DNA from: an uncultured Bdellovibrionales bacterium
GTDB taxonomy: Bacteria; Bdellovibrionota_C; UBA2361; SZUA-149; CALKYB01
NCBI GenBank assembly: GCA_964510575.1
Contig: CAZECN010000005.1
Span: forward strand, 18,518 to 82,517
Length of the DNA stretch: 64,000 nucleotides
Direction: 5' to 3'
Shown here: in pieces, positions 1 through 64,000 of the stretch
Position numbering within the stretch: the stretch's first letter is position 1
How the letters are laid out: each line of letters begins with the position of its first letter
Made by a program: the position numbers and the translations under genes
The notes under the pieces: generated by a model
Databases searched by the model: none
What the model saw: only the letters and a program-made list of their open reading frames with translations
What the model was told of the DNA's origin: nothing

Positions 1-935
1 ACTCCAGTCCTTTAGATTTACTTCAAGAGTTAGTTGCCCTTTATTCCGAGTTTAGAAGAGAGGGAAGAATAAGAGAAGGTCGGGTAATATGTGTTACTCA
101 TGCCAAAGGTGGTACTGGAGCTACTAGCCTGTGTGCCGCACTTGCCGAAGTTTGTAGCGTGCATCAAAGGCGAACCATGCTTTGGGACATGGATGTTGAA
201 ACTAGAGACCTATGCCGCTCTCTTACCGTTAATGGGGCAGAAGCTAAGGTAGTTAGTAGCTGGGTCAACGGTACACGAGATATTTCAAGAGATAGTATTT
301 GTGATGCATTAATCCCGGTAAGTCAGGATGTTTCAGTACTAATGCCTCCTGATAGTATGGCGGAGTCTATGGATTTTGTTTGCCACACTGATGGGATGGC
401 AATTTGTCAAAGACTGCTCGACCTCGCTAGAGCCATGCATGATGTTATCATAATTGATACTGGTGGTAGAATAGGACCTGCCACAGGAGCTCTGATGAGA
501 GTTGCCGATGAGGTTTTAATAGTTATTGATGATACAGTATTAGGTCTAACTGCTTTGGATCTATTCTTAAGTTATGCGAAAGCCTTGGTGGTAGGACCAG
601 ATAGAATTAGTTTTGTGGTTAATGGTTATAGCGGCTCTTTACTAGCAGTTCCTCAGATTGAAGCTGAATTAGAGCCAGTGCATCAGCTTGGTCCTAGACC
701 TTGGAGATTGCCTCCAGTGCCAGTTGATCCTAAAGCATCTCTTTGGCCAGGAAGTGGAAGGACTCTATATAGTATGGGCTCGAAAGGTACTCGAGCCGCT
801 CTTGAGGAAGTTGCCGCAGAGTTAGGGCTGATTTCAAGCGAAGGGTATGAAGTTTCTGGGGACAAAAAGAACTCCAGCTGGTGGGAGAGACTTATTCCTC
901 AAAAAGAGTCCGACGAAATGGGAGTCGAAGACTAG
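1..935 (+). CDS. cpaE: Tad pilus ParA/MinD-like ATPase TadZ/CpaE (5' end outside window)
   Basis: The frame of ORF 159..935 stays open back to position 3. The extra in-frame residues read ...GRVICVTHAKGGTGATSLCAALAEV, a deviant Walker A (KGGxGxT/S) of ParA/MinD-type TadZ/CpaE. IIIDTGGR and VLIVIDDT motifs follow. The gene is adjacent to flp/cpaB/cpaF. The ORF-track start at 159 (GTG) is internal. Confidence 0.75.
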   Translation, partial: SSPLDLLQELVALYSEFRREGRIREGRVICVTHAKGGTGATSLCAALAEVCSVHQRRTMLWDMDVETRDLCRSLTVNGAEAKVVSSWVNGTRDISRDSICDALIPVSQDVSVLMPPDSMAESMDFVCHTDGMAICQRLLDLARAMHDVIIIDTGGRIGPATGALMRVADEVLIVIDDTVLGLTALDLFLSYAKALVVGPDRISFVVNGYSGSLLAVPQIEAELEPVHQLGPRPWRLPPVPVDPKASLWPGSGRTLYSMGSKGTRAALEEVAAELGLISSEGYEVSGDKKNSSWWERLIPQKESDEMGVED

Positions 936-1073
936 AACTGCGTTTAGGGCTCTTGAATCCGATGTCTTATTGCCTAAAATTCTTAAAATCGCTGAAAGAT
1001 GAAAAAACTACATGATTTTAGTAGCGAAAGGTGTTTTTTAGGGTACATGTTACTGGTTTTAGAAAAGCCAAGT

Positions 1074-1089
1074 TGGCCCGGATTATGCA
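1074..1089 (+). promoter_or_regulatory. Possible sigma-54 (-24/-12) promoter upstream of flp
   Basis: TGGCCCGGATTATGCA has GG-N10-GC spacing identical to the TGGCAC-N5-TTGCA consensus, with two mismatches. It lies about 160 nt upstream of the flp ATG. No enhancer-binding protein gene is seen in the window. Confidence 0.25.
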
Positions 1090-1247
1090 TAGTAGTAAGT
1101 AGTTACTATTCCACTGGATTTTAACTGCTCCTCCAAGGAAGCTTGTAGATAGGTTTAAATTTTGGGGGTTTAACAACAATTTAGTTGTATGTATGTTTAA
1201 CAAGACCCTGAGAATAAAGGGTTTATTTTAGGAACGGGAGTTATAAA

Positions 1248-1433
1248 ATGGAAAAAGAAATGAATAACGTAGAAATTCAAAGAGAAGAAAATGAGAAAGG
1301 CGCTTCTATGCTTGAGTATTGCCTTCTTGCTGCATTGATTTCAGTTGTAGCTATTACTGCCATGACTTTTCTTGGTCAGGAAGTTTCGGAAACTTTTAGT
1401 AATGTCGCCAGTACTATCGACACTACAAACTAA
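1248..1433 (+). CDS. flp: Flp-family type IVb pilin precursor
   Basis: 61 aa. The leader ends ...NEKG followed by ASMLEYCLLAALISVVAITAM. This is the Flp motif: G/A cleavage site, Glu5-Tyr6 of the mature pilin, then a hydrophobic helix. A good GGAG-type RBS (gggag) is upstream. Confidence 0.85.
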   Translation: MEKEMNNVEIQREENEKGASMLEYCLLAALISVVAITAMTFLGQEVSETFSNVASTIDTTN

Positions 1434-1462
1434 TTATTTTTTAAATAATTTTGGAAAAATAG

Positions 1463-1490
1463 AAAAGGGAGATCTTATCTCCCTTTTTTT
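1463..1490 (+). terminator. Rho-independent terminator after flp
   Basis: AAAAGGGAGAT-CTT-ATCTCCCTTTT hairpin followed by a T-run (1484-1490). Confidence 0.7.
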
Positions 1491-1806
1491 ACGCCCTCAA
1501 CCCTATCCAACTCAAAATAAAAACATGCCTATATCTAGGGCAGTTTTATTAGTGATTTGCCTTACGTCTAAAATTCCTAATTTATCTCAATATTTTTTGA
1601 AGATTTGTCGACCCTTATCCTTGCATTGGCATCATAATGCTAGTGGATTATAAATTGTCATGGGCTTAATTTTAGTGATTGATAGCTCTTAACAGTTTTT
1701 AGTTCGCATGCTCAGCCCAGATTTTTACAGATTGGATCGAATGGATCCAGTTTGGTGCTGAGGATGTTTTTTAAGATTAACTTCTATCCCAGGGAGCTTA
1801 GGATAA

Positions 1807-2739
1807 ATGGCAACGCGATTTGGAGCATCTAGTCCGGCGCAAACATACGCTACCAAAGTAAGGTGGCTTGTTGGTTTTTTGATTGCGGTGATCACACTTT
1901 TATTTTTGACGTTATTTTACGTGGTGCAAGGTGGGGGCGGAGAGCAAACTGCATCCACTGAGCCAGGTGGTGAAGCTATTCAAGCTGCGAGTGGTGAGTT
2001 AAGTCCGACTACGAAAATCCTTTATGCAAACCAAAGAATTGAAGAGGGTGTGCAAATGACAGAAGCAATGTTCTCTGCTTGGGATGTGCCTTCCGATCGT
2101 ATTCCGGAGGGGGCGATGAAGGAAACTCAAAAAGCTGAAGTAGTAGGTAAATTTTCACAAGCTATAATCAGTGCGAATGTTCCTATTTTACGTGATAGCT
2201 TAGGCGAAGCTAAGAAAGGTGGGGTTATAAACATACCTGCCGGATACAGAGCGGTGACAATAAATATTAGTGCCCGAAGTGGTGTTTCTGGTTGGGCTAA
2301 GCCTAATTCAAGAGTTGATGTTCTTTGGGCTTACACAGACAAAAATAGTAGAGAGAAGAAAGTTTCTACTATTGTGAGATTCGCAAAGGTTCTGTCTGTA
2401 GGTGGAAATAACCAGTCAGGGGATAAAGCAGCGGTCAATCAACAAGGGACTACTGCAACTCTTTTGGTTACTAAACGCGAAGCCAAAAAGATTGAACTTG
2501 CTAGAACATTGGGAAGTCTAACTCTTTCACTAGTTGGACAACAGGAAGAAGTTGTCGGTGACGATGCTTCAAATGATGTGGTTGATATCTCTGACCTAAC
2601 GGGAATAGATGATTCGCAAGTTGGTGAGGCTGAAGAAGAGCCTAATGACGGTGTGATGTATTCAACGGATCCTCGTACTGGTAAAAAGACTCGCTACATT
2701 CTTAAGAATAACAGATGGGTTCCTGACAAGAGTTACTAG
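1807..2739 (+). CDS. cpaB: Flp pilus assembly protein CpaB/RcpC
   Basis: N-terminal TM helix, then a SAF-like segment (ILYANQRIEEGVQMTEAMF) and an RcpC/CpaB core (GYRAVTINISARSGVSGWAKPNSRVDVLW). Tad gene context. Confidence 0.8.
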   Translation: MATRFGASSPAQTYATKVRWLVGFLIAVITLLFLTLFYVVQGGGGEQTASTEPGGEAIQAASGELSPTTKILYANQRIEEGVQMTEAMFSAWDVPSDRIPEGAMKETQKAEVVGKFSQAIISANVPILRDSLGEAKKGGVINIPAGYRAVTINISARSGVSGWAKPNSRVDVLWAYTDKNSREKKVSTIVRFAKVLSVGGNNQSGDKAAVNQQGTTATLLVTKREAKKIELARTLGSLTLSLVGQQEEVVGDDASNDVVDISDLTGIDDSQVGEAEEEPNDGVMYSTDPRTGKKTRYILKNNRWVPDKSY

Positions 2740-2756
2740 GCTTTTCAGGAGAGCTG

Positions 2757-2775
2757 CCGGGTTCGCCCGGTTTTT
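2757..2775 (+). terminator. Short GC hairpin plus T5 between cpaB and cpaF (possible attenuator)
   Basis: CCGGG-TTCG-CCCGG followed by TTTTT, located inside the tad gene run. Confidence 0.5.
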
Positions 2776-2821
2776 AAATTTTGGTTTTGTTTATTGGATT
2801 TGATTAAAAGGGACTTTTAAA

Positions 2822-4351
2822 ATGTCAAAAAAAGGCGGCGGAAAGGATCAAGACACTTTAATCGACTTATTTTCCACTAGGTCTAGAGATGGCCAGGAAG
2901 AGGCTCCAGGTATCCCTGAGCAAACTTCCGACTCTAAGGCTAATATGTCACCTGAAGTGGTTGAGAAAGCGAATACTCCTCTTACGACGAAAGCTCCATC
3001 CAAGCGAGCTTCAGGTGGAAGTACTGAGGCTAAAAGTAAAGAGGCGCGGAAGGAAAACAAAAAGGTCAACCTTTCTCCTGTTGCGACAAAGGTGCTGAAA
3101 GAAACCCGTAGAGAACTCGGGAACTCTGGTGAAATTGATGTTGGAGAAGATATCTCTGAGACTCAGATTGCCGCAGCAGTTGATAAGGTTTGCGCTGACC
3201 AAGGGCTTGTCATTGATGATATTGTAAGAGCCGATATCATTGTTCACTTAAAGAGAGACTTGATGGGTTGGGGGGTTTTACAATCCCTGGTGGATAATCC
3301 GGAAGTTACAGATATCCATGTTTATGATTACCAAACAGTAGTTCTTCAACGTGGTAAGAAGAGTGAGACAACTGGTCTTCACTGGCCTTCGCATGAATCC
3401 TACACCACTTTTATTGACCGAGTATTGTTTCGCTTGGGAAAAAGTCTTTCAACTCAGCAGCATACGGTTGACGCGGCTTTTTCTGATGGGAAAAGACTTT
3501 GCGTAATTCATGAATCCGTCTGTGGATCTCGCGGACCATTCATGACAATGCGTGTTCCAAGAGTTCAAGATGCTACTTTGGAAAGTCTAGTTTCCTTTCA
3601 AGTGATGCCTCCTCTGATGGTTAACTACTTGGCAGCGATGGTCAGAAGTTGTGAGCATACTTTCATGGTCGCTGGTGAAACTGGAACTGGTAAGACTACT
3701 TTGATGAGATGTCTGGGGACCCAGTTCGGTCCTGATGAAAGTATCGTTGGGGTAGAGGATACACCTGAACTAAACTACCAGCACCCTTATTATAGAAGCC
3801 TAGTTTCCAGGACTGCCAACAACGAGGGAGTAGGTGAGGTTACTCTTCAGGAGCATATTAAGGCTACTCTTCGTATGTGTCCTACTAGAGTAATTCTGGG
3901 AGAGATGAGAACTCCAGAAGCAGCCGAGTCTTTTTTAGAGGCTGCTCAGACAGGTCACTCAGGAATGTCTACTGTACATGCTAGAAACGCTAGGGAAACT
4001 CTTACCAGACTAGAGAGTTTGCTGGGTCGTGCTCAGAGAGGTGTTTCGATGGATATTATTCGACAGCAGATTGCCTTGGCAGTTGATGTTTGTATTTGGA
4101 ATGTCAGGGAGAAGGTTTCGGGGCGAGTAAGGTGTGGTGAGATTATTGAAGTTGGTCATTTTGTAGAGGGTAGTATTCAGATCAGACCGATGTTTAAGCT
4201 TGTTCAGGAAGGAGAAAATCCAGTTTGGGAGGTTCAATCCTGGTCAAGTAACTACGAAGAAGTTTTAGAGAAAAATGGCATTGTTCTTGGTGATGCGCCA
4301 CAGTTCCTTTCTTTCGGAAATATGGGCGGTGAAGCATCCGGCCGAGGATAG
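2822..4351 (+). CDS. cpaF: Tad secretion ATPase CpaF/TadA (VirB11/GspE superfamily)
   Basis: Walker A VAGETGTGKTT, Asp box, LGEMRTPEAA, His box QTGHSGMSTVHA. There is a disordered Lys/Glu/Ser-rich N-terminal extension of about 100 aa. Confidence 0.9.
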   Translation: MSKKGGGKDQDTLIDLFSTRSRDGQEEAPGIPEQTSDSKANMSPEVVEKANTPLTTKAPSKRASGGSTEAKSKEARKENKKVNLSPVATKVLKETRRELGNSGEIDVGEDISETQIAAAVDKVCADQGLVIDDIVRADIIVHLKRDLMGWGVLQSLVDNPEVTDIHVYDYQTVVLQRGKKSETTGLHWPSHESYTTFIDRVLFRLGKSLSTQQHTVDAAFSDGKRLCVIHESVCGSRGPFMTMRVPRVQDATLESLVSFQVMPPLMVNYLAAMVRSCEHTFMVAGETGTGKTTLMRCLGTQFGPDESIVGVEDTPELNYQHPYYRSLVSRTANNEGVGEVTLQEHIKATLRMCPTRVILGEMRTPEAAESFLEAAQTGHSGMSTVHARNARETLTRLESLLGRAQRGVSMDIIRQQIALAVDVCIWNVREKVSGRVRCGEIIEVGHFVEGSIQIRPMFKLVQEGENPVWEVQSWSSNYEEVLEKNGIVLGDAPQFLSFGNMGGEASGRG

Positions 4352-4379
4352 AGACTGTTTTTAACACAAGGTTGATCGC

Positions 4380-5399
4380 ATGAGTATTGAAACTATCATT
4401 ATTGCCCTGCTGGTTTTACTTTTAATCATAGTAGCTGTGGTAGTTGTAATTTATACCTCCCGTCAGAGAGGTTCAGCTAGTGCTGTCAGTCACGCTAAAG
4501 TTAGCTCTAACCTTAGAGCCTTGGTTACTGCACAAAGGGCGGAAGCGACTAACTTTGGTCAGGGCGTCCCTAGTGGAGGTTCCACTAAAGATAGCCTTGC
4601 TTTAGCAGCAGCTGAAGAAGCGGAAGGGGATGAAAATCAACGAAAAGCTTCCGATAAGGAAAGCTTAGAGAAACGGTTAGTTTATGCTAACTGGCCAATT
4701 ACTCCATTTCAATTTAGAGCTATTCAAGTGGTAGCGACAATTTTGTTGTTTATTGCGGCACGTGCAATTTTTGGTTTTTGGATCCAAGCTCTAGCTATAT
4801 TGCTAACCCCTCTCATTGTTGGAGCAGTGTTAGACTACTTTGTGAAGAAGCGTTTTAAGGCTTTTGATGAAGATTATCCGGTAATGCTTCTTTCCTACGT
4901 TGGTCTTCTTAAAACTGGTATGAGCACAATCGTAGGCCTGGAGGCAGCAGGAAAGGGACTAGAGGAAGGTTCTTTGGTACGTGGTGAGATTGAGCTTTTG
5001 ATTGAACGACTAAGAGTTGGGATGACTGAGGATCAGGCGATTAACGCGTTCGGAGAAGATATTCCTCATCCAGAGTTAGAGCTTTTCGTACAAAGTCTTA
5101 TTTTGAGTAGAAGGGTTGGTGGAACACTTAGCGAAACTCTTGAAAGGTTGGCAAAGCAAGTTAGAAAAAGGCAGCAGTTCCGTTCCCAAGCTGTTGCTGC
5201 GGTTGGTATGGAGCGTTCCTCGCTTTGGGCAATTGCAGGTATCATGTCATTGTTGCTTGGTTATTTGATGTTGTCATCTCCAGAGTTAATTACTCCAGCA
5301 TTTAAGGACGATTTTGGTCGATCTATATTTGAAGCAGGTTTGTTCCTGATTATCGTTGGCATGTATTGGTCACGCCGGGTTACTGACATAAAGGTTTAG
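4380..5399 (+). CDS. tadB: Tad inner-membrane platform protein TadB (T2SSF domain)
   Basis: Polytopic protein with a cytoplasmic T2SSF-like helical domain (YPVMLLSYVGLLKTGMS...ETLERLAKQVRKRQQFR). Directly after cpaF. Confidence 0.8.
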   Translation: MSIETIIIALLVLLLIIVAVVVVIYTSRQRGSASAVSHAKVSSNLRALVTAQRAEATNFGQGVPSGGSTKDSLALAAAEEAEGDENQRKASDKESLEKRLVYANWPITPFQFRAIQVVATILLFIAARAIFGFWIQALAILLTPLIVGAVLDYFVKKRFKAFDEDYPVMLLSYVGLLKTGMSTIVGLEAAGKGLEEGSLVRGEIELLIERLRVGMTEDQAINAFGEDIPHPELELFVQSLILSRRVGGTLSETLERLAKQVRKRQQFRSQAVAAVGMERSSLWAIAGIMSLLLGYLMLSSPELITPAFKDDFGRSIFEAGLFLIIVGMYWSRRVTDIKV

Positions 5400-5400
5400 A

Positions 5401-6324
5401 ATGGACGCTAATCTAATAATATTTCTCGTCATAGGTATTTCAGTTATTGGAGTAGGTGTTTTTGCCTTCGTTTTTATTGGAGGTGATACCAATGCTCAGA
5501 AGGCTGGAATAAGAGATTTGATGGGAGGTATCGATCCAGATGCACTTTCTGCGGTTGGTGAAGATGCTGTTGATCCTTTCGATTTAGAGAGAATAAAGCA
5601 GAATACTGGTAGAGCAAAATCGGTAAAAAAGAAGGAAGACCTGCAGGCTAAGATGTTTAAGGCAGGGATTTTTTCTGCGAAAGAGCGGAAGAGGTTTAAT
5701 ACCATGCGAATGGTATGCCTGGTTCTATTTCCTATTGTAATTCCGCTTCTAATTTGGCTTGTTGTTCCTAAGCTGCAGCTAGTTATTATGGGTCTAGTTA
5801 TGGGTGTATTTGCCGGTCTGGTATACCCAACAGTGAAACTTGATAAGAAAATTGAAGCGAGGCAGGAAGATACTCTTTATTACTTGCCACTAGTAATTGA
5901 GCAAGTGTCGATCGGTGTTAGTAGTGCTCTGGATATTGGACCATGTATCGCTAACATTGTTAGCATGGCTAACGAAAGAGACTCTCACAATGCTGTCACT
6001 GAGATGCTGATCCATGTAGAAAAACTAATGCGTTCTGGACTTAATCTTGAGGATGCGCTTGTTGAAGTTGGAGAAGCCAGTGGTATGGGAGAAGTTAAGC
6101 ATGCCTTTATGTTTCTTGCCCAGTGCGCGAAGCATGGTGGAGAGATATCAAGACAGCTGCAAGAACTTGCTGATTCAGTGATGGTTCAGAGGCAGACCCA
6201 GGTTGAAGCTAAAATTACTGCTTTGCCAGTAAAAGCGACTGGACCTCTAGCGATGGTATTTGCTGGTTTCTTTGCGCTTCTTTTTGCAGGCCTTTTCGTC
6301 CGTCTGATGGGAGCTTTTGGCTAG
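5401..6324 (+). CDS. tadC: Tad inner-membrane platform protein TadC (T2SSF domain)
   Basis: Second T2SSF-type protein (LPLVIEQVSIGVSSALDIG...ELADSVMVQRQTQVEAK). It starts 1 nt after the tadB stop. Confidence 0.8.
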   Translation: MDANLIIFLVIGISVIGVGVFAFVFIGGDTNAQKAGIRDLMGGIDPDALSAVGEDAVDPFDLERIKQNTGRAKSVKKKEDLQAKMFKAGIFSAKERKRFNTMRMVCLVLFPIVIPLLIWLVVPKLQLVIMGLVMGVFAGLVYPTVKLDKKIEARQEDTLYYLPLVIEQVSIGVSSALDIGPCIANIVSMANERDSHNAVTEMLIHVEKLMRSGLNLEDALVEVGEASGMGEVKHAFMFLAQCAKHGGEISRQLQELADSVMVQRQTQVEAKITALPVKATGPLAMVFAGFFALLFAGLFVRLMGAFG

Positions 6325-6475
6325 GAGTAATTAACGCAGTAGGGTAGTTTTATAGAAATTTATCTATCTAATTGTCACGTAGAGCCCTATACTGCTTGGA
6401 GAGTCTTGTTACTAAAGTAATAGGTTGAACTGGGTGCGTAATATATCACCGCTATAAGATTGATTGGATAAATAG

Positions 6476-8680
6476 ATGGGCGGTTTGTCAAAAATATTTT
6501 CACCAGTATTAGCAACCTTTGACAGGCTAGGGCGTTCGGGATTTTTTGTTTCACTGCTTCTTCTTGTAGTAATTTCACTTTTTTTAGTTCCACTTCCACC
6601 AATCCTTCTTGACTTACTCCTAGTTCTCAATATCGTGGTTGCCCTAGTTTTGTTGTTGCGTAGTCTCTATATGAGTGAGCCCTCTGCCCTCTACGCTTTT
6701 CCCACCATACTTTTGATGACAACTCTTTTTAGACTGGCTCTTAATGTCAGTTCTACAAGGCTTATTCTGTTGGGAGGCAAGGACAGTCTTGGAGCCGCAG
6801 GTAGCGTAATTGAATCATTCGGTACTTTTGTTGTTAAGGGAAATTTCGGAGTTGGTGCGATTATCTTTGCCGTGATTGCGGTTGTGAATTTTGTAGTAAT
6901 TGCAAAAGGTTCCGCAAGGGTCGCTGAGGTGTCAGCAAGATTTGCCTTGGATTCATTGCCTGGACGTCAATTAGCAATAGACTCTGATTTAAGAGCTGAG
7001 ACAATTACTCGAGAACAGGCAGAGTTTCGACGAGAAGAACTGCGCAGAGAGTCTCAGTTTTTCGGATCTATGGATGGTGCGATGAAGTTTGTGCAAGGTG
7101 ATGCCATTGCAGGCTTTGTCATAACTTTTATCAACTTGATTGGTGGTGTTGCTATAGGAATTAGTGCCGGAATGGAGTTTCCCGAAGCCATTAATACCTT
7201 TGGTTTGCTGACTATTGGGGATGGTTTAGTTGGCATTATTCCTTCTCTACTAATATCGGTTTGTGCCGGAATCATAGTAACCCATGTGGGAGGATCTGAT
7301 AACCAATCGAGCGGGAGTCAGGTTTTTCAGCAGTTGTTAGGAGACCCGGGAGCCTTAGTAATGGCAGGTTTGGTGCTAATACTACTAGGTATTATTCCAG
7401 GATTTCCTTTTATTCCGTTTTTCGGGGTGGGCTTGTCAGTGCTTCTTTTAGGTTCAATGGCTTGGGGATTTTTAGGAGGAGGTTCTCGCAACTCTCCAGT
7501 GAAAGTTAGATTAAATAATCTTCAAACTCCTACTGCGCAGCTGGGTAGTGGTTTTGGAACTGGATTGCCTGCGATGCCAAGTCAAAGTATGGCCCCTTCG
7601 TTGGAATACTTTAGGCTTAAGCCTCTCGTTGTTGAAATGTCTTCGAATAACTTGAGTGGGGCGGGTAAGTTTTTAGAGGAAGATTTTACTAGGTATTTTA
7701 ACCTGCTTCGTGACCGAGTTTATAAAACTAAAGGACTTCTTGTGCCTGAGGTTTCTTTTTTGGAAGGTTCAACTCTTGGCGAGGGTGATTTTTCTCTTGT
7801 CGTGAGGGAAAGGAATATAAAAAATATTACCTTGAACGAAAACCATCATTTCGTTTCACTCAGTCCCGGACAGTTAGGAACTTTGGGAATTCCGGCTACC
7901 AATCATCAAACTCATCCTTTAACTTGTTCTGGAAGTTCATGGATTGAATCGAGTGATGTTACCGAGGCTACTCTACAGAGATTGGGGGTGGAACTTATCA
8001 ACCCATCTCAGTACCTGGCCTTAGAAGTTATTGGGGCCGCCATTTCTAATATCGATTCTATATTTGGTTTATCTGAAGTGTCTCGACTTGTAGAAATTAG
8101 TAAAGCTACCGATGCGAGATTAGTAGCTGAGGTATTCGATGGAGAGGTCGTGTCTGTAGCTGAATTCTCTGACTTACTTCGAAAACTTGCCCGAGAAAAT
8201 TTGTCGGTGAGAGATATTAAGCAAATTATGGAAGGAGTCTTGGAGTATCACTCCAGAACTCCGGAGACTGAGGATAGACAGGATTGGCTTTCTGGGCTTC
8301 ATGAGCACCTTCGCTTGATCTTGGTAGGCTCTTTGGTTGGTGAGATGAACGGAGAAAGTGACTTTTTTGCTTTTGGTTTATCTGCTGAAGTTGAAGATGA
8401 GTTTCGCTCTGCTGTATCTATGTGGGATTCTCCTCGTTCAAGGTTGCCTTTAGATCCAGATATTTCTAGGGGGATTAAGCGATCTTCCAGTCTACTTTTT
8501 GCTCCAGTTTTAGAGAGAGGGGCTTCGCCAGTGGTAGTACTTTGCCCTGGAGAAATTAGACTTGCCGTTCAAGAATATTTTGTTTCTCAGTATGATTCTT
8601 CAGTTTGGTTTAGAACCGTAGCACATGAAGAACTTGATGAAAGATTTAACGCTCAACTAGTAGGAGTAATTAATGCCTGA
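6476..8680 (+). CDS. sctV: Type III secretion export gate protein SctV (FlhA/FHIPEP family)
   Basis: 734 aa. Hallmark FHIPEP motifs: FPTILLMTTLFRLALNVSSTRLIL, KGSARVAEVSARFALDSLPGRQLAIDSDL, FFGSMDGAMKFVQGDAIAG. Followed by a linker and a cytoplasmic C-terminal domain. Confidence 0.9.
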   Translation: MGGLSKIFSPVLATFDRLGRSGFFVSLLLLVVISLFLVPLPPILLDLLLVLNIVVALVLLLRSLYMSEPSALYAFPTILLMTTLFRLALNVSSTRLILLGGKDSLGAAGSVIESFGTFVVKGNFGVGAIIFAVIAVVNFVVIAKGSARVAEVSARFALDSLPGRQLAIDSDLRAETITREQAEFRREELRRESQFFGSMDGAMKFVQGDAIAGFVITFINLIGGVAIGISAGMEFPEAINTFGLLTIGDGLVGIIPSLLISVCAGIIVTHVGGSDNQSSGSQVFQQLLGDPGALVMAGLVLILLGIIPGFPFIPFFGVGLSVLLLGSMAWGFLGGGSRNSPVKVRLNNLQTPTAQLGSGFGTGLPAMPSQSMAPSLEYFRLKPLVVEMSSNNLSGAGKFLEEDFTRYFNLLRDRVYKTKGLLVPEVSFLEGSTLGEGDFSLVVRERNIKNITLNENHHFVSLSPGQLGTLGIPATNHQTHPLTCSGSSWIESSDVTEATLQRLGVELINPSQYLALEVIGAAISNIDSIFGLSEVSRLVEISKATDARLVAEVFDGEVVSVAEFSDLLRKLARENLSVRDIKQIMEGVLEYHSRTPETEDRQDWLSGLHEHLRLILVGSLVGEMNGESDFFAFGLSAEVEDEFRSAVSMWDSPRSRLPLDPDISRGIKRSSSLLFAPVLERGASPVVVLCPGEIRLAVQEYFVSQYDSSVWFRTVAHEELDERFNAQLVGVINA

Positions 8681-8734
8681 TTTTAGGGTGTTTTTTTAAA
8701 ATTTAAAAACAAATGAAATGGTAAAATTTCTGAA

Positions 8735-23860: not shown

Positions 23861-25546
23861 GTGAAAGAATACTTTGTTTGCTCGGCGTTAGCCGTTTTTT
23901 GTTTCTATACACTTGTTCCGCTGTGCTATTTTCCTGATGTGTTTCAAGTTTCTGAAGCACGAGAGGGAGTCGTAGTTCAGGAAATTGTTCGTACCGGAAA
24001 TCACTTACTTCCTCTTCGTCACGGAACTATTGTTCCTTCAAAACCTCCTCTTTTTCACTGGTTAGGTAGTCTTGGCTCAGGCCTTGCGGACTTATCTCCT
24101 GAGTTATTTCTTCGCCTTCCTTCACTATTGGCAGCTTGCTGCCTGGTATTCCTTTTAACTCTCTTTTGCTTCCGACTGGCTGGTTTAAATTCTGCTCTGC
24201 TAGCCGCTGGGCTAATGCTCGGGTCTTGGTCATTTATTAGGCTGGCCACGGATGGGAGGGTGGATATGTTGTTTGTATTTTTACTTAGTGTTTCTGTACT
24301 TAGTTGGAGCAGGGTTCAGTCCAACAAGGCATCTTTTGTAATGTTGGTGGTTTCAGGGTTTTCCGCTGGACTAGCCACGCTAGCGAAAGGTCCTTTGGGT
24401 TTAGTATTGCCTGGCTTGATTTTTTTTGTAGCGAACTGTTTTTCCGGTGATCGTTTAAATTTGCAATGGTTTCGTAGTGCATTTATTTGGCTTGTTTTGG
24501 CTTTGTTGGCTTGTTTACCCTGGTATTTTCAAGCATGGTTGATTGGAGGCCAACCTTTTTTAGATAGAGTCTTTTTTGAAAATGCCACTAGGTTATCAGG
24601 TGGAGAAGGTATTTCATCTAAACCCTCTTACTATTACTTAAAACATCTTTTTATTCAGCTTGGCCTAGTTTCTATTCCTGCTCTGGCTCTGATTTCGGTA
24701 TGGTTAAAAAATTGCCTTGGCCAACAAGCGGTATCTACCAAAGTTAATAAAGTAGATAAAAACACAATTACTCTAATGATTAGCTGGATAGTTATGCCTC
24801 TGATCGTCTTTAGCTTGGCCTCTGGAAAGAGAAGAGGCTACTTGCTCACACTACTGCCTCCGGTTGTTGTTTTAACCTCTGTCTTTTTGCCTACGTATCT
24901 CAAAGAATTAAAAAAGTCGAAGATGGCGAAACTGTCTTCCCAGTCAGCTTATGGGCTTTGGTGCTTGATATTTATTTTTTTATTGATCACAATTAGTAGC
25001 TCCTACCTACCCTTTAAGGGTGAAGTAGCCCTCTATTTGACGGCACTCGAACAGGCTTTCCTTGAAAACAGTTTGTTTTTTAAACTAGCGTTGTTTTTTT
25101 CAACTACCCTTTTAATTCTGACCTGCTTTTTTCAGCTGTCGGAAAAGATTAAAATATTTTCAGCCTTAATACCCCTTTGGATTGTCTTGGTTTTTATTTT
25201 GCCCTTTGCGATGAGCGCTAAATCCTACACTCACAGCTATAAAGATTTTGCTAGAGAGATTAAGAGCCTGAAGTTAGGAGAAGAGGCTTTGTTTTTTATG
25301 AAAGAGCCTTGGGTGGAGTCTTATGAAAGCCTCTTTTTTTACTTTCCGCAGAGGGTTCAACTAGCTGACCCCAATCAAACTCCTGATGCCCCTGGATACT
25401 ATTTAATAGGGCTGATCGACTACCAGAAGCTTTTCAGTGAAGAAAACTTGAAATCGAAAATTATAGCTAAGGGTGGACGTCTAACCGATCAACCAAATGA
25501 AGCGTTGGTTCTTTTGGATAACACTAGTTCTTTGCTGAAACCCTGA
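23861..25546 (+). CDS. ArnT/PMT-like (GT39/GT83) polytopic glycosyltransferase
   Basis: 561 aa, more than 10 TM helices. The N-terminal loop SEAREGVVVQEIVRTGNHLLPLRHGTIVPSKPPLFHWL matches the ArnT/PMT DE..(R/Y)...E...G.W..P......KPPL motif. GTG start. Confidence 0.8.
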   Translation: MKEYFVCSALAVFCFYTLVPLCYFPDVFQVSEAREGVVVQEIVRTGNHLLPLRHGTIVPSKPPLFHWLGSLGSGLADLSPELFLRLPSLLAACCLVFLLTLFCFRLAGLNSALLAAGLMLGSWSFIRLATDGRVDMLFVFLLSVSVLSWSRVQSNKASFVMLVVSGFSAGLATLAKGPLGLVLPGLIFFVANCFSGDRLNLQWFRSAFIWLVLALLACLPWYFQAWLIGGQPFLDRVFFENATRLSGGEGISSKPSYYYLKHLFIQLGLVSIPALALISVWLKNCLGQQAVSTKVNKVDKNTITLMISWIVMPLIVFSLASGKRRGYLLTLLPPVVVLTSVFLPTYLKELKKSKMAKLSSQSAYGLWCLIFIFLLITISSSYLPFKGEVALYLTALEQAFLENSLFFKLALFFSTTLLILTCFFQLSEKIKIFSALIPLWIVLVFILPFAMSAKSYTHSYKDFAREIKSLKLGEEALFFMKEPWVESYESLFFYFPQRVQLADPNQTPDAPGYYLIGLIDYQKLFSEENLKSKIIAKGGRLTDQPNEALVLLDNTSSLLKP

Positions 25547-26306
25547 TCGTCAACCTACTTAATTGCGAAGAGGCTATCGGTAAGTCATTTCTACTCAGCT
25601 CAAATAGCCCAATTGTTTGGTTTGGTACTGATGAAGGACCTTCGGTGTGGTAACTTCTAGTCCCAGTACTTAAAGTCACTTCAATGCCGTCTATCGATTG
25701 GCCTGAATCGTTAAAAATCATAAAGGAGCCCGAGACTAAGGCTCCTTCTTGGTCGAGCTGCAAATCTTGATCTTCCAAAAGGAGGTTATGAGAGGTGTTA
25801 TTCTGAAGTTTGGCTTCTGGGTTCAGTATAACAATCGGATTTGGATTGACCCTTGGTCTTTCGACCTCAGGTTTTAGTCTACTTCTTTTTTTTGATTGTT
25901 CTGCCTCTGTGTTGGCAGCACTCTGTTTAGGTTGTTCCGATCTATTATCTACTTGGTCTTTGGTTTTTTCAGTTGAGTTTGGCTCAGTTAATTCTGGCCC
26001 AGCGGGCTTTGGAACTTCAATGTCAATTTCCTTAGTAGTCACGGGGAGGGAGTCAGTTTTAGGCGTTTGAACCTTAGAGGGAGCATCGGGGTTGATTCCG
26101 TAACCTTTCAAAAGTTTTTTAGATGAGTATGTGGAGTATGTTTTAGGAGCTAGAGCTTTTTTTCTTATCGAACCTTTTGGAGGTTTTGTGCCGTAATGAA
26201 CTCTACCATCTCTATCTTCCCAAGAATAAACCTCGGCACTGGCAGAAGTTAGTGGGAGAACGAGGAGTAGAACCAAGATAGGCGAAAAATAGTTTCTTAT
26301 CTTCAT
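25524..26306 (-). CDS. Secreted DUF4124-domain protein
   Basis: Signal peptide, then EVYSWEDRDGRVHYGTKPPKG (DUF4124 signature VYxWxDxxGxxHYxDxPP). Pro/Lys/Glu-rich linker. Confidence 0.6.
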   Translation of the reverse strand: MKIRNYFSPILVLLLVLPLTSASAEVYSWEDRDGRVHYGTKPPKGSIRKKALAPKTYSTYSSKKLLKGYGINPDAPSKVQTPKTDSLPVTTKEIDIEVPKPAGPELTEPNSTEKTKDQVDNRSEQPKQSAANTEAEQSKKRSRLKPEVERPRVNPNPIVILNPEAKLQNNTSHNLLLEDQDLQLDQEGALVSGSFMIFNDSGQSIDGIEVTLSTGTRSYHTEGPSSVPNQTIGLFELSRNDLPIASSQLSRLTIRVSAKN

Positions 26307-26507
26307 TAGACTGGTCTGTGAAAAAGATAGTATTTACGAAGTTTTTTCGGTCAACTATAGGCTTTTTGCCACTACAAATCTATTTTTCTAAAAACTAAAT
26401 TTTAGTGATGAGTTCTTAATGCTACAGGTATTGACAACTCTAGGGAATCTTAAGACTTTTATTTTTAAGTTTTCCACAGTTTGAAAATCGAAGAAGAGGG
26501 AAGGGCA

Positions 26508-27227
26508 ATGGGAAGAGTTGACGGAAGAGAACAAGACCAGCTTAGAACTGTTTCAATTAGAACAGGAGTGAACCCCTATGCTGAGGGGTCGGCTGAAATT
26601 CGCTGTGGTAACACTGTTGTTCTGACTACTGTGTCAGTTGAGGATGATGTTCCGCGCTGGATGGAGGATGCTTCTCAGGGGTGGATTACCGCGGAGTATG
26701 GAATGCTTCCTAGATCCACTCACAGCCGAATGAGAAGAGAAGCCTCTGGTGGAAAGCAATCAGGTCGAACAGTAGAGATTCAAAGGTTGATCGGACGTTC
26801 CCTCAGGCAAGCGGTGAGTTTGTCGGATATTCCTGGACTTTCCTTCAGAGTTGACTGTGACGTGTTAGCTGCTGATGGAGGTACTCGATGTGCTTCTATT
26901 ACGGGTGCTTGGGTTGCACTGGTTTCCGCTATCGATTGGTGCGTTCAACAGGGGCGATTAAAATCACGCCCTGCTATAAATCAAGTCGCTGCCCTCTCTC
27001 TTGGTGGCAAAGATGGCAAGCTTTTGCTTGACCTTTGTTATGAAGAGGACTCTTCAACGGACTTTGACTTGAACCTAGTTTTTTGTGGTTCAGATGCCTT
27101 GGTTGAAGTTCAAGGCACTGGTGAAAAAAGAGCAGTGGGGCTTAATGAATTCCCTGAGCTTTTTGATTTAGGAAAAAAGGGTATTTTGGAGCTTTTTAAA
27201 GCTCAAAGCCAGGCGTTAGAATCCTAA
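26508..27227 (+). CDS. rph: Ribonuclease PH
   Basis: GRVDGREQDQLRTVSIRTGVNPYAEGSAEIRCGNTVVL..., GGKQSGRTVEIQRLIGRSLR, CDVLAADGGTRCASITGA. Start taken at ATG 26508, with an RBS gaagagggaagg upstream; the ORF track has TTG 26481. Confidence 0.9.
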   Translation: MGRVDGREQDQLRTVSIRTGVNPYAEGSAEIRCGNTVVLTTVSVEDDVPRWMEDASQGWITAEYGMLPRSTHSRMRREASGGKQSGRTVEIQRLIGRSLRQAVSLSDIPGLSFRVDCDVLAADGGTRCASITGAWVALVSAIDWCVQQGRLKSRPAINQVAALSLGGKDGKLLLDLCYEEDSSTDFDLNLVFCGSDALVEVQGTGEKRAVGLNEFPELFDLGKKGILELFKAQSQALES

Positions 27228-27853
27228 TGTCAGCTAAGATCTTTTTTGCGACTAGCAATGATGGGAAGTTAAAAGAATTAGCTTCTATTGCTGAAGAGTT
27301 TGGACTTTCCTACCTAACGCCTAAATCGCCGGAGTTTGAGAATCGTGGACCTTGGCCAGAAGTTGAAGAAAAATACAGTACTTTTTTTGAGAATGCTCGG
27401 GAGAAGGCAGAGGCCTGGTGTAGGTGGTCAGGCTTGCCCACCGTTGCTGATGATTCTGGATTAGAAGTCTTAGCCTTGGATGGTTTCCCCGGCGTCCGCT
27501 CAGCAAGATGGGCGGGGTCTGGTGTGGGTGACTTAGAGCGCTGCCAACTTTTGCTGGAAAAAATGAAAGAGGAAGGACTCGCGGAAGATAAGGCTGATCG
27601 CCGGGCGCAGTTTAGATGCTCGCTGGTTTGTGTCTATCCAGAGTCCGAAGGACGTGACACCCTAAGTTCAGAGGGAATTTTAAAGGGCACTATTCTTAAA
27701 GAACCAAAGGGCAGCGGGGGCTTTGGTTATGATCCAATTGTGTTTATCGATAGGCTAGAACGAACCCTTGCCGAGATAGATTTTACTGAGACCCTCCAGG
27801 TAGGCTTTAGGGCCAAAGCAGCCCGAGAGCTATTTTCCCAAATGGTTGATTAA
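27227..27853 (+). CDS. rdgB: dITP/XTP pyrophosphatase RdgB (Ham1 family)
   Basis: FATSNDGKLKEL, TVADDSGLEVLALDGFPGVRSARW, GSGGFGYDPIF-type motif (GSGGFGYDPIVF). Start overlaps the rph stop. Confidence 0.9.
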   Translation: MSAKIFFATSNDGKLKELASIAEEFGLSYLTPKSPEFENRGPWPEVEEKYSTFFENAREKAEAWCRWSGLPTVADDSGLEVLALDGFPGVRSARWAGSGVGDLERCQLLLEKMKEEGLAEDKADRRAQFRCSLVCVYPESEGRDTLSSEGILKGTILKEPKGSGGFGYDPIVFIDRLERTLAEIDFTETLQVGFRAKAARELFSQMVD

Positions 27854-27947
27854 ACCTGACAAGAAAAGTGCAGAAAATCTTTCAGTTGCTTTTATTGAAT
27901 AGCGCGGTTAGTTTGCCCACCGGTCAGGGAGAGCTCTTCTCCCTTCA

Positions 27948-28024
<77 letters not shown>

Positions 28025-28089
28025 TTTTCTCCCTTGTTTCTCATATTGGCTTGGAAGCTACATTCTGGCCTTTGTTATTGATATTTTTG

Positions 28090-28599
28090 ATGCAGGAACC
28101 TCGGCCTCATGGTACTTGTTTTGCCATGTACAACCCTTGGTCCCATTCATTACTAGCAGTGTTATCACTGCTTTACTTTCTTTCTCCAGTGGATCTGGTT
28201 CCTGATAGTAGCTTGGTATTTGGTTGGATCGATGATTTGGCTATTTTGGCCATAGCCTATTATCACTGGCGGTCTGTAAATAGTGGTTATTTCTTTGCTG
28301 ATGCCTCAGAGAGTAGCAGTAAAGCCCGCAGCTATTATAGCGAGAGTGATTATAGTGAACCTAAGGAAGACAGCAATAATAAGAGGGCTTCGAAGATCAG
28401 GGTGAGCTTGCCCGGTGACCCATATTTGGTTCTAGGGCTTCAGGCTCCTGCTTCTCAATCTGAGATAAAGAGGGCTTTCAAAAGACTGGCTATTGAGAAT
28501 CATCCTGACAAGTTCACTTGCACTAACTCTAAGTCCAAAGCGCACGAGCGAATGGTTAATATTTCTAAAGCTTACTCTCGGCTTAAGAAAGTCGGTTGA
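28090..28599 (+). CDS. DUF1232 (YkvA-like) membrane domain fused to a C-terminal J domain
   Basis: LLYFLSPVDLVPDSSLVFGWIDDLAILAIAY is the DUF1232 signature. The C-terminal DPYLVLGLQAPASQSEIKRAFKRLAIENHPDK is a DnaJ J-domain with HPD. Start chosen at ATG 28090 because the 5' part of ORF 27991 overlaps the tRNA; ATG 28129 is an alternative. Confidence 0.6.
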   Translation: MQEPRPHGTCFAMYNPWSHSLLAVLSLLYFLSPVDLVPDSSLVFGWIDDLAILAIAYYHWRSVNSGYFFADASESSSKARSYYSESDYSEPKEDSNNKRASKIRVSLPGDPYLVLGLQAPASQSEIKRAFKRLAIENHPDKFTCTNSKSKAHERMVNISKAYSRLKKVG

Positions 28600-28661
28600 T
28601 TTTTCGCGTTGAAAGCCTCATAACTGCCACTTTTTTCTAACCTTACTTTATAAAGATTCCA

Positions 28662-30470
28662 GTGAATACCAACTCTCAAATCAGAAATATCGCAATCATC
28701 GCTCACGTTGACCACGGGAAAACAACGTTGGTCGACCAAATGCTAAAACAAAGCGGAACCTTCGGTCGTGGAGAAGGAGACCAAGACCGGGTAATGGACA
28801 GCGGTGAGTTGGAACGAGAAAGAGGGATTACTATATCTGCTAAAAACTGTTCAGTAGATGTTGATGGCGTAAAGGTTAACATTATCGATACTCCGGGCCA
28901 TGCCGACTTTGGTGGAGAGGTTGAGCGAGGCTTGATGATGGTTGATGGGGTGGTGCTACTAGTAGATGCCTCGGAAGGACCTTTGCCGCAGACGCGCTTT
29001 GTTCTTGAGAAAGCTCTGAAAGCTGGACTAAAAATAATAGTTCTTCTTAATAAGATCGACAGAAAAGACGCAAGGCCTTCAGAGGTGCTTGATGAAGTTT
29101 ACGATCTTTTTATTGATTTAGGAGCAAACGATCAGCAAATCGAATTTCCGGTTCTTTATGCCATTGGTAAAGACGGAATTGCTCAAAAAACTCTTGAAGA
29201 GCCAAACGATAACTTGAAGCCTCTTTTTGAGATAATTCTTAAAGAGGTTCCACCTCCCTCCGGTGATGCAGATGCGCCTCTTCAAATATTAGTTTCTAAT
29301 CTAGGTTACTCTGACTACTTGGGCAGACTTGCAATTGGTAAAGTTATAAATGGTCGAGTTAAAGTTAAAGAAACAGTTCACTGCTTAAAAGCAGGCGAAG
29401 AAGTAGTTAAAGTAAAAGTTTCTGGTGTTCAGAAATATGGTGGACTTGGTCTAGCAGACGCTGAAGTTGTTGAGGCAGGGGATATCGCCATCATTGCTGG
29501 ATCAGAAAAGGTCGATATAGGTGATACCATTGCTTCTGTTGATATTACAGAGCCTCTACCTCGAATCGAAATTGATGAACCTACGATTTCAATGTTTTTT
29601 GGAACTAACACCTCTCCTTTTGCTGGAATGGAGGGAGAGTTTGTTCAGGCCAGAAAAATAGAAGAAAGATTGCTCAAGGAAACCAGAAACAACGTAGCCT
29701 TATCTCTGGAGAAAAACGGCGAAGCTTTCACTGTAAAAGGCCGAGGTGAGTTTCAAATGGCAATTCTCGCTGAGCAAATGAGACGCGAAGGTTTTGAATT
29801 CACCATTGGCCGTCCTCAGATTATTTTCAAAGAAGAGAATGGCCAGAAGCTTGAGCCGGTAGAGAGCGTGGTGATTGATGTTGATGAGGAATACACCGGG
29901 ATTATTACTGAAAAGCTTGCTGCCAGAAAGGGTAGTGTTACAAACATAGTAAATAATGGAACTGGTAGGGTTCGATTAGAATTTAAAGTTCCTTCAAGAG
30001 GTTTAGTCGGTTACCGGGGAGAATTTCTTACAGACACTAGAGGAACCGGGCTTTTGAACGCCAGTTTAGAATCCTTTGAGCCTTATATGGGTGACATTAG
30101 TTCAAGAAGAACAGGGGGGATTATTTCTGATAGGCAAGGTGAAGCCGTTGCCTACGGACTTTTTTACCTAGAGCCGAGAGGAAAGCTTTTTGTTAGACCT
30201 GGAGATCGGGTTTATCAGGGGATGATTGTTGGAGAGCATGCCAAGGATACAGAGCTGTTTGTAAATCCAACAAAAGAGAAAAAGCTTTCTAATATGAGAG
30301 CCTCAGGTAAGGATCAAAACATTACTCTTACTCCTGTAATTCCAATGACTATTGAGAAGGCCATTGAATTCATCGAGGATGATGAAATGGTTGAGGTTAC
30401 TCCTGAGAATATTCGTCTTAGAAAAGTTGACCTCAGTGCTAAGCAGGAGCGAAAGAATAAAAAAGCTTGA
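28662..30470 (+). CDS. typA: Translational GTPase TypA/BipA
   Basis: IRNIAIIAHVDHGKTTLVD, DTPGHADFGGEVER, NKIDR. 602 aa with the TypA-specific C-terminal domain. Confidence 0.95.
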   Translation: MNTNSQIRNIAIIAHVDHGKTTLVDQMLKQSGTFGRGEGDQDRVMDSGELERERGITISAKNCSVDVDGVKVNIIDTPGHADFGGEVERGLMMVDGVVLLVDASEGPLPQTRFVLEKALKAGLKIIVLLNKIDRKDARPSEVLDEVYDLFIDLGANDQQIEFPVLYAIGKDGIAQKTLEEPNDNLKPLFEIILKEVPPPSGDADAPLQILVSNLGYSDYLGRLAIGKVINGRVKVKETVHCLKAGEEVVKVKVSGVQKYGGLGLADAEVVEAGDIAIIAGSEKVDIGDTIASVDITEPLPRIEIDEPTISMFFGTNTSPFAGMEGEFVQARKIEERLLKETRNNVALSLEKNGEAFTVKGRGEFQMAILAEQMRREGFEFTIGRPQIIFKEENGQKLEPVESVVIDVDEEYTGIITEKLAARKGSVTNIVNNGTGRVRLEFKVPSRGLVGYRGEFLTDTRGTGLLNASLESFEPYMGDISSRRTGGIISDRQGEAVAYGLFYLEPRGKLFVRPGDRVYQGMIVGEHAKDTELFVNPTKEKKLSNMRASGKDQNITLTPVIPMTIEKAIEFIEDDEMVEVTPENIRLRKVDLSAKQERKNKKA

Positions 30471-30610
30471 GCTACTAATTTACAGAAGTTTTATTAGTGG
30501 GGGGGGGTAGATCCAGTAAGCGCCGGGTTGTTTTTTGCCTAAGTTCTTTAAAAGGAGGGGGATACTTAGTTGTATCACTTTTTTACCTTCATTGCCCTCC
30601 AGTGTCTCTT

Positions 30611-30904
30611 CTAGATCGTGTTCCAGGCTAGGTAAGCTACTAAAACTGAACCGACTGCCGCTAGGGTCAAAACACCGTATATTTCGGTCGATTTTAATGC
30701 TTCTCCGGGTCCCAGATCATTTTGGATAGTTGGTTGCCAGACTAGTCCAGAAACTAGATGTATTGCAAGGGTCACTGAACTCATCTTCAGTGACTCCAGA
30801 GCTTTTTCTGTCTCTAGAGTTAAGCCATGCAACGCGACTACTGCCGTCACAATTGCTGAAGCTATCGTTAGAAGTGTCAAAAATCCGCGGTTTCGGTCGG
30901 ACAT
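30611..30904 (-). CDS. Small hypothetical membrane protein
   Basis: 97 aa with three hydrophobic helices. The overlapping plus-strand ORFs look like shadows. Confidence 0.4.
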   Translation of the reverse strand: MSDRNRGFLTLLTIASAIVTAVVALHGLTLETEKALESLKMSSVTLAIHLVSGLVWQPTIQNDLGPGEALKSTEIYGVLTLAAVGSVLVAYLAWNTI

Positions 30905-31114
30905 GTCAAATTACTCTATGTGAATGGTCACTATCAAAAACACTGATCATTCACACAAAAACCTATAAAGAGAACTCAAGTGTTCCCCCTCTTTGGTGGA
31001 GTTTAGCTAATTTTTAAGTCTTTACAAGTTTACTGGTAATCGGGCGTAATTTTTATATAATTTATTTTTAAACTGTCAGCCTGGTTAGAAAAAGTAGAAT
31101 TCAGTTCCTTAAGC

Positions 31115-32032
31115 TTAGATAAGGGTACTGCCGAGAGCTGACTCTATTAGGGATACAGCCAAATCAGCTGTTATGTTCTCTCTATCTAATTCTGGGTTCA
31201 ACTCCACTAATTCAAAACTTTTCATGAGATTTGATTCGTAAAGTAATTCCACAATTAAGTGAGCTTCTCTGAAGTTTAGGCCACCCCGTATAGGTGTTTG
31301 AGTCCCTGGAACGATCCTAGGGTCGCAGACGTCTAAGTCAAAAGATACTACAAAACCATCAGTGCCTTTCGACGCTGTTTCAATTGCTTGCTCAACGGTC
31401 TTTTGGATTCCGTTTAGATCAATGTCTTTAATAGTATGAGCAGAAATTTTATTTTCCTTGATAATTTTACGCTCACCTGGGTCAACATCTCTTAGCCCAA
31501 TGAAAGCTATGTTCTCAAGAGGGATGGGTGCTACAGGTTTAAAAGTTCCTTCTATTAGACCAGCAAGGAAAGCAACTGACATGCCAAATGCTCTTTTACT
31601 AGGGCTCGTAGCAGGAAAGTTAATATCACTATGGGTGTCGATCCAGATTAGCCCAGTTTTTTTGCCTTCCTGTTCACGTTTCTCAGAAACTGCAGCAACG
31701 CTTCCGATTGAAACCGAATGGTCACCCCCAATAATCAGAGGAAATTTCTCTTCGGTCAAAATATTAGAGACAAGAGATTTTATATTCTGGGTGGCTTGGA
31801 GTACTTCAGCTACGTCCTTAATCCCACTTTCTTCAGTGGTAAAACTATTTTTAGCTACTATCTCAGCAGCAGTCGAATTTGCATTACCGAAATCTGTTAC
31901 ATCCAGGTTTAAGCGGCTAAGCCTATCTAGGAGGTTTCTGCCTCTAACTGTGTCAGGGCCGGCAGCGCTTCCTGTAATGATTCCGCCCTTATCAAAGCTA
32001 TAGCCAGCTAGGCCAATCTTTTTAATATCCAT
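31115..32032 (-). CDS. Arginase-family (ureohydrolase) enzyme, most like arginase
   Basis: Mn-binding motifs IIGGDHSVSIG, IWIDTHSDINFPATSPSKRAFGM, SFDLDVCDP, TPIRGGLNFREAH. Confidence 0.8.
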   Translation of the reverse strand: MDIKKIGLAGYSFDKGGIITGSAAGPDTVRGRNLLDRLSRLNLDVTDFGNANSTAAEIVAKNSFTTEESGIKDVAEVLQATQNIKSLVSNILTEEKFPLIIGGDHSVSIGSVAAVSEKREQEGKKTGLIWIDTHSDINFPATSPSKRAFGMSVAFLAGLIEGTFKPVAPIPLENIAFIGLRDVDPGERKIIKENKISAHTIKDIDLNGIQKTVEQAIETASKGTDGFVVSFDLDVCDPRIVPGTQTPIRGGLNFREAHLIVELLYESNLMKSFELVELNPELDRENITADLAVSLIESALGSTLI

Positions 32033-32153
32033 ATCTTATAAGTAAATTTTTCAACTTTCCGATTCTGTTATTTTAATGTCTCTTTTGCTATTCTAGCCAG
32101 CACAATCTCGACCCATTTGAGAGTAGTTTGGAAACTTTAAAATAGGAAATTTC

Positions 32154-32441
32154 ATGTCAGATAGAACGGTTAACTGTAAGAAATTGGGTAAGGAACTTCC
32201 AGGCCTTGCAGAAGCTCCTTTTGAAGGGGAGCTGGGACAGGAGATATTGGATAATGTTTCGCAGGAGGCATGGACTCTCTGGAATGATGATATGATGATT
32301 AAGGTCATCAATGAATATCGGCTTAACCTCGCTGACCAAGAGCATCATGATGTGCTTATTAAGCAAATGAGAGCATTTCTCGGTTTGGATGAAGGTGGAG
32401 AAGGGCTGCTCCAAGTCGAAAATCCTGAACGAGGCCAGTAG
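32154..32441 (+). CDS. yggX: Fe(2+)-trafficking / oxidative-damage protection protein YggX
   Basis: MSDRTVNCKKLGKELPGLAEAPFEGELGQEILDNVSQEAWTLW...INEYRLNL matches the YggX family almost along its full length. Confidence 0.85.
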   Translation: MSDRTVNCKKLGKELPGLAEAPFEGELGQEILDNVSQEAWTLWNDDMMIKVINEYRLNLADQEHHDVLIKQMRAFLGLDEGGEGLLQVENPERGQ

Positions 32442-32455
32442 TTGCCTCTGCCTTG

Positions 32456-34417
32456 ATGGCAACTGACTTTTTTCAAAAACAGGAAGCAGCAAAGGTAAAT
32501 ACCTTTTGGCTTGTCTCATGCCTGTTGCTGGGGCTCTTAGTTCTAAACCTAGCGATCTACTTGGCTGTTGTTGTCATTTTTACTCTTTTTAGATCTGGAC
32601 CAGTAAGGGTCGATAGGTCTGGCGAGCTAGCTAGCTCTTTGTTTCAGCCTGATATTCTAGTTATTACGGTTCCTTTTATAACAGGGTTGATTGTTCTTTG
32701 CAGCCTTTACCGAATGTTCACATTGCGAGGTGGTGGTCAAAAAGTTGCTGAAGGACTTGGGGGAGTTCTTATTCACCCTGATACAACTGATGTTGAAGAG
32801 AAACGTCTTATCAATGTTGTCGAAGAGATGGCTATTGCCTCAGGTATGCCAGTTCCTCCGGTTTATTACTTGCCTCGTGAAAGAGGTATAAACGCTTTTG
32901 CTGCAGGTTTTACCACGAGGGATGCTGTTATAGGTGTCAATCGCGGAACTTTAAAGCATCTTACAAGGGATGAACTTCAAGGTGTGATTGCCCATGAATT
33001 TAGCCACATACTGAACGGAGATATGAGGCTTAATTTGAGGTTGATGGGAGTTCTATTCGGACTTATTGCCCTAGGTATTTTCGGGAGACTTTTGGTTAGA
33101 GTTAGTCAGCGCAGAAGTTGGGATGACAGAGACAATGGAACACCACATCTCTTAGTATTAGGGTTGGTGGTTTCAGTCCTTGGATATTTAGGCCACTTAG
33201 TTAGTTCTGTTATTAAAGCTGCAATTTCAAGACAAAGAGAATACCTAGCAGATGCCTCTGCAGTTCAGTTTACTCGTAGTCCCGATGGTATCGCTGGGGC
33301 GCTAAAAAAAATTGGAGGTTATGTTGAAAGCTCCAAGGTAGATAATCCTTCCGTTGAGGAAGCAAGTCACATGTTTTTTGCGCTTCCTGTTGTTCCGAGG
33401 TTTCAAAGATTATTTTCTACCCATCCACCTTTAGTTTCCCGAATTCAGGCCATTGACCCATTATTTGATGGTGAGTTTCCTGCCTTAGATGGTAAATCCT
33501 ATTCATCGCAAAAATCTTTGGCTAGCAGTTTTTCTGGGGCTGAGTCTGCCAAGTTAGAGCCTGAACCATTGCTAGAACGAGTGGGTACTTTGGGTTGGGA
33601 ACAAACTCTTCTTTCTAAGCAAATTATTGAATCAATTCCAATTGGCTTGAAGAGAGCTGCAGGAGAACCTCATGGGGCGTGTTCTTTAGTTTTTGCCTTA
33701 TTGCTTGATGAGCAAGATCCTGAAGTTATGAGAAAGCAACTTTCTGTCATAGATCAGAGGTTACCTTTTGGAATGTCTAGAGAGATTTCTGGTTTGATTG
33801 GGGATGCCCGGCAACTTAAGCCGGCTTTGAAACTTCCAGTTGTAGAGCTTGCTTTGTCTAGTTTAAGGCAATTGAGTCAATCTCAATATCTTGGTTTCAG
33901 TCAAATAGTTCGAGAGCTTGCTAGTTTAGATAAAAATATTTCAGTCTTTGACTATGTGCTGCAGGTGATTTTGCTAAGAAGCTTGGAGCCAGTTTATAAA
34001 GGCCGAATATCAAAGAGGGTTAGGTATCGTTCGCTTTTCTCCCTAAAAAGGCAGGCAGCAACAGTTCTATCTGTTCTTTCAGCTGCGGCCACCAAACAAA
34101 TAAATAATTCATCAGCCAGTGAACAGAGTACACAGGCTTTAAAACGAAAAACTTTCCTTGCTGCGATTAGCCAGTTAGAAGAATTGGGTAAAAGTGATTT
34201 TCAAGATTTAGGCCTTTGTCTAAAGTCTCTAGATCAGGCTTTAGCGGCTTTAGCTCTGGCCTCACCAAGTATTAAGAAACGGGTGGTTGCTGCAGCGATC
34301 GCTTCTATTAACTTGGATCAACAGGTGACTGTGATAGAGCTAGAATTGTTGCGAGCAGTTTGCGAGAGTTTGGACTGTCCGATACCACCTTTTATCCGAA
34401 ATTTTAGAGATAGCTAA
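32456..34417 (+). CDS. M48-family zinc metallopeptidase with a long helical C-terminal domain
   Basis: N-terminal TM helices, HEXXH as IAHEFSHILNGD, downstream REYLADASAVQFT. About 330 aa of additional C-terminal helical region. ATG 32456 preferred over the adjacent TTG 32453. Confidence 0.8.
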   Translation: MATDFFQKQEAAKVNTFWLVSCLLLGLLVLNLAIYLAVVVIFTLFRSGPVRVDRSGELASSLFQPDILVITVPFITGLIVLCSLYRMFTLRGGGQKVAEGLGGVLIHPDTTDVEEKRLINVVEEMAIASGMPVPPVYYLPRERGINAFAAGFTTRDAVIGVNRGTLKHLTRDELQGVIAHEFSHILNGDMRLNLRLMGVLFGLIALGIFGRLLVRVSQRRSWDDRDNGTPHLLVLGLVVSVLGYLGHLVSSVIKAAISRQREYLADASAVQFTRSPDGIAGALKKIGGYVESSKVDNPSVEEASHMFFALPVVPRFQRLFSTHPPLVSRIQAIDPLFDGEFPALDGKSYSSQKSLASSFSGAESAKLEPEPLLERVGTLGWEQTLLSKQIIESIPIGLKRAAGEPHGACSLVFALLLDEQDPEVMRKQLSVIDQRLPFGMSREISGLIGDARQLKPALKLPVVELALSSLRQLSQSQYLGFSQIVRELASLDKNISVFDYVLQVILLRSLEPVYKGRISKRVRYRSLFSLKRQAATVLSVLSAAATKQINNSSASEQSTQALKRKTFLAAISQLEELGKSDFQDLGLCLKSLDQALAALALASPSIKKRVVAAAIASINLDQQVTVIELELLRAVCESLDCPIPPFIRNFRDS

Positions 34418-34423
34418 CGAAAT

Positions 34424-35443
34424 ATGTCTATAGAAAAAGCAGATACTTTAGAATTTCAGGTTGAAGGTTATCAAGACCTAGAAGTGTCCACTCAAATAAT
34501 TATCAAAGAAGCACTTGAGCGAGGACATTCTGTAGAAGTTCTAGATAGAGCCAATAATTTTATAAGAATTAAAAATGATGAGAAGTCAGAATTAATTCAG
34601 CAAGCCACCAAGACTCGACTCGATTCTTATATGACCTACTTGGTTATGGAGAACAAAGTCATTACCAAACTGGTGCTTGGAGAGGCAGGGGTTAGGGTTC
34701 CAGCAGGAGGTCATTATGAGAGTTTTGAAGAAGCGTCTAAAAGTTTCGATAATTTCGATGGCCAAGACATAGTTATTAAGCCTGTTACAACTAATTTTGG
34801 CATTGGGGTTAATTTACTAAGTGCTCCTTTCTCCAAGGCTAAATTTGAAACTACTCTTAAATCCGCTTTTGAGCATGATAGCTCGGTTATAATTGAGAGC
34901 TTGGTGGAAGGAAAAGAATATCGTTTTCTAGTGATTGGTGGAAAAGTTCTAGCTGTATGTCATCGAGTTCCAGCTAATGTTGTTGGTGATGGTAAGCATA
35001 CTCTCAAAGAACTGGTTGAAATAAAGAATCAGGACCCTCGGCGTGGCAAGGGGCACAAAAAACCTCTTGAGTTAATTGATACCGGAGAGGTTGAAACTGC
35101 CTGCCTTAAAGACCAAGGTCATGACTGGAGTCACGTCCCCGAAGAGTCAGAGCAGGTATTTCTACGTGCGAACTCAAATATAAGCACTGGCGGAGACTCA
35201 ATTGATTTCACTGATAAAGTGAATCAGGCCTATTTTGAAATTGCTGAAAAGGCCGCTACAGCTGTTGGAAGCGAGATCACTGGTATTGATATGATGATCA
35301 AGGATCCTTCCGAGAAGCCTCATTTCTCAAACCATGCTGTGATCGAGGCTAACTTCAACCCTGTGCTCTTTATTCATCAATACCCCTATCAGGGAGAAAA
35401 TCGAGATGTTGGTGCAGCCGTCTTAGATCTTCTAGGTCTTTAA
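34424..35443 (+). CDS. Stand-alone ATP-grasp ligase resembling the C-terminal (glutathione synthetase) domain of bifunctional GshAB/GshF
   Basis: STQIIIKEALERGHSVEVLDRANNFIRIK, MENKVITKLVL, IVIKPVTTNFGIGV, EYRFLVIGGKVLAVCHRVPANVVGDGKHTLKELV, LRANSNISTGGDSIDFTD, IEANFNPVLFIHQYPYQG. This is colinear with my recollection of the GshF C-terminal half. Confidence 0.7.
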   Translation: MSIEKADTLEFQVEGYQDLEVSTQIIIKEALERGHSVEVLDRANNFIRIKNDEKSELIQQATKTRLDSYMTYLVMENKVITKLVLGEAGVRVPAGGHYESFEEASKSFDNFDGQDIVIKPVTTNFGIGVNLLSAPFSKAKFETTLKSAFEHDSSVIIESLVEGKEYRFLVIGGKVLAVCHRVPANVVGDGKHTLKELVEIKNQDPRRGKGHKKPLELIDTGEVETACLKDQGHDWSHVPEESEQVFLRANSNISTGGDSIDFTDKVNQAYFEIAEKAATAVGSEITGIDMMIKDPSEKPHFSNHAVIEANFNPVLFIHQYPYQGENRDVGAAVLDLLGL

Positions 35444-35672
35444 GGTGGAGAGCTCGATTAGAGCTATCGCTATACTGCGCCTAAATATTAAATATTATCA
35501 GTTAATTTTGGCCATGAGCACGATAAAGACCACAGCTGCCAAATTGTCCTAAAAAGTTGCAAAAAAATAGGTAGAGAGCTAAGTAGGGCGCGTAAATTAG
35601 TAGGAGATATTCTTATTAGTTCACAGCCCCGATTAGAAATAATTTGTTAATCCAGAACTGTTTATTATTTAC

Positions 35673-36902
35673 ATGTCCAATCCAGAAGCTTTTCCAGCTA
35701 GCAGTATTAAAGTCTTAGTTTTAGAGAAAATTAACCAGAGTGCGGTAAACGTTTTCAAGGAAGCGGGCTACTCGGTTAGTGAAGTTCCTAAGTCCCTCGG
35801 TGAAGAAGAGTTGATGGAGCATATCGAGGATGTTCATATTCTTTGTATCCGTTCTAAAACGAAAGTAACTGAGGCTCATATCGAGAAAGCTGGGAAGCTA
35901 TTAGCGATTGGATGTTTCGGGGTCGGAACCAACCAAGTTGCGAAAGATGCAGCTCTTGCAGCCGGTGTCCCAGTTTTTAATGCTCCTTTTGCTAGCACTA
36001 GAAGTGTAGCTGAGCTCGCTGTGGCTGGGGTGATGAACCTAGCCAGAAGACTGGGTGACTGTAATACCAACCTTCATAGCGGGCGCTGGGAAAAGTCGGC
36101 AGTTGGCTCTTTTGAAGTTCGTGACAAGGTGCTTGGAATAGTTGGTTACGGTCATATTGGTCAGCAGGTGGGTCTTTTAGCTGAGGCCCTAGGTTTAAGA
36201 GTAATCTTCAGTGATATGATGGCTCGTTTGCCTCTTGGGAACTCTAGGCAAGTTGAGTCGATGGATGCTGTTCTAAAAGAGGCTGACTTTGTTTCTCTTC
36301 ATGTACCTGCGCAGCCAGGCGGAAAAAGCCTGATTGGCAAAGAAGAGTTGGCTAAGATGAAGAAAGGGAGCTACGTGCTAAACCTTAGTCGTGGAAGTCT
36401 TGTCGACGTTGCGGCTTTGAAGGAGTCTATTGAGTCCGGCCATACGGCAGGTGCTATGCTCGATGTCTATCCGACTGAGCCGAGAACTGGTAGCGAAGAC
36501 TTTTCGCCTGAGCTTAAAGGTGTAAAGAATGCTTTTCTTACACCTCATGTTGGGGGTAGCACTGAAGAAGCTCAGAAGAATATCGGTATTGAAGTTGCTT
36601 CAACGCTGAGCAAGTATGTTAACACCGGACAGTCTCATGGTTCAGTTAACTTTCCGCAAGTTCTCTTGCCGGCTTATCCAGATTCAAGCAGAATTCTAAA
36701 TATTCACCAGAATGTTCCTGGTGTCTTGGGAGAAATCACTAAGCTCTGTAGCGAACTTTCAGTTAACATTGATAGCCAATATCTTAACACCAGAGGTGAT
36801 ATTGGTTACTTGGTAATGGATGTTGCTCCGGATAAGTCCAAGGATCTTTCTGAGAAGATAAAGGCTCTTCCAATGTCAATTAAGACTCGAGCCCTCTACT
36901 AA
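35673..36902 (+). CDS. serA: D-3-phosphoglycerate dehydrogenase (long form with ACT domain)
   Basis: 409 aa. NAD fold GIVGYGHIGQQVG. Catalytic LNLSRGSLVD...TPHVGGST. C-terminal ACT-like RILNIHQNVPGVLGEI. Confidence 0.9.
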   Translation: MSNPEAFPASSIKVLVLEKINQSAVNVFKEAGYSVSEVPKSLGEEELMEHIEDVHILCIRSKTKVTEAHIEKAGKLLAIGCFGVGTNQVAKDAALAAGVPVFNAPFASTRSVAELAVAGVMNLARRLGDCNTNLHSGRWEKSAVGSFEVRDKVLGIVGYGHIGQQVGLLAEALGLRVIFSDMMARLPLGNSRQVESMDAVLKEADFVSLHVPAQPGGKSLIGKEELAKMKKGSYVLNLSRGSLVDVAALKESIESGHTAGAMLDVYPTEPRTGSEDFSPELKGVKNAFLTPHVGGSTEEAQKNIGIEVASTLSKYVNTGQSHGSVNFPQVLLPAYPDSSRILNIHQNVPGVLGEITKLCSELSVNIDSQYLNTRGDIGYLVMDVAPDKSKDLSEKIKALPMSIKTRALY

Positions 36903-36913
36903 GCTTGGTTCTT

Positions 36914-36955
36914 TTAGCCTCTGGGTAGTAATCTATCCAGAGGCTAAGTTTTCTT
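36914..36955. terminator. Bidirectional terminator hairpin between convergent serA and the HAD gene
   Basis: TTAGCCTCTGG-(12 nt)-CCAGAGGCTAA, an 11-bp stem flanked by T-rich tracts on both sides. Confidence 0.7.
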
Positions 36956-37717
36956 TTAAGATAGAGAGTGGTTTTTTAAGTAAAGAGAGAAAGCTTCAAG
37001 CTCTCTTACTTCAAAGCCTAGCTCCAAAGCTTGTTCAGCGTCGGCTGGACCAGTAAAACCCCAGTTAGCGAGTATCCCATTAAATTTGATATCCAAGTTC
37101 TCTTTGGCAAATTTGCTAAGTTCAGTTAGGTTTTTGATAGAGTCGTCTATAAACTCTATCTGGCTAACTGGAAACCTACCCACGATTTTAACTAGATTTT
37201 CTTGTTTAGTGACCCCACCGTCTCCTGAGTAAATATTACTAGGGTTAAGAAAAAGACCAGAGTGCTTGCATGCGCGTAGGACAGAGTCACTGTTCTTGTT
37301 GGTTAACAGTAAGATTTCAGAGGCTTTCTTAACTGCTTCTTTCCAGAGAGGTTGATAAACAGAATTTAGTGCTAGCCAAAGTGACTCGTCCTTTTCAATC
37401 AAACGCTGACGCGCTTCGAAAAAATCTTTCGTTCTGCTCTTTAAGCTCGCCTTCTGTCCTTCGACAATTGACAAGTATTCTTCTTTTGAGAAAAGGCTGC
37501 CATTTGAAGGTTTTGTTCCACCGAGTAAGGCATTGGCTAAAAGTATAAAATCTCCAGCCGGTTGGCAGTGAAAACGATTTAGTCGAAGTAGTTCTACGTA
37601 GTATTTTGGGAGTTCACCTAAGCTCTCAATGGTTTCACCGGTTGCGGCGTTGTAGCCGGTGAGAACCACGTCATCGAGGGAGTTTAGGAGAACTCCATCA
37701 AAATCAAGAACTAACAT
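36956..37717 (-). CDS. HAD-superfamily hydrolase
   Basis: Motif I MLVLDFDGVLLNS, motif II LLLTNKN and a later FIDDS-type motif. Directly downstream of serC. Confidence 0.7.
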   Translation of the reverse strand: MLVLDFDGVLLNSLDDVVLTGYNAATGETIESLGELPKYYVELLRLNRFHCQPAGDFILLANALLGGTKPSNGSLFSKEEYLSIVEGQKASLKSRTKDFFEARQRLIEKDESLWLALNSVYQPLWKEAVKKASEILLLTNKNSDSVLRACKHSGLFLNPSNIYSGDGGVTKQENLVKIVGRFPVSQIEFIDDSIKNLTELSKFAKENLDIKFNGILANWGFTGPADAEQALELGFEVRELEAFSLYLKNHSLS

Positions 37718-37738
37718 GGCTGCTGATTCTCAGACAGA

Positions 37739-38824
37739 CTAGCTGTGAGCTTCGGCGAACTGCCCCATGAATTTTACAAGCTCTTCAACTCCCTCTTTCG
37801 GGAAGGCATTGTAAATGCTGGCTCGAACACCACCGACACTTCTATGACCTTTAAGGCCATTAAAGCCAGATTCTCCGGCAACTTTAATGAACTCTGCTTC
37901 TAAGTTTTCGTCTTTCAACCTGAAGCAAACATTCATAACAGAGCGTGATTCTTTTTCAGCTGTGCCAGCATAGAAATCATTGCCATCTATATAGTCATAT
38001 AAAATAGCAGCTTTTTCTCTATTCCTAGCTTCCATTTTATCTAGACCACCTTGGTCCTTAAGCCATTTTAGAACCTCTCCCACCACATAGATTGGGAAAG
38101 CCGGTGGAGTATTGGAGAGAGAGGCTCCTTCCACGAAAGTTCTGTAGTCCAACATTTTAGGTAAGCTCTCGGGAGCTCTCTCCAGTAAATCTTTTCTAAT
38201 GATTGCAATGGTGACTCCAGCAGGCCCAAGGTTCTTTTGAGCACCTGCGTATATTAGGCCGTATTTACTAACGTCTAGTTTTTTATGGAGAAAATCAGAA
38301 GAGGCATCGCAAACTAGAACATTACCTGCAGCATCAGGTTCGTTTTGATACTGAGTTCCAAAAATTGTGTTGTTGCTAGTAAAATGAAGATAGGAAGCAT
38401 TTTGTGGAACATCTAGGTTCTTCGGTAAGTAGCTGAAGTTTTTGTCTTCAGAAGATCCAGCAACCTGAGTTTCAGTGAATCGTTTGGCTTCTGCCAATGC
38501 TTTCTTAGACCAGCTTCCAGTAACCACATAACTGGCCGCTCCGCCATCAGCTTTAGCTAGGTTCATTGGAACCATTGAAAATTGATTAGTAGCTCCTCCG
38601 GTAGTGAAGACCACGGCATAGTCACTGCCAATTCCAAGAAGCTCTCTGAGATTAGCTTCACAGTCCTCAATGATTTGCTTAAATTGAGGTCCTCGGTGAG
38701 AGAGTTCCATTACGCCCATTCCACAACCATCGAAATTTAAGAGATTATCTCTAACTTTTTCGACTACTTTAACTGGAAGGACAGCAGGTCCCGCACTGAA
38801 GTTATAGATTCTTTTGTGGTCCAT
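37739..38824 (-). CDS. serC: Phosphoserine aminotransferase
   Basis: YNFSAGPAVLP, MELSHRGPQF, YAGAQKNLGPAGVT (PLP Lys), 361 aa. Confidence 0.95.
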   Translation of the reverse strand: MDHKRIYNFSAGPAVLPVKVVEKVRDNLLNFDGCGMGVMELSHRGPQFKQIIEDCEANLRELLGIGSDYAVVFTTGGATNQFSMVPMNLAKADGGAASYVVTGSWSKKALAEAKRFTETQVAGSSEDKNFSYLPKNLDVPQNASYLHFTSNNTIFGTQYQNEPDAAGNVLVCDASSDFLHKKLDVSKYGLIYAGAQKNLGPAGVTIAIIRKDLLERAPESLPKMLDYRTFVEGASLSNTPPAFPIYVVGEVLKWLKDQGGLDKMEARNREKAAILYDYIDGNDFYAGTAEKESRSVMNVCFRLKDENLEAEFIKVAGESGFNGLKGHRSVGGVRASIYNAFPKEGVEELVKFMGQFAEAHS

Positions 38825-38941
38825 AGTATTGGTATATTTCCTAGGTTAGATCATCTACTGGGCTCAGGAACCGCATACTACCTAATCACCCGAAAAGGTA
38901 AATGCTAAATATTAAATAGCTAGCTGTTGAAAGGCTTAGGC

Positions 38942-39394
38942 CTAGTTTTTTTGTGGGAATTGAACAAATTCTAGAAGGACTTCTGTACCTATTGGGAATT
39001 CCTCATTACCCCTTGGGTGGGTAAAGAATACAGCGTGTCCCGCAGCACCTTTTCTTATTCCCCCGGGAGCCATTCGAACTCCCTGCTCTTGCAGCCATTT
39101 GTAAGCTGACTCAAGGTCGTCGACCCAAAAGCCTATGTGATTAAGAGCTGGCTGGTCAGGACGAGGTTTCTTGTTAGGATCGATTGGCTCCATTAAATCG
39201 ATTTCAACGGTGGCTAGTCCTTCGCCTACAGAGCAAATAGTTTCGTCTACATTCTCTTTTTCGGAACGATAGCTGCCATCTACTTTTAGACCGAGAATAT
39301 CGCAAAAAATATTCTCAAGAGATGCTTTGGACTTAGAGCCTATGGCAATCTGTTGAATACCAAGAATTTTGAATGGTCGCTTTTCGTCTGACAT
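38942..39394 (-). CDS. VOC/glyoxalase-family protein (methylmalonyl-CoA epimerase-like)
   Basis: LGIQQIAIG...[25 protein letters not shown]...FFTHPRG are typical VOC beta-alpha-beta-beta-beta modules. Confidence 0.7.
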
Positions 39395-39457
39395 GTTAGG
39401 AAGGTTAGCGAGGATCTCCAGTTTAATCTAGCTAAAGAATCACAGAAGGATTGTCTG

Positions 39458-40072
39458 ATGAAAAATTTTCTCTTACTTAGCTCAATTATTTTCTTTTTTT
39501 GCATTGAAGAAGATGTTCATGCTCAGTGCAAGAACTCTGAGTTTTCGATTGAAATAGAGAAAAAAGATGCTGAGGCAGGGGCCTTGGGGAATTTCTGGGG
39601 CAGTAAGAACTCGCTAAATGCTATAGTGATGCAAGTCGTGGATAAGTCTTTTAAGGGTTTTTCCTCTGCAAAGCCTGAGGGCTGCGGAGAAAAATGTTCT
39701 AGTTCTGAAGCTCAAAAGAGAATCAGAGTGACACCTACCTCGAGATTGTCTGACTATGCAGAAAAGGAAGCCTGTCAAAAATACTTAGATCAAACAACTA
39801 GCTCCCCTATACATTTTGTCTCACCAGATTTTTCCAACAAAGATGAGTTTGGAGAATGGTTTGCTGATTTATCTCAAGGTAAAGGCCAGGCTGGAAAAAA
39901 GCTCTACCGGCTTTGTCCAGGTAAATGCAGTCCATCTTATTCAGTGGTTCTTGAGGATAAGGAAGCTAATAACTACCTAGCCAAAGTTTCAGCAGTTTGT
40001 GGGCATGCTAGAAACAAGTCTGATAACAAGTATCAGGTCATTTCAGAATACTTTTGGCAATGTAAGGAATAG
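39458..40072 (+). CDS. Secreted Cys-rich hypothetical protein
   Basis: Signal peptide (MKNFLLLSSIIFFFCIEEDVHA), eight further Cys residues, no recognisable family. Confidence 0.5.
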   Translation: MKNFLLLSSIIFFFCIEEDVHAQCKNSEFSIEIEKKDAEAGALGNFWGSKNSLNAIVMQVVDKSFKGFSSAKPEGCGEKCSSSEAQKRIRVTPTSRLSDYAEKEACQKYLDQTTSSPIHFVSPDFSNKDEFGEWFADLSQGKGQAGKKLYRLCPGKCSPSYSVVLEDKEANNYLAKVSAVCGHARNKSDNKYQVISEYFWQCKE

Positions 40073-40073
40073 T

Positions 40074-40294
40074 TATACTGAAACCATTTTAAATTTCGTG
40101 TTTGGCTAAAGCTTACATGAGGTTTCAGTATACGCTTTGCGTAAGCAAAGCCACTAGACTCATATATCTCGTCTAAAAATATGCTGAGAAGCGCAGCTTC
40201 GCAAGAAAATCATAAGATCCAGTGAAAATTCTAAGATTACAACTTTTTTTGTCAAGAGCTTCGCTCTTGTAGGTATATTTCAGGTTTCAGTATA
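40074..40294. repeat. TATAC-hairpin long form (221 bp), TIR TATACTGAAACC/GGTTTCAGTATA, with embedded short unit 40074-40132
   Basis: The opening TIR is at 40074-40085. Its complement occurs at 40121-40132 and again at 40283-40294. Internal hairpins: GCTTTGC-GTAA-GCAAAGC (40134-40151), GAAGC-GCA-GCTTC (40188-40200) and CAAGAGC-TTC-GCTCTTG (40253-40269). This is the mirror-image layout of 20762-20983. Confidence 0.8.
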
Positions 40295-40323
40295 TTTGTT
40301 GTCTGGCAGTGCTATGCACTGCT

Positions 40324-40379
40324 TATACCCCATTACGACAGGTACGGAAAAAGCCGTAATTTAAAGTAGACGGGGTATA
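40324..40379. repeat. TATAC-hairpin short unit, TIR TATACCCC/GGGGTATA
   Basis: Inverted copy of 20982-21037. It ends 1 nt before the stop codon of the convergent olsF-like gene. Confidence 0.8.
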
Positions 40380-40380
40380 T

Positions 40381-42306
40381 CTATTCTCTATCTTGATGGT
40401 ATTTAAGAAACTTAGCCGCCTCGAATTCGCCTAAGTACTTATTTAATAGTCTTCTGTCGGCTTTGCTGAAGTCTACGACGATCAATCCATCAAGCGCTCC
40501 GTTGAAATCATGGTCTACGTTGAAGCCAATAATTTTCCCGCCCAGTTTGGTGTATTCTTTTAAAAGAACTGGAACGCCCATTTCCTTTAGCTCTATGTCT
40601 TGTATTAATTCTGATACCTCAGAAATATCTTTAACTGTTTTGGAGAAGAACTCTTGATCGATTCCTAGAACTCGTTCCGGCTCTGATGAGGTTCGAGGTC
40701 GGACATGTTGAGCCAATAGAGGCTGGAAATTATTTTCTCTTAGAAATAGTTCTAAAAGATGTCTTGATACGCCAGTGAAGGAGCCGCTAACGCTGACGGG
40801 CCCAAACATAGTCTTGTAATCTGGATTAAGCGCTACAAAATTGGAAAGACCTTTAAGTAGTAGCATTAGAGGCCAGAGGGTGCGTTGATACTCTTGAGCA
40901 ACAAAAGACCTGCCAACCTCGAGGCTTGGCCCCAGCTCTTTTAGGAGGTCTTTGTTGTAGTGAAAAAGAGTGTTGGTATAAAGTCCTTTTAGACCATAGG
41001 AGGCAACAGCTTCGTCAGTCTTGACTACACGGTATGCTCCAACAACCTTCTTTGCTTTTCTGTCCCAGCAAATTAGATGTTTGTAATAACTGTCAAAAAA
41101 ATCGAGATCGCATTCGGTTCCTGTTCCTTCACCAACATCTCTGAAGGTAATTTCTCTGAGTCTTCCCACCTCTTGTAGAAGGTTGGGTGATTCTGCCATT
41201 GTGGTTATTGCAACTGCTAGATCGTTTCTTTCTATTAGTATTTTTTCATCAGATATTGCAGAAAAATCTTGTTCTAGAAGATTAGAGGCGACCGGATCAA
41301 TGATCTCAGAAGTGAACTCGGAAATAGGGCTTTTAGTTCTCTTGTTAACTTCATGGACTTTTATTGGGCTATTTTTTTGAAGATAACAGCGCATTCTCAG
41401 ATAATCTGTTAGCTCTCGGTTACTTTCGAAACGCTTTAGTTTTTCAGCAACAATAGGCTTCCCAATTTGTATAGCGATAGTCTTATTCTTTTTATTCAGT
41501 AGTTGCCTTGGCAACAGCATGGTTCTTAGTATCGGGTGGATCAGACCAGCGAGTTGAAATACGAGACTGTTTCTTCCATGAATGAAGCAAGGAACAACTG
41601 TGGCACCAGTTTTTTTGACAAGTCTTGCGATATTGGTATTCCAGATCGGATCTTGAACTTCTCTTGAGCTGGTATGAAAATGAGAGACTGTTCCAGAGGG
41701 AAAAGTAATTAGGGCATGGTCATTCTTAAGCCAAGAAAGAGCCTCTCTCATTGGATTGACATTGTCTTTTTTAGATTTCTCTCGCTCGAAAGGATCAACT
41801 AGTATGAATAGATCTTTCGCAGGCTTAAGTCTGCCCAACATAAAGTTTGCGAGAAACTTTAAATCAGGTCGTTCTTTGCGAATGACCTCATACATGACAA
41901 GAGCCTCTAAGGCTCCAAAAGGGTGGTTTGATACAATAATTAGCGGGCGGTCCTTGGGTAGCTTTATGCTGGCCGTTGGAAACAGTTCATAATTTACCCC
42001 AAGATGTTCCAAGGTCGTCTTGAAGAATTCAGTTGGGCCATTCCAGGGAGGCATTTCATCGTAGCCTTTCTCCAGTTGTGAAAGGCACAACATTCTTTTG
42101 ACTGCTGGAAAAATGAAACGAAAGGTAGGCCTTAACTTTTCCGGTATTGGAAGTTTATCGGGGTCTACACTAAAAGGGTTAGGAAAGTCTTCGGGATGGC
42201 AAAGTTCTATCCTAGACTCAGCTTTCTCAGACCCACCCTTTTCAAATTCGGTTTCGTTATTGGTTTTTACAAGCTTCGTAACTTCTTTTTGTTTCTTCGA
42301 ATCCAA
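40381..42306 (-). CDS. Bifunctional acyltransferase: N-terminal PlsC/LPLAT domain plus C-terminal GNAT-like (OlsB-like) domain, OlsF-like ornithine/aminolipid synthase
   Basis: 641 aa. The N-half has the LPLAT motif IIVSNHPFGALEA and FPSGTVS. The C-half resembles hemolysin-like/OlsB N-acyltransferases (LREITFRDVGEGTG...DSYYKHLICWD). This two-domain order matches what is described for OlsF. The start is uncertain because of a 50-nt overlap with the upstream patatin gene. Confidence 0.6.
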   Translation of the reverse strand: MDSKKQKEVTKLVKTNNETEFEKGGSEKAESRIELCHPEDFPNPFSVDPDKLPIPEKLRPTFRFIFPAVKRMLCLSQLEKGYDEMPPWNGPTEFFKTTLEHLGVNYELFPTASIKLPKDRPLIIVSNHPFGALEALVMYEVIRKERPDLKFLANFMLGRLKPAKDLFILVDPFEREKSKKDNVNPMREALSWLKNDHALITFPSGTVSHFHTSSREVQDPIWNTNIARLVKKTGATVVPCFIHGRNSLVFQLAGLIHPILRTMLLPRQLLNKKNKTIAIQIGKPIVAEKLKRFESNRELTDYLRMRCYLQKNSPIKVHEVNKRTKSPISEFTSEIIDPVASNLLEQDFSAISDEKILIERNDLAVAITTMAESPNLLQEVGRLREITFRDVGEGTGTECDLDFFDSYYKHLICWDRKAKKVVGAYRVVKTDEAVASYGLKGLYTNTLFHYNKDLLKELGPSLEVGRSFVAQEYQRTLWPLMLLLKGLSNFVALNPDYKTMFGPVSVSGSFTGVSRHLLELFLRENNFQPLLAQHVRPRTSSEPERVLGIDQEFFSKTVKDISEVSELIQDIELKEMGVPVLLKEYTKLGGKIIGFNVDHDFNGALDGLIVVDFSKADRRLLNKYLGEFEAAKFLKYHQDRE

Positions 42307-43327
42307 GATCTATCAATGCCGCAATATATGGTTTGTGCAGAACGGTGTAGGATATTGTTTCTAGGGCACATTCTTCGCCCATTCTGTTATTGAGGAATCG
42401 ATAAACCGGCCAAATCGGTCCAAGTGCCCTCATGAAGTCCTTCGTCGAGGAGCCTATACTATTTTTGAGTATTTTACCAAAGGAATTGGGACTTACTATT
42501 TCCATGAAGTCGTTAGGTAAAGCACAGCTACTACCTGGAGTTGGATCAATAGCCCAAGATTCAGCTGTGTAGTAGGGGCGGCCATGAAAGTCATGCCACC
42601 ATTTCTTTCCCGAGGTATCGATTAGAATCACTCTTTTAGCCCCAAACCTAACTGCCGGATCTACTGGAAGATTGTTGGCGATACCCCCGTCAACCAAAAC
42701 TATATTTTTCTCATCAGTGTCGAGTTTAACCGGAGGCAGAACAAAAGGTAATGCAGCAGAGGCTAAGAGATGAGCAGCTGAAAGATGGTTAACTCTATGG
42801 ATATTGAATCTGCTGCCATCTAGGTTGACCTCAGAGTCTGGCAATGTGGAGTTAACGATCAGGACGCTTTTTCTTGTGAAGCCTTCTTCTGTGGCCATTA
42901 CCCCCAACGAAGCAAGGCCTGTTGGATGGCTATCTACGCTGGCCCCACCAAAGTCATAAAGTAGCTCGTCAATTCTTCTAGATAGGGGACTTGGGTCGAA
43001 TATGGCTGTGGAAGTAGGTCCTGGTCCCGGGCGAAGGTATTGTAAAAACCCAACCCGTAGAGACCGAACAAAAGCCATTGAGAATGTGCCTGCGAAAGAA
43101 TTAGAAAAAGTTCTCTCCCTCCACAGTTCTTCAATAGAAGCAATAGCCTCCTCTGGACTTTTTCGAAGTCCGGCCGCGATTAAAGCTCCATTGACGGCTC
43201 CAATCGAGCTGCCAAAAATTAGTTTGAAATCCTTTTCTTCGTCAGGAAGTAATTGGAAAAGCGCTTTTAAAGCACCGATCTGATAAGCCGCTCTTGCCCC
43301 ACCCCCTGAAAGTACTAGCCCATTCAT
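42257..43327 (-). CDS. Patatin-like phospholipase
   Basis: GLVLSGGGARAAYQIGALKA (oxyanion GGGxR), GSSIGAVNG (GxSxG nucleophile), VDGGIANNLP (DGG/A catalytic Asp). Confidence 0.85.
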   Translation of the reverse strand: MNGLVLSGGGARAAYQIGALKALFQLLPDEEKDFKLIFGSSIGAVNGALIAAGLRKSPEEAIASIEELWRERTFSNSFAGTFSMAFVRSLRVGFLQYLRPGPGPTSTAIFDPSPLSRRIDELLYDFGGASVDSHPTGLASLGVMATEEGFTRKSVLIVNSTLPDSEVNLDGSRFNIHRVNHLSAAHLLASAALPFVLPPVKLDTDEKNIVLVDGGIANNLPVDPAVRFGAKRVILIDTSGKKWWHDFHGRPYYTAESWAIDPTPGSSCALPNDFMEIVSPNSFGKILKNSIGSSTKDFMRALGPIWPVYRFLNNRMGEECALETISYTVLHKPYIAALIDLGFEETKRSYEACKNQ

Positions 43328-43497
43328 ATCTAATAAAGAAAAGTCCTATGGTTAATTTATTGATTTTGCTTGGGGTATCATACAAAACCAAGTTTATGCT
43401 AGATTCTCCCCCAGTTCTCTTACTCTAGTCCCTTCGCTAGAGGCAAGGGGCAGTTGTAGGGATTGATTATCGCTTTGGATGAGGATTTTAAGCCCAG

Positions 43498-44562
43498 ATG
43501 AAAGTCTTGTGTGTTGTTTCAGACAACGATTTGCCTGAAAGTAGGCTGATACTTTCTCTTTTTAAAAGAGGCGTAGATCTAAGAGTGGTTATCGACCCCA
43601 GCAGTCGTTACGTCGAGGAATATCGTTCTGCCGGAATTACTGTCGACACTCTGAAGTTCAAATCGAGAATAGATTTCAAAGCCGTTTCAATTATCAGAGA
43701 CATAATGCGTTCTGATAAAATTGACATAGTGCATTGTTTCTCCAAGGTGGCATTGTCTAATTCTCTCATTGCCGGCACTGGCTTGGGTGTAAAGAGCATT
43801 GGCTATAGGGGAATCGTTGGCAATCTTAGCCTATTTGATCCTGGAAGCTGGATAACTTTTCTAAACCCTAGTTTGAATAAAGCTGTGTGCGTCTGTCATG
43901 CAATAGAGGTTTATTTAACCAAATTTCGAGTTTTAAGAGGAAAGACTAGAACTATTCACAAAGGTCATAAAGTTGCTTGGTATGATCCCAGCAAAGTTGT
44001 TTCTAAAAGTGAATTAGGAATTCCGGAAGATAGTTTTTTATTGAGCTGTGTTTGTAATATTCGACCTAGGAAGGGAATTTCTGACCTTGTCCGAGCTTTG
44101 GAATTTTTACCAGATCAAGTTCACCTTCTTCTGGTTGGGAGTATCAAAGACAAAGCCTTGGAAAGACTTCTTGAAAATAGTCCCGTTTCTTCAAGAATTC
44201 ATTGTGTAGGGTTTAAAGTTGACGCTTGGCGTTATGGAGCCGCTGGGGATGTTTTTGTTATGCCATCTACTAAGAGGGAAGGCTTGCCTAAGGGTGTAAT
44301 AGAGGCCATGGCTCAGGGAATGCCAGCTATCGTTACTCGAATTGGCGGGATGCCGGAGATTGTTGAAAATGGCCGTTCAGGCTTTGTAATTGATCCTGGA
44401 AACCCTGAAATCATAGCTGAGATGGTGAAGAAATATATAGACGATGAGCAGCTTTTGCTGGCCCATGGTACTCAAGCAAAGAGCCGAATAGAGAAAAACT
44501 TCAATATTTCAGAAACAGTAGCTGCGTACGGTGAGCTCTATGAGGAGCTGATGGCGGCCTGA
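43498..44562 (+). CDS. GT4-family (GT-B) glycosyltransferase
   Basis: C-terminal EX7E-type region: VMPSTKREGLPKGVIEAMAQGMPAIVTRIGGMPEIV. Confidence 0.85.
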   Translation: MKVLCVVSDNDLPESRLILSLFKRGVDLRVVIDPSSRYVEEYRSAGITVDTLKFKSRIDFKAVSIIRDIMRSDKIDIVHCFSKVALSNSLIAGTGLGVKSIGYRGIVGNLSLFDPGSWITFLNPSLNKAVCVCHAIEVYLTKFRVLRGKTRTIHKGHKVAWYDPSKVVSKSELGIPEDSFLLSCVCNIRPRKGISDLVRALEFLPDQVHLLLVGSIKDKALERLLENSPVSSRIHCVGFKVDAWRYGAAGDVFVMPSTKREGLPKGVIEAMAQGMPAIVTRIGGMPEIVENGRSGFVIDPGNPEIIAEMVKKYIDDEQLLLAHGTQAKSRIEKNFNISETVAAYGELYEELMAA

Positions 44563-44745
44563 GGGGTTTCCTATTATTTCTCTGAATTAAGGCTTTTCTC
44601 GGCCTGAATAGTTGACAAAATTACCATTGAATACTACCCTCGCTCCAGTTTGGATGTGACTCGCTTTACAGGGTCGCTTTTCAATTTGTTTGTTTTTATA
44701 TGCCGCAAGCTTGTAGTTAGTGTTGTGGCCTTGGAGTACGAAAAG

Positions 44746-45774
44746 ATGTCTTCCTTTAAATCCGAAGTTGTTCTGAAGTTTTCATTCATCCTCTTTGTCC
44801 TATTAACTTTTAATGCTTGCGCATTGGTCAATCGTATCGAGTCTGGTTTTCGTTCAGATGATACTGAACAAGAGCTTCAAGTCGCTCAAGAAACAAGCAC
44901 TATCTTATCTAGGACTGCTGAGGCGACTAGGCAGAGTCGAAGAGACTTAGCTGGTGATCCAGACCTTGATGAAATTGCAAAAGAGCTAGAAAAAATAGAA
45001 GAGCAAAGAAAGTCCATTGGTGCTGCGACAGCAACGAACGGCGAAGTTAAGCATTCTTCTAACAAAATGGCCGCTAAGGTTAAAGAGACTCAGACTGCAG
45101 CTGCTCAAAGTGCACGAGCAGAGCAAAGCCAGATTGGTTCTTTCGATCGAAAGCCTGCTTTAACAAAAGCCAAGGAAATGGCATCTGAAACTATGGACGC
45201 GGGAAAAAACACTGCATCCTCAGCTCTTTCAAAAGTTAAAAGCCTCTTAGGAGTCGGAGCTGATGACGAAGGTTCTGAGTCTGAAGCTACTGATTCGGAA
45301 GAAGCTGAAACTGAAATGGCTAAAGCTGAAGAGGTAGAAGAAGCTGAAACTGAGATCGCCGATGAAAAGAAAGAGTCTGAAGCGAAACTAGCAGAGGCTG
45401 GTGAGGAAGCTAGTGATGAGGCTGACGATAAATTAGCCAAGGCTCTTGAAGAAGCGGAAGATTCTATTTCTGAAGCTGAAAAAGCTCTTGAAGAGAAAAG
45501 TAATGAAGTTGCCTCTGTGGAGGAGGAGCTCGCGAAAACTTTGGCTGAAGAAAAGAAGGCAGCTGAGAGGGTCGATGCTCGTGCCTCACTGGCTTCAATG
45601 GATGACGGACAATCGGAGACAGTTGAGTCTGTAGTCAGTGAAGCCACGGAAACAGCTGAAGAAGGGAAAGCTGTTGCAACGCAAACTAAAATACCTGTTT
45701 GGGTTTTCCTTCTAATGGCGGCGGCTCTATCAATTGCTGGCTTTGGTCTTCTTTGGGTTTCTAGAAACACCTAG
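44746..45774 (+). CDS. Glu/Ala-rich coiled-coil envelope protein with N-terminal signal/lipobox-like Cys and C-terminal TM helix
   Basis: Start moved to ATG 44746 (GGAG 9 nt upstream). FILFVLLTFNAC signal. A long EEAETE/AKAEE low-complexity helix. C-terminal IPVWVFLLMAAALSIAGFGLLWV. Confidence 0.5.
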   Translation: MSSFKSEVVLKFSFILFVLLTFNACALVNRIESGFRSDDTEQELQVAQETSTILSRTAEATRQSRRDLAGDPDLDEIAKELEKIEEQRKSIGAATATNGEVKHSSNKMAAKVKETQTAAAQSARAEQSQIGSFDRKPALTKAKEMASETMDAGKNTASSALSKVKSLLGVGADDEGSESEATDSEEAETEMAKAEEVEEAETEIADEKKESEAKLAEAGEEASDEADDKLAKALEEAEDSISEAEKALEEKSNEVASVEEELAKTLAEEKKAAERVDARASLASMDDGQSETVESVVSEATETAEEGKAVATQTKIPVWVFLLMAAALSIAGFGLLWVSRNT

Positions 45775-45841
45775 TAGCCTAGACCTGCACTAGCTTAAAG
45801 GGCTCCCACGCCCTTTAAGCTATGATTATTAAGTTATCAAC

Positions 45842-45872
45842 AAGCACCTTTACTGGTGCTTTTTTGTTTTTT
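45842..45872 (+). terminator. Rho-independent terminator
   Basis: AAGCACC-TTTACT-GGTGCTT followed by TTTTGTTTTTT. A second hairpin, GCTTAAAGGGC-TCCCAC-GCCCTTTAAGC, lies just upstream at 45793-45820. Confidence 0.7.
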
Positions 45873-45994
45873 GCTTTAGGGTTCGGCAGGATTTTACGTC
45901 AGCTAGGATTGTCTTATTCTATTCATTTTTATGGACCAAAGCCTAAAGGTTATGCTGACGAGTTTAACTTTATATAGAAAAAAATTAGGAAGCT

Positions 45995-46654
45995 ATGAAA
46001 TTTTCCAGAGCCTCTTTGAACATTCTTTTTTTGCTTATTGTTATTTCGATTTCTGGCTGTCGGAGCGCTTACTATGGTGCACTGGAAAAAGCGGGTTATC
46101 ATAAGCGAGATATTCTCGTAACTAGGGTGGAGAAAGCCCAGGAATCTCAAACTGAGGCCAAGGAGCAATTTGCTTCTGCTTTGGAGCAGTTTAGCTCCGT
46201 AGTGAACTTTGATGGTGGAAGCCTTGAGGATCGTTACAATGCTCTCAACTCAGAGTTTGAGAAGAGTGAAGCTAGAGCTGAAGATGTTAGCAAGAGAATC
46301 GACTCTGTGCAGTCCGTTGCTGAAGCTCTTTTTGACGAATGGGAAGATGAGCTTGATGCTTACTCTAGTCAGAACTTGAGGCGACAAAGTGAAAGACAGC
46401 TTAAAAACACCAACAGAAAGTATGAGGGATTGATCTCTGCGATGAGAAAAGCGGAGGAAAGAATTGATCCAGTGCTAGATGCTTTTAGAGACAATGTTCT
46501 CTACCTGAAACATAACCTCAACGCCCGAGCAGTATCGGCTCTAAAAGGGGAGCTCGTTACTGTTGAGCAAGATGTAGCTGGTCTGATACTTGAAATGGAA
46601 AAGTCTATTTCGGAGGCTGATGAGTTTATCAAAACTCTTGGTCAGCAGGCTTAG
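45995..46654 (+). CDS. DUF2959-family lipoprotein
   Basis: Lipobox ISISGC, then RSAYYGALEKAGYHKRDILVTRVEKAQESQTEAKEQFASALEQFSSVVNFDGG, as I recall for DUF2959. Confidence 0.6.
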   Translation: MKFSRASLNILFLLIVISISGCRSAYYGALEKAGYHKRDILVTRVEKAQESQTEAKEQFASALEQFSSVVNFDGGSLEDRYNALNSEFEKSEARAEDVSKRIDSVQSVAEALFDEWEDELDAYSSQNLRRQSERQLKNTNRKYEGLISAMRKAEERIDPVLDAFRDNVLYLKHNLNARAVSALKGELVTVEQDVAGLILEMEKSISEADEFIKTLGQQA

Positions 46655-46694
46655 GAAGTTTTAACTTAATACTATATTCATAAAACACTCTCTC

Positions 46695-49600
46695 ATGTCT
46701 AAGCGAGACTCTTTAACGCTCGTAAAACAGCTATTGCAAGAAAAAATCCTGGTCCTTGATGGTGCCATGGGTACTATGATCCAAGGCTATAGTCTTGGTG
46801 AGAAGGATTTCAGGGGGGAGCGCTTTCAGTCTTGGGAAGGAGACTTGCAAGGAAACAACGATTTACTTTCGTTGACTCAACCCCAAATTATTGAAGAAAT
46901 TCACCGAAAGTATTTGGCAGCTGGGGCTGACGTAATATTCACCAATACTTTTAATTCTACCTCAGTCTCTCAAGCGGACTACGGAATGGAGAGTTTGGTA
47001 ACTGAGTTAAACTTGGCCTCTGCTAAGCTTGCAGTTGCCGCTGCCAAAGATTTTACAAGTCAAAGCCCGGATAAACCCAGGTTTGTTGCTGGATCTTTGG
47101 GGCCGACTAGTAAAACAACTTCAATGTCGCCTGATGTTAACGACCCTGGCTTTCGCGCTATTTCTTTTGACCAGTTGGTTGACTCATACTTTGAGCAGGC
47201 TTCGGCGTTGGTTGAAGGTGGAGTGGATATTGTTTTGATTGAAACCGTTTTCGATACGCTGAACGCCAAGGCGGCGCACATTGCTGTTCTTAAATGTTTC
47301 AGGGAGAAAGGAGTTGAACTTCCGGTAATGGTTTCAGGAACGATCACTGACGCTAGTGGTAGGACTTTGTCGGGTCAAACCCCTGAAGCTTTCTGGCGAT
47401 CAGTTTCTCACTTCCATAACATGGTTTCCGTGGGCTTCAACTGCGCATTGGGTGCCGAGCAACTTCGACCCTTTCTTAAAGAACTCTCTGATGTTGCTAC
47501 TGTCCCAGTAGCGGCTTACCCTAACGCTGGCCTGCCTAATGAATTTGGTGAGTATGACGAGACTCCGACTACCTTCGCAAAGTATATCGAAGATTTTGTT
47601 GAGTCAGGTTTCTTGAATGTAGTTGGAGGATGTTGCGGGACAACACCTGATCATATTCAGGCAGTGACTGATCTAGTTGATGGCAGAAAACCTCGTGAAA
47701 TCCCAAGTCAGCCGCCTGGCCTTTATTTATCAGGGTTGGAACCTCTTTCAATTACTTCAGAGACGAACTTTGTAAATATTGGTGAGAGAACTAATGTTTC
47801 TGGTTCCAGAAAATTTGCCCGCTTAATTCGAGAAGAGAACTATGACGAAGCTGTTTCAATAGCAGCAAGTCAGGTCGAGGGTGGGGCTCAGATAATAGAT
47901 ATAAACTTAGACGAGGGAATGCTTGACGGAGAGCAGGCCATGAATAGGTTTGTTAATTTATTAGCTGCGGAGCCAGAAATTGCTCGTGTTCCCTTTATGA
48001 TTGATTCTTCCAAATGGTCAGTGATTGAAGCTGGACTGAAATGCCTACAAGGAAAAGGAATAGTTAATTCAATCAGCCTTAAAGAAGGTGAAGAGGAATT
48101 TAAAAAACTCGCACAGCTCATACTCGACTATGGAGCGGCAGTGGTGGTGATGGCTTTTGATGAAAAGGGTCAAGCCGATAATACTGAGAGAAGAAAAGAA
48201 ATTTGTTCTAGGGCCTGGAAGATTTTAACTGAAGAAGTTGGTTTTAATCCAGAGGATATTATTTTCGATCCTAACATTCTTACTGTGGCCACAGGGATGG
48301 AAGAGCATAATGATTATGCTAAATCTTTTATAGAGTCCTGTAGATGGATCAAAGATAATCTTCTAGGAGCCAAAGTTAGCGGCGGAGTAAGTAATATTTC
48401 ATTTTCTTTTCGTGGCAATAACTTGGTTCGAGAAGCCATGCATTCGGCATTTCTATTCGAAGCAATTAAGGCTGGCTTGGATATGGGGATTGTAAATGCC
48501 GGGCAGCTAGCAATTTACGAAGATATTGAGCCTGAATTGAAACTGTTGGTTGAGGACGTGCTGCTCAACCGCCATCCTGAAGCGACTGAAAAGCTTATTG
48601 GCTATGCTGAGACGGTGAAGGGTAAAGGCAAGTCTTCGACTTCCAAAGCCGACTTGTCTTGGCGAGAGAAGCCAGTTGAGGAGCGCTTGGCTCATGCCCT
48701 CGTCAAGGGCATGGCGGAATATGTAGATGAAGACACCGAAGAGGCAAGACAAAAATACGGAAGTGCTTTGAAAGTTATCGAAGGACCACTAATGGATGGT
48801 ATGAACATCGTTGGTGATTTGTTTGGCTCTGGCAAAATGTTTTTACCCCAAGTGGTAAAGAGTGCTCGAGTGATGAAGAAGTCAGTGGCTTGGCTCACCC
48901 CTTACATGGAAGAGGAAAAGAAAAATCGGGAAGGTTCTTCTTCAACAGGTAAGGTCTTGCTCGCTACTGTAAAAGGGGATGTTCACGACATTGGCAAGAA
49001 TATTGTTGGAGTGGTTTTAGCTTGCAACAACTATGAGGTAGTCGATCTCGGGGTAATGGTTTCTTTTAATGAGATCAAAGAAAAAGCAATAGAGCACGAT
49101 GTCGACATTATCGGGCTTAGTGGGCTGATTACTCCGTCTCTGGATGAGATGATCAAGAATGCCGACGAGATGGAACGTTTGGAAATGAAAGTGCCCTTAC
49201 TTATTGGGGGAGCTACTACTTCTAGAAAGCACACTGCGGTAAAAATTGCGCCTCGTTATTCGGGACCAGTTATTCACGTCTCTGATGCGTCCCGAAGTGT
49301 CCCCGTAGTTTCTTCTTTGATTTCTCCGGAAGAAAGAGTGAAGCTTATTGAGGAGACTAGGGAAAAATACAAACTTATTGAAGAAGAGTTTCATAATCGA
49401 GCTCCTTCAGTTGCGTATTGGGACTTAGGCAAAGCCAGGGGAAATTCTCCAGAATTGCCTTGGCAGGATTATCAGCCGCCAGTTCCCAAAAAGGTGGGAG
49501 TTACGGTTGTCGACGACTGCTCTATAGAGGAAGTTGTTCCATTTATTGACTGGACACCTTTTTTCCAAACTTGGGAATTGAAAGGTGCTTACCCTGATAT

Positions 49601-50381
49601 TCTTTCCTCCCAACGCTATGGAAAAGAAGCGACCAAGGTCTTCAATGATGCTCAGGCGATGTTGGCTGAGATTATAAAAGAGAAGAAGATAAAACTACGG
49701 GGTGTGGTAGGTTTATTCCCGGCTCGAAAGAAGGGGGCCGATGATATTGAGGTGTTGTCTACTTCTGGAAAAGATTCTTTGGCAGTCCTCCATACCTTGA
49801 GACAGCAAGCTGAAAAAAGAGAAGATCAGTCTTCCTGGGCGTTGGCTGATTTCATATCTCCTCAAGATGATTTTGTTGGAATGTTCGCAGTTAATGCAGG
49901 CGATGGTGTTGATCAGCTTGCTAAGCAGTATGAAGAGGATTTGGACGACTATTCTAGCATTATGCTTAAAGCAGTTGCAGATCGCTTAGCCGAAGGCTTT
50001 GCGGAATATCTTCACTGGAGAGTTAGGAAGGATTACTGGGGTTACGCTCCTGATGAGAATCTTTCAGAGAAAGAAATTGTCAGAGAAAAATACCAAGGTA
50101 TAAGACCTGCTGCTGGATACCCAGCTTGTCCCGATCACACTGAAAAGCAGACTATTTGGGATTGCTTGCAGGTAGAGTCTAATATTGGTCTTAAGTTAAC
50201 TGAGAGCTTTGCGATGAGCCCAGGGTCTTCAGTTTCTGGACTTTACTTTTCTCACCCTAAGTCTCGCTACTTCGGGCTAGGTAAAATTTCTAAAGATCAA
50301 GTTCTAGACTATGCTCAAAGAAAGGGCTGGAGTGTGGACCAGACAGAAAAATGGTTAGGCCCGAACTTAAACTATCAGTAA
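46695..50381 (+). CDS. metH: Cobalamin-dependent methionine synthase
   Basis: 1228 aa with all modules. Hcy-binding ([11 protein letters not shown]), pterin-binding, B12-binding ([11 protein letters not shown]), and AdoMet activation domain ([12 protein letters not shown]). Confidence 0.97.
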
Positions 50382-50501
50382 TTTACTGCGCCTATTTTCC
50401 TTTTAGATTGGTTTTTATGGCTAATAGTCAGGTTTATCACTCATATTTGCGCAGATTTTTCTGCTTACTTTAAATTCCTTGAAGTAACTGCCGTCTATAC
50501 G

Positions 50502-50549
50502 TATACTTAAACCGTCGAGGATGCGGCGGTTTAGTTATAGCGTTTTTTT
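50502..50549 (+). terminator. TATAC-type hairpin plus T-run downstream of metH (probable terminator)
   Basis: TATACTTAAACCG-(12 nt)-CGGTTTAGTTATA, with 11 of 13 positions complementary, followed by GCGTTTTTTT. Confidence 0.5.
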
Positions 50550-50563
50550 AGGAGGGCCATTTA

Positions 50564-51601
50564 ATGGACAAGCAGAGAAACAAGAAGCCAGCAGTTCTAA
50601 TATCTAGGCAAGATGTTGAGCAAAGCGAAAAAAGTGCTCCGGCTTTGCCTTCAGGAAAACTAGTCCGAAGAACCATGCTTCGGGCAGGACGAAAAGACCT
50701 AGCTAATATTAAATTCGATACTTCGTCACCCCTAGTTAGACAGAGTTGGCATAGTGATTCAAAACATGTGCTTTGCCTTAATGCCTACCCAAATGGCATT
50801 ACCGTCTCGCAGCACGAATGTTCCGAGGATTCCAAGTTTATTCTTGAAAGTTTTCAGCTGAGACTCCGGGATACGAGAGAGTTTAGACTTCCTAAAGGAA
50901 AGTATTATCTTTACCGAGATGCTGTGAGGACAGCCCTCGAAAAACATCTCTCAGCTCTTCATAAATCTGGTGTGCTTGCCAGGACGACGATTTATTTTGG
51001 AACAGTGACTGATCCTTTTCTATCTTTTCGCAAAAAATTCGATGTGACAATGGCTTGCCTGGAAGTTATCGAAAAGTTTAAGCCAGGGCGATTAGTAATA
51101 CAGACCCGGTCACCGATGGTTATTTCTGCTCTGCCGGCTCTGAAGGAACTTGCTGAACGCTCGGTAGTTTCAATTCCAGTGGAAACAATTTTGGAAGACT
51201 CTGTGTCTAGCTATACCCCAGGCCTTCCAGCTATTTCGGAACGGTTTGTTGCTGCAAGTGGACTTCGGCGACAAGGAGTTACTGTGAACTTACAAGTTGC
51301 ACCAGCTCTTCCTTATGGTGATTTTTACAAAGATGCTTGGAAGTTTGCAGAGCTGCTGGAATCTTACGGTGATTACATAACCTTTGGAAGCTTGGCCCTT
51401 GGTCGCAAAGAGGAAGAGCGACAATTGAAGCAATTTGCGATTTGTCAAAAACTAGCAGCCGATAAAAGGTACCATTTCTTGAGACCTTATAGTTACCGGA
51501 ATATCTTTAAGGCTTTGCAGGAAATTGCCCCTGAGAAGTTAGAGTTGCCGGTTAGAGAGGATGGAAGTAAGTCTAAGCAACTAAACCTCTTCGCAGCCTA
51601 G
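50564..51601 (+). CDS. SplB/COG1533-like (radical-SAM-fold) protein lacking the CxxxCxxC cluster motif
   Basis: TIYFGTVTDPFLSF...LVIQTRSPMV...SIPVETILED...PGLPAISERFVAASGLRRQGVTVNLQVAPALPY is colinear with 'DNA repair photolyase' COG1533 proteins. No Cys triad is present in the N-terminal 130 aa. Confidence 0.4.
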   Translation: MDKQRNKKPAVLISRQDVEQSEKSAPALPSGKLVRRTMLRAGRKDLANIKFDTSSPLVRQSWHSDSKHVLCLNAYPNGITVSQHECSEDSKFILESFQLRLRDTREFRLPKGKYYLYRDAVRTALEKHLSALHKSGVLARTTIYFGTVTDPFLSFRKKFDVTMACLEVIEKFKPGRLVIQTRSPMVISALPALKELAERSVVSIPVETILEDSVSSYTPGLPAISERFVAASGLRRQGVTVNLQVAPALPYGDFYKDAWKFAELLESYGDYITFGSLALGRKEEERQLKQFAICQKLAADKRYHFLRPYSYRNIFKALQEIAPEKLELPVREDGSKSKQLNLFAA

Positions 51602-51659
51602 TCTATACAAAGAGAGATTTCACTAACACGCGAATCTTATGAGGGTTAGCTTCTTAATT

Positions 51660-54600
51660 CTAGTTACAGGATTGAGTAAAGCCGCAACCCAAGTAGTATT
51701 TGAGGAGTCCAGTACCTTGCTGAGAAATATAGAGCCGGCCATCCTTTGACACATCAAGCCCAGTAGGTGATGAAACGGAGTTTCTAAAATTTTCCGGAGT
51801 TACTTTAATAAAAGAGGTGTCATTCTTGGGATCTTCCATCATATATAGCTCTGCAGCTCTCGAGCTTTGAGCATCTGGTTGCTCAACTAGCCATAGATTT
51901 CCATTTAGTCCAAACCGAATCGGTCCAGGCCGTAGAATCCTTTCGTTACCTGAGTGCTGTGTAAGATCAGTTATACCAGCGCTTCCGGGTTCTCCATAGA
52001 TTCTAGTTTTTGCTGATGTTAGCCTGTATACTTTAAACCTTGTTCCTATTGGTGATGAGTTACGGCCTTGGATAGATAGGTATACTATAGAAGCATTCTT
52101 ATCGTCTGCTGTTAAGTAGCCAGTCTTATAAAAATCATTATTGTTGAATTCCATGCTGGGCCAAATATTTTCCCAGTTTTGCCCACCATCGTTAGAACGA
52201 TAGAAACCACTTGATAAGTCCAATAGGTAAACGGTTCCAGAGTTACGAGAATTGGGCCAAATCATATTCGTTCGGTCAGTTGCTCCAATTGAAACTCCAT
52301 TGGCTTTTCTCCACCTATTGTTATGATACCTAAATACACCTTCTCCTTCTACTGCCGCCAAAATGGTTTGAGAAGTTGAAGAGCTACCGTCGTGGTGACC
52401 ATAAGCCACAGCTCTAACTCTGCCATCTGTTGAATTGGTAGCCGCACTCAGGTTTAAGTTTTTCCACCCAGAGCCGAGGTTAGAGCCAACTTGAGCAGAG
52501 GGTTTGGTAAATACTTCACCACCTCGATTGAGATCTCTGTCTCCAACACCTACTATTAGTTCGTTGGCGACAGTATCGAAAAGGACTTGATATGCCCTAG
52601 ATTCTGAACCGTCTGGTTTATCTCGGACGATATCTTCGTTTTCAAACCTACTTCTAGTATGAAGAACCACATAGTCTGTATTGGCTAAAACGACTTGGCT
52701 AGGGTTATTTGGATTGACTGCTACTCCGTTGTTTGCCGTGGCTTGCATGTTATAGACAGCCGGAATCCATTCTGAGCCACCGTTTTCGGACTTCCAAATT
52801 CCACCTCTTCCAGATAAATAAATTATGTCATCCGTTACAAACTCTTCGAAACGACCGAGGGCAATATCTATAGAGCTGACAACATTATTGGATCGACCTA
52901 GACCTGCTTCTGGGAAGGCGTCAGTTCGGTACCACCAATCGTATGATTGCCCATAAATTTGATCATTGACGTTACTATTGGCATCAACCAAAGGAGTCCA
53001 GCTATTTCCACCATTGACTGTTCTCCAAACGCTAGAGTAGTTGCTGTTTGCTAAGCGTCCACCAAAGTTAGATACGGCAGCGTAAACTATGTCTTGATTT
53101 CCTTTTACGTATCCGGTTACCGCAGACCACTGTCTATTTGAGTTTCCTCTTGATAATCCTTCTGACTTGATAGCCCAAGAGCTACCGTTAAACTTGACGA
53201 TTCCTTTATCGCCAATTGCCGCATAGACATTGCCGTTACTTAAGACAGTTAGTCCCTCAGGTCTAAGAGTGGAGTAAGAAAGAGAGGATCTTGGAGAGAA
53301 CGCGTTACTGTAGTCAATTTTATAGATTCCATTTAAGGAGCTGTTCGCAAATTGAATTGCAGCAAAGACGGTTTTTGGTAAGGAAGGATGATGTGCTACG
53401 GACCGGACAAACCCAGCTGTATTTACAGCTGATGCTTCCCTGTTCCCTCCTTGGGTAAATATCCGAACTCCATTCTTGTACGTGCCTGCGATGATAATAT
53501 CGTCGGTGTGAACCCGGGAATTGGAACCGGGATCTACAACTATCAGATCACCATTTGAGCGAGGATGGCCACTGGGGACAGGATCGCCACTTGCTGAATG
53601 ATTCCCAGCAAATTGGGCTTTGACTCCTTCTCCTGTTATTTCCCAAGTCTCACCTCCATTTAGTGATCTATAAAGACCACCAGAGCCACCTTTATCGCCT
53701 GTGCCAGCGTATAGAATTTGTTGATTGTCTGGAGTGATGGCCAGAGATGCTACTTTTGGACTTCGCAGACCCTGATTTCGGTTTTCATAGCGAAAGCCCC
53801 CATCGGTAGATTTGAAGATTCCTGATACATCAGCAGAAGAATATACAGTAAGTCCATCATCTGAAATTGTGACGTCACTTTGAAATCCCGCGCCATTGGT
53901 ATTGTTCTCAACCATGACCATTGAGAAAGGGTCGCCTCCTCCAGAGGAAGAGCCACTACTGGAGCCGGAACTACTTGAAGAAGTTGAGCTACTAGAGGTT
54001 TGGTTAGTGCCTGAGGATGAAGAACTACCATTAGGACCTGAACTGCTTGAAGAAGATGAACTGATACCGTTCCCTGGACCAGATGAAGAAGAACTAGGAC
54101 TGGGGATAGGCGTAATGTCTCCATCAAACCCTCTAGAGCTTCTTTTCATTGATCCGGGAATTAAGAATATATTTCCGATGCGGCCTTGAGAGTCGGGAAT
54201 AGTACGAAGAACGGAAGCACCTAACCTAGCGCTAGCAGTACCTTCAATTTTAATACTTCCTATTGTATCAGGTCCGAAGGTGAACCCAGCATTTATGTCT
54301 CTGCTCGATGAACTCAGTAACTTGAGTTGCTCTGAGCCTATCATTTCACCAGCAGTGTTGAAGGATTTAAAACGTACATTCGCAGCTCCTTCAGGGCCGT
54401 TCTCTAGTTTTAACCAGTTTAAGGAACCGAGAAAGGTGTTCACCGGTAATGAAAAATAAATTGTATCACCATCAGCTATTTCGTTGGTGGGCAGGGTTTG
54501 TAGGCCGTAGGCCCACGCAACTGAATTTTTATTGTGAGAACCTATTTGAACCGTTTGAGCTATGATTGAGTCAGAACTATTCGAGCATCTCAGATCTATA

Positions 54601-55613
54601 TTTGAAATAGCGCCATTTTTTTCAGAGTCAATTATCGAATCTAGTTGCAAACGGTATTTTTCATTTTCTGCCAGCGAGATTGATAACTCTTCAATTAGTT
54701 CTCCACTTTGGTTTAGGATTTCTGCCTGAATAGAAGATGGTCTGTTCTTTAAATTGGCTATTTCTAACCAAGAACTTCCAAAGCTACTACCCATTGTAGA
54801 TGCTTGAAGACTCAGGGTCGGACAATCAGTCTTTTTTGCAAACGATGGCAAAGCGAAGCTGAGACTATTGCTTGTAGTATCTTTTCCGAATTGAACTAGG
54901 AAAGCTTGGTAAGCTTGGTTGTTGTCGTTTGGCGAGATTAGGTAACTGCCGGGAGAGTTAGGGGTCCTCAAGGATGCTGAAACATCAATTCGGCCTTTAG
55001 GCGGTATTGAATCAATTGTGATGGTGTCAAAAAGAGATCCAGTTTCATCGAAAAATTTGACGCTAGCCCCAAATGGTTTGGCGGAGGGGTTTACTACGGT
55101 GAGCCAGCTATTCGAGATTTCACTGTTACTTCTTCCTTCAACGGCTGAAATTAATCCTCCTCTTTGACCTTGGTTGCCAGAGGAAACAGGAATGGCGTAG
55201 ATAAAGTCACTTCTTTTTCCGGATTGATCGCTAGTAGGTCTGTAAATAACAGTTCTGCAGTTTAAGGATGCTACCTGTTCAGATTGAAGATTAAAGCTTC
55301 CATATGTGTCATTGATTGAAAAAGCTTGATTGACGATTCGATGAACACTTCCATGTCCTGGAATTTGGAAAGAATCGGTTGTCAGCTTTTCACCTTGGTC
55401 GGAATTATAGCTAATTCTAACGTTTTGAGTAGTGGATGAGCTATTTTCGCATTCTATGATATTTGTTTGATTTACGAACCCGTTGTAGACGCCAATGATA
55501 TTCTCTTGTTCTGCCAAGGTAATTGAGGCAGGGGCCACTAAAGCCAAGCTTAGACCGATTGAAGCGATATGGCCTCTAAAGGATCTGTTTTTTTGATTAA
55601 TTTTTGTCGACAT
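51660..55613 (-). CDS. Large secreted protein: N-terminal beta-rich region, poly-Ser/Gly linker, C-terminal BNR/Asp-box beta-propeller region
   Basis: 1317 aa with a signal peptide. The linker reads SPSSSSSGPGNGISSSSSSSSGPNGSSSSSGTNQTSSSSTSSSSSGSSSGSSSGGG. There are repeated Asp-box motifs (STDGGFRYE, SLNGGETWE, TVNGGNSWT, SENGGSEWI, SNDGGQNWE), as in sialidase/GH74/sortilin-Vps10-like propellers. Confidence 0.7.
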   Translation of the reverse strand: MSTKINQKNRSFRGHIASIGLSLALVAPASITLAEQENIIGVYNGFVNQTNIIECENSSSTTQNVRISYNSDQGEKLTTDSFQIPGHGSVHRIVNQAFSINDTYGSFNLQSEQVASLNCRTVIYRPTSDQSGKRSDFIYAIPVSSGNQGQRGGLISAVEGRSNSEISNSWLTVVNPSAKPFGASVKFFDETGSLFDTITIDSIPPKGRIDVSASLRTPNSPGSYLISPNDNNQAYQAFLVQFGKDTTSNSLSFALPSFAKKTDCPTLSLQASTMGSSFGSSWLEIANLKNRPSSIQAEILNQSGELIEELSISLAENEKYRLQLDSIIDSEKNGAISNIDLRCSNSSDSIIAQTVQIGSHNKNSVAWAYGLQTLPTNEIADGDTIYFSLPVNTFLGSLNWLKLENGPEGAANVRFKSFNTAGEMIGSEQLKLLSSSSRDINAGFTFGPDTIGSIKIEGTASARLGASVLRTIPDSQGRIGNIFLIPGSMKRSSRGFDGDITPIPSPSSSSSGPGNGISSSSSSSSGPNGSSSSSGTNQTSSSSTSSSSSGSSSGSSSGGGDPFSMVMVENNTNGAGFQSDVTISDDGLTVYSSADVSGIFKSTDGGFRYENRNQGLRSPKVASLAITPDNQQILYAGTGDKGGSGGLYRSLNGGETWEITGEGVKAQFAGNHSASGDPVPSGHPRSNGDLIVVDPGSNSRVHTDDIIIAGTYKNGVRIFTQGGNREASAVNTAGFVRSVAHHPSLPKTVFAAIQFANSSLNGIYKIDYSNAFSPRSSLSYSTLRPEGLTVLSNGNVYAAIGDKGIVKFNGSSWAIKSEGLSRGNSNRQWSAVTGYVKGNQDIVYAAVSNFGGRLANSNYSSVWRTVNGGNSWTPLVDANSNVNDQIYGQSYDWWYRTDAFPEAGLGRSNNVVSSIDIALGRFEEFVTDDIIYLSGRGGIWKSENGGSEWIPAVYNMQATANNGVAVNPNNPSQVVLANTDYVVLHTRSRFENEDIVRDKPDGSESRAYQVLFDTVANELIVGVGDRDLNRGGEVFTKPSAQVGSNLGSGWKNLNLSAATNSTDGRVRAVAYGHHDGSSSTSQTILAAVEGEGVFRYHNNRWRKANGVSIGATDRTNMIWPNSRNSGTVYLLDLSSGFYRSNDGGQNWENIWPSMEFNNNDFYKTGYLTADDKNASIVYLSIQGRNSSPIGTRFKVYRLTSAKTRIYGEPGSAGITDLTQHSGNERILRPGPIRFGLNGNLWLVEQPDAQSSRAAELYMMEDPKNDTSFIKVTPENFRNSVSSPTGLDVSKDGRLYISQQGTGLLKYYLGCGFTQSCN

Positions 55614-55862
55614 TGAAGATTTCCATGATAGCTTTTTTGGATGAAATATTTGAGTTAGAATTCAGTTGATCCCATGGTGCCAATGAAAATGTTACACCCT
55701 TAGCTAACTACTCGGCATATTTGGATAAAAGCTTTAGTGTTTGGATGAGTTAAAAGTCATTAAAATCGATTTTGGAATGCTGAATCTATTTACTTGATTT
55801 GCACGTCTAGAGAGCCAAATTACTAGTAAGATAACACTTTTCCATGTTAACTTTTATCGCCT

Positions 55863-56420
55863 ATGGGAACTGTTTTTTTAGATCGAGATGGCACAATAAA
55901 TATTGACACTGGCTATGTGAGTGACGCTAGTGCCTTGGAATTGATTGACGGAGCGGCACGAGCAATCGGTGACCTGAAAAGAGCGGGTTGGGAAATCGTT
56001 ATAGTTAGCAACCAAAGTGGTATTGGCCGAGGTTTGATTCAGCTGGAACAATTGACCGAGGTCAATTGTAAGTTGGATCAGCTATTGCTTGAAGGTGATG
56101 CAGACGCTGTAATTGATTTTAGCTTCTTCTGTCCGCATGCTCCAAAGGAGCAATGTGCTTGTCGAAAGCCCTTCGCTGGAATGCTAGATCCTTATCTCGC
56201 TCAAGGAGATTTTTCGGCGGAAAACAGTTGGATAGTCGGAGACAAACTATCTGATATAGGTCTGGGGGCTTCTTTAGGTATTCCTGGAAAACAGCAAATT
56301 CTAGTAAAAACTGGTAAAGGAGCTGATGAAATTGCTGGGATTAGCTCTTTAGGTTACGAGCCAGTAGTAGTAGACTCTCTGCGGGAAGCGGGCGAGCTGA
56401 TTTTGAGTTCCATTATATAG
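55863..56420 (+). CDS. gmhB: D-glycero-D-manno-heptose 1,7-bisphosphate phosphatase
   Basis: FLDRDGTIN (HAD motif I), IVSNQSGIGRG, CPHAPKEQCACRKPFAGM (Zn-binding CxH...CxC loop). Confidence 0.85.
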   Translation: MGTVFLDRDGTINIDTGYVSDASALELIDGAARAIGDLKRAGWEIVIVSNQSGIGRGLIQLEQLTEVNCKLDQLLLEGDADAVIDFSFFCPHAPKEQCACRKPFAGMLDPYLAQGDFSAENSWIVGDKLSDIGLGASLGIPGKQQILVKTGKGADEIAGISSLGYEPVVVDSLREAGELILSSII

Positions 56421-56435
56421 TTTGAAGGGGTGAAC

Positions 56436-57401
56436 ATGCGCTGTGTTGTGACAGGGGTTGCTGGATTTATTGGCTCTAGCCTGGCTGACAGGATTCTTCA
56501 AGATGGTGGAGAAGTCATCGGTATTGACTGTTTTATCGATTACTATCCCAGAGAGATGAAAGAAAGAAACTTGGAGAAAGCTAGATCTTTCGACAAGTTC
56601 ACTTTTCATGAAGCTGACCTCAATAGCTTAGACTTGGCAGAGATCTGTGCTGGGGTGGACTATATTTTTCACCAAGCAGCTCAAGCTGGTGTTCGAGCTA
56701 GTTGGGGTGAGCAGTTCTCTATCTATACCGATAATAATATTCAAGCTTCTCAACGTCTTTTAGAAGCTTGTCGGAGTGAGCAAGTTAAAAGCTCTTTGAA
56801 AAAATTGGTTTACGCTTCTAGTTCCTCAGTATACGGAAATGCTCAAACTTTACCGACAACCGAAGACTTGCGTCCTCAACCCGTTAGCCCCTATGGAGTG
56901 AGTAAGTTAGCTGCAGAGCACCTGATGGGTCTTTATAGCCAAGAGTTTGGAGTGCCTACAGCTAGTTTAAGGTATTTTACTGTTTACGGACCTAGGCATC
57001 GACCGGACATGGCCTTTCACAGGTTTTTAAAAGCTGGTCTGACCGATACGTCGTTGACGTTGTTTGATGATGGAGAGCAATCTAGAGATTTTACGTTTAT
57101 TGATGACGTGCTTCAGGCCAATCTCGATGCTGCAAAGTATGAAGGCAGTGAGTTAGTTTTCAATATTGGAGGGGGATCTAGAGTTTCCATGAATCAGGTT
57201 ATTGAAAAAATGGAATCAATACTTGGAAAATCTTTAAAAGTGGAGAGAGGACCTCGTCAAAAAGGAGATGTTAAACATACTGGAGCGGACACTTTTAGGG
57301 CTCGCGAAGGTTTTGGTTATTCTCCGAAAGTGTCCTTAGAAGAAGGTCTCAAGGCGGAAGCAGATTGGTTGGAGCAAGTGGTACTTAAGTCTGGCAGCTA
57401 G
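56436..57401 (+). CDS. NAD-dependent sugar-nucleotide epimerase/dehydratase (extended SDR)
   Basis: VTGVAGFIGSSL (GxxGxxG), YASSSSVYG, SPYGVSKLAAE (YxxxK). ATG 56436 preferred (aagggg RBS); GTG 56430 is an alternative. Confidence 0.85.
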   Translation: MRCVVTGVAGFIGSSLADRILQDGGEVIGIDCFIDYYPREMKERNLEKARSFDKFTFHEADLNSLDLAEICAGVDYIFHQAAQAGVRASWGEQFSIYTDNNIQASQRLLEACRSEQVKSSLKKLVYASSSSVYGNAQTLPTTEDLRPQPVSPYGVSKLAAEHLMGLYSQEFGVPTASLRYFTVYGPRHRPDMAFHRFLKAGLTDTSLTLFDDGEQSRDFTFIDDVLQANLDAAKYEGSELVFNIGGGSRVSMNQVIEKMESILGKSLKVERGPRQKGDVKHTGADTFRAREGFGYSPKVSLEEGLKAEADWLEQVVLKSGS

Positions 57402-57406
57402 ATGAA

Positions 57407-58444
57407 ATGAAGAAAATTTTGGTCGTTCAGACCGGCTTTCTTGGAGATGTGATTCTTTCCAGTCCAGTTTATCGTAATCTGAAAGAAATTTTTCCTGGAA
57501 GTTCAACAACAGTTCTTACCACCCCTCTTGCTACCCAGTTGGTCGAGAAGGACCCTGATGTTGATAGAGTTCAAGCCTTTGATAAGAGAGGAGAAGATTC
57601 TGGTTTTTCTGGATTATTGCGCATGGCTAAAAAATTGCGTGTTCAGAAATTCGATATAGTTTTTTCTCTTCATAAGTCTTCGCGCACCTCCCTTTTGCTT
57701 AAACTTGCTGGTATTCCTTTGCGCTACGGCTTTTCAGAAGCAGCTCTTAGTTTTTTATATACTTCCACCTTTCCTAGAAAAGATCTGGAGCATGATGTTC
57801 TCCGTAATTTAGCAATATTCAGAAACGTTGGTATCGAACCCAAGGAACTGAAGCAAGAGATGCGAATTGGCTATTCTCCTGAATGGCTGCAGGAAGCTAA
57901 GGAGGTACTAGATCCGATTTCATCTAAGCCCCTAGTAGGTATTGCTCCCGGAAGTGTCTGGGAAACTAAGAAATGGTCGAGTGAAGGTTTTGCTAAAGTG
58001 GCCTCAGAACTGCAGAAGGAAGGTTTTTCTGTAGTATTAATTGGAGGGCCTGCGGACAAAGATTCTGCTAGTATCATAATGGATGAAAGTGAGGACTCGC
58101 CTCTTGATCTGGTTGGAAAAACATCTATTGGGGTTTCGGCAACAATTGTTTCTAAGCTTAAGCTACTGATTACAAACGATAGCGCGCCTCTGCATATGGC
58201 ATCAGCTGGCAACGTTCCTGTTGTTGCCTTGTTTTGTGCTACAGTTCCTTCGTTCGGCTATGGTCCTTGGAAAGTTCCTCATCTTAACTTGGGGATTGAT
58301 TCTTTGGAATGTCGGCCTTGCGGTAGGCATGGAGGCAACAGCTGTCCAGTAGGAACCTTTGATTGCAGAAATTTGATTACTCCGGAAATGGTTATTGCAG
58401 CCAGTAAAAGAGTTATGGAAGAGGCTAGTGTCAGCGCAGCATAG
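57407..58444 (+). CDS. GT9 LPS heptosyltransferase
   Basis: KILVVQTGFLGDVILSSPV N-terminus. GSVWETKKW, LIGGPADK, ITNDSAPLHMASA. Confidence 0.85.
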   Translation: MKKILVVQTGFLGDVILSSPVYRNLKEIFPGSSTTVLTTPLATQLVEKDPDVDRVQAFDKRGEDSGFSGLLRMAKKLRVQKFDIVFSLHKSSRTSLLLKLAGIPLRYGFSEAALSFLYTSTFPRKDLEHDVLRNLAIFRNVGIEPKELKQEMRIGYSPEWLQEAKEVLDPISSKPLVGIAPGSVWETKKWSSEGFAKVASELQKEGFSVVLIGGPADKDSASIIMDESEDSPLDLVGKTSIGVSATIVSKLKLLITNDSAPLHMASAGNVPVVALFCATVPSFGYGPWKVPHLNLGIDSLECRPCGRHGGNSCPVGTFDCRNLITPEMVIAASKRVMEEASVSAA

Positions 58445-59186
58445 GTCTAGAATATTTGAAAAAGGTGACTGGCAATTTAGAGTTGCTCGACAGTCCGAAG
58501 TGGATTCTACCCAGCTTGATTCTTATTTCAATCTAGTTGTTTCTGGTGAGTTTCATTCTGGTAAATTTGAAACTTCCGAAGAGCAAACGGTAAGATTCTC
58601 AAGAGGAAGCACCTATAGAGTCTCTATAGCTGATCAATCGTTGGTCGTTCGGAAATACTACAGAGGTGGTTTGGTTCGCCATTTTAATAAGGATTTACAT
58701 TTTGGGTTCGGCGTTGAGCCTCGTCCATTTAGAGAGATGGACTTATTGGATAATCTTGTTGAAGAGGGATTTGCGACAACTAAGCCAGTCTTTGCCGCAA
58801 TTCAGAGAGTTTTCGCTGGAAGTTTTTACCAAGGTTATCTTGCGACTAAAGAGCTTGAAAATCACTCCAATTTTCTGTCGATGATAGTCGACTCTGAAAA
58901 GAAAAATGACAAACTGGCTCATGCTGCCGGCTTGGCTGCAGATGAACTTTTGAAGCGTGGTGTGCTGCACCGAGACTTGCACCCAGGTAATGTTTTAGTT
59001 GATAATGAAACAGGCGGTGTTGCTATTATTGATTTTGATGGATTCGGGTTAACTGAGCGTGCCGGAAGCGAATCCGATCGAATTTATTTAGTCGAACGTT
59101 GGGCTAGATCTATTCATAAGCATCAGCTCAACCCTATGTTAATTGAAAATTTTAAGTCTGGGCTCGAGAGCAATGGATGCTCCTGA
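58395..59186 (+). CDS. Lipopolysaccharide core kinase (Kdo kinase KdkA / InaA-WaaP family)
   Basis: VLHRDLHPGNVLVD catalytic loop and IIDFDG (DFD). Size and the position between two GT9 genes fit KdkA-like kinases. The start is uncertain because of a 50-nt overlap with the upstream gene. Confidence 0.65.
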   Translation: MQPVKELWKRLVSAQHRSRIFEKGDWQFRVARQSEVDSTQLDSYFNLVVSGEFHSGKFETSEEQTVRFSRGSTYRVSIADQSLVVRKYYRGGLVRHFNKDLHFGFGVEPRPFREMDLLDNLVEEGFATTKPVFAAIQRVFAGSFYQGYLATKELENHSNFLSMIVDSEKKNDKLAHAAGLAADELLKRGVLHRDLHPGNVLVDNETGGVAIIDFDGFGLTERAGSESDRIYLVERWARSIHKHQLNPMLIENFKSGLESNGCS

Positions 59187-60192
59187 TAAATTATTAATTA
59201 TAATGTTTGGAGCAATCGGAGACATTGTAAGAGCCCTGCCTTTAGCCAGTCGCATTAAGGGTAGTTGGCCTAACACTAGAATAGACTGGGCAGTGGAGCC
59301 GCGTTCAAAGGGAGTTCTTGAGAGTTTTCCTAATGTGGATCGATTAGTTGTGTTTGAGAGAGGTGGGGGACTAAAGGCTTACCGTGAGTTTGTTTCTATA
59401 ATTAAGGCTGAAGAGTATCCCCTTGTTCTAGATTTACAAAGACATTTTAAAAGTGGTCTAACCAGTTACCTTACTGGGGCTTCGAAGCGTGTCGGCTATA
59501 ATAAGAAAGGGTCGCGAGAGTTCAATCACTGGTTTAATAACTTTCACATTCCTCCAGTTGAAAAGTTTTCGAGCAAGACTAAGCAACTACAACTTTTCGC
59601 TGACTTGCTAGGTCTGCCCGAGGAGAAGGAGCTTGATTTTGGATTTAAAAATAGAAAACTAGATTCTGATTCTAAGATTCTAGAACTACTTCAATCTGCA
59701 ACTGGCGAAGGTTTTGTCGCGATGTTGACAGGCTCAACCTGGACGAGCCGTTTTTGGCCAAAAGAGTACTACAGTGAGCTTATAGAGAAGTTTTACTCTG
59801 AGAAAAACAAAGTCTCTGTCTTAATTGGAGGGCCTGGGGAGCAGGTTTATAATCAGAGTATTCAGGATTTAGTAAAGACACCAGAGGCCGTAATTAACCT
59901 GACAGGAAAAACTAGCCTTAATGACCTTCCTGGCCTCTTCAAAGAGATGGACTTTGCGGTAGGCTCGGACTCTGGTCCGATGCACATAGCTGCAGCTTCT
60001 GATTTGCCGGTGATATCTCTCTGGGGTGCCACTAGCCCTAAAAGGTCTGCTCCGTGGGGTAGTGAGCATCTTGTCATTGCATCAAACCTAGCCTGCTCCC
60101 CTTGCTACAAGAAGGATTGTCCAGGCCTAGGAACGGCCTGTATGAAAGGTCTTAGACCTGAAAGGGTGTTAAAAGCTGTGGATAATCTTTAG
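59173..60192 (+). CDS. GT9 LPS heptosyltransferase (second copy)
   Basis: KLLIIMFGAIGDIVRALPL, TGSTWTSRFWP, GSDSGPMHIAAA, C-terminal Cys motif CSPCYKKDCP. ATG 59173 preferred over TTG 59143. Confidence 0.85.
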   Translation: MDAPDKLLIIMFGAIGDIVRALPLASRIKGSWPNTRIDWAVEPRSKGVLESFPNVDRLVVFERGGGLKAYREFVSIIKAEEYPLVLDLQRHFKSGLTSYLTGASKRVGYNKKGSREFNHWFNNFHIPPVEKFSSKTKQLQLFADLLGLPEEKELDFGFKNRKLDSDSKILELLQSATGEGFVAMLTGSTWTSRFWPKEYYSELIEKFYSEKNKVSVLIGGPGEQVYNQSIQDLVKTPEAVINLTGKTSLNDLPGLFKEMDFAVGSDSGPMHIAAASDLPVISLWGATSPKRSAPWGSEHLVIASNLACSPCYKKDCPGLGTACMKGLRPERVLKAVDNL

Positions 60193-60378
60193 ATTCCAGT
60201 CTGTCTGATCTTATCAACAAGATAGGTTGAGGGTTGATCTTCCAAGAGAAGCTGTTGAACCTTTGCGGTGTGAGCAGTATAGTTATACGGCTACAATACA
60301 TGGTGAGCTAATGGCTTTTGGATTAGCTCGGTAATCTAATGCGTTTTTAAATTCCTTTTAATAATACCCCTAAAAACT

Positions 60379-61116
60379 ATGAGCGAACTGAAGAAAAGAA
60401 AAGAACTTAACTGGGATTCAGCACCAGGGGGATTATCTGTAATCGTTCCCATCTACAACGAGGTGAGTACCTTAGAGGAAATCATACAGCGCATGGATAA
60501 CACAGGGGTTGTTAAGCAGATTGTGCTCGTTGATGATGGTTCGACAGATGGGACACGAGATGTTCTCAAGAAGTTAGAAAAAAAGAAAAGAAAAGATCTG
60601 AAAATAGTTTTGCACGAAAAGAACCGAGGTAAAGGTGCTGCTGTAAGAACTGGAATTGAGCAAGCTAGTGGTGATCTAATTTTAGTTCAAGATGCTGATT
60701 TAGAGTACGACCCGGCAGATTATCCTATTTTGCTGGAGCCTGCCCTTAACCGAGGTGCAGATGTGGTCTATGGCTCAAGGTTTTTGGGAGGGCCTCATAG
60801 AGTTTTGTTTTTCTGGCACTACATAGTGAACAGAATGTTAACTTTCCTTTCCAATATGTTAACCAATCTTAACCTTACCGATATGGAGGTAGGGTATAAG
60901 CTTTTCAGAAAAGAAGTATTGAAAGACATATCTATTAAATCTGAGCGGTTTAACTTTGAGCCTGAAATCACTGCGAAAGTTGCAAAGCAAAAGATAAGAA
61001 TATTTGAGGTGCCTATTTCTTATGATGGGCGAACCTATGAGGAAGGTAAGAAAATTGGTTGGCTCGATGGAGTCGAGGCCCTTTGGACGATACTGAAGTA
61101 TCGCTTTACGGACTAG
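60379..61116 (+). CDS. GT2 glycosyltransferase (polyprenyl-phosphate sugar synthase-like)
   Basis: LSVIVPIYNE, LVDDGSTDGT, VQDADLEYDP (DxD), GSRF. Confidence 0.85.
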   Translation: MSELKKRKELNWDSAPGGLSVIVPIYNEVSTLEEIIQRMDNTGVVKQIVLVDDGSTDGTRDVLKKLEKKKRKDLKIVLHEKNRGKGAAVRTGIEQASGDLILVQDADLEYDPADYPILLEPALNRGADVVYGSRFLGGPHRVLFFWHYIVNRMLTFLSNMLTNLNLTDMEVGYKLFRKEVLKDISIKSERFNFEPEITAKVAKQKIRIFEVPISYDGRTYEEGKKIGWLDGVEALWTILKYRFTD

Positions 61117-61132
61117 CCGATTTTAAGAGTTT

Positions 61133-61975
61133 TTGTCTTTGCCTGGAAAATTGACATCAGAAGCATTGAAGGCAGGTGTTGAGCGGAGCCCAGAGCGTGA
61201 CGCAGTTTCAGCCTTTGTCATTACTTTCAATGAAGAGGAGCATATTCGAGACTGTCTCTCTAGCTTGTCATTCTGCGATGAAGTTATTGTTATAGATTCC
61301 TTTTCAAAGGACGATACTGTCAAAATTGCGGAAGAGATGGGAGCGAAGGTTATTCAAAGAGAATGGCCAGGCTATAGAGCTCAAAAAGCATTTGGCTTAG
61401 AACAGTGTAATTGTAAATGGGTTTTGAATCTGGATGCTGACGAGCGTGTCGACTCAACTCTAGCAGGCGAAATACAAACAATCTTGGAAGGCCGTGATAA
61501 GAATATTTCTGGTGATCCTGTTGTAGGCTATGAGTTGAACCGAGTTGTCTTTCACTTAGGTCGATGGTGGAGATCCGGCGGATGGTACCCAGAATATCGG
61601 CTTCGTTTTTTCCTCAAAGAATCTGTAGAGTGGGGTGGGCGAGACCCTCATGAAAAGCCGGTCACTGGTGGTAGAGTGGAGCGTCTTAGAGGAGAGCTTC
61701 ACCATTTTAGTTATACTAATTTGGCAGATCAATTTAAACGGCTTTTGAATTTTGCCGAAGTTTCTGCTGCAGAGTCTTTTAGAATAGGCAAGCGTTCCCA
61801 AGTTCATGACATTTTATGTCGCCCTTTTTTGAGGTCATTCAAGTTTTACTTCTTGAAAAGGGGTTATAAGGAGGGAACCGCCGGTATAGTTGTGGCCATC
61901 GCTGAGGGGGTCTATACTTTTATGAAGTATGCCCTCCTTTGGGAGATGAACCGAAACCGACCTAAAGATGACTAG
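61133..61975 (+). CDS. GT2 glycosyltransferase (LPS core, WaaE/KdtX-like)
   Basis: VSAFVITFNEEEHIRDCLSSL, VIVIDSFSKDDT, LNLDADER. TTG start. Confidence 0.75.
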   Translation: MSLPGKLTSEALKAGVERSPERDAVSAFVITFNEEEHIRDCLSSLSFCDEVIVIDSFSKDDTVKIAEEMGAKVIQREWPGYRAQKAFGLEQCNCKWVLNLDADERVDSTLAGEIQTILEGRDKNISGDPVVGYELNRVVFHLGRWWRSGGWYPEYRLRFFLKESVEWGGRDPHEKPVTGGRVERLRGELHHFSYTNLADQFKRLLNFAEVSAAESFRIGKRSQVHDILCRPFLRSFKFYFLKRGYKEGTAGIVVAIAEGVYTFMKYALLWEMNRNRPKDD

Positions 61976-62975
61976 CTCTCAATTACTCGCAATTTGTGAC
62001 CGTTTTTCAGCGAAAAAAGTCTCGATTATAGGAGATTTGATGCTGGATGAGTATACTTGGGGATCTGTGGACCGCATTTCTCCAGAGGCTCCAGTTGTCG
62101 TGGTGAAAGTTACTGAAGATAGCCATAGGGCAGGTGGAGCTGGAAACGTTGCAGCAAATGTCGCTGAGCTTGGCGGGGTTGCAAGAATAGTCGGTTTTGT
62201 AGGAAACGACCAAGCCGGGGAAAAGCTAACTTCTAAATTGAAAAGTAGAGGAGTTGATACCTCCCTATTGGTTCGTTCAGATCAAAGACCTACGATTACA
62301 AAGACTAGGGTTATTGCCCATGGTCAGCAAGTTGTTCGAGTAGATAGAGAAGAGGGGAAAGCTTTTGACTCCATTTTTAACGATCAATTAGTTGCCAATC
62401 TCAGAGCTGTTTGGGAAGACTCGGACGTTGTTGTGGTTAGTGACTACGGTAAAGGGGTTTGGAACAAACAAGTATTTGAGGCTTTTCAGCAACTTTCAGA
62501 GAACTCTAAGTCTGGAAGAGACATAAAAACAGTTGTCGATCCTAAGCCTAAGCAAATTGGTTTCTATAAAGGGGCTTGGATTATGACTCCCAATAGAAAA
62601 GAAGCGGAAGAGATCAGTGGTATGGTAATTGAAGATCGAGAATCTGCAATTGAAGCTGGCCGAAAAATTATTGAAGACATTGGAGTTGAAAAGGTGCTTG
62701 TTACTTTGGGTGCTAAGGGGATGGTTCTAGTTGACCGAGAGCAGGGGTGTCTTGGTGCTATCGATACGGTTGCCCAAAAAGTCTTTGATGTCTCAGGAGC
62801 AGGAGATACTGTTTGTGCCACACTTGCTTTAGGCATTGCTTGCGAAGAGGATGCACTCTCCGCAGCTCGTCTAGCCAATATCGCTGCTGGAGTAGTGGTT
62901 GGAGAGGTTGGAACTGTTGCAGTAACCTCCGAAAAACTAAGGGCTGCTATTGCTAGCCGACAGTTTTTTGATTGA
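61968..62975 (+). CDS. D-beta-D-heptose 7-phosphate kinase (RfaE domain I / HldA-type, PfkB family)
   Basis: IGDLMLDEYTWGSVDRISPEAPVVVV, GGAGNVAANV, DVSGAGDTV. Only 335 aa, so there is no fused adenylyltransferase domain. Confidence 0.85.
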   Translation: MTSSQLLAICDRFSAKKVSIIGDLMLDEYTWGSVDRISPEAPVVVVKVTEDSHRAGGAGNVAANVAELGGVARIVGFVGNDQAGEKLTSKLKSRGVDTSLLVRSDQRPTITKTRVIAHGQQVVRVDREEGKAFDSIFNDQLVANLRAVWEDSDVVVVSDYGKGVWNKQVFEAFQQLSENSKSGRDIKTVVDPKPKQIGFYKGAWIMTPNRKEAEEISGMVIEDRESAIEAGRKIIEDIGVEKVLVTLGAKGMVLVDREQGCLGAIDTVAQKVFDVSGAGDTVCATLALGIACEEDALSAARLANIAAGVVVGEVGTVAVTSEKLRAAIASRQFFD

Positions 62976-62991
62976 AAGGAGAAAAGTTTCT

Positions 62992-63882
62992 GTGTCCATT
63001 AAAAGTATGACAGGGTTTGGTGAGTCAGAGCGAGTAGCTGGGTCTTCGGTTGTAAGCGTCAGAATCCGTTCAGTTAACAACCGTTTTTTAGATGTTAATA
63101 TTAAAAGTCCATCCAGTTATTCTGCTCTTGATTCTGAAATCACTCGATTAGCTCGAACATTTTGCAAACGAGGCAGAATAGATATTGGTTTGAAAAGAAT
63201 GGAGCAGGGTGGAAAGCAATCATCTGACTCTAGACTTAAGTTTGATCAAGGCCTGTTTGAAGATTATTCCAAAATTTATGGCCAAGCTTTGTCTGGTTCA
63301 ACTCCTGGAAGCTCTGAGTTTCAAATAGGAGTTGAATTACTCAAAAGAAAATCTATTCTTGATGAAGCAGAGCGGGGTGTGGACCTTGAGGTAGAGCGAG
63401 AGGATGTCCTTGTCTGTGTCTCAGAGGCTTTAGAGAGTTTTTCGAAAGTTAGAGAATTTGAAGGCAGTGAGCTAAGTAAATTGCTGACATCCTGCCTAGA
63501 CACTTTTGCTCAGAAGAAAAAAGAAATTGAAAAGGTTCTAGAAGGTCAGCCGGAAGCGCTCAAGAAACGATTCGATGCCAGAATGGCAGCACTGGATGTG
63601 GATTTAGATCCTCAACGTCTGGAGCAGGAAGTTGCCTTGATAATTGACAGACTTGATGTCTCTGAGGAGCTTGGGCGAATAGATTCTCATTTAAAACAGT
63701 TTCATCAAGACTTGAAAGGAAATAGTCCTGTGGGCCGTAAGCTAGAGTTTTTGCTTCAAGAATTGGGACGAGAGGTCAATACTCTCGGATCTAAAAGCCA
63801 GGATGCGGCCGTATCCTCACTTGTAATTGAACTAAAATCTACCTTAGAGAAATTAAGAGAACAGGTTCTGAACGTTGAGTAG
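62992..63882 (+). CDS. yicC: YicC-family stress-induced endoribonuclease
   Basis: VSIKSMTGFGE N-terminus. The C-terminal EELGRIDSHLKQF...GRKLEFLLQELGREVNTLGSKS is the YicC signature. GTG 62992 with an AAGGAG RBS is preferred over the ORF-track 62950. Confidence 0.85.
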   Translation: MSIKSMTGFGESERVAGSSVVSVRIRSVNNRFLDVNIKSPSSYSALDSEITRLARTFCKRGRIDIGLKRMEQGGKQSSDSRLKFDQGLFEDYSKIYGQALSGSTPGSSEFQIGVELLKRKSILDEAERGVDLEVEREDVLVCVSEALESFSKVREFEGSELSKLLTSCLDTFAQKKKEIEKVLEGQPEALKKRFDARMAALDVDLDPQRLEQEVALIIDRLDVSEELGRIDSHLKQFHQDLKGNSPVGRKLEFLLQELGREVNTLGSKSQDAAVSSLVIELKSTLEKLREQVLNVE

Positions 63883-64000
63883 CTCGCCTAAAGAATTCAA
63901 TGGTCTATTAATTACCTTAACTGGGCCAACAGCCAGCGGAAAATCTAGCATAGCCAAAAGACTTAGTGATCATATAGATAATATTTCTTTGTCAGTTTCG
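63875..64000 (+). CDS. gmk: Guanylate kinase, 5' fragment (continues beyond window)
   Basis: The frame starting at TTG 63875 overlaps the yicC stop and reads LSSSPKEFNGLLITLTGPTASGKSSIAKRL, a P-loop GPxxSGKS. The yicC-gmk order is common. Confidence 0.55.
   Translation, partial: MSSSPKEFNGLLITLTGPTASGKSSIAKRLSDHIDNISLSVS

What the first reader, a model, noticed from the sequence alone, without database searches (positions are those of the whole stretch)
40073..40380. Second, inverted copy of the hairpin mosaic: long-form elements share architecture and show compensatory stem changes
Seen: region 40281-40380 is the reverse complement of 20981-21080, with 88 of 100 positions identical by manual alignment. 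The 59-bp unit 40074-40132 matches 21067-21124 in reverse complement at about 90%. The 221-bp long form 40074-40294 (arms TATACTGAAACC) has the same layout as the 222-bp long form 20762-20983 (arms TATACTCAACC), although most of the interior sequence differs. Hairpin 1 starts 13-15 nt inside the outer arm. Exactly 52 nt separate hairpins 1 and 2 in both. Hairpin 3 sits 1-3 nt from the embedded short unit. The stems co-vary: CAAGACC/GGTCTTG versus CAAGAGC/GCTCTTG, and GCCATGC-TAAC-GCATGGC versus GCTTTGC-TTAC-GCAAAGC in the same orientation. Like the first locus, it exactly fills a convergent gap, running from 2 nt after one stop codon to 1 nt before the other. Inference: this is a structured element about 220 nt long with variable 'address' arms. 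Conserved geometry with diverged sequence is more typical of a functional RNA or DNA structure than of a recently spread MITE.
Basis: seen in the sequence. Interest (0 to 1): 0.6.

Follow-up and report, generated by a model that had tools for sequence, protein, structure and literature searches.

The report
IS630-derived miniature transposon mosaic
The 306-bp hairpin-rich block that fills the gap between two convergent genes is a non-coding deletion derivative (a MITE) of an IS630-family insertion sequence. It is an ordinary kind of selfish DNA rather than a dedicated RNA gene, although the transposon ends it inherited are unusually elaborate.

Summary
The inverted copies, the 221/222-bp "long forms", the spacings and the compensatory stem changes were all confirmed.

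The unit is a 306-bp composite, 40074-40379: hairpin Unit, H1 hairpin, linker, inner arm, centre with two hairpins, inner arm, linker, H1, Unit. About ten other loci in related metagenome-assembled genomes carry the same composite at 302-307 bp.

The same architecture, with a 345-aa IS630-family transposase (Pfam DDE_3 plus HTH domains) in place of the ~130-nt centre, occurs in metagenomic contigs. Three full-length insertion sequences (ISs) share it.

A relative with 86-88% amino-acid identity in the flanking proteins lacks the element at both window loci. There the convergent genes overlap by 4 bp at one locus and lie 17 bp apart at the other. Its ~31 kb of syntenic DNA contains no family copy.

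Elsewhere the copies lie between convergent, tandem and divergent genes.

Stem covariation is strong: 87.5% of cells paired against 69.9% after shuffling, with 0 of 500 shuffles reaching the observed value. But the parent ISs have the same stems, so they belong to the transposon ends.

Verdict: a MITE of the IS630 family.

One thing is unexplained. The 7-nt "arms" are cross-matched between the inner and outer ends of opposite sides. Interest is low to moderate.

The parts
40074..40132 (+). Outer hairpin Unit, arm class TGAAACC. Layout: TATACTGAAACC, then the core ATTTTAAATTTCG..., then GGTTTCAGTATA. It is the terminal inverted repeat plus a proximal inverted copy of the terminus.
   Evidence: 12-nt perfect arms. 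R1 hit at 40074-40167, 83.3 bits. 92% inverted copy at 21066-21124.
40134..40151 (+). H1 hairpin GCTTTGC-GTAA-GCAAAGC. The linker CACTAGACTCA follows at 40152-40162.
   Evidence: The same 7-bp stem with a 3-4-nt loop occurs in every subfamily with the middle three pairs changed (AGT/ACT, CAT/ATG, TTT/AAA).
40163..40174 (+). Inner arm TATATCTCGTCT, a degenerate copy of the arm of the opposite outer Unit (TATACCCCGTCT).
   Evidence: 6 of 7 variable nt match the opposite outer arm.
40188..40200 (+). H2 hairpin GAAGC-GCA-GCTTC, followed by GCAAGAAAA. It corresponds to the hairpin at the 3' end of the transposase gene in the full-length ISs.
   Evidence: collinear alignment with the right ends of L173 and L181. 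The motif GAAGCGNAGCTTCGCAAGAAAA recurs in the copies in other genomes.
40201..40252 (.). 52-nt centre, the remnant left where the parent IS carries the transposase ORF.
   Evidence: No ORF of 50 aa or more lies inside the element.
40253..40269 (+). H3 hairpin CAAGAGC-TTC-GCTCTTG. It corresponds to the 5' untranslated side of the parent IS.
   Evidence: Variants CAAGACC/GGTCTTG, CAAGTCC/GGACTTG and CAAGGCC/GGCCTTG occur in other copies.
40283..40294 (+). Inner arm GGTTTCAGTATA, a perfect complement of the outer arm at 40074-40085.
   Evidence: 7 of 7.
40295..40323 (-). Linker plus H1 hairpin of the second half. Read on the minus strand: AGCAGTGC-ATA-GCACTGCCAGACAACAAA.
   Evidence: The inverted copy lies at 21038-21066.
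40324..40379 (-). Outer hairpin Unit of the second half, arm class CCCGTC. Read on the minus strand: TATACCCCGTCT, then the core ACTTTAAATTACGG, then ...GGGGTATA.
   Evidence: R1 hit at 40290-40379 (minus strand), 83.1 bits..
40228..40255 (-). Promoter-like site TTGACA-16-TAGAAT on the minus strand. It points towards gene 39458-40072 in antisense. Its function is not shown.
   Evidence: 11 of 12 positions match. It is kept at 9-10 of 12 only in the two closest copies, L036 and L018.
20677..20983 (+). Sister locus: a full 307-bp composite of a different subfamily (arms TGCGCC and TCAACC).
   Evidence: It is 81% identical over 330 bp to L012 in another metagenome-assembled genome.
20982..21124 (+). 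Sister locus: a collapsed composite (arms CCCGTC and TGAAACC) that lacks the centre. It shares the TA at 20982-20983 with the preceding composite. It is the inverted relative of the two ends of 40074-40379.
   Evidence: R1 hits at 20982-21071 on the plus strand and 21033-21125 on the minus strand.

Best explanation
Window 40074-40379 is one non-autonomous transposable element (a MITE). It is an internal-deletion derivative of an IS630/Tc1-mariner-family insertion sequence (IS) that has kept both complex ends and lost the transposase gene.

Shown:
1. It is an insertion. It is absent from the orthologous site in a close relative.
2. It belongs to a multi-copy family found in several genomes, in unrelated intergenic sites.
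3. Full-length relatives have the same module order, with an IS630-family DDE transposase in the centre.
4. The terminal motif TATA[CG] + 7 nt + an A/T-rich core ending in CG(G) is the terminal inverted repeat of this transposase clade. A simple annotated copy on an Allochromatium plasmid has it too.

Inferred:
- A transposase supplied in trans by a full-length copy binds the core. It cuts at the TAC/GTA termini and pastes the element into a TA dinucleotide, which is duplicated.
- Insertion is favoured beside existing family ends. This builds side-by-side mosaics that share one TA.
- The 55-59-bp Unit is an outer terminus plus an inverted copy of it, so it is itself a minimal two-ended transposon.
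- Direct repeats of the 11-12-nt arms promote deletions that give the collapsed forms.
- The hairpins (Unit, H1, H2, H3) are structural parts of the transposon ends. They have been kept through subfamily divergence because they serve transposition or its control, not a host RNA function.
- Any effect on the two flanking genes is incidental. Candidates are 3'-end stem-loops, altered C-termini and a possible antisense promoter.
For: Insertion polymorphism:
- In contigs whose flanking proteins are 86-88% identical, the acyltransferase and the 207-aa gene overlap by 4 bp (L056 11899-11902).
- The orthologues flanking window 20674-21128 lie 17 bp apart there (L190 5208 to 5226).
- More distant relatives have gaps of 55, 31 and 81 bp.
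- Model R1 finds no copy in any of these loci.

Family:
- The genome-collection scan found the unit in 8 loci of MAG (metagenome-assembled genome) CALIEE01, 12 loci of MAG CALKYB01 and 1 locus of MAG JABDDC01.
- Composites of 302-307 bp recur. Examples are L036 at 84% identity over 307 bp and L012 at 81% over 330 bp, with no homology in the flanks.
- Contexts are convergent, tandem and divergent.

Parent element:
- L173 122-1435 has Unit, H1, linker and inner arm on each side of a 345-aa ORF. The ORF matches Pfam DDE_3 (1.9e-33), HTH_33 and HTH_29.
- Homologues are named IS630 family transposase by NCBI.
- L181, L182 and L183 have the same layout.
- L183 carries a full-length IS and ~305-bp composites with the same A arm on one contig.
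- The window element aligns collinearly with both ends of L173 and L181.

TA and termini:
- Six identical 1482-bp copies (L184-L189) are each bounded by TA and lie in (G/A)TA|TA|TAC. Three of them sit beside Unit-like sequences.
- Adjacent units in the window share a TA (20982-20983).
- Removing the element plus one TA gives AGATAACTATTCC, which aligns with AACTAACTACCTCC at the empty site.
- The Allochromatium vinosum pALVIN01 copy has the simple terminal repeats TATAC-CGCTCTC-ATTTGATTTTTTCG and TATAC-CGATCTA-ATACCAATTTTTCG.

Not a known RNA:
- No Rfam family reaches its threshold.
- There is no terminator-like site.
Against: - No transposase of this clade lies in the 64-kb window or in the loci held from the two MAGs richest in copies. 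A source of transposase in the same genome is therefore not shown.
- The TA duplication cannot be separated from the TATAC terminus, and the gene ends at the filled and empty sites have diverged. TA as the target-site duplication is inferred for this family, not proven.
- Copies are 81-92% identical, so this is not a recent burst. The elements may now be immobile.
- Strong structural covariation in H1 and in the arms, and the cross-matched inner and outer arms, are more than a plain protein-binding inverted repeat needs. What the hairpins do is unknown.
Confidence: 0.85

Rival explanations
1. A dedicated structured non-coding RNA or DNA element of about 220 nt, with variable 'address' arms that specify a target.
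For: - Both strands fold far better than shuffles: -99.9 kcal/mol (z = -7.4) and -91.5 kcal/mol (z = -5.7).
- Covariation in the arms and in H1 is significant.
- The geometry is conserved at 61% sequence identity.
Against: - It is absent from both orthologous sites of a close relative.
- It is multi-copy, occurs in both orientations and lies between genes of any orientation.
- The same modules flank a transposase gene.
- The arms are discrete subfamilies repeated as inverted copies inside the element, and they are not complementary to the flanks.
- There is no Rfam match.
- Good folding on both strands is what a palindromic DNA element gives.
Confidence: 0.05
2. A REP/BIME- or REPIN-type mosaic, mobilised by a RAYT (an IS200/IS605-like tyrosine HUH transposase).
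For: - It is a mosaic of short GC-rich hairpins in alternating orientation with fixed linkers, lying in intergenic gaps at gene 3' ends. This resembles BIMEs.
- H1 plus its linker resembles a REP with a fixed flanking motif.
Against: - The conserved terminal tag is TATAC, not GTAG or CGTC (PMC3733652).
- The associated protein is a DDE_3 IS630 transposase, not a Y1 transposase.
- The elements have terminal inverted repeats bounded by TA.
Confidence: 0.03
3. An exapted host element: a bidirectional transcription terminator or mRNA 3'-end stabiliser between convergent genes. This would be a secondary function on top of a mobile origin.
For: - Both window loci exactly fill convergent gaps.
- Long stem-loops would sit at both 3' ends.
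- Correia and ERIC elements are reported to affect the stability of flanking mRNAs (PMC2229807).
Against: - There is no stem followed by a T-run on either strand.
- The relative manages with overlapping or 17-bp-spaced genes.
- Other copies lie in tandem and divergent gaps.
Confidence: 0.12
4. Chance similarity, or an assembly artefact of a metagenome bin.
For: The window comes from a metagenome assembly.
Against: - The same element recurs in independent assemblies from ENA, NCBI and JGI.
- The motif count is far above shuffles.
- The covariance-model hits score 78-95 bits.
Confidence: 0.01

Closest known systems
MITEs of the IS630 family, for example RUP of Streptococcus pneumoniae (ascribed to IS630-Spn1)
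   Same: - Short and non-coding.
- Terminal inverted repeats shared with an IS630-family IS.
- TA at the termini and at the target.
- Intergenic and multi-copy.
- Tends to land in or beside other mobile elements (PMC2229807).
   Different: - About 306 bp against 107 bp.
- Each end is a ~90-bp module (foldback Unit, H1 hairpin, linker) plus an inner end.
- The arms differ between the two ends and are cross-matched with the inner ends.
- The host is a different phylum.
Correia repeat-enclosed elements / NEMIS of Neisseria
   Same: - TA-bounded MITE.
- The terminal repeat has the same layout. Correia: TATAG TGGATTA AATTTAAACCGGTACGG. Here: TATAC TGCGCCT CATTTAAATTTCGGTATTC (PMC5039591).
- Long and short forms differ by an internal segment.
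- Transcripts fold into long stem-loops (PMC2229807).
   Different: - 104-157 bp, with a single pair of 26-bp repeats and no Unit/H1 modules.
- The resemblance rests on about 18 of 27 positions and was not tested on Neisseria DNA.
- From memory only, not checked here: no cognate transposase has been reported for Correia elements.
- This is not a membership claim.
IR-DR ends of eukaryotic Tc1-like transposons (Sleeping Beauty, Tc3). From general knowledge; not tested here.
   Same: - The same transposase superfamily (DDE, TA target).
- Long, complex ends with an outer and an inner repeat of the terminal motif on each side.
   Different: - In those elements the inner and outer repeats of one side are alike, and they are protein-binding sites.
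- Here the inner repeat of one side matches the outer repeat of the other side.
- Here each outer end also has a nearby inverted copy that forms a hairpin.
REP / BIME / REPIN elements
   Same: Mosaics of small GC-rich hairpins with fixed linkers in intergenic DNA. Stems are kept by compensatory change.
   Different: - Different terminal tag: TATAC rather than GTAG or CGTC.
- Different associated enzyme: a DDE IS630 transposase rather than a RAYT.
- True terminal inverted repeats with TA.

Membership tests
MITE (non-autonomous DNA transposon) | Small and without a coding sequence of its own | tested here: met
   306 bp. No ORF of 50 aa or more lies inside 40074-40379.
MITE (non-autonomous DNA transposon) | Terminal inverted repeats | tested here: met
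   - The outer ends are TATAC + 7 nt + core on both sides.
- The 12-nt arm of each outer end is complementary to an inverted copy further in. For 40074-40085 both the proximal copy (40121-40132) and the inner copy (40283-40294) are perfect. For the CCCGTC end the copies are imperfect: 9 of 12 proximal, 6 of 7 variable nt at the inner arm.
MITE (non-autonomous DNA transposon) | Many dispersed copies at unrelated sites | tested here: met
   61 model hits in the held loci from at least 5 assemblies. The flanks are not homologous.
MITE (non-autonomous DNA transposon) | Filled and empty sites among relatives | tested here: met
   Both window loci are empty in the relative with 86-88% identical flanking proteins.
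MITE (non-autonomous DNA transposon) | Target-site duplication | tested here: inconclusive
   - TA lies at both termini, and the alignment with the empty site fits insertion at a TA.
- The flanks have diverged, and the TA is part of the TATAC motif.
MITE (non-autonomous DNA transposon) | A cognate autonomous element with the same ends | tested here: met
   - L173, L181/L182 and L183 have the same end modules around an IS630 transposase.
- An IS and MITE composites lie together on contig L183.
- No autonomous copy was found in the window's own genome. Only the 64-kb window could be searched.
IS630 / Tc1-mariner family (as parent) | DDE transposase with N-terminal helix-turn-helix domains | tested here: met
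   - Pfam DDE_3 (1.9e-33), HTH_33 (3.9e-17) and HTH_29.
- RefSeq names the homologues IS630 family transposase.
- This applies to the full-length relatives, not to the window element.
IS630 / Tc1-mariner family (as parent) | Insertion at TA with TA duplication | tested here: met
   - Six identical copies (L184-L189) are each bounded by TA on both sides.
- That IS is a 53%-identity relative. For the window subfamily itself the test is inconclusive.
Correia / NEMIS | The 26-bp Correia inverted repeat and Neisseria-type internal sequence | tested here: not met
   Only the layout and about 18 of 27 terminal positions are shared. The internal modules differ. It is not filed as a member.
REP / BIME / REPIN | GTAG or CGTC tag beside the palindrome | tested here: not met
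   The conserved tag is TATAC. Family definition from PMC3733652.
REP / BIME / REPIN | Association with a RAYT gene | not tested
   The held loci were not screened for Y1 transposases. The only transposases seen next to the repeats are DDE_3 (IS630 family) and DDE_Tnp_1.
Any Rfam RNA family | Match at or above the gathering score | tested here: not met
   Only a tRNA in the whole window. Inside 39950-40500 only a sub-threshold miRNA hit, 21.8 bits against a gathering score of 100.

The most novel reading that the evidence does not exclude
The parent IS630 clade has an end architecture that I did not find described.

- Each outer terminus carries a nearby inverted copy of itself, and this foldback is the Unit.
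- The 7 variable nucleotides of each outer arm are also repeated at the inner end of the opposite side (order A..B..A'..B').
- The arm pairs differ between lineages, yet the three copies of each arm co-vary.

One transposase must serve both the A and the B arm, so the co-variation suggests a step that depends on nucleic-acid pairing. That could be end synapsis or end choice through single-stranded DNA or RNA. Alternatively, two overlapping transposons with perfect 12-bp repeats may share one transposase gene.

A side possibility: this clade is the missing cognate transposase lineage of the Neisseria Correia elements, whose terminal repeat has the same layout.
Probability: 0.2. Interest if true: 0.6.

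Novelty: new member of a known kind. Interest (0 to 1): 0.3.

Why it matters
For annotation, the two hairpin mosaics in this window should be labelled as IS630-family MITEs and not as candidate RNA genes. The same model (R1) will mask the family in related genomes.

For the host, the insertions replaced the last few codons of both convergent genes. They also put long stem-loops, and possibly an antisense promoter, at the 3' ends of those genes. MITEs commonly alter expression in this way.

For transposon biology, three features go beyond the usual picture of IS630 ends. These are the cross-matched inner and outer arms, the compensatory evolution of the end hairpins, and the resemblance of the terminal repeat to the Correia repeat. 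All three are cheap to test in vitro with one transposase and a few synthetic ends.

Tried and rejected
- **Autonomous copy in the held loci.** I looked for arm pairs 400-6000 bp apart. The only pair (L052, 1646 bp) is two separate elements around what reads as a transaldolase gene (judged by eye from the sequence, no search run).
- **Transposase in the window.** tblastn of the L173 transposase against the window and all loci held at the time found nothing except L173 itself.
- **Truncated unit.** The unit at L018 ~6327 has no transposase nearby.
- **Extra copy in the window.** The apparent copy at 33998-34027 lies inside ORF 32453-34417, has no arms, and is taken as chance.
- **Host phylum.** My first guess was Chlamydiota, from a type-III-export hit and one MAG (metagenome-assembled genome) label. 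I dropped it. The cluster is flagellar (FliA-like sigma factor; FliP and FlhB next door in the relative), and the nearest named homologues are Bdellovibrionota MAGs.
- **JGI metagenome scan.** Nearly all were chance singletons, and only L095, L164 and L173 (and perhaps L078) belong to the family.
- **RNAalifold.** On the raw MAFFT alignment it recovered only 5 arm pairs, because one subfamily has tandem G.A mismatches in H1. I therefore supplied the structure and realigned with a covariance model.
- **Arms as halves of a palindromic target.** Rejected, because six identical IS copies carry their arms into six different flanks.
- **Central recombination between two ISs.** This would give inner-left equal to outer-left, which is not what is seen.
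- **Literature.** Searches for a described family in Chlamydiae, or MITE/REP terms, found nothing specific.

Full report
**1. The observation**

The sequence at 40073-40380 is as described.
- The repeat finder reports 20981-21079 against 40282-40380 as inverted copies (99 nt, 89%). It reports 21066-21124 against 40075-40133 as inverted copies (59 nt, 92%).
- A scan for TATAC...GTATA pairs with perfectly complementary extensions finds exactly five in 64 kb: 20677-20732, 20762-20983, 20929-20983, 40074-40132 and 40074-40294.
- The element starts one base after the stop of ORF 39458-40072 and ends one base before the stop of ORF 40381-42306.
- The motif TATAC-N9-TTTAAATTTCGG occurs 5 times against 0.21 expected by chance.

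**2. Anatomy**

The short 55-59-bp Units share one layout: TATAC, a 6-7-nt variable arm, a conserved core (yTTTAAATTTCGG) next to one arm, then the complementary arm and GTATA.

Each Unit is followed on its core-distal side by:
- a 7-bp hairpin with a 3-4-nt loop (H1; GCnnnGC-loop-GCnnnGC);
- a linker of about 11 nt (CCAnTAGACAGG);
- another TATAC plus arm.

Read this way, 40074-40379 is one composite. In order it contains Unit(TGAAACC), H1, linker, inner arm (a degenerate CCCGTC arm), H2, a 52-nt centre, H3, inner arm (a perfect TGAAACC complement), linker, H1, and Unit(CCCGTC).

A second long form on the other strand covers the right two-thirds.

Locus 1 holds a full composite of another subfamily (20677-20983; arms TGCGCC and TCAACC). 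Abutting it, and sharing the TA at 20982-20983, is a collapsed CCCGTC/TGAAACC composite without a centre (20982-21124). This collapsed copy is the inverted relative of the two ends of locus 2.

**3. Relatives elsewhere**

- A pattern scan of one genome per species found the Unit repeatedly in two uncultured-bacterium metagenome-assembled genomes (MAGs): CALIEE01 (8 loci) and CALKYB01 (12 loci). It occurs once in a MAG labelled Chlamydiae. All other hits were singletons without complementary arms.
- Composites of 302-307 bp recur in those MAGs. L036 is 84% identical to the window element over 307 bp, and L012 is 81% identical to locus 1 over 330 bp. In both cases the flanks share no homology.
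- The arms fall into about ten discrete classes. Each class goes with its own H1 variant.
- A few Units are hybrids with non-complementary arms (L004, L014, L027).
- Copies lie between convergent, tandem and divergent genes, and always in intergenic DNA.

**4. It is an insertion**

- The flanking acyltransferase has an 86%-identical homologue on JGI contigs (P0002). There the acyltransferase gene and the orthologue of the 204-aa gene are convergent and overlap by 4 bp.
- At the orthologue of locus 1 (P0242, 88%) the convergent genes lie 17 bp apart.
- More distant relatives have gaps of 31-81 bp.
- The covariance model R1 finds no family copy in about 31 kb of syntenic DNA from the close relative, nor in the more distant loci.
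- In the window, both genes end in GAATAG one base from the element, and their C-termini differ from the relative. So the insertion reshaped both 3' ends.

**5. The parent element**

A metagenomic contig (L173) carries the same module order. On each side it has a Unit, H1, a linker and an inner arm. In place of the ~130-nt centre it has a 345-aa ORF on the minus strand.

The ORF matches Pfam DDE_3 (1.9e-33), HTH_33 and HTH_29. Thousands of 342-aa homologues exist. One is named IS630 family transposase by NCBI, and plasmid homologues in RefSeq carry the same name.

Further evidence from other copies:
- Full-length copies L181/L182 and L183 have the same ends.
- L183 also carries ~305-bp composites with the same A arm on the same contig.
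- The window element aligns collinearly with the left and right ends of L173 and L181, including H3 on the 5' side and H2 at the transposase 3' end.
- A 53%-identical relative is present as six identical 1482-bp copies in one genome. Each is bounded by TA and has ~125-bp foldback ends. Each sits in the context (G/A)TA|TA|TAC, and three lie directly beside Unit-like sequences. This target preference explains side-by-side mosaics that share a TA.
- The closest annotated copy, on Allochromatium vinosum pALVIN01 (48% identity), has plain terminal repeats of the same format: TATAC, 7 nt, then ATTTGATTTTTTCG.
- In the L010 Unit the two halves are near-perfect inverted copies of arm plus core. This shows that a Unit is two abutted termini.

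**6. Structure and covariation**

- Both strands of the element fold much better than shuffles (z = -7.4 and z = -5.7), as expected for a pseudo-palindrome.
- On 61 copies aligned to model R1, 87.5% of pair cells are standard pairs, against 69.9% after shuffling partners.
- 14 of the 18 pairs show changes on both sides.
- 178 cells carry a double change, against 59 expected. None of 500 shuffles reaches the observed values, and sliding the partner by 1-3 columns drops pairing to 25-49%.
- One subfamily replaces two H1 pairs with tandem G.A mismatches.

The compensatory changes are therefore real. But they occur equally in the full-length ISs, so they speak for constraint on the transposon ends and not for a host RNA gene.

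No Rfam family matches. No terminator-like stem followed by a T-run is present. A promoter-like TTGACA-16-TAGAAT lies on the minus strand at 40255-40228, but it is kept only in the two closest copies.

**7. What remains unexplained**

In the three full-length ISs and in 10 of 13 composites, the inner-left arm equals the outer-right arm and the inner-right arm equals the outer-left arm (6-7 of 7 variable positions). The two outer arms share only 1-5 of 7.

Each arm thus exists in three co-varying copies, and the arm pairs differ between lineages. One transposase must handle both arms, so recognition of the arm sequence by the protein does not explain this.

A step that depends on pairing, two overlapping transposons with perfect 12-bp repeats, and repeated nesting at the linker-TA-linker palindrome all remain possible.

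The direct repeats of the arms do explain the collapsed forms as deletions (window 20982-21124, L002, L021).

**8. Comparison and verdict**

The element meets the defining features of a MITE. Its parent meets those of the IS630 family. Only the TA duplication is inferred rather than shown for this subfamily.

- It is not a REP/BIME: it has the wrong tag and the wrong enzyme.
- It is not a member of the Correia family. However, the Correia terminal repeat (TATAGTGGATTAAATTTAAACCGGTACGG; PMC5039591) has the same layout as the terminal repeat here. That is a lead worth testing.
- The host is a flagellated bacterium whose nearest named relatives are Bdellovibrionota MAGs.

The finding is a new member of a known kind. 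It is of low to moderate interest, with a modest chance that the end architecture hides a new mechanistic feature.

Noticed in passing
window 20674-21128: The first locus consists entirely of two family elements that share one TA (20982-20983). One is a full 307-bp composite (arms TGCGCC and TCAACC). The other is a collapsed composite (arms CCCGTC and TGAAACC) that lacks the centre. The collapse is consistent with a deletion between the 12-nt direct repeats of the arm.
   Followed up: yes
window 40060-40073 and 40380-40393: Both convergent genes end in GAATAG one base from the element, as an inverted repeat. Their last residues differ from the element-free relative (RE* against KTKN*, and KE* against GEGGS*). 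The insertion seems to have landed in the overlapping stop codons and re-set both C-termini.
   Followed up: partly
window 40228-40255, minus strand: A near-consensus sigma-70-type promoter, TTGACA-16-TAGAAT, overlaps the 3' half of hairpin H3 and points antisense into gene 39458-40072. It is kept at 9-10 of 12 positions only in the two closest copies, L036 and L018.
   Followed up: partly
L184-L189 (ENA ERZ25071427), positions ~2730-4211 of each locus: Six identical 1482-bp IS630-family copies with ~125-bp foldback ends. All six are inserted in (G/A)TA|TA|TAC, and three lie directly beside Unit-like sequences. This is a target preference for the ends of family members.
   Followed up: partly
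L173 122-1435; L181 2844-4154; L183 2853-4152; window 40074-40379 and 20677-20983: The arms are cross-matched: inner-left equals outer-right and inner-right equals outer-left, while the two outer arms differ. This is conserved in the full-length ISs and in the MITEs, and I have no explanation for it.
   Followed up: partly
Family terminal repeat (for example window 40074-40100) compared with the Neisseria Correia repeat quoted in PMC5039591: The Correia repeat TATAGTGGATTAAATTTAAACCGGTACGG has the same layout as this clade's terminal repeat (TATA[CG] + 7 nt + ATTTAAA..CGGTA). This may point to the transposase lineage behind Correia elements.
   Followed up: no
L004 12-73; L014 573-628; L027 2424-2480: Hybrid Units whose left and right arms belong to different subfamilies and so form no stem. 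They look like recombinant or dead copies.
   Followed up: no
L018 2438-2729: One composite carries roughly 70 extra bp with its own hairpin (CAAATGC-GACAA-GCATTTG) between H1 and H2. It is the only copy that breaks the conserved spacing.
   Followed up: no
L173 1434-2273: A second, unrelated transposase gene (Pfam DDE_Tnp_1, IS4-like) begins at the TA that ends the IS630-family element. This is another case of mobile elements stacking at these termini.
   Followed up: no
window 6476-8680 and 21455-22333; L190 6278-8756: The 'type III secretion' hit is a flagellar export cluster (FlhA-like protein and FliA-like sigma factor, with FliP, FliQ and FlhB in the relative). The nearest named homologues are Bdellovibrionota MAGs, so the host is probably not a chlamydia, even though one family copy lies in a MAG labelled Chlamydiae.
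   Followed up: partly
window 33998-34027: A 30-nt stretch with 77% identity to a Unit end lies inside ORF 32453-34417. It has no arms and no model hit, and is taken as chance.
   Followed up: yes
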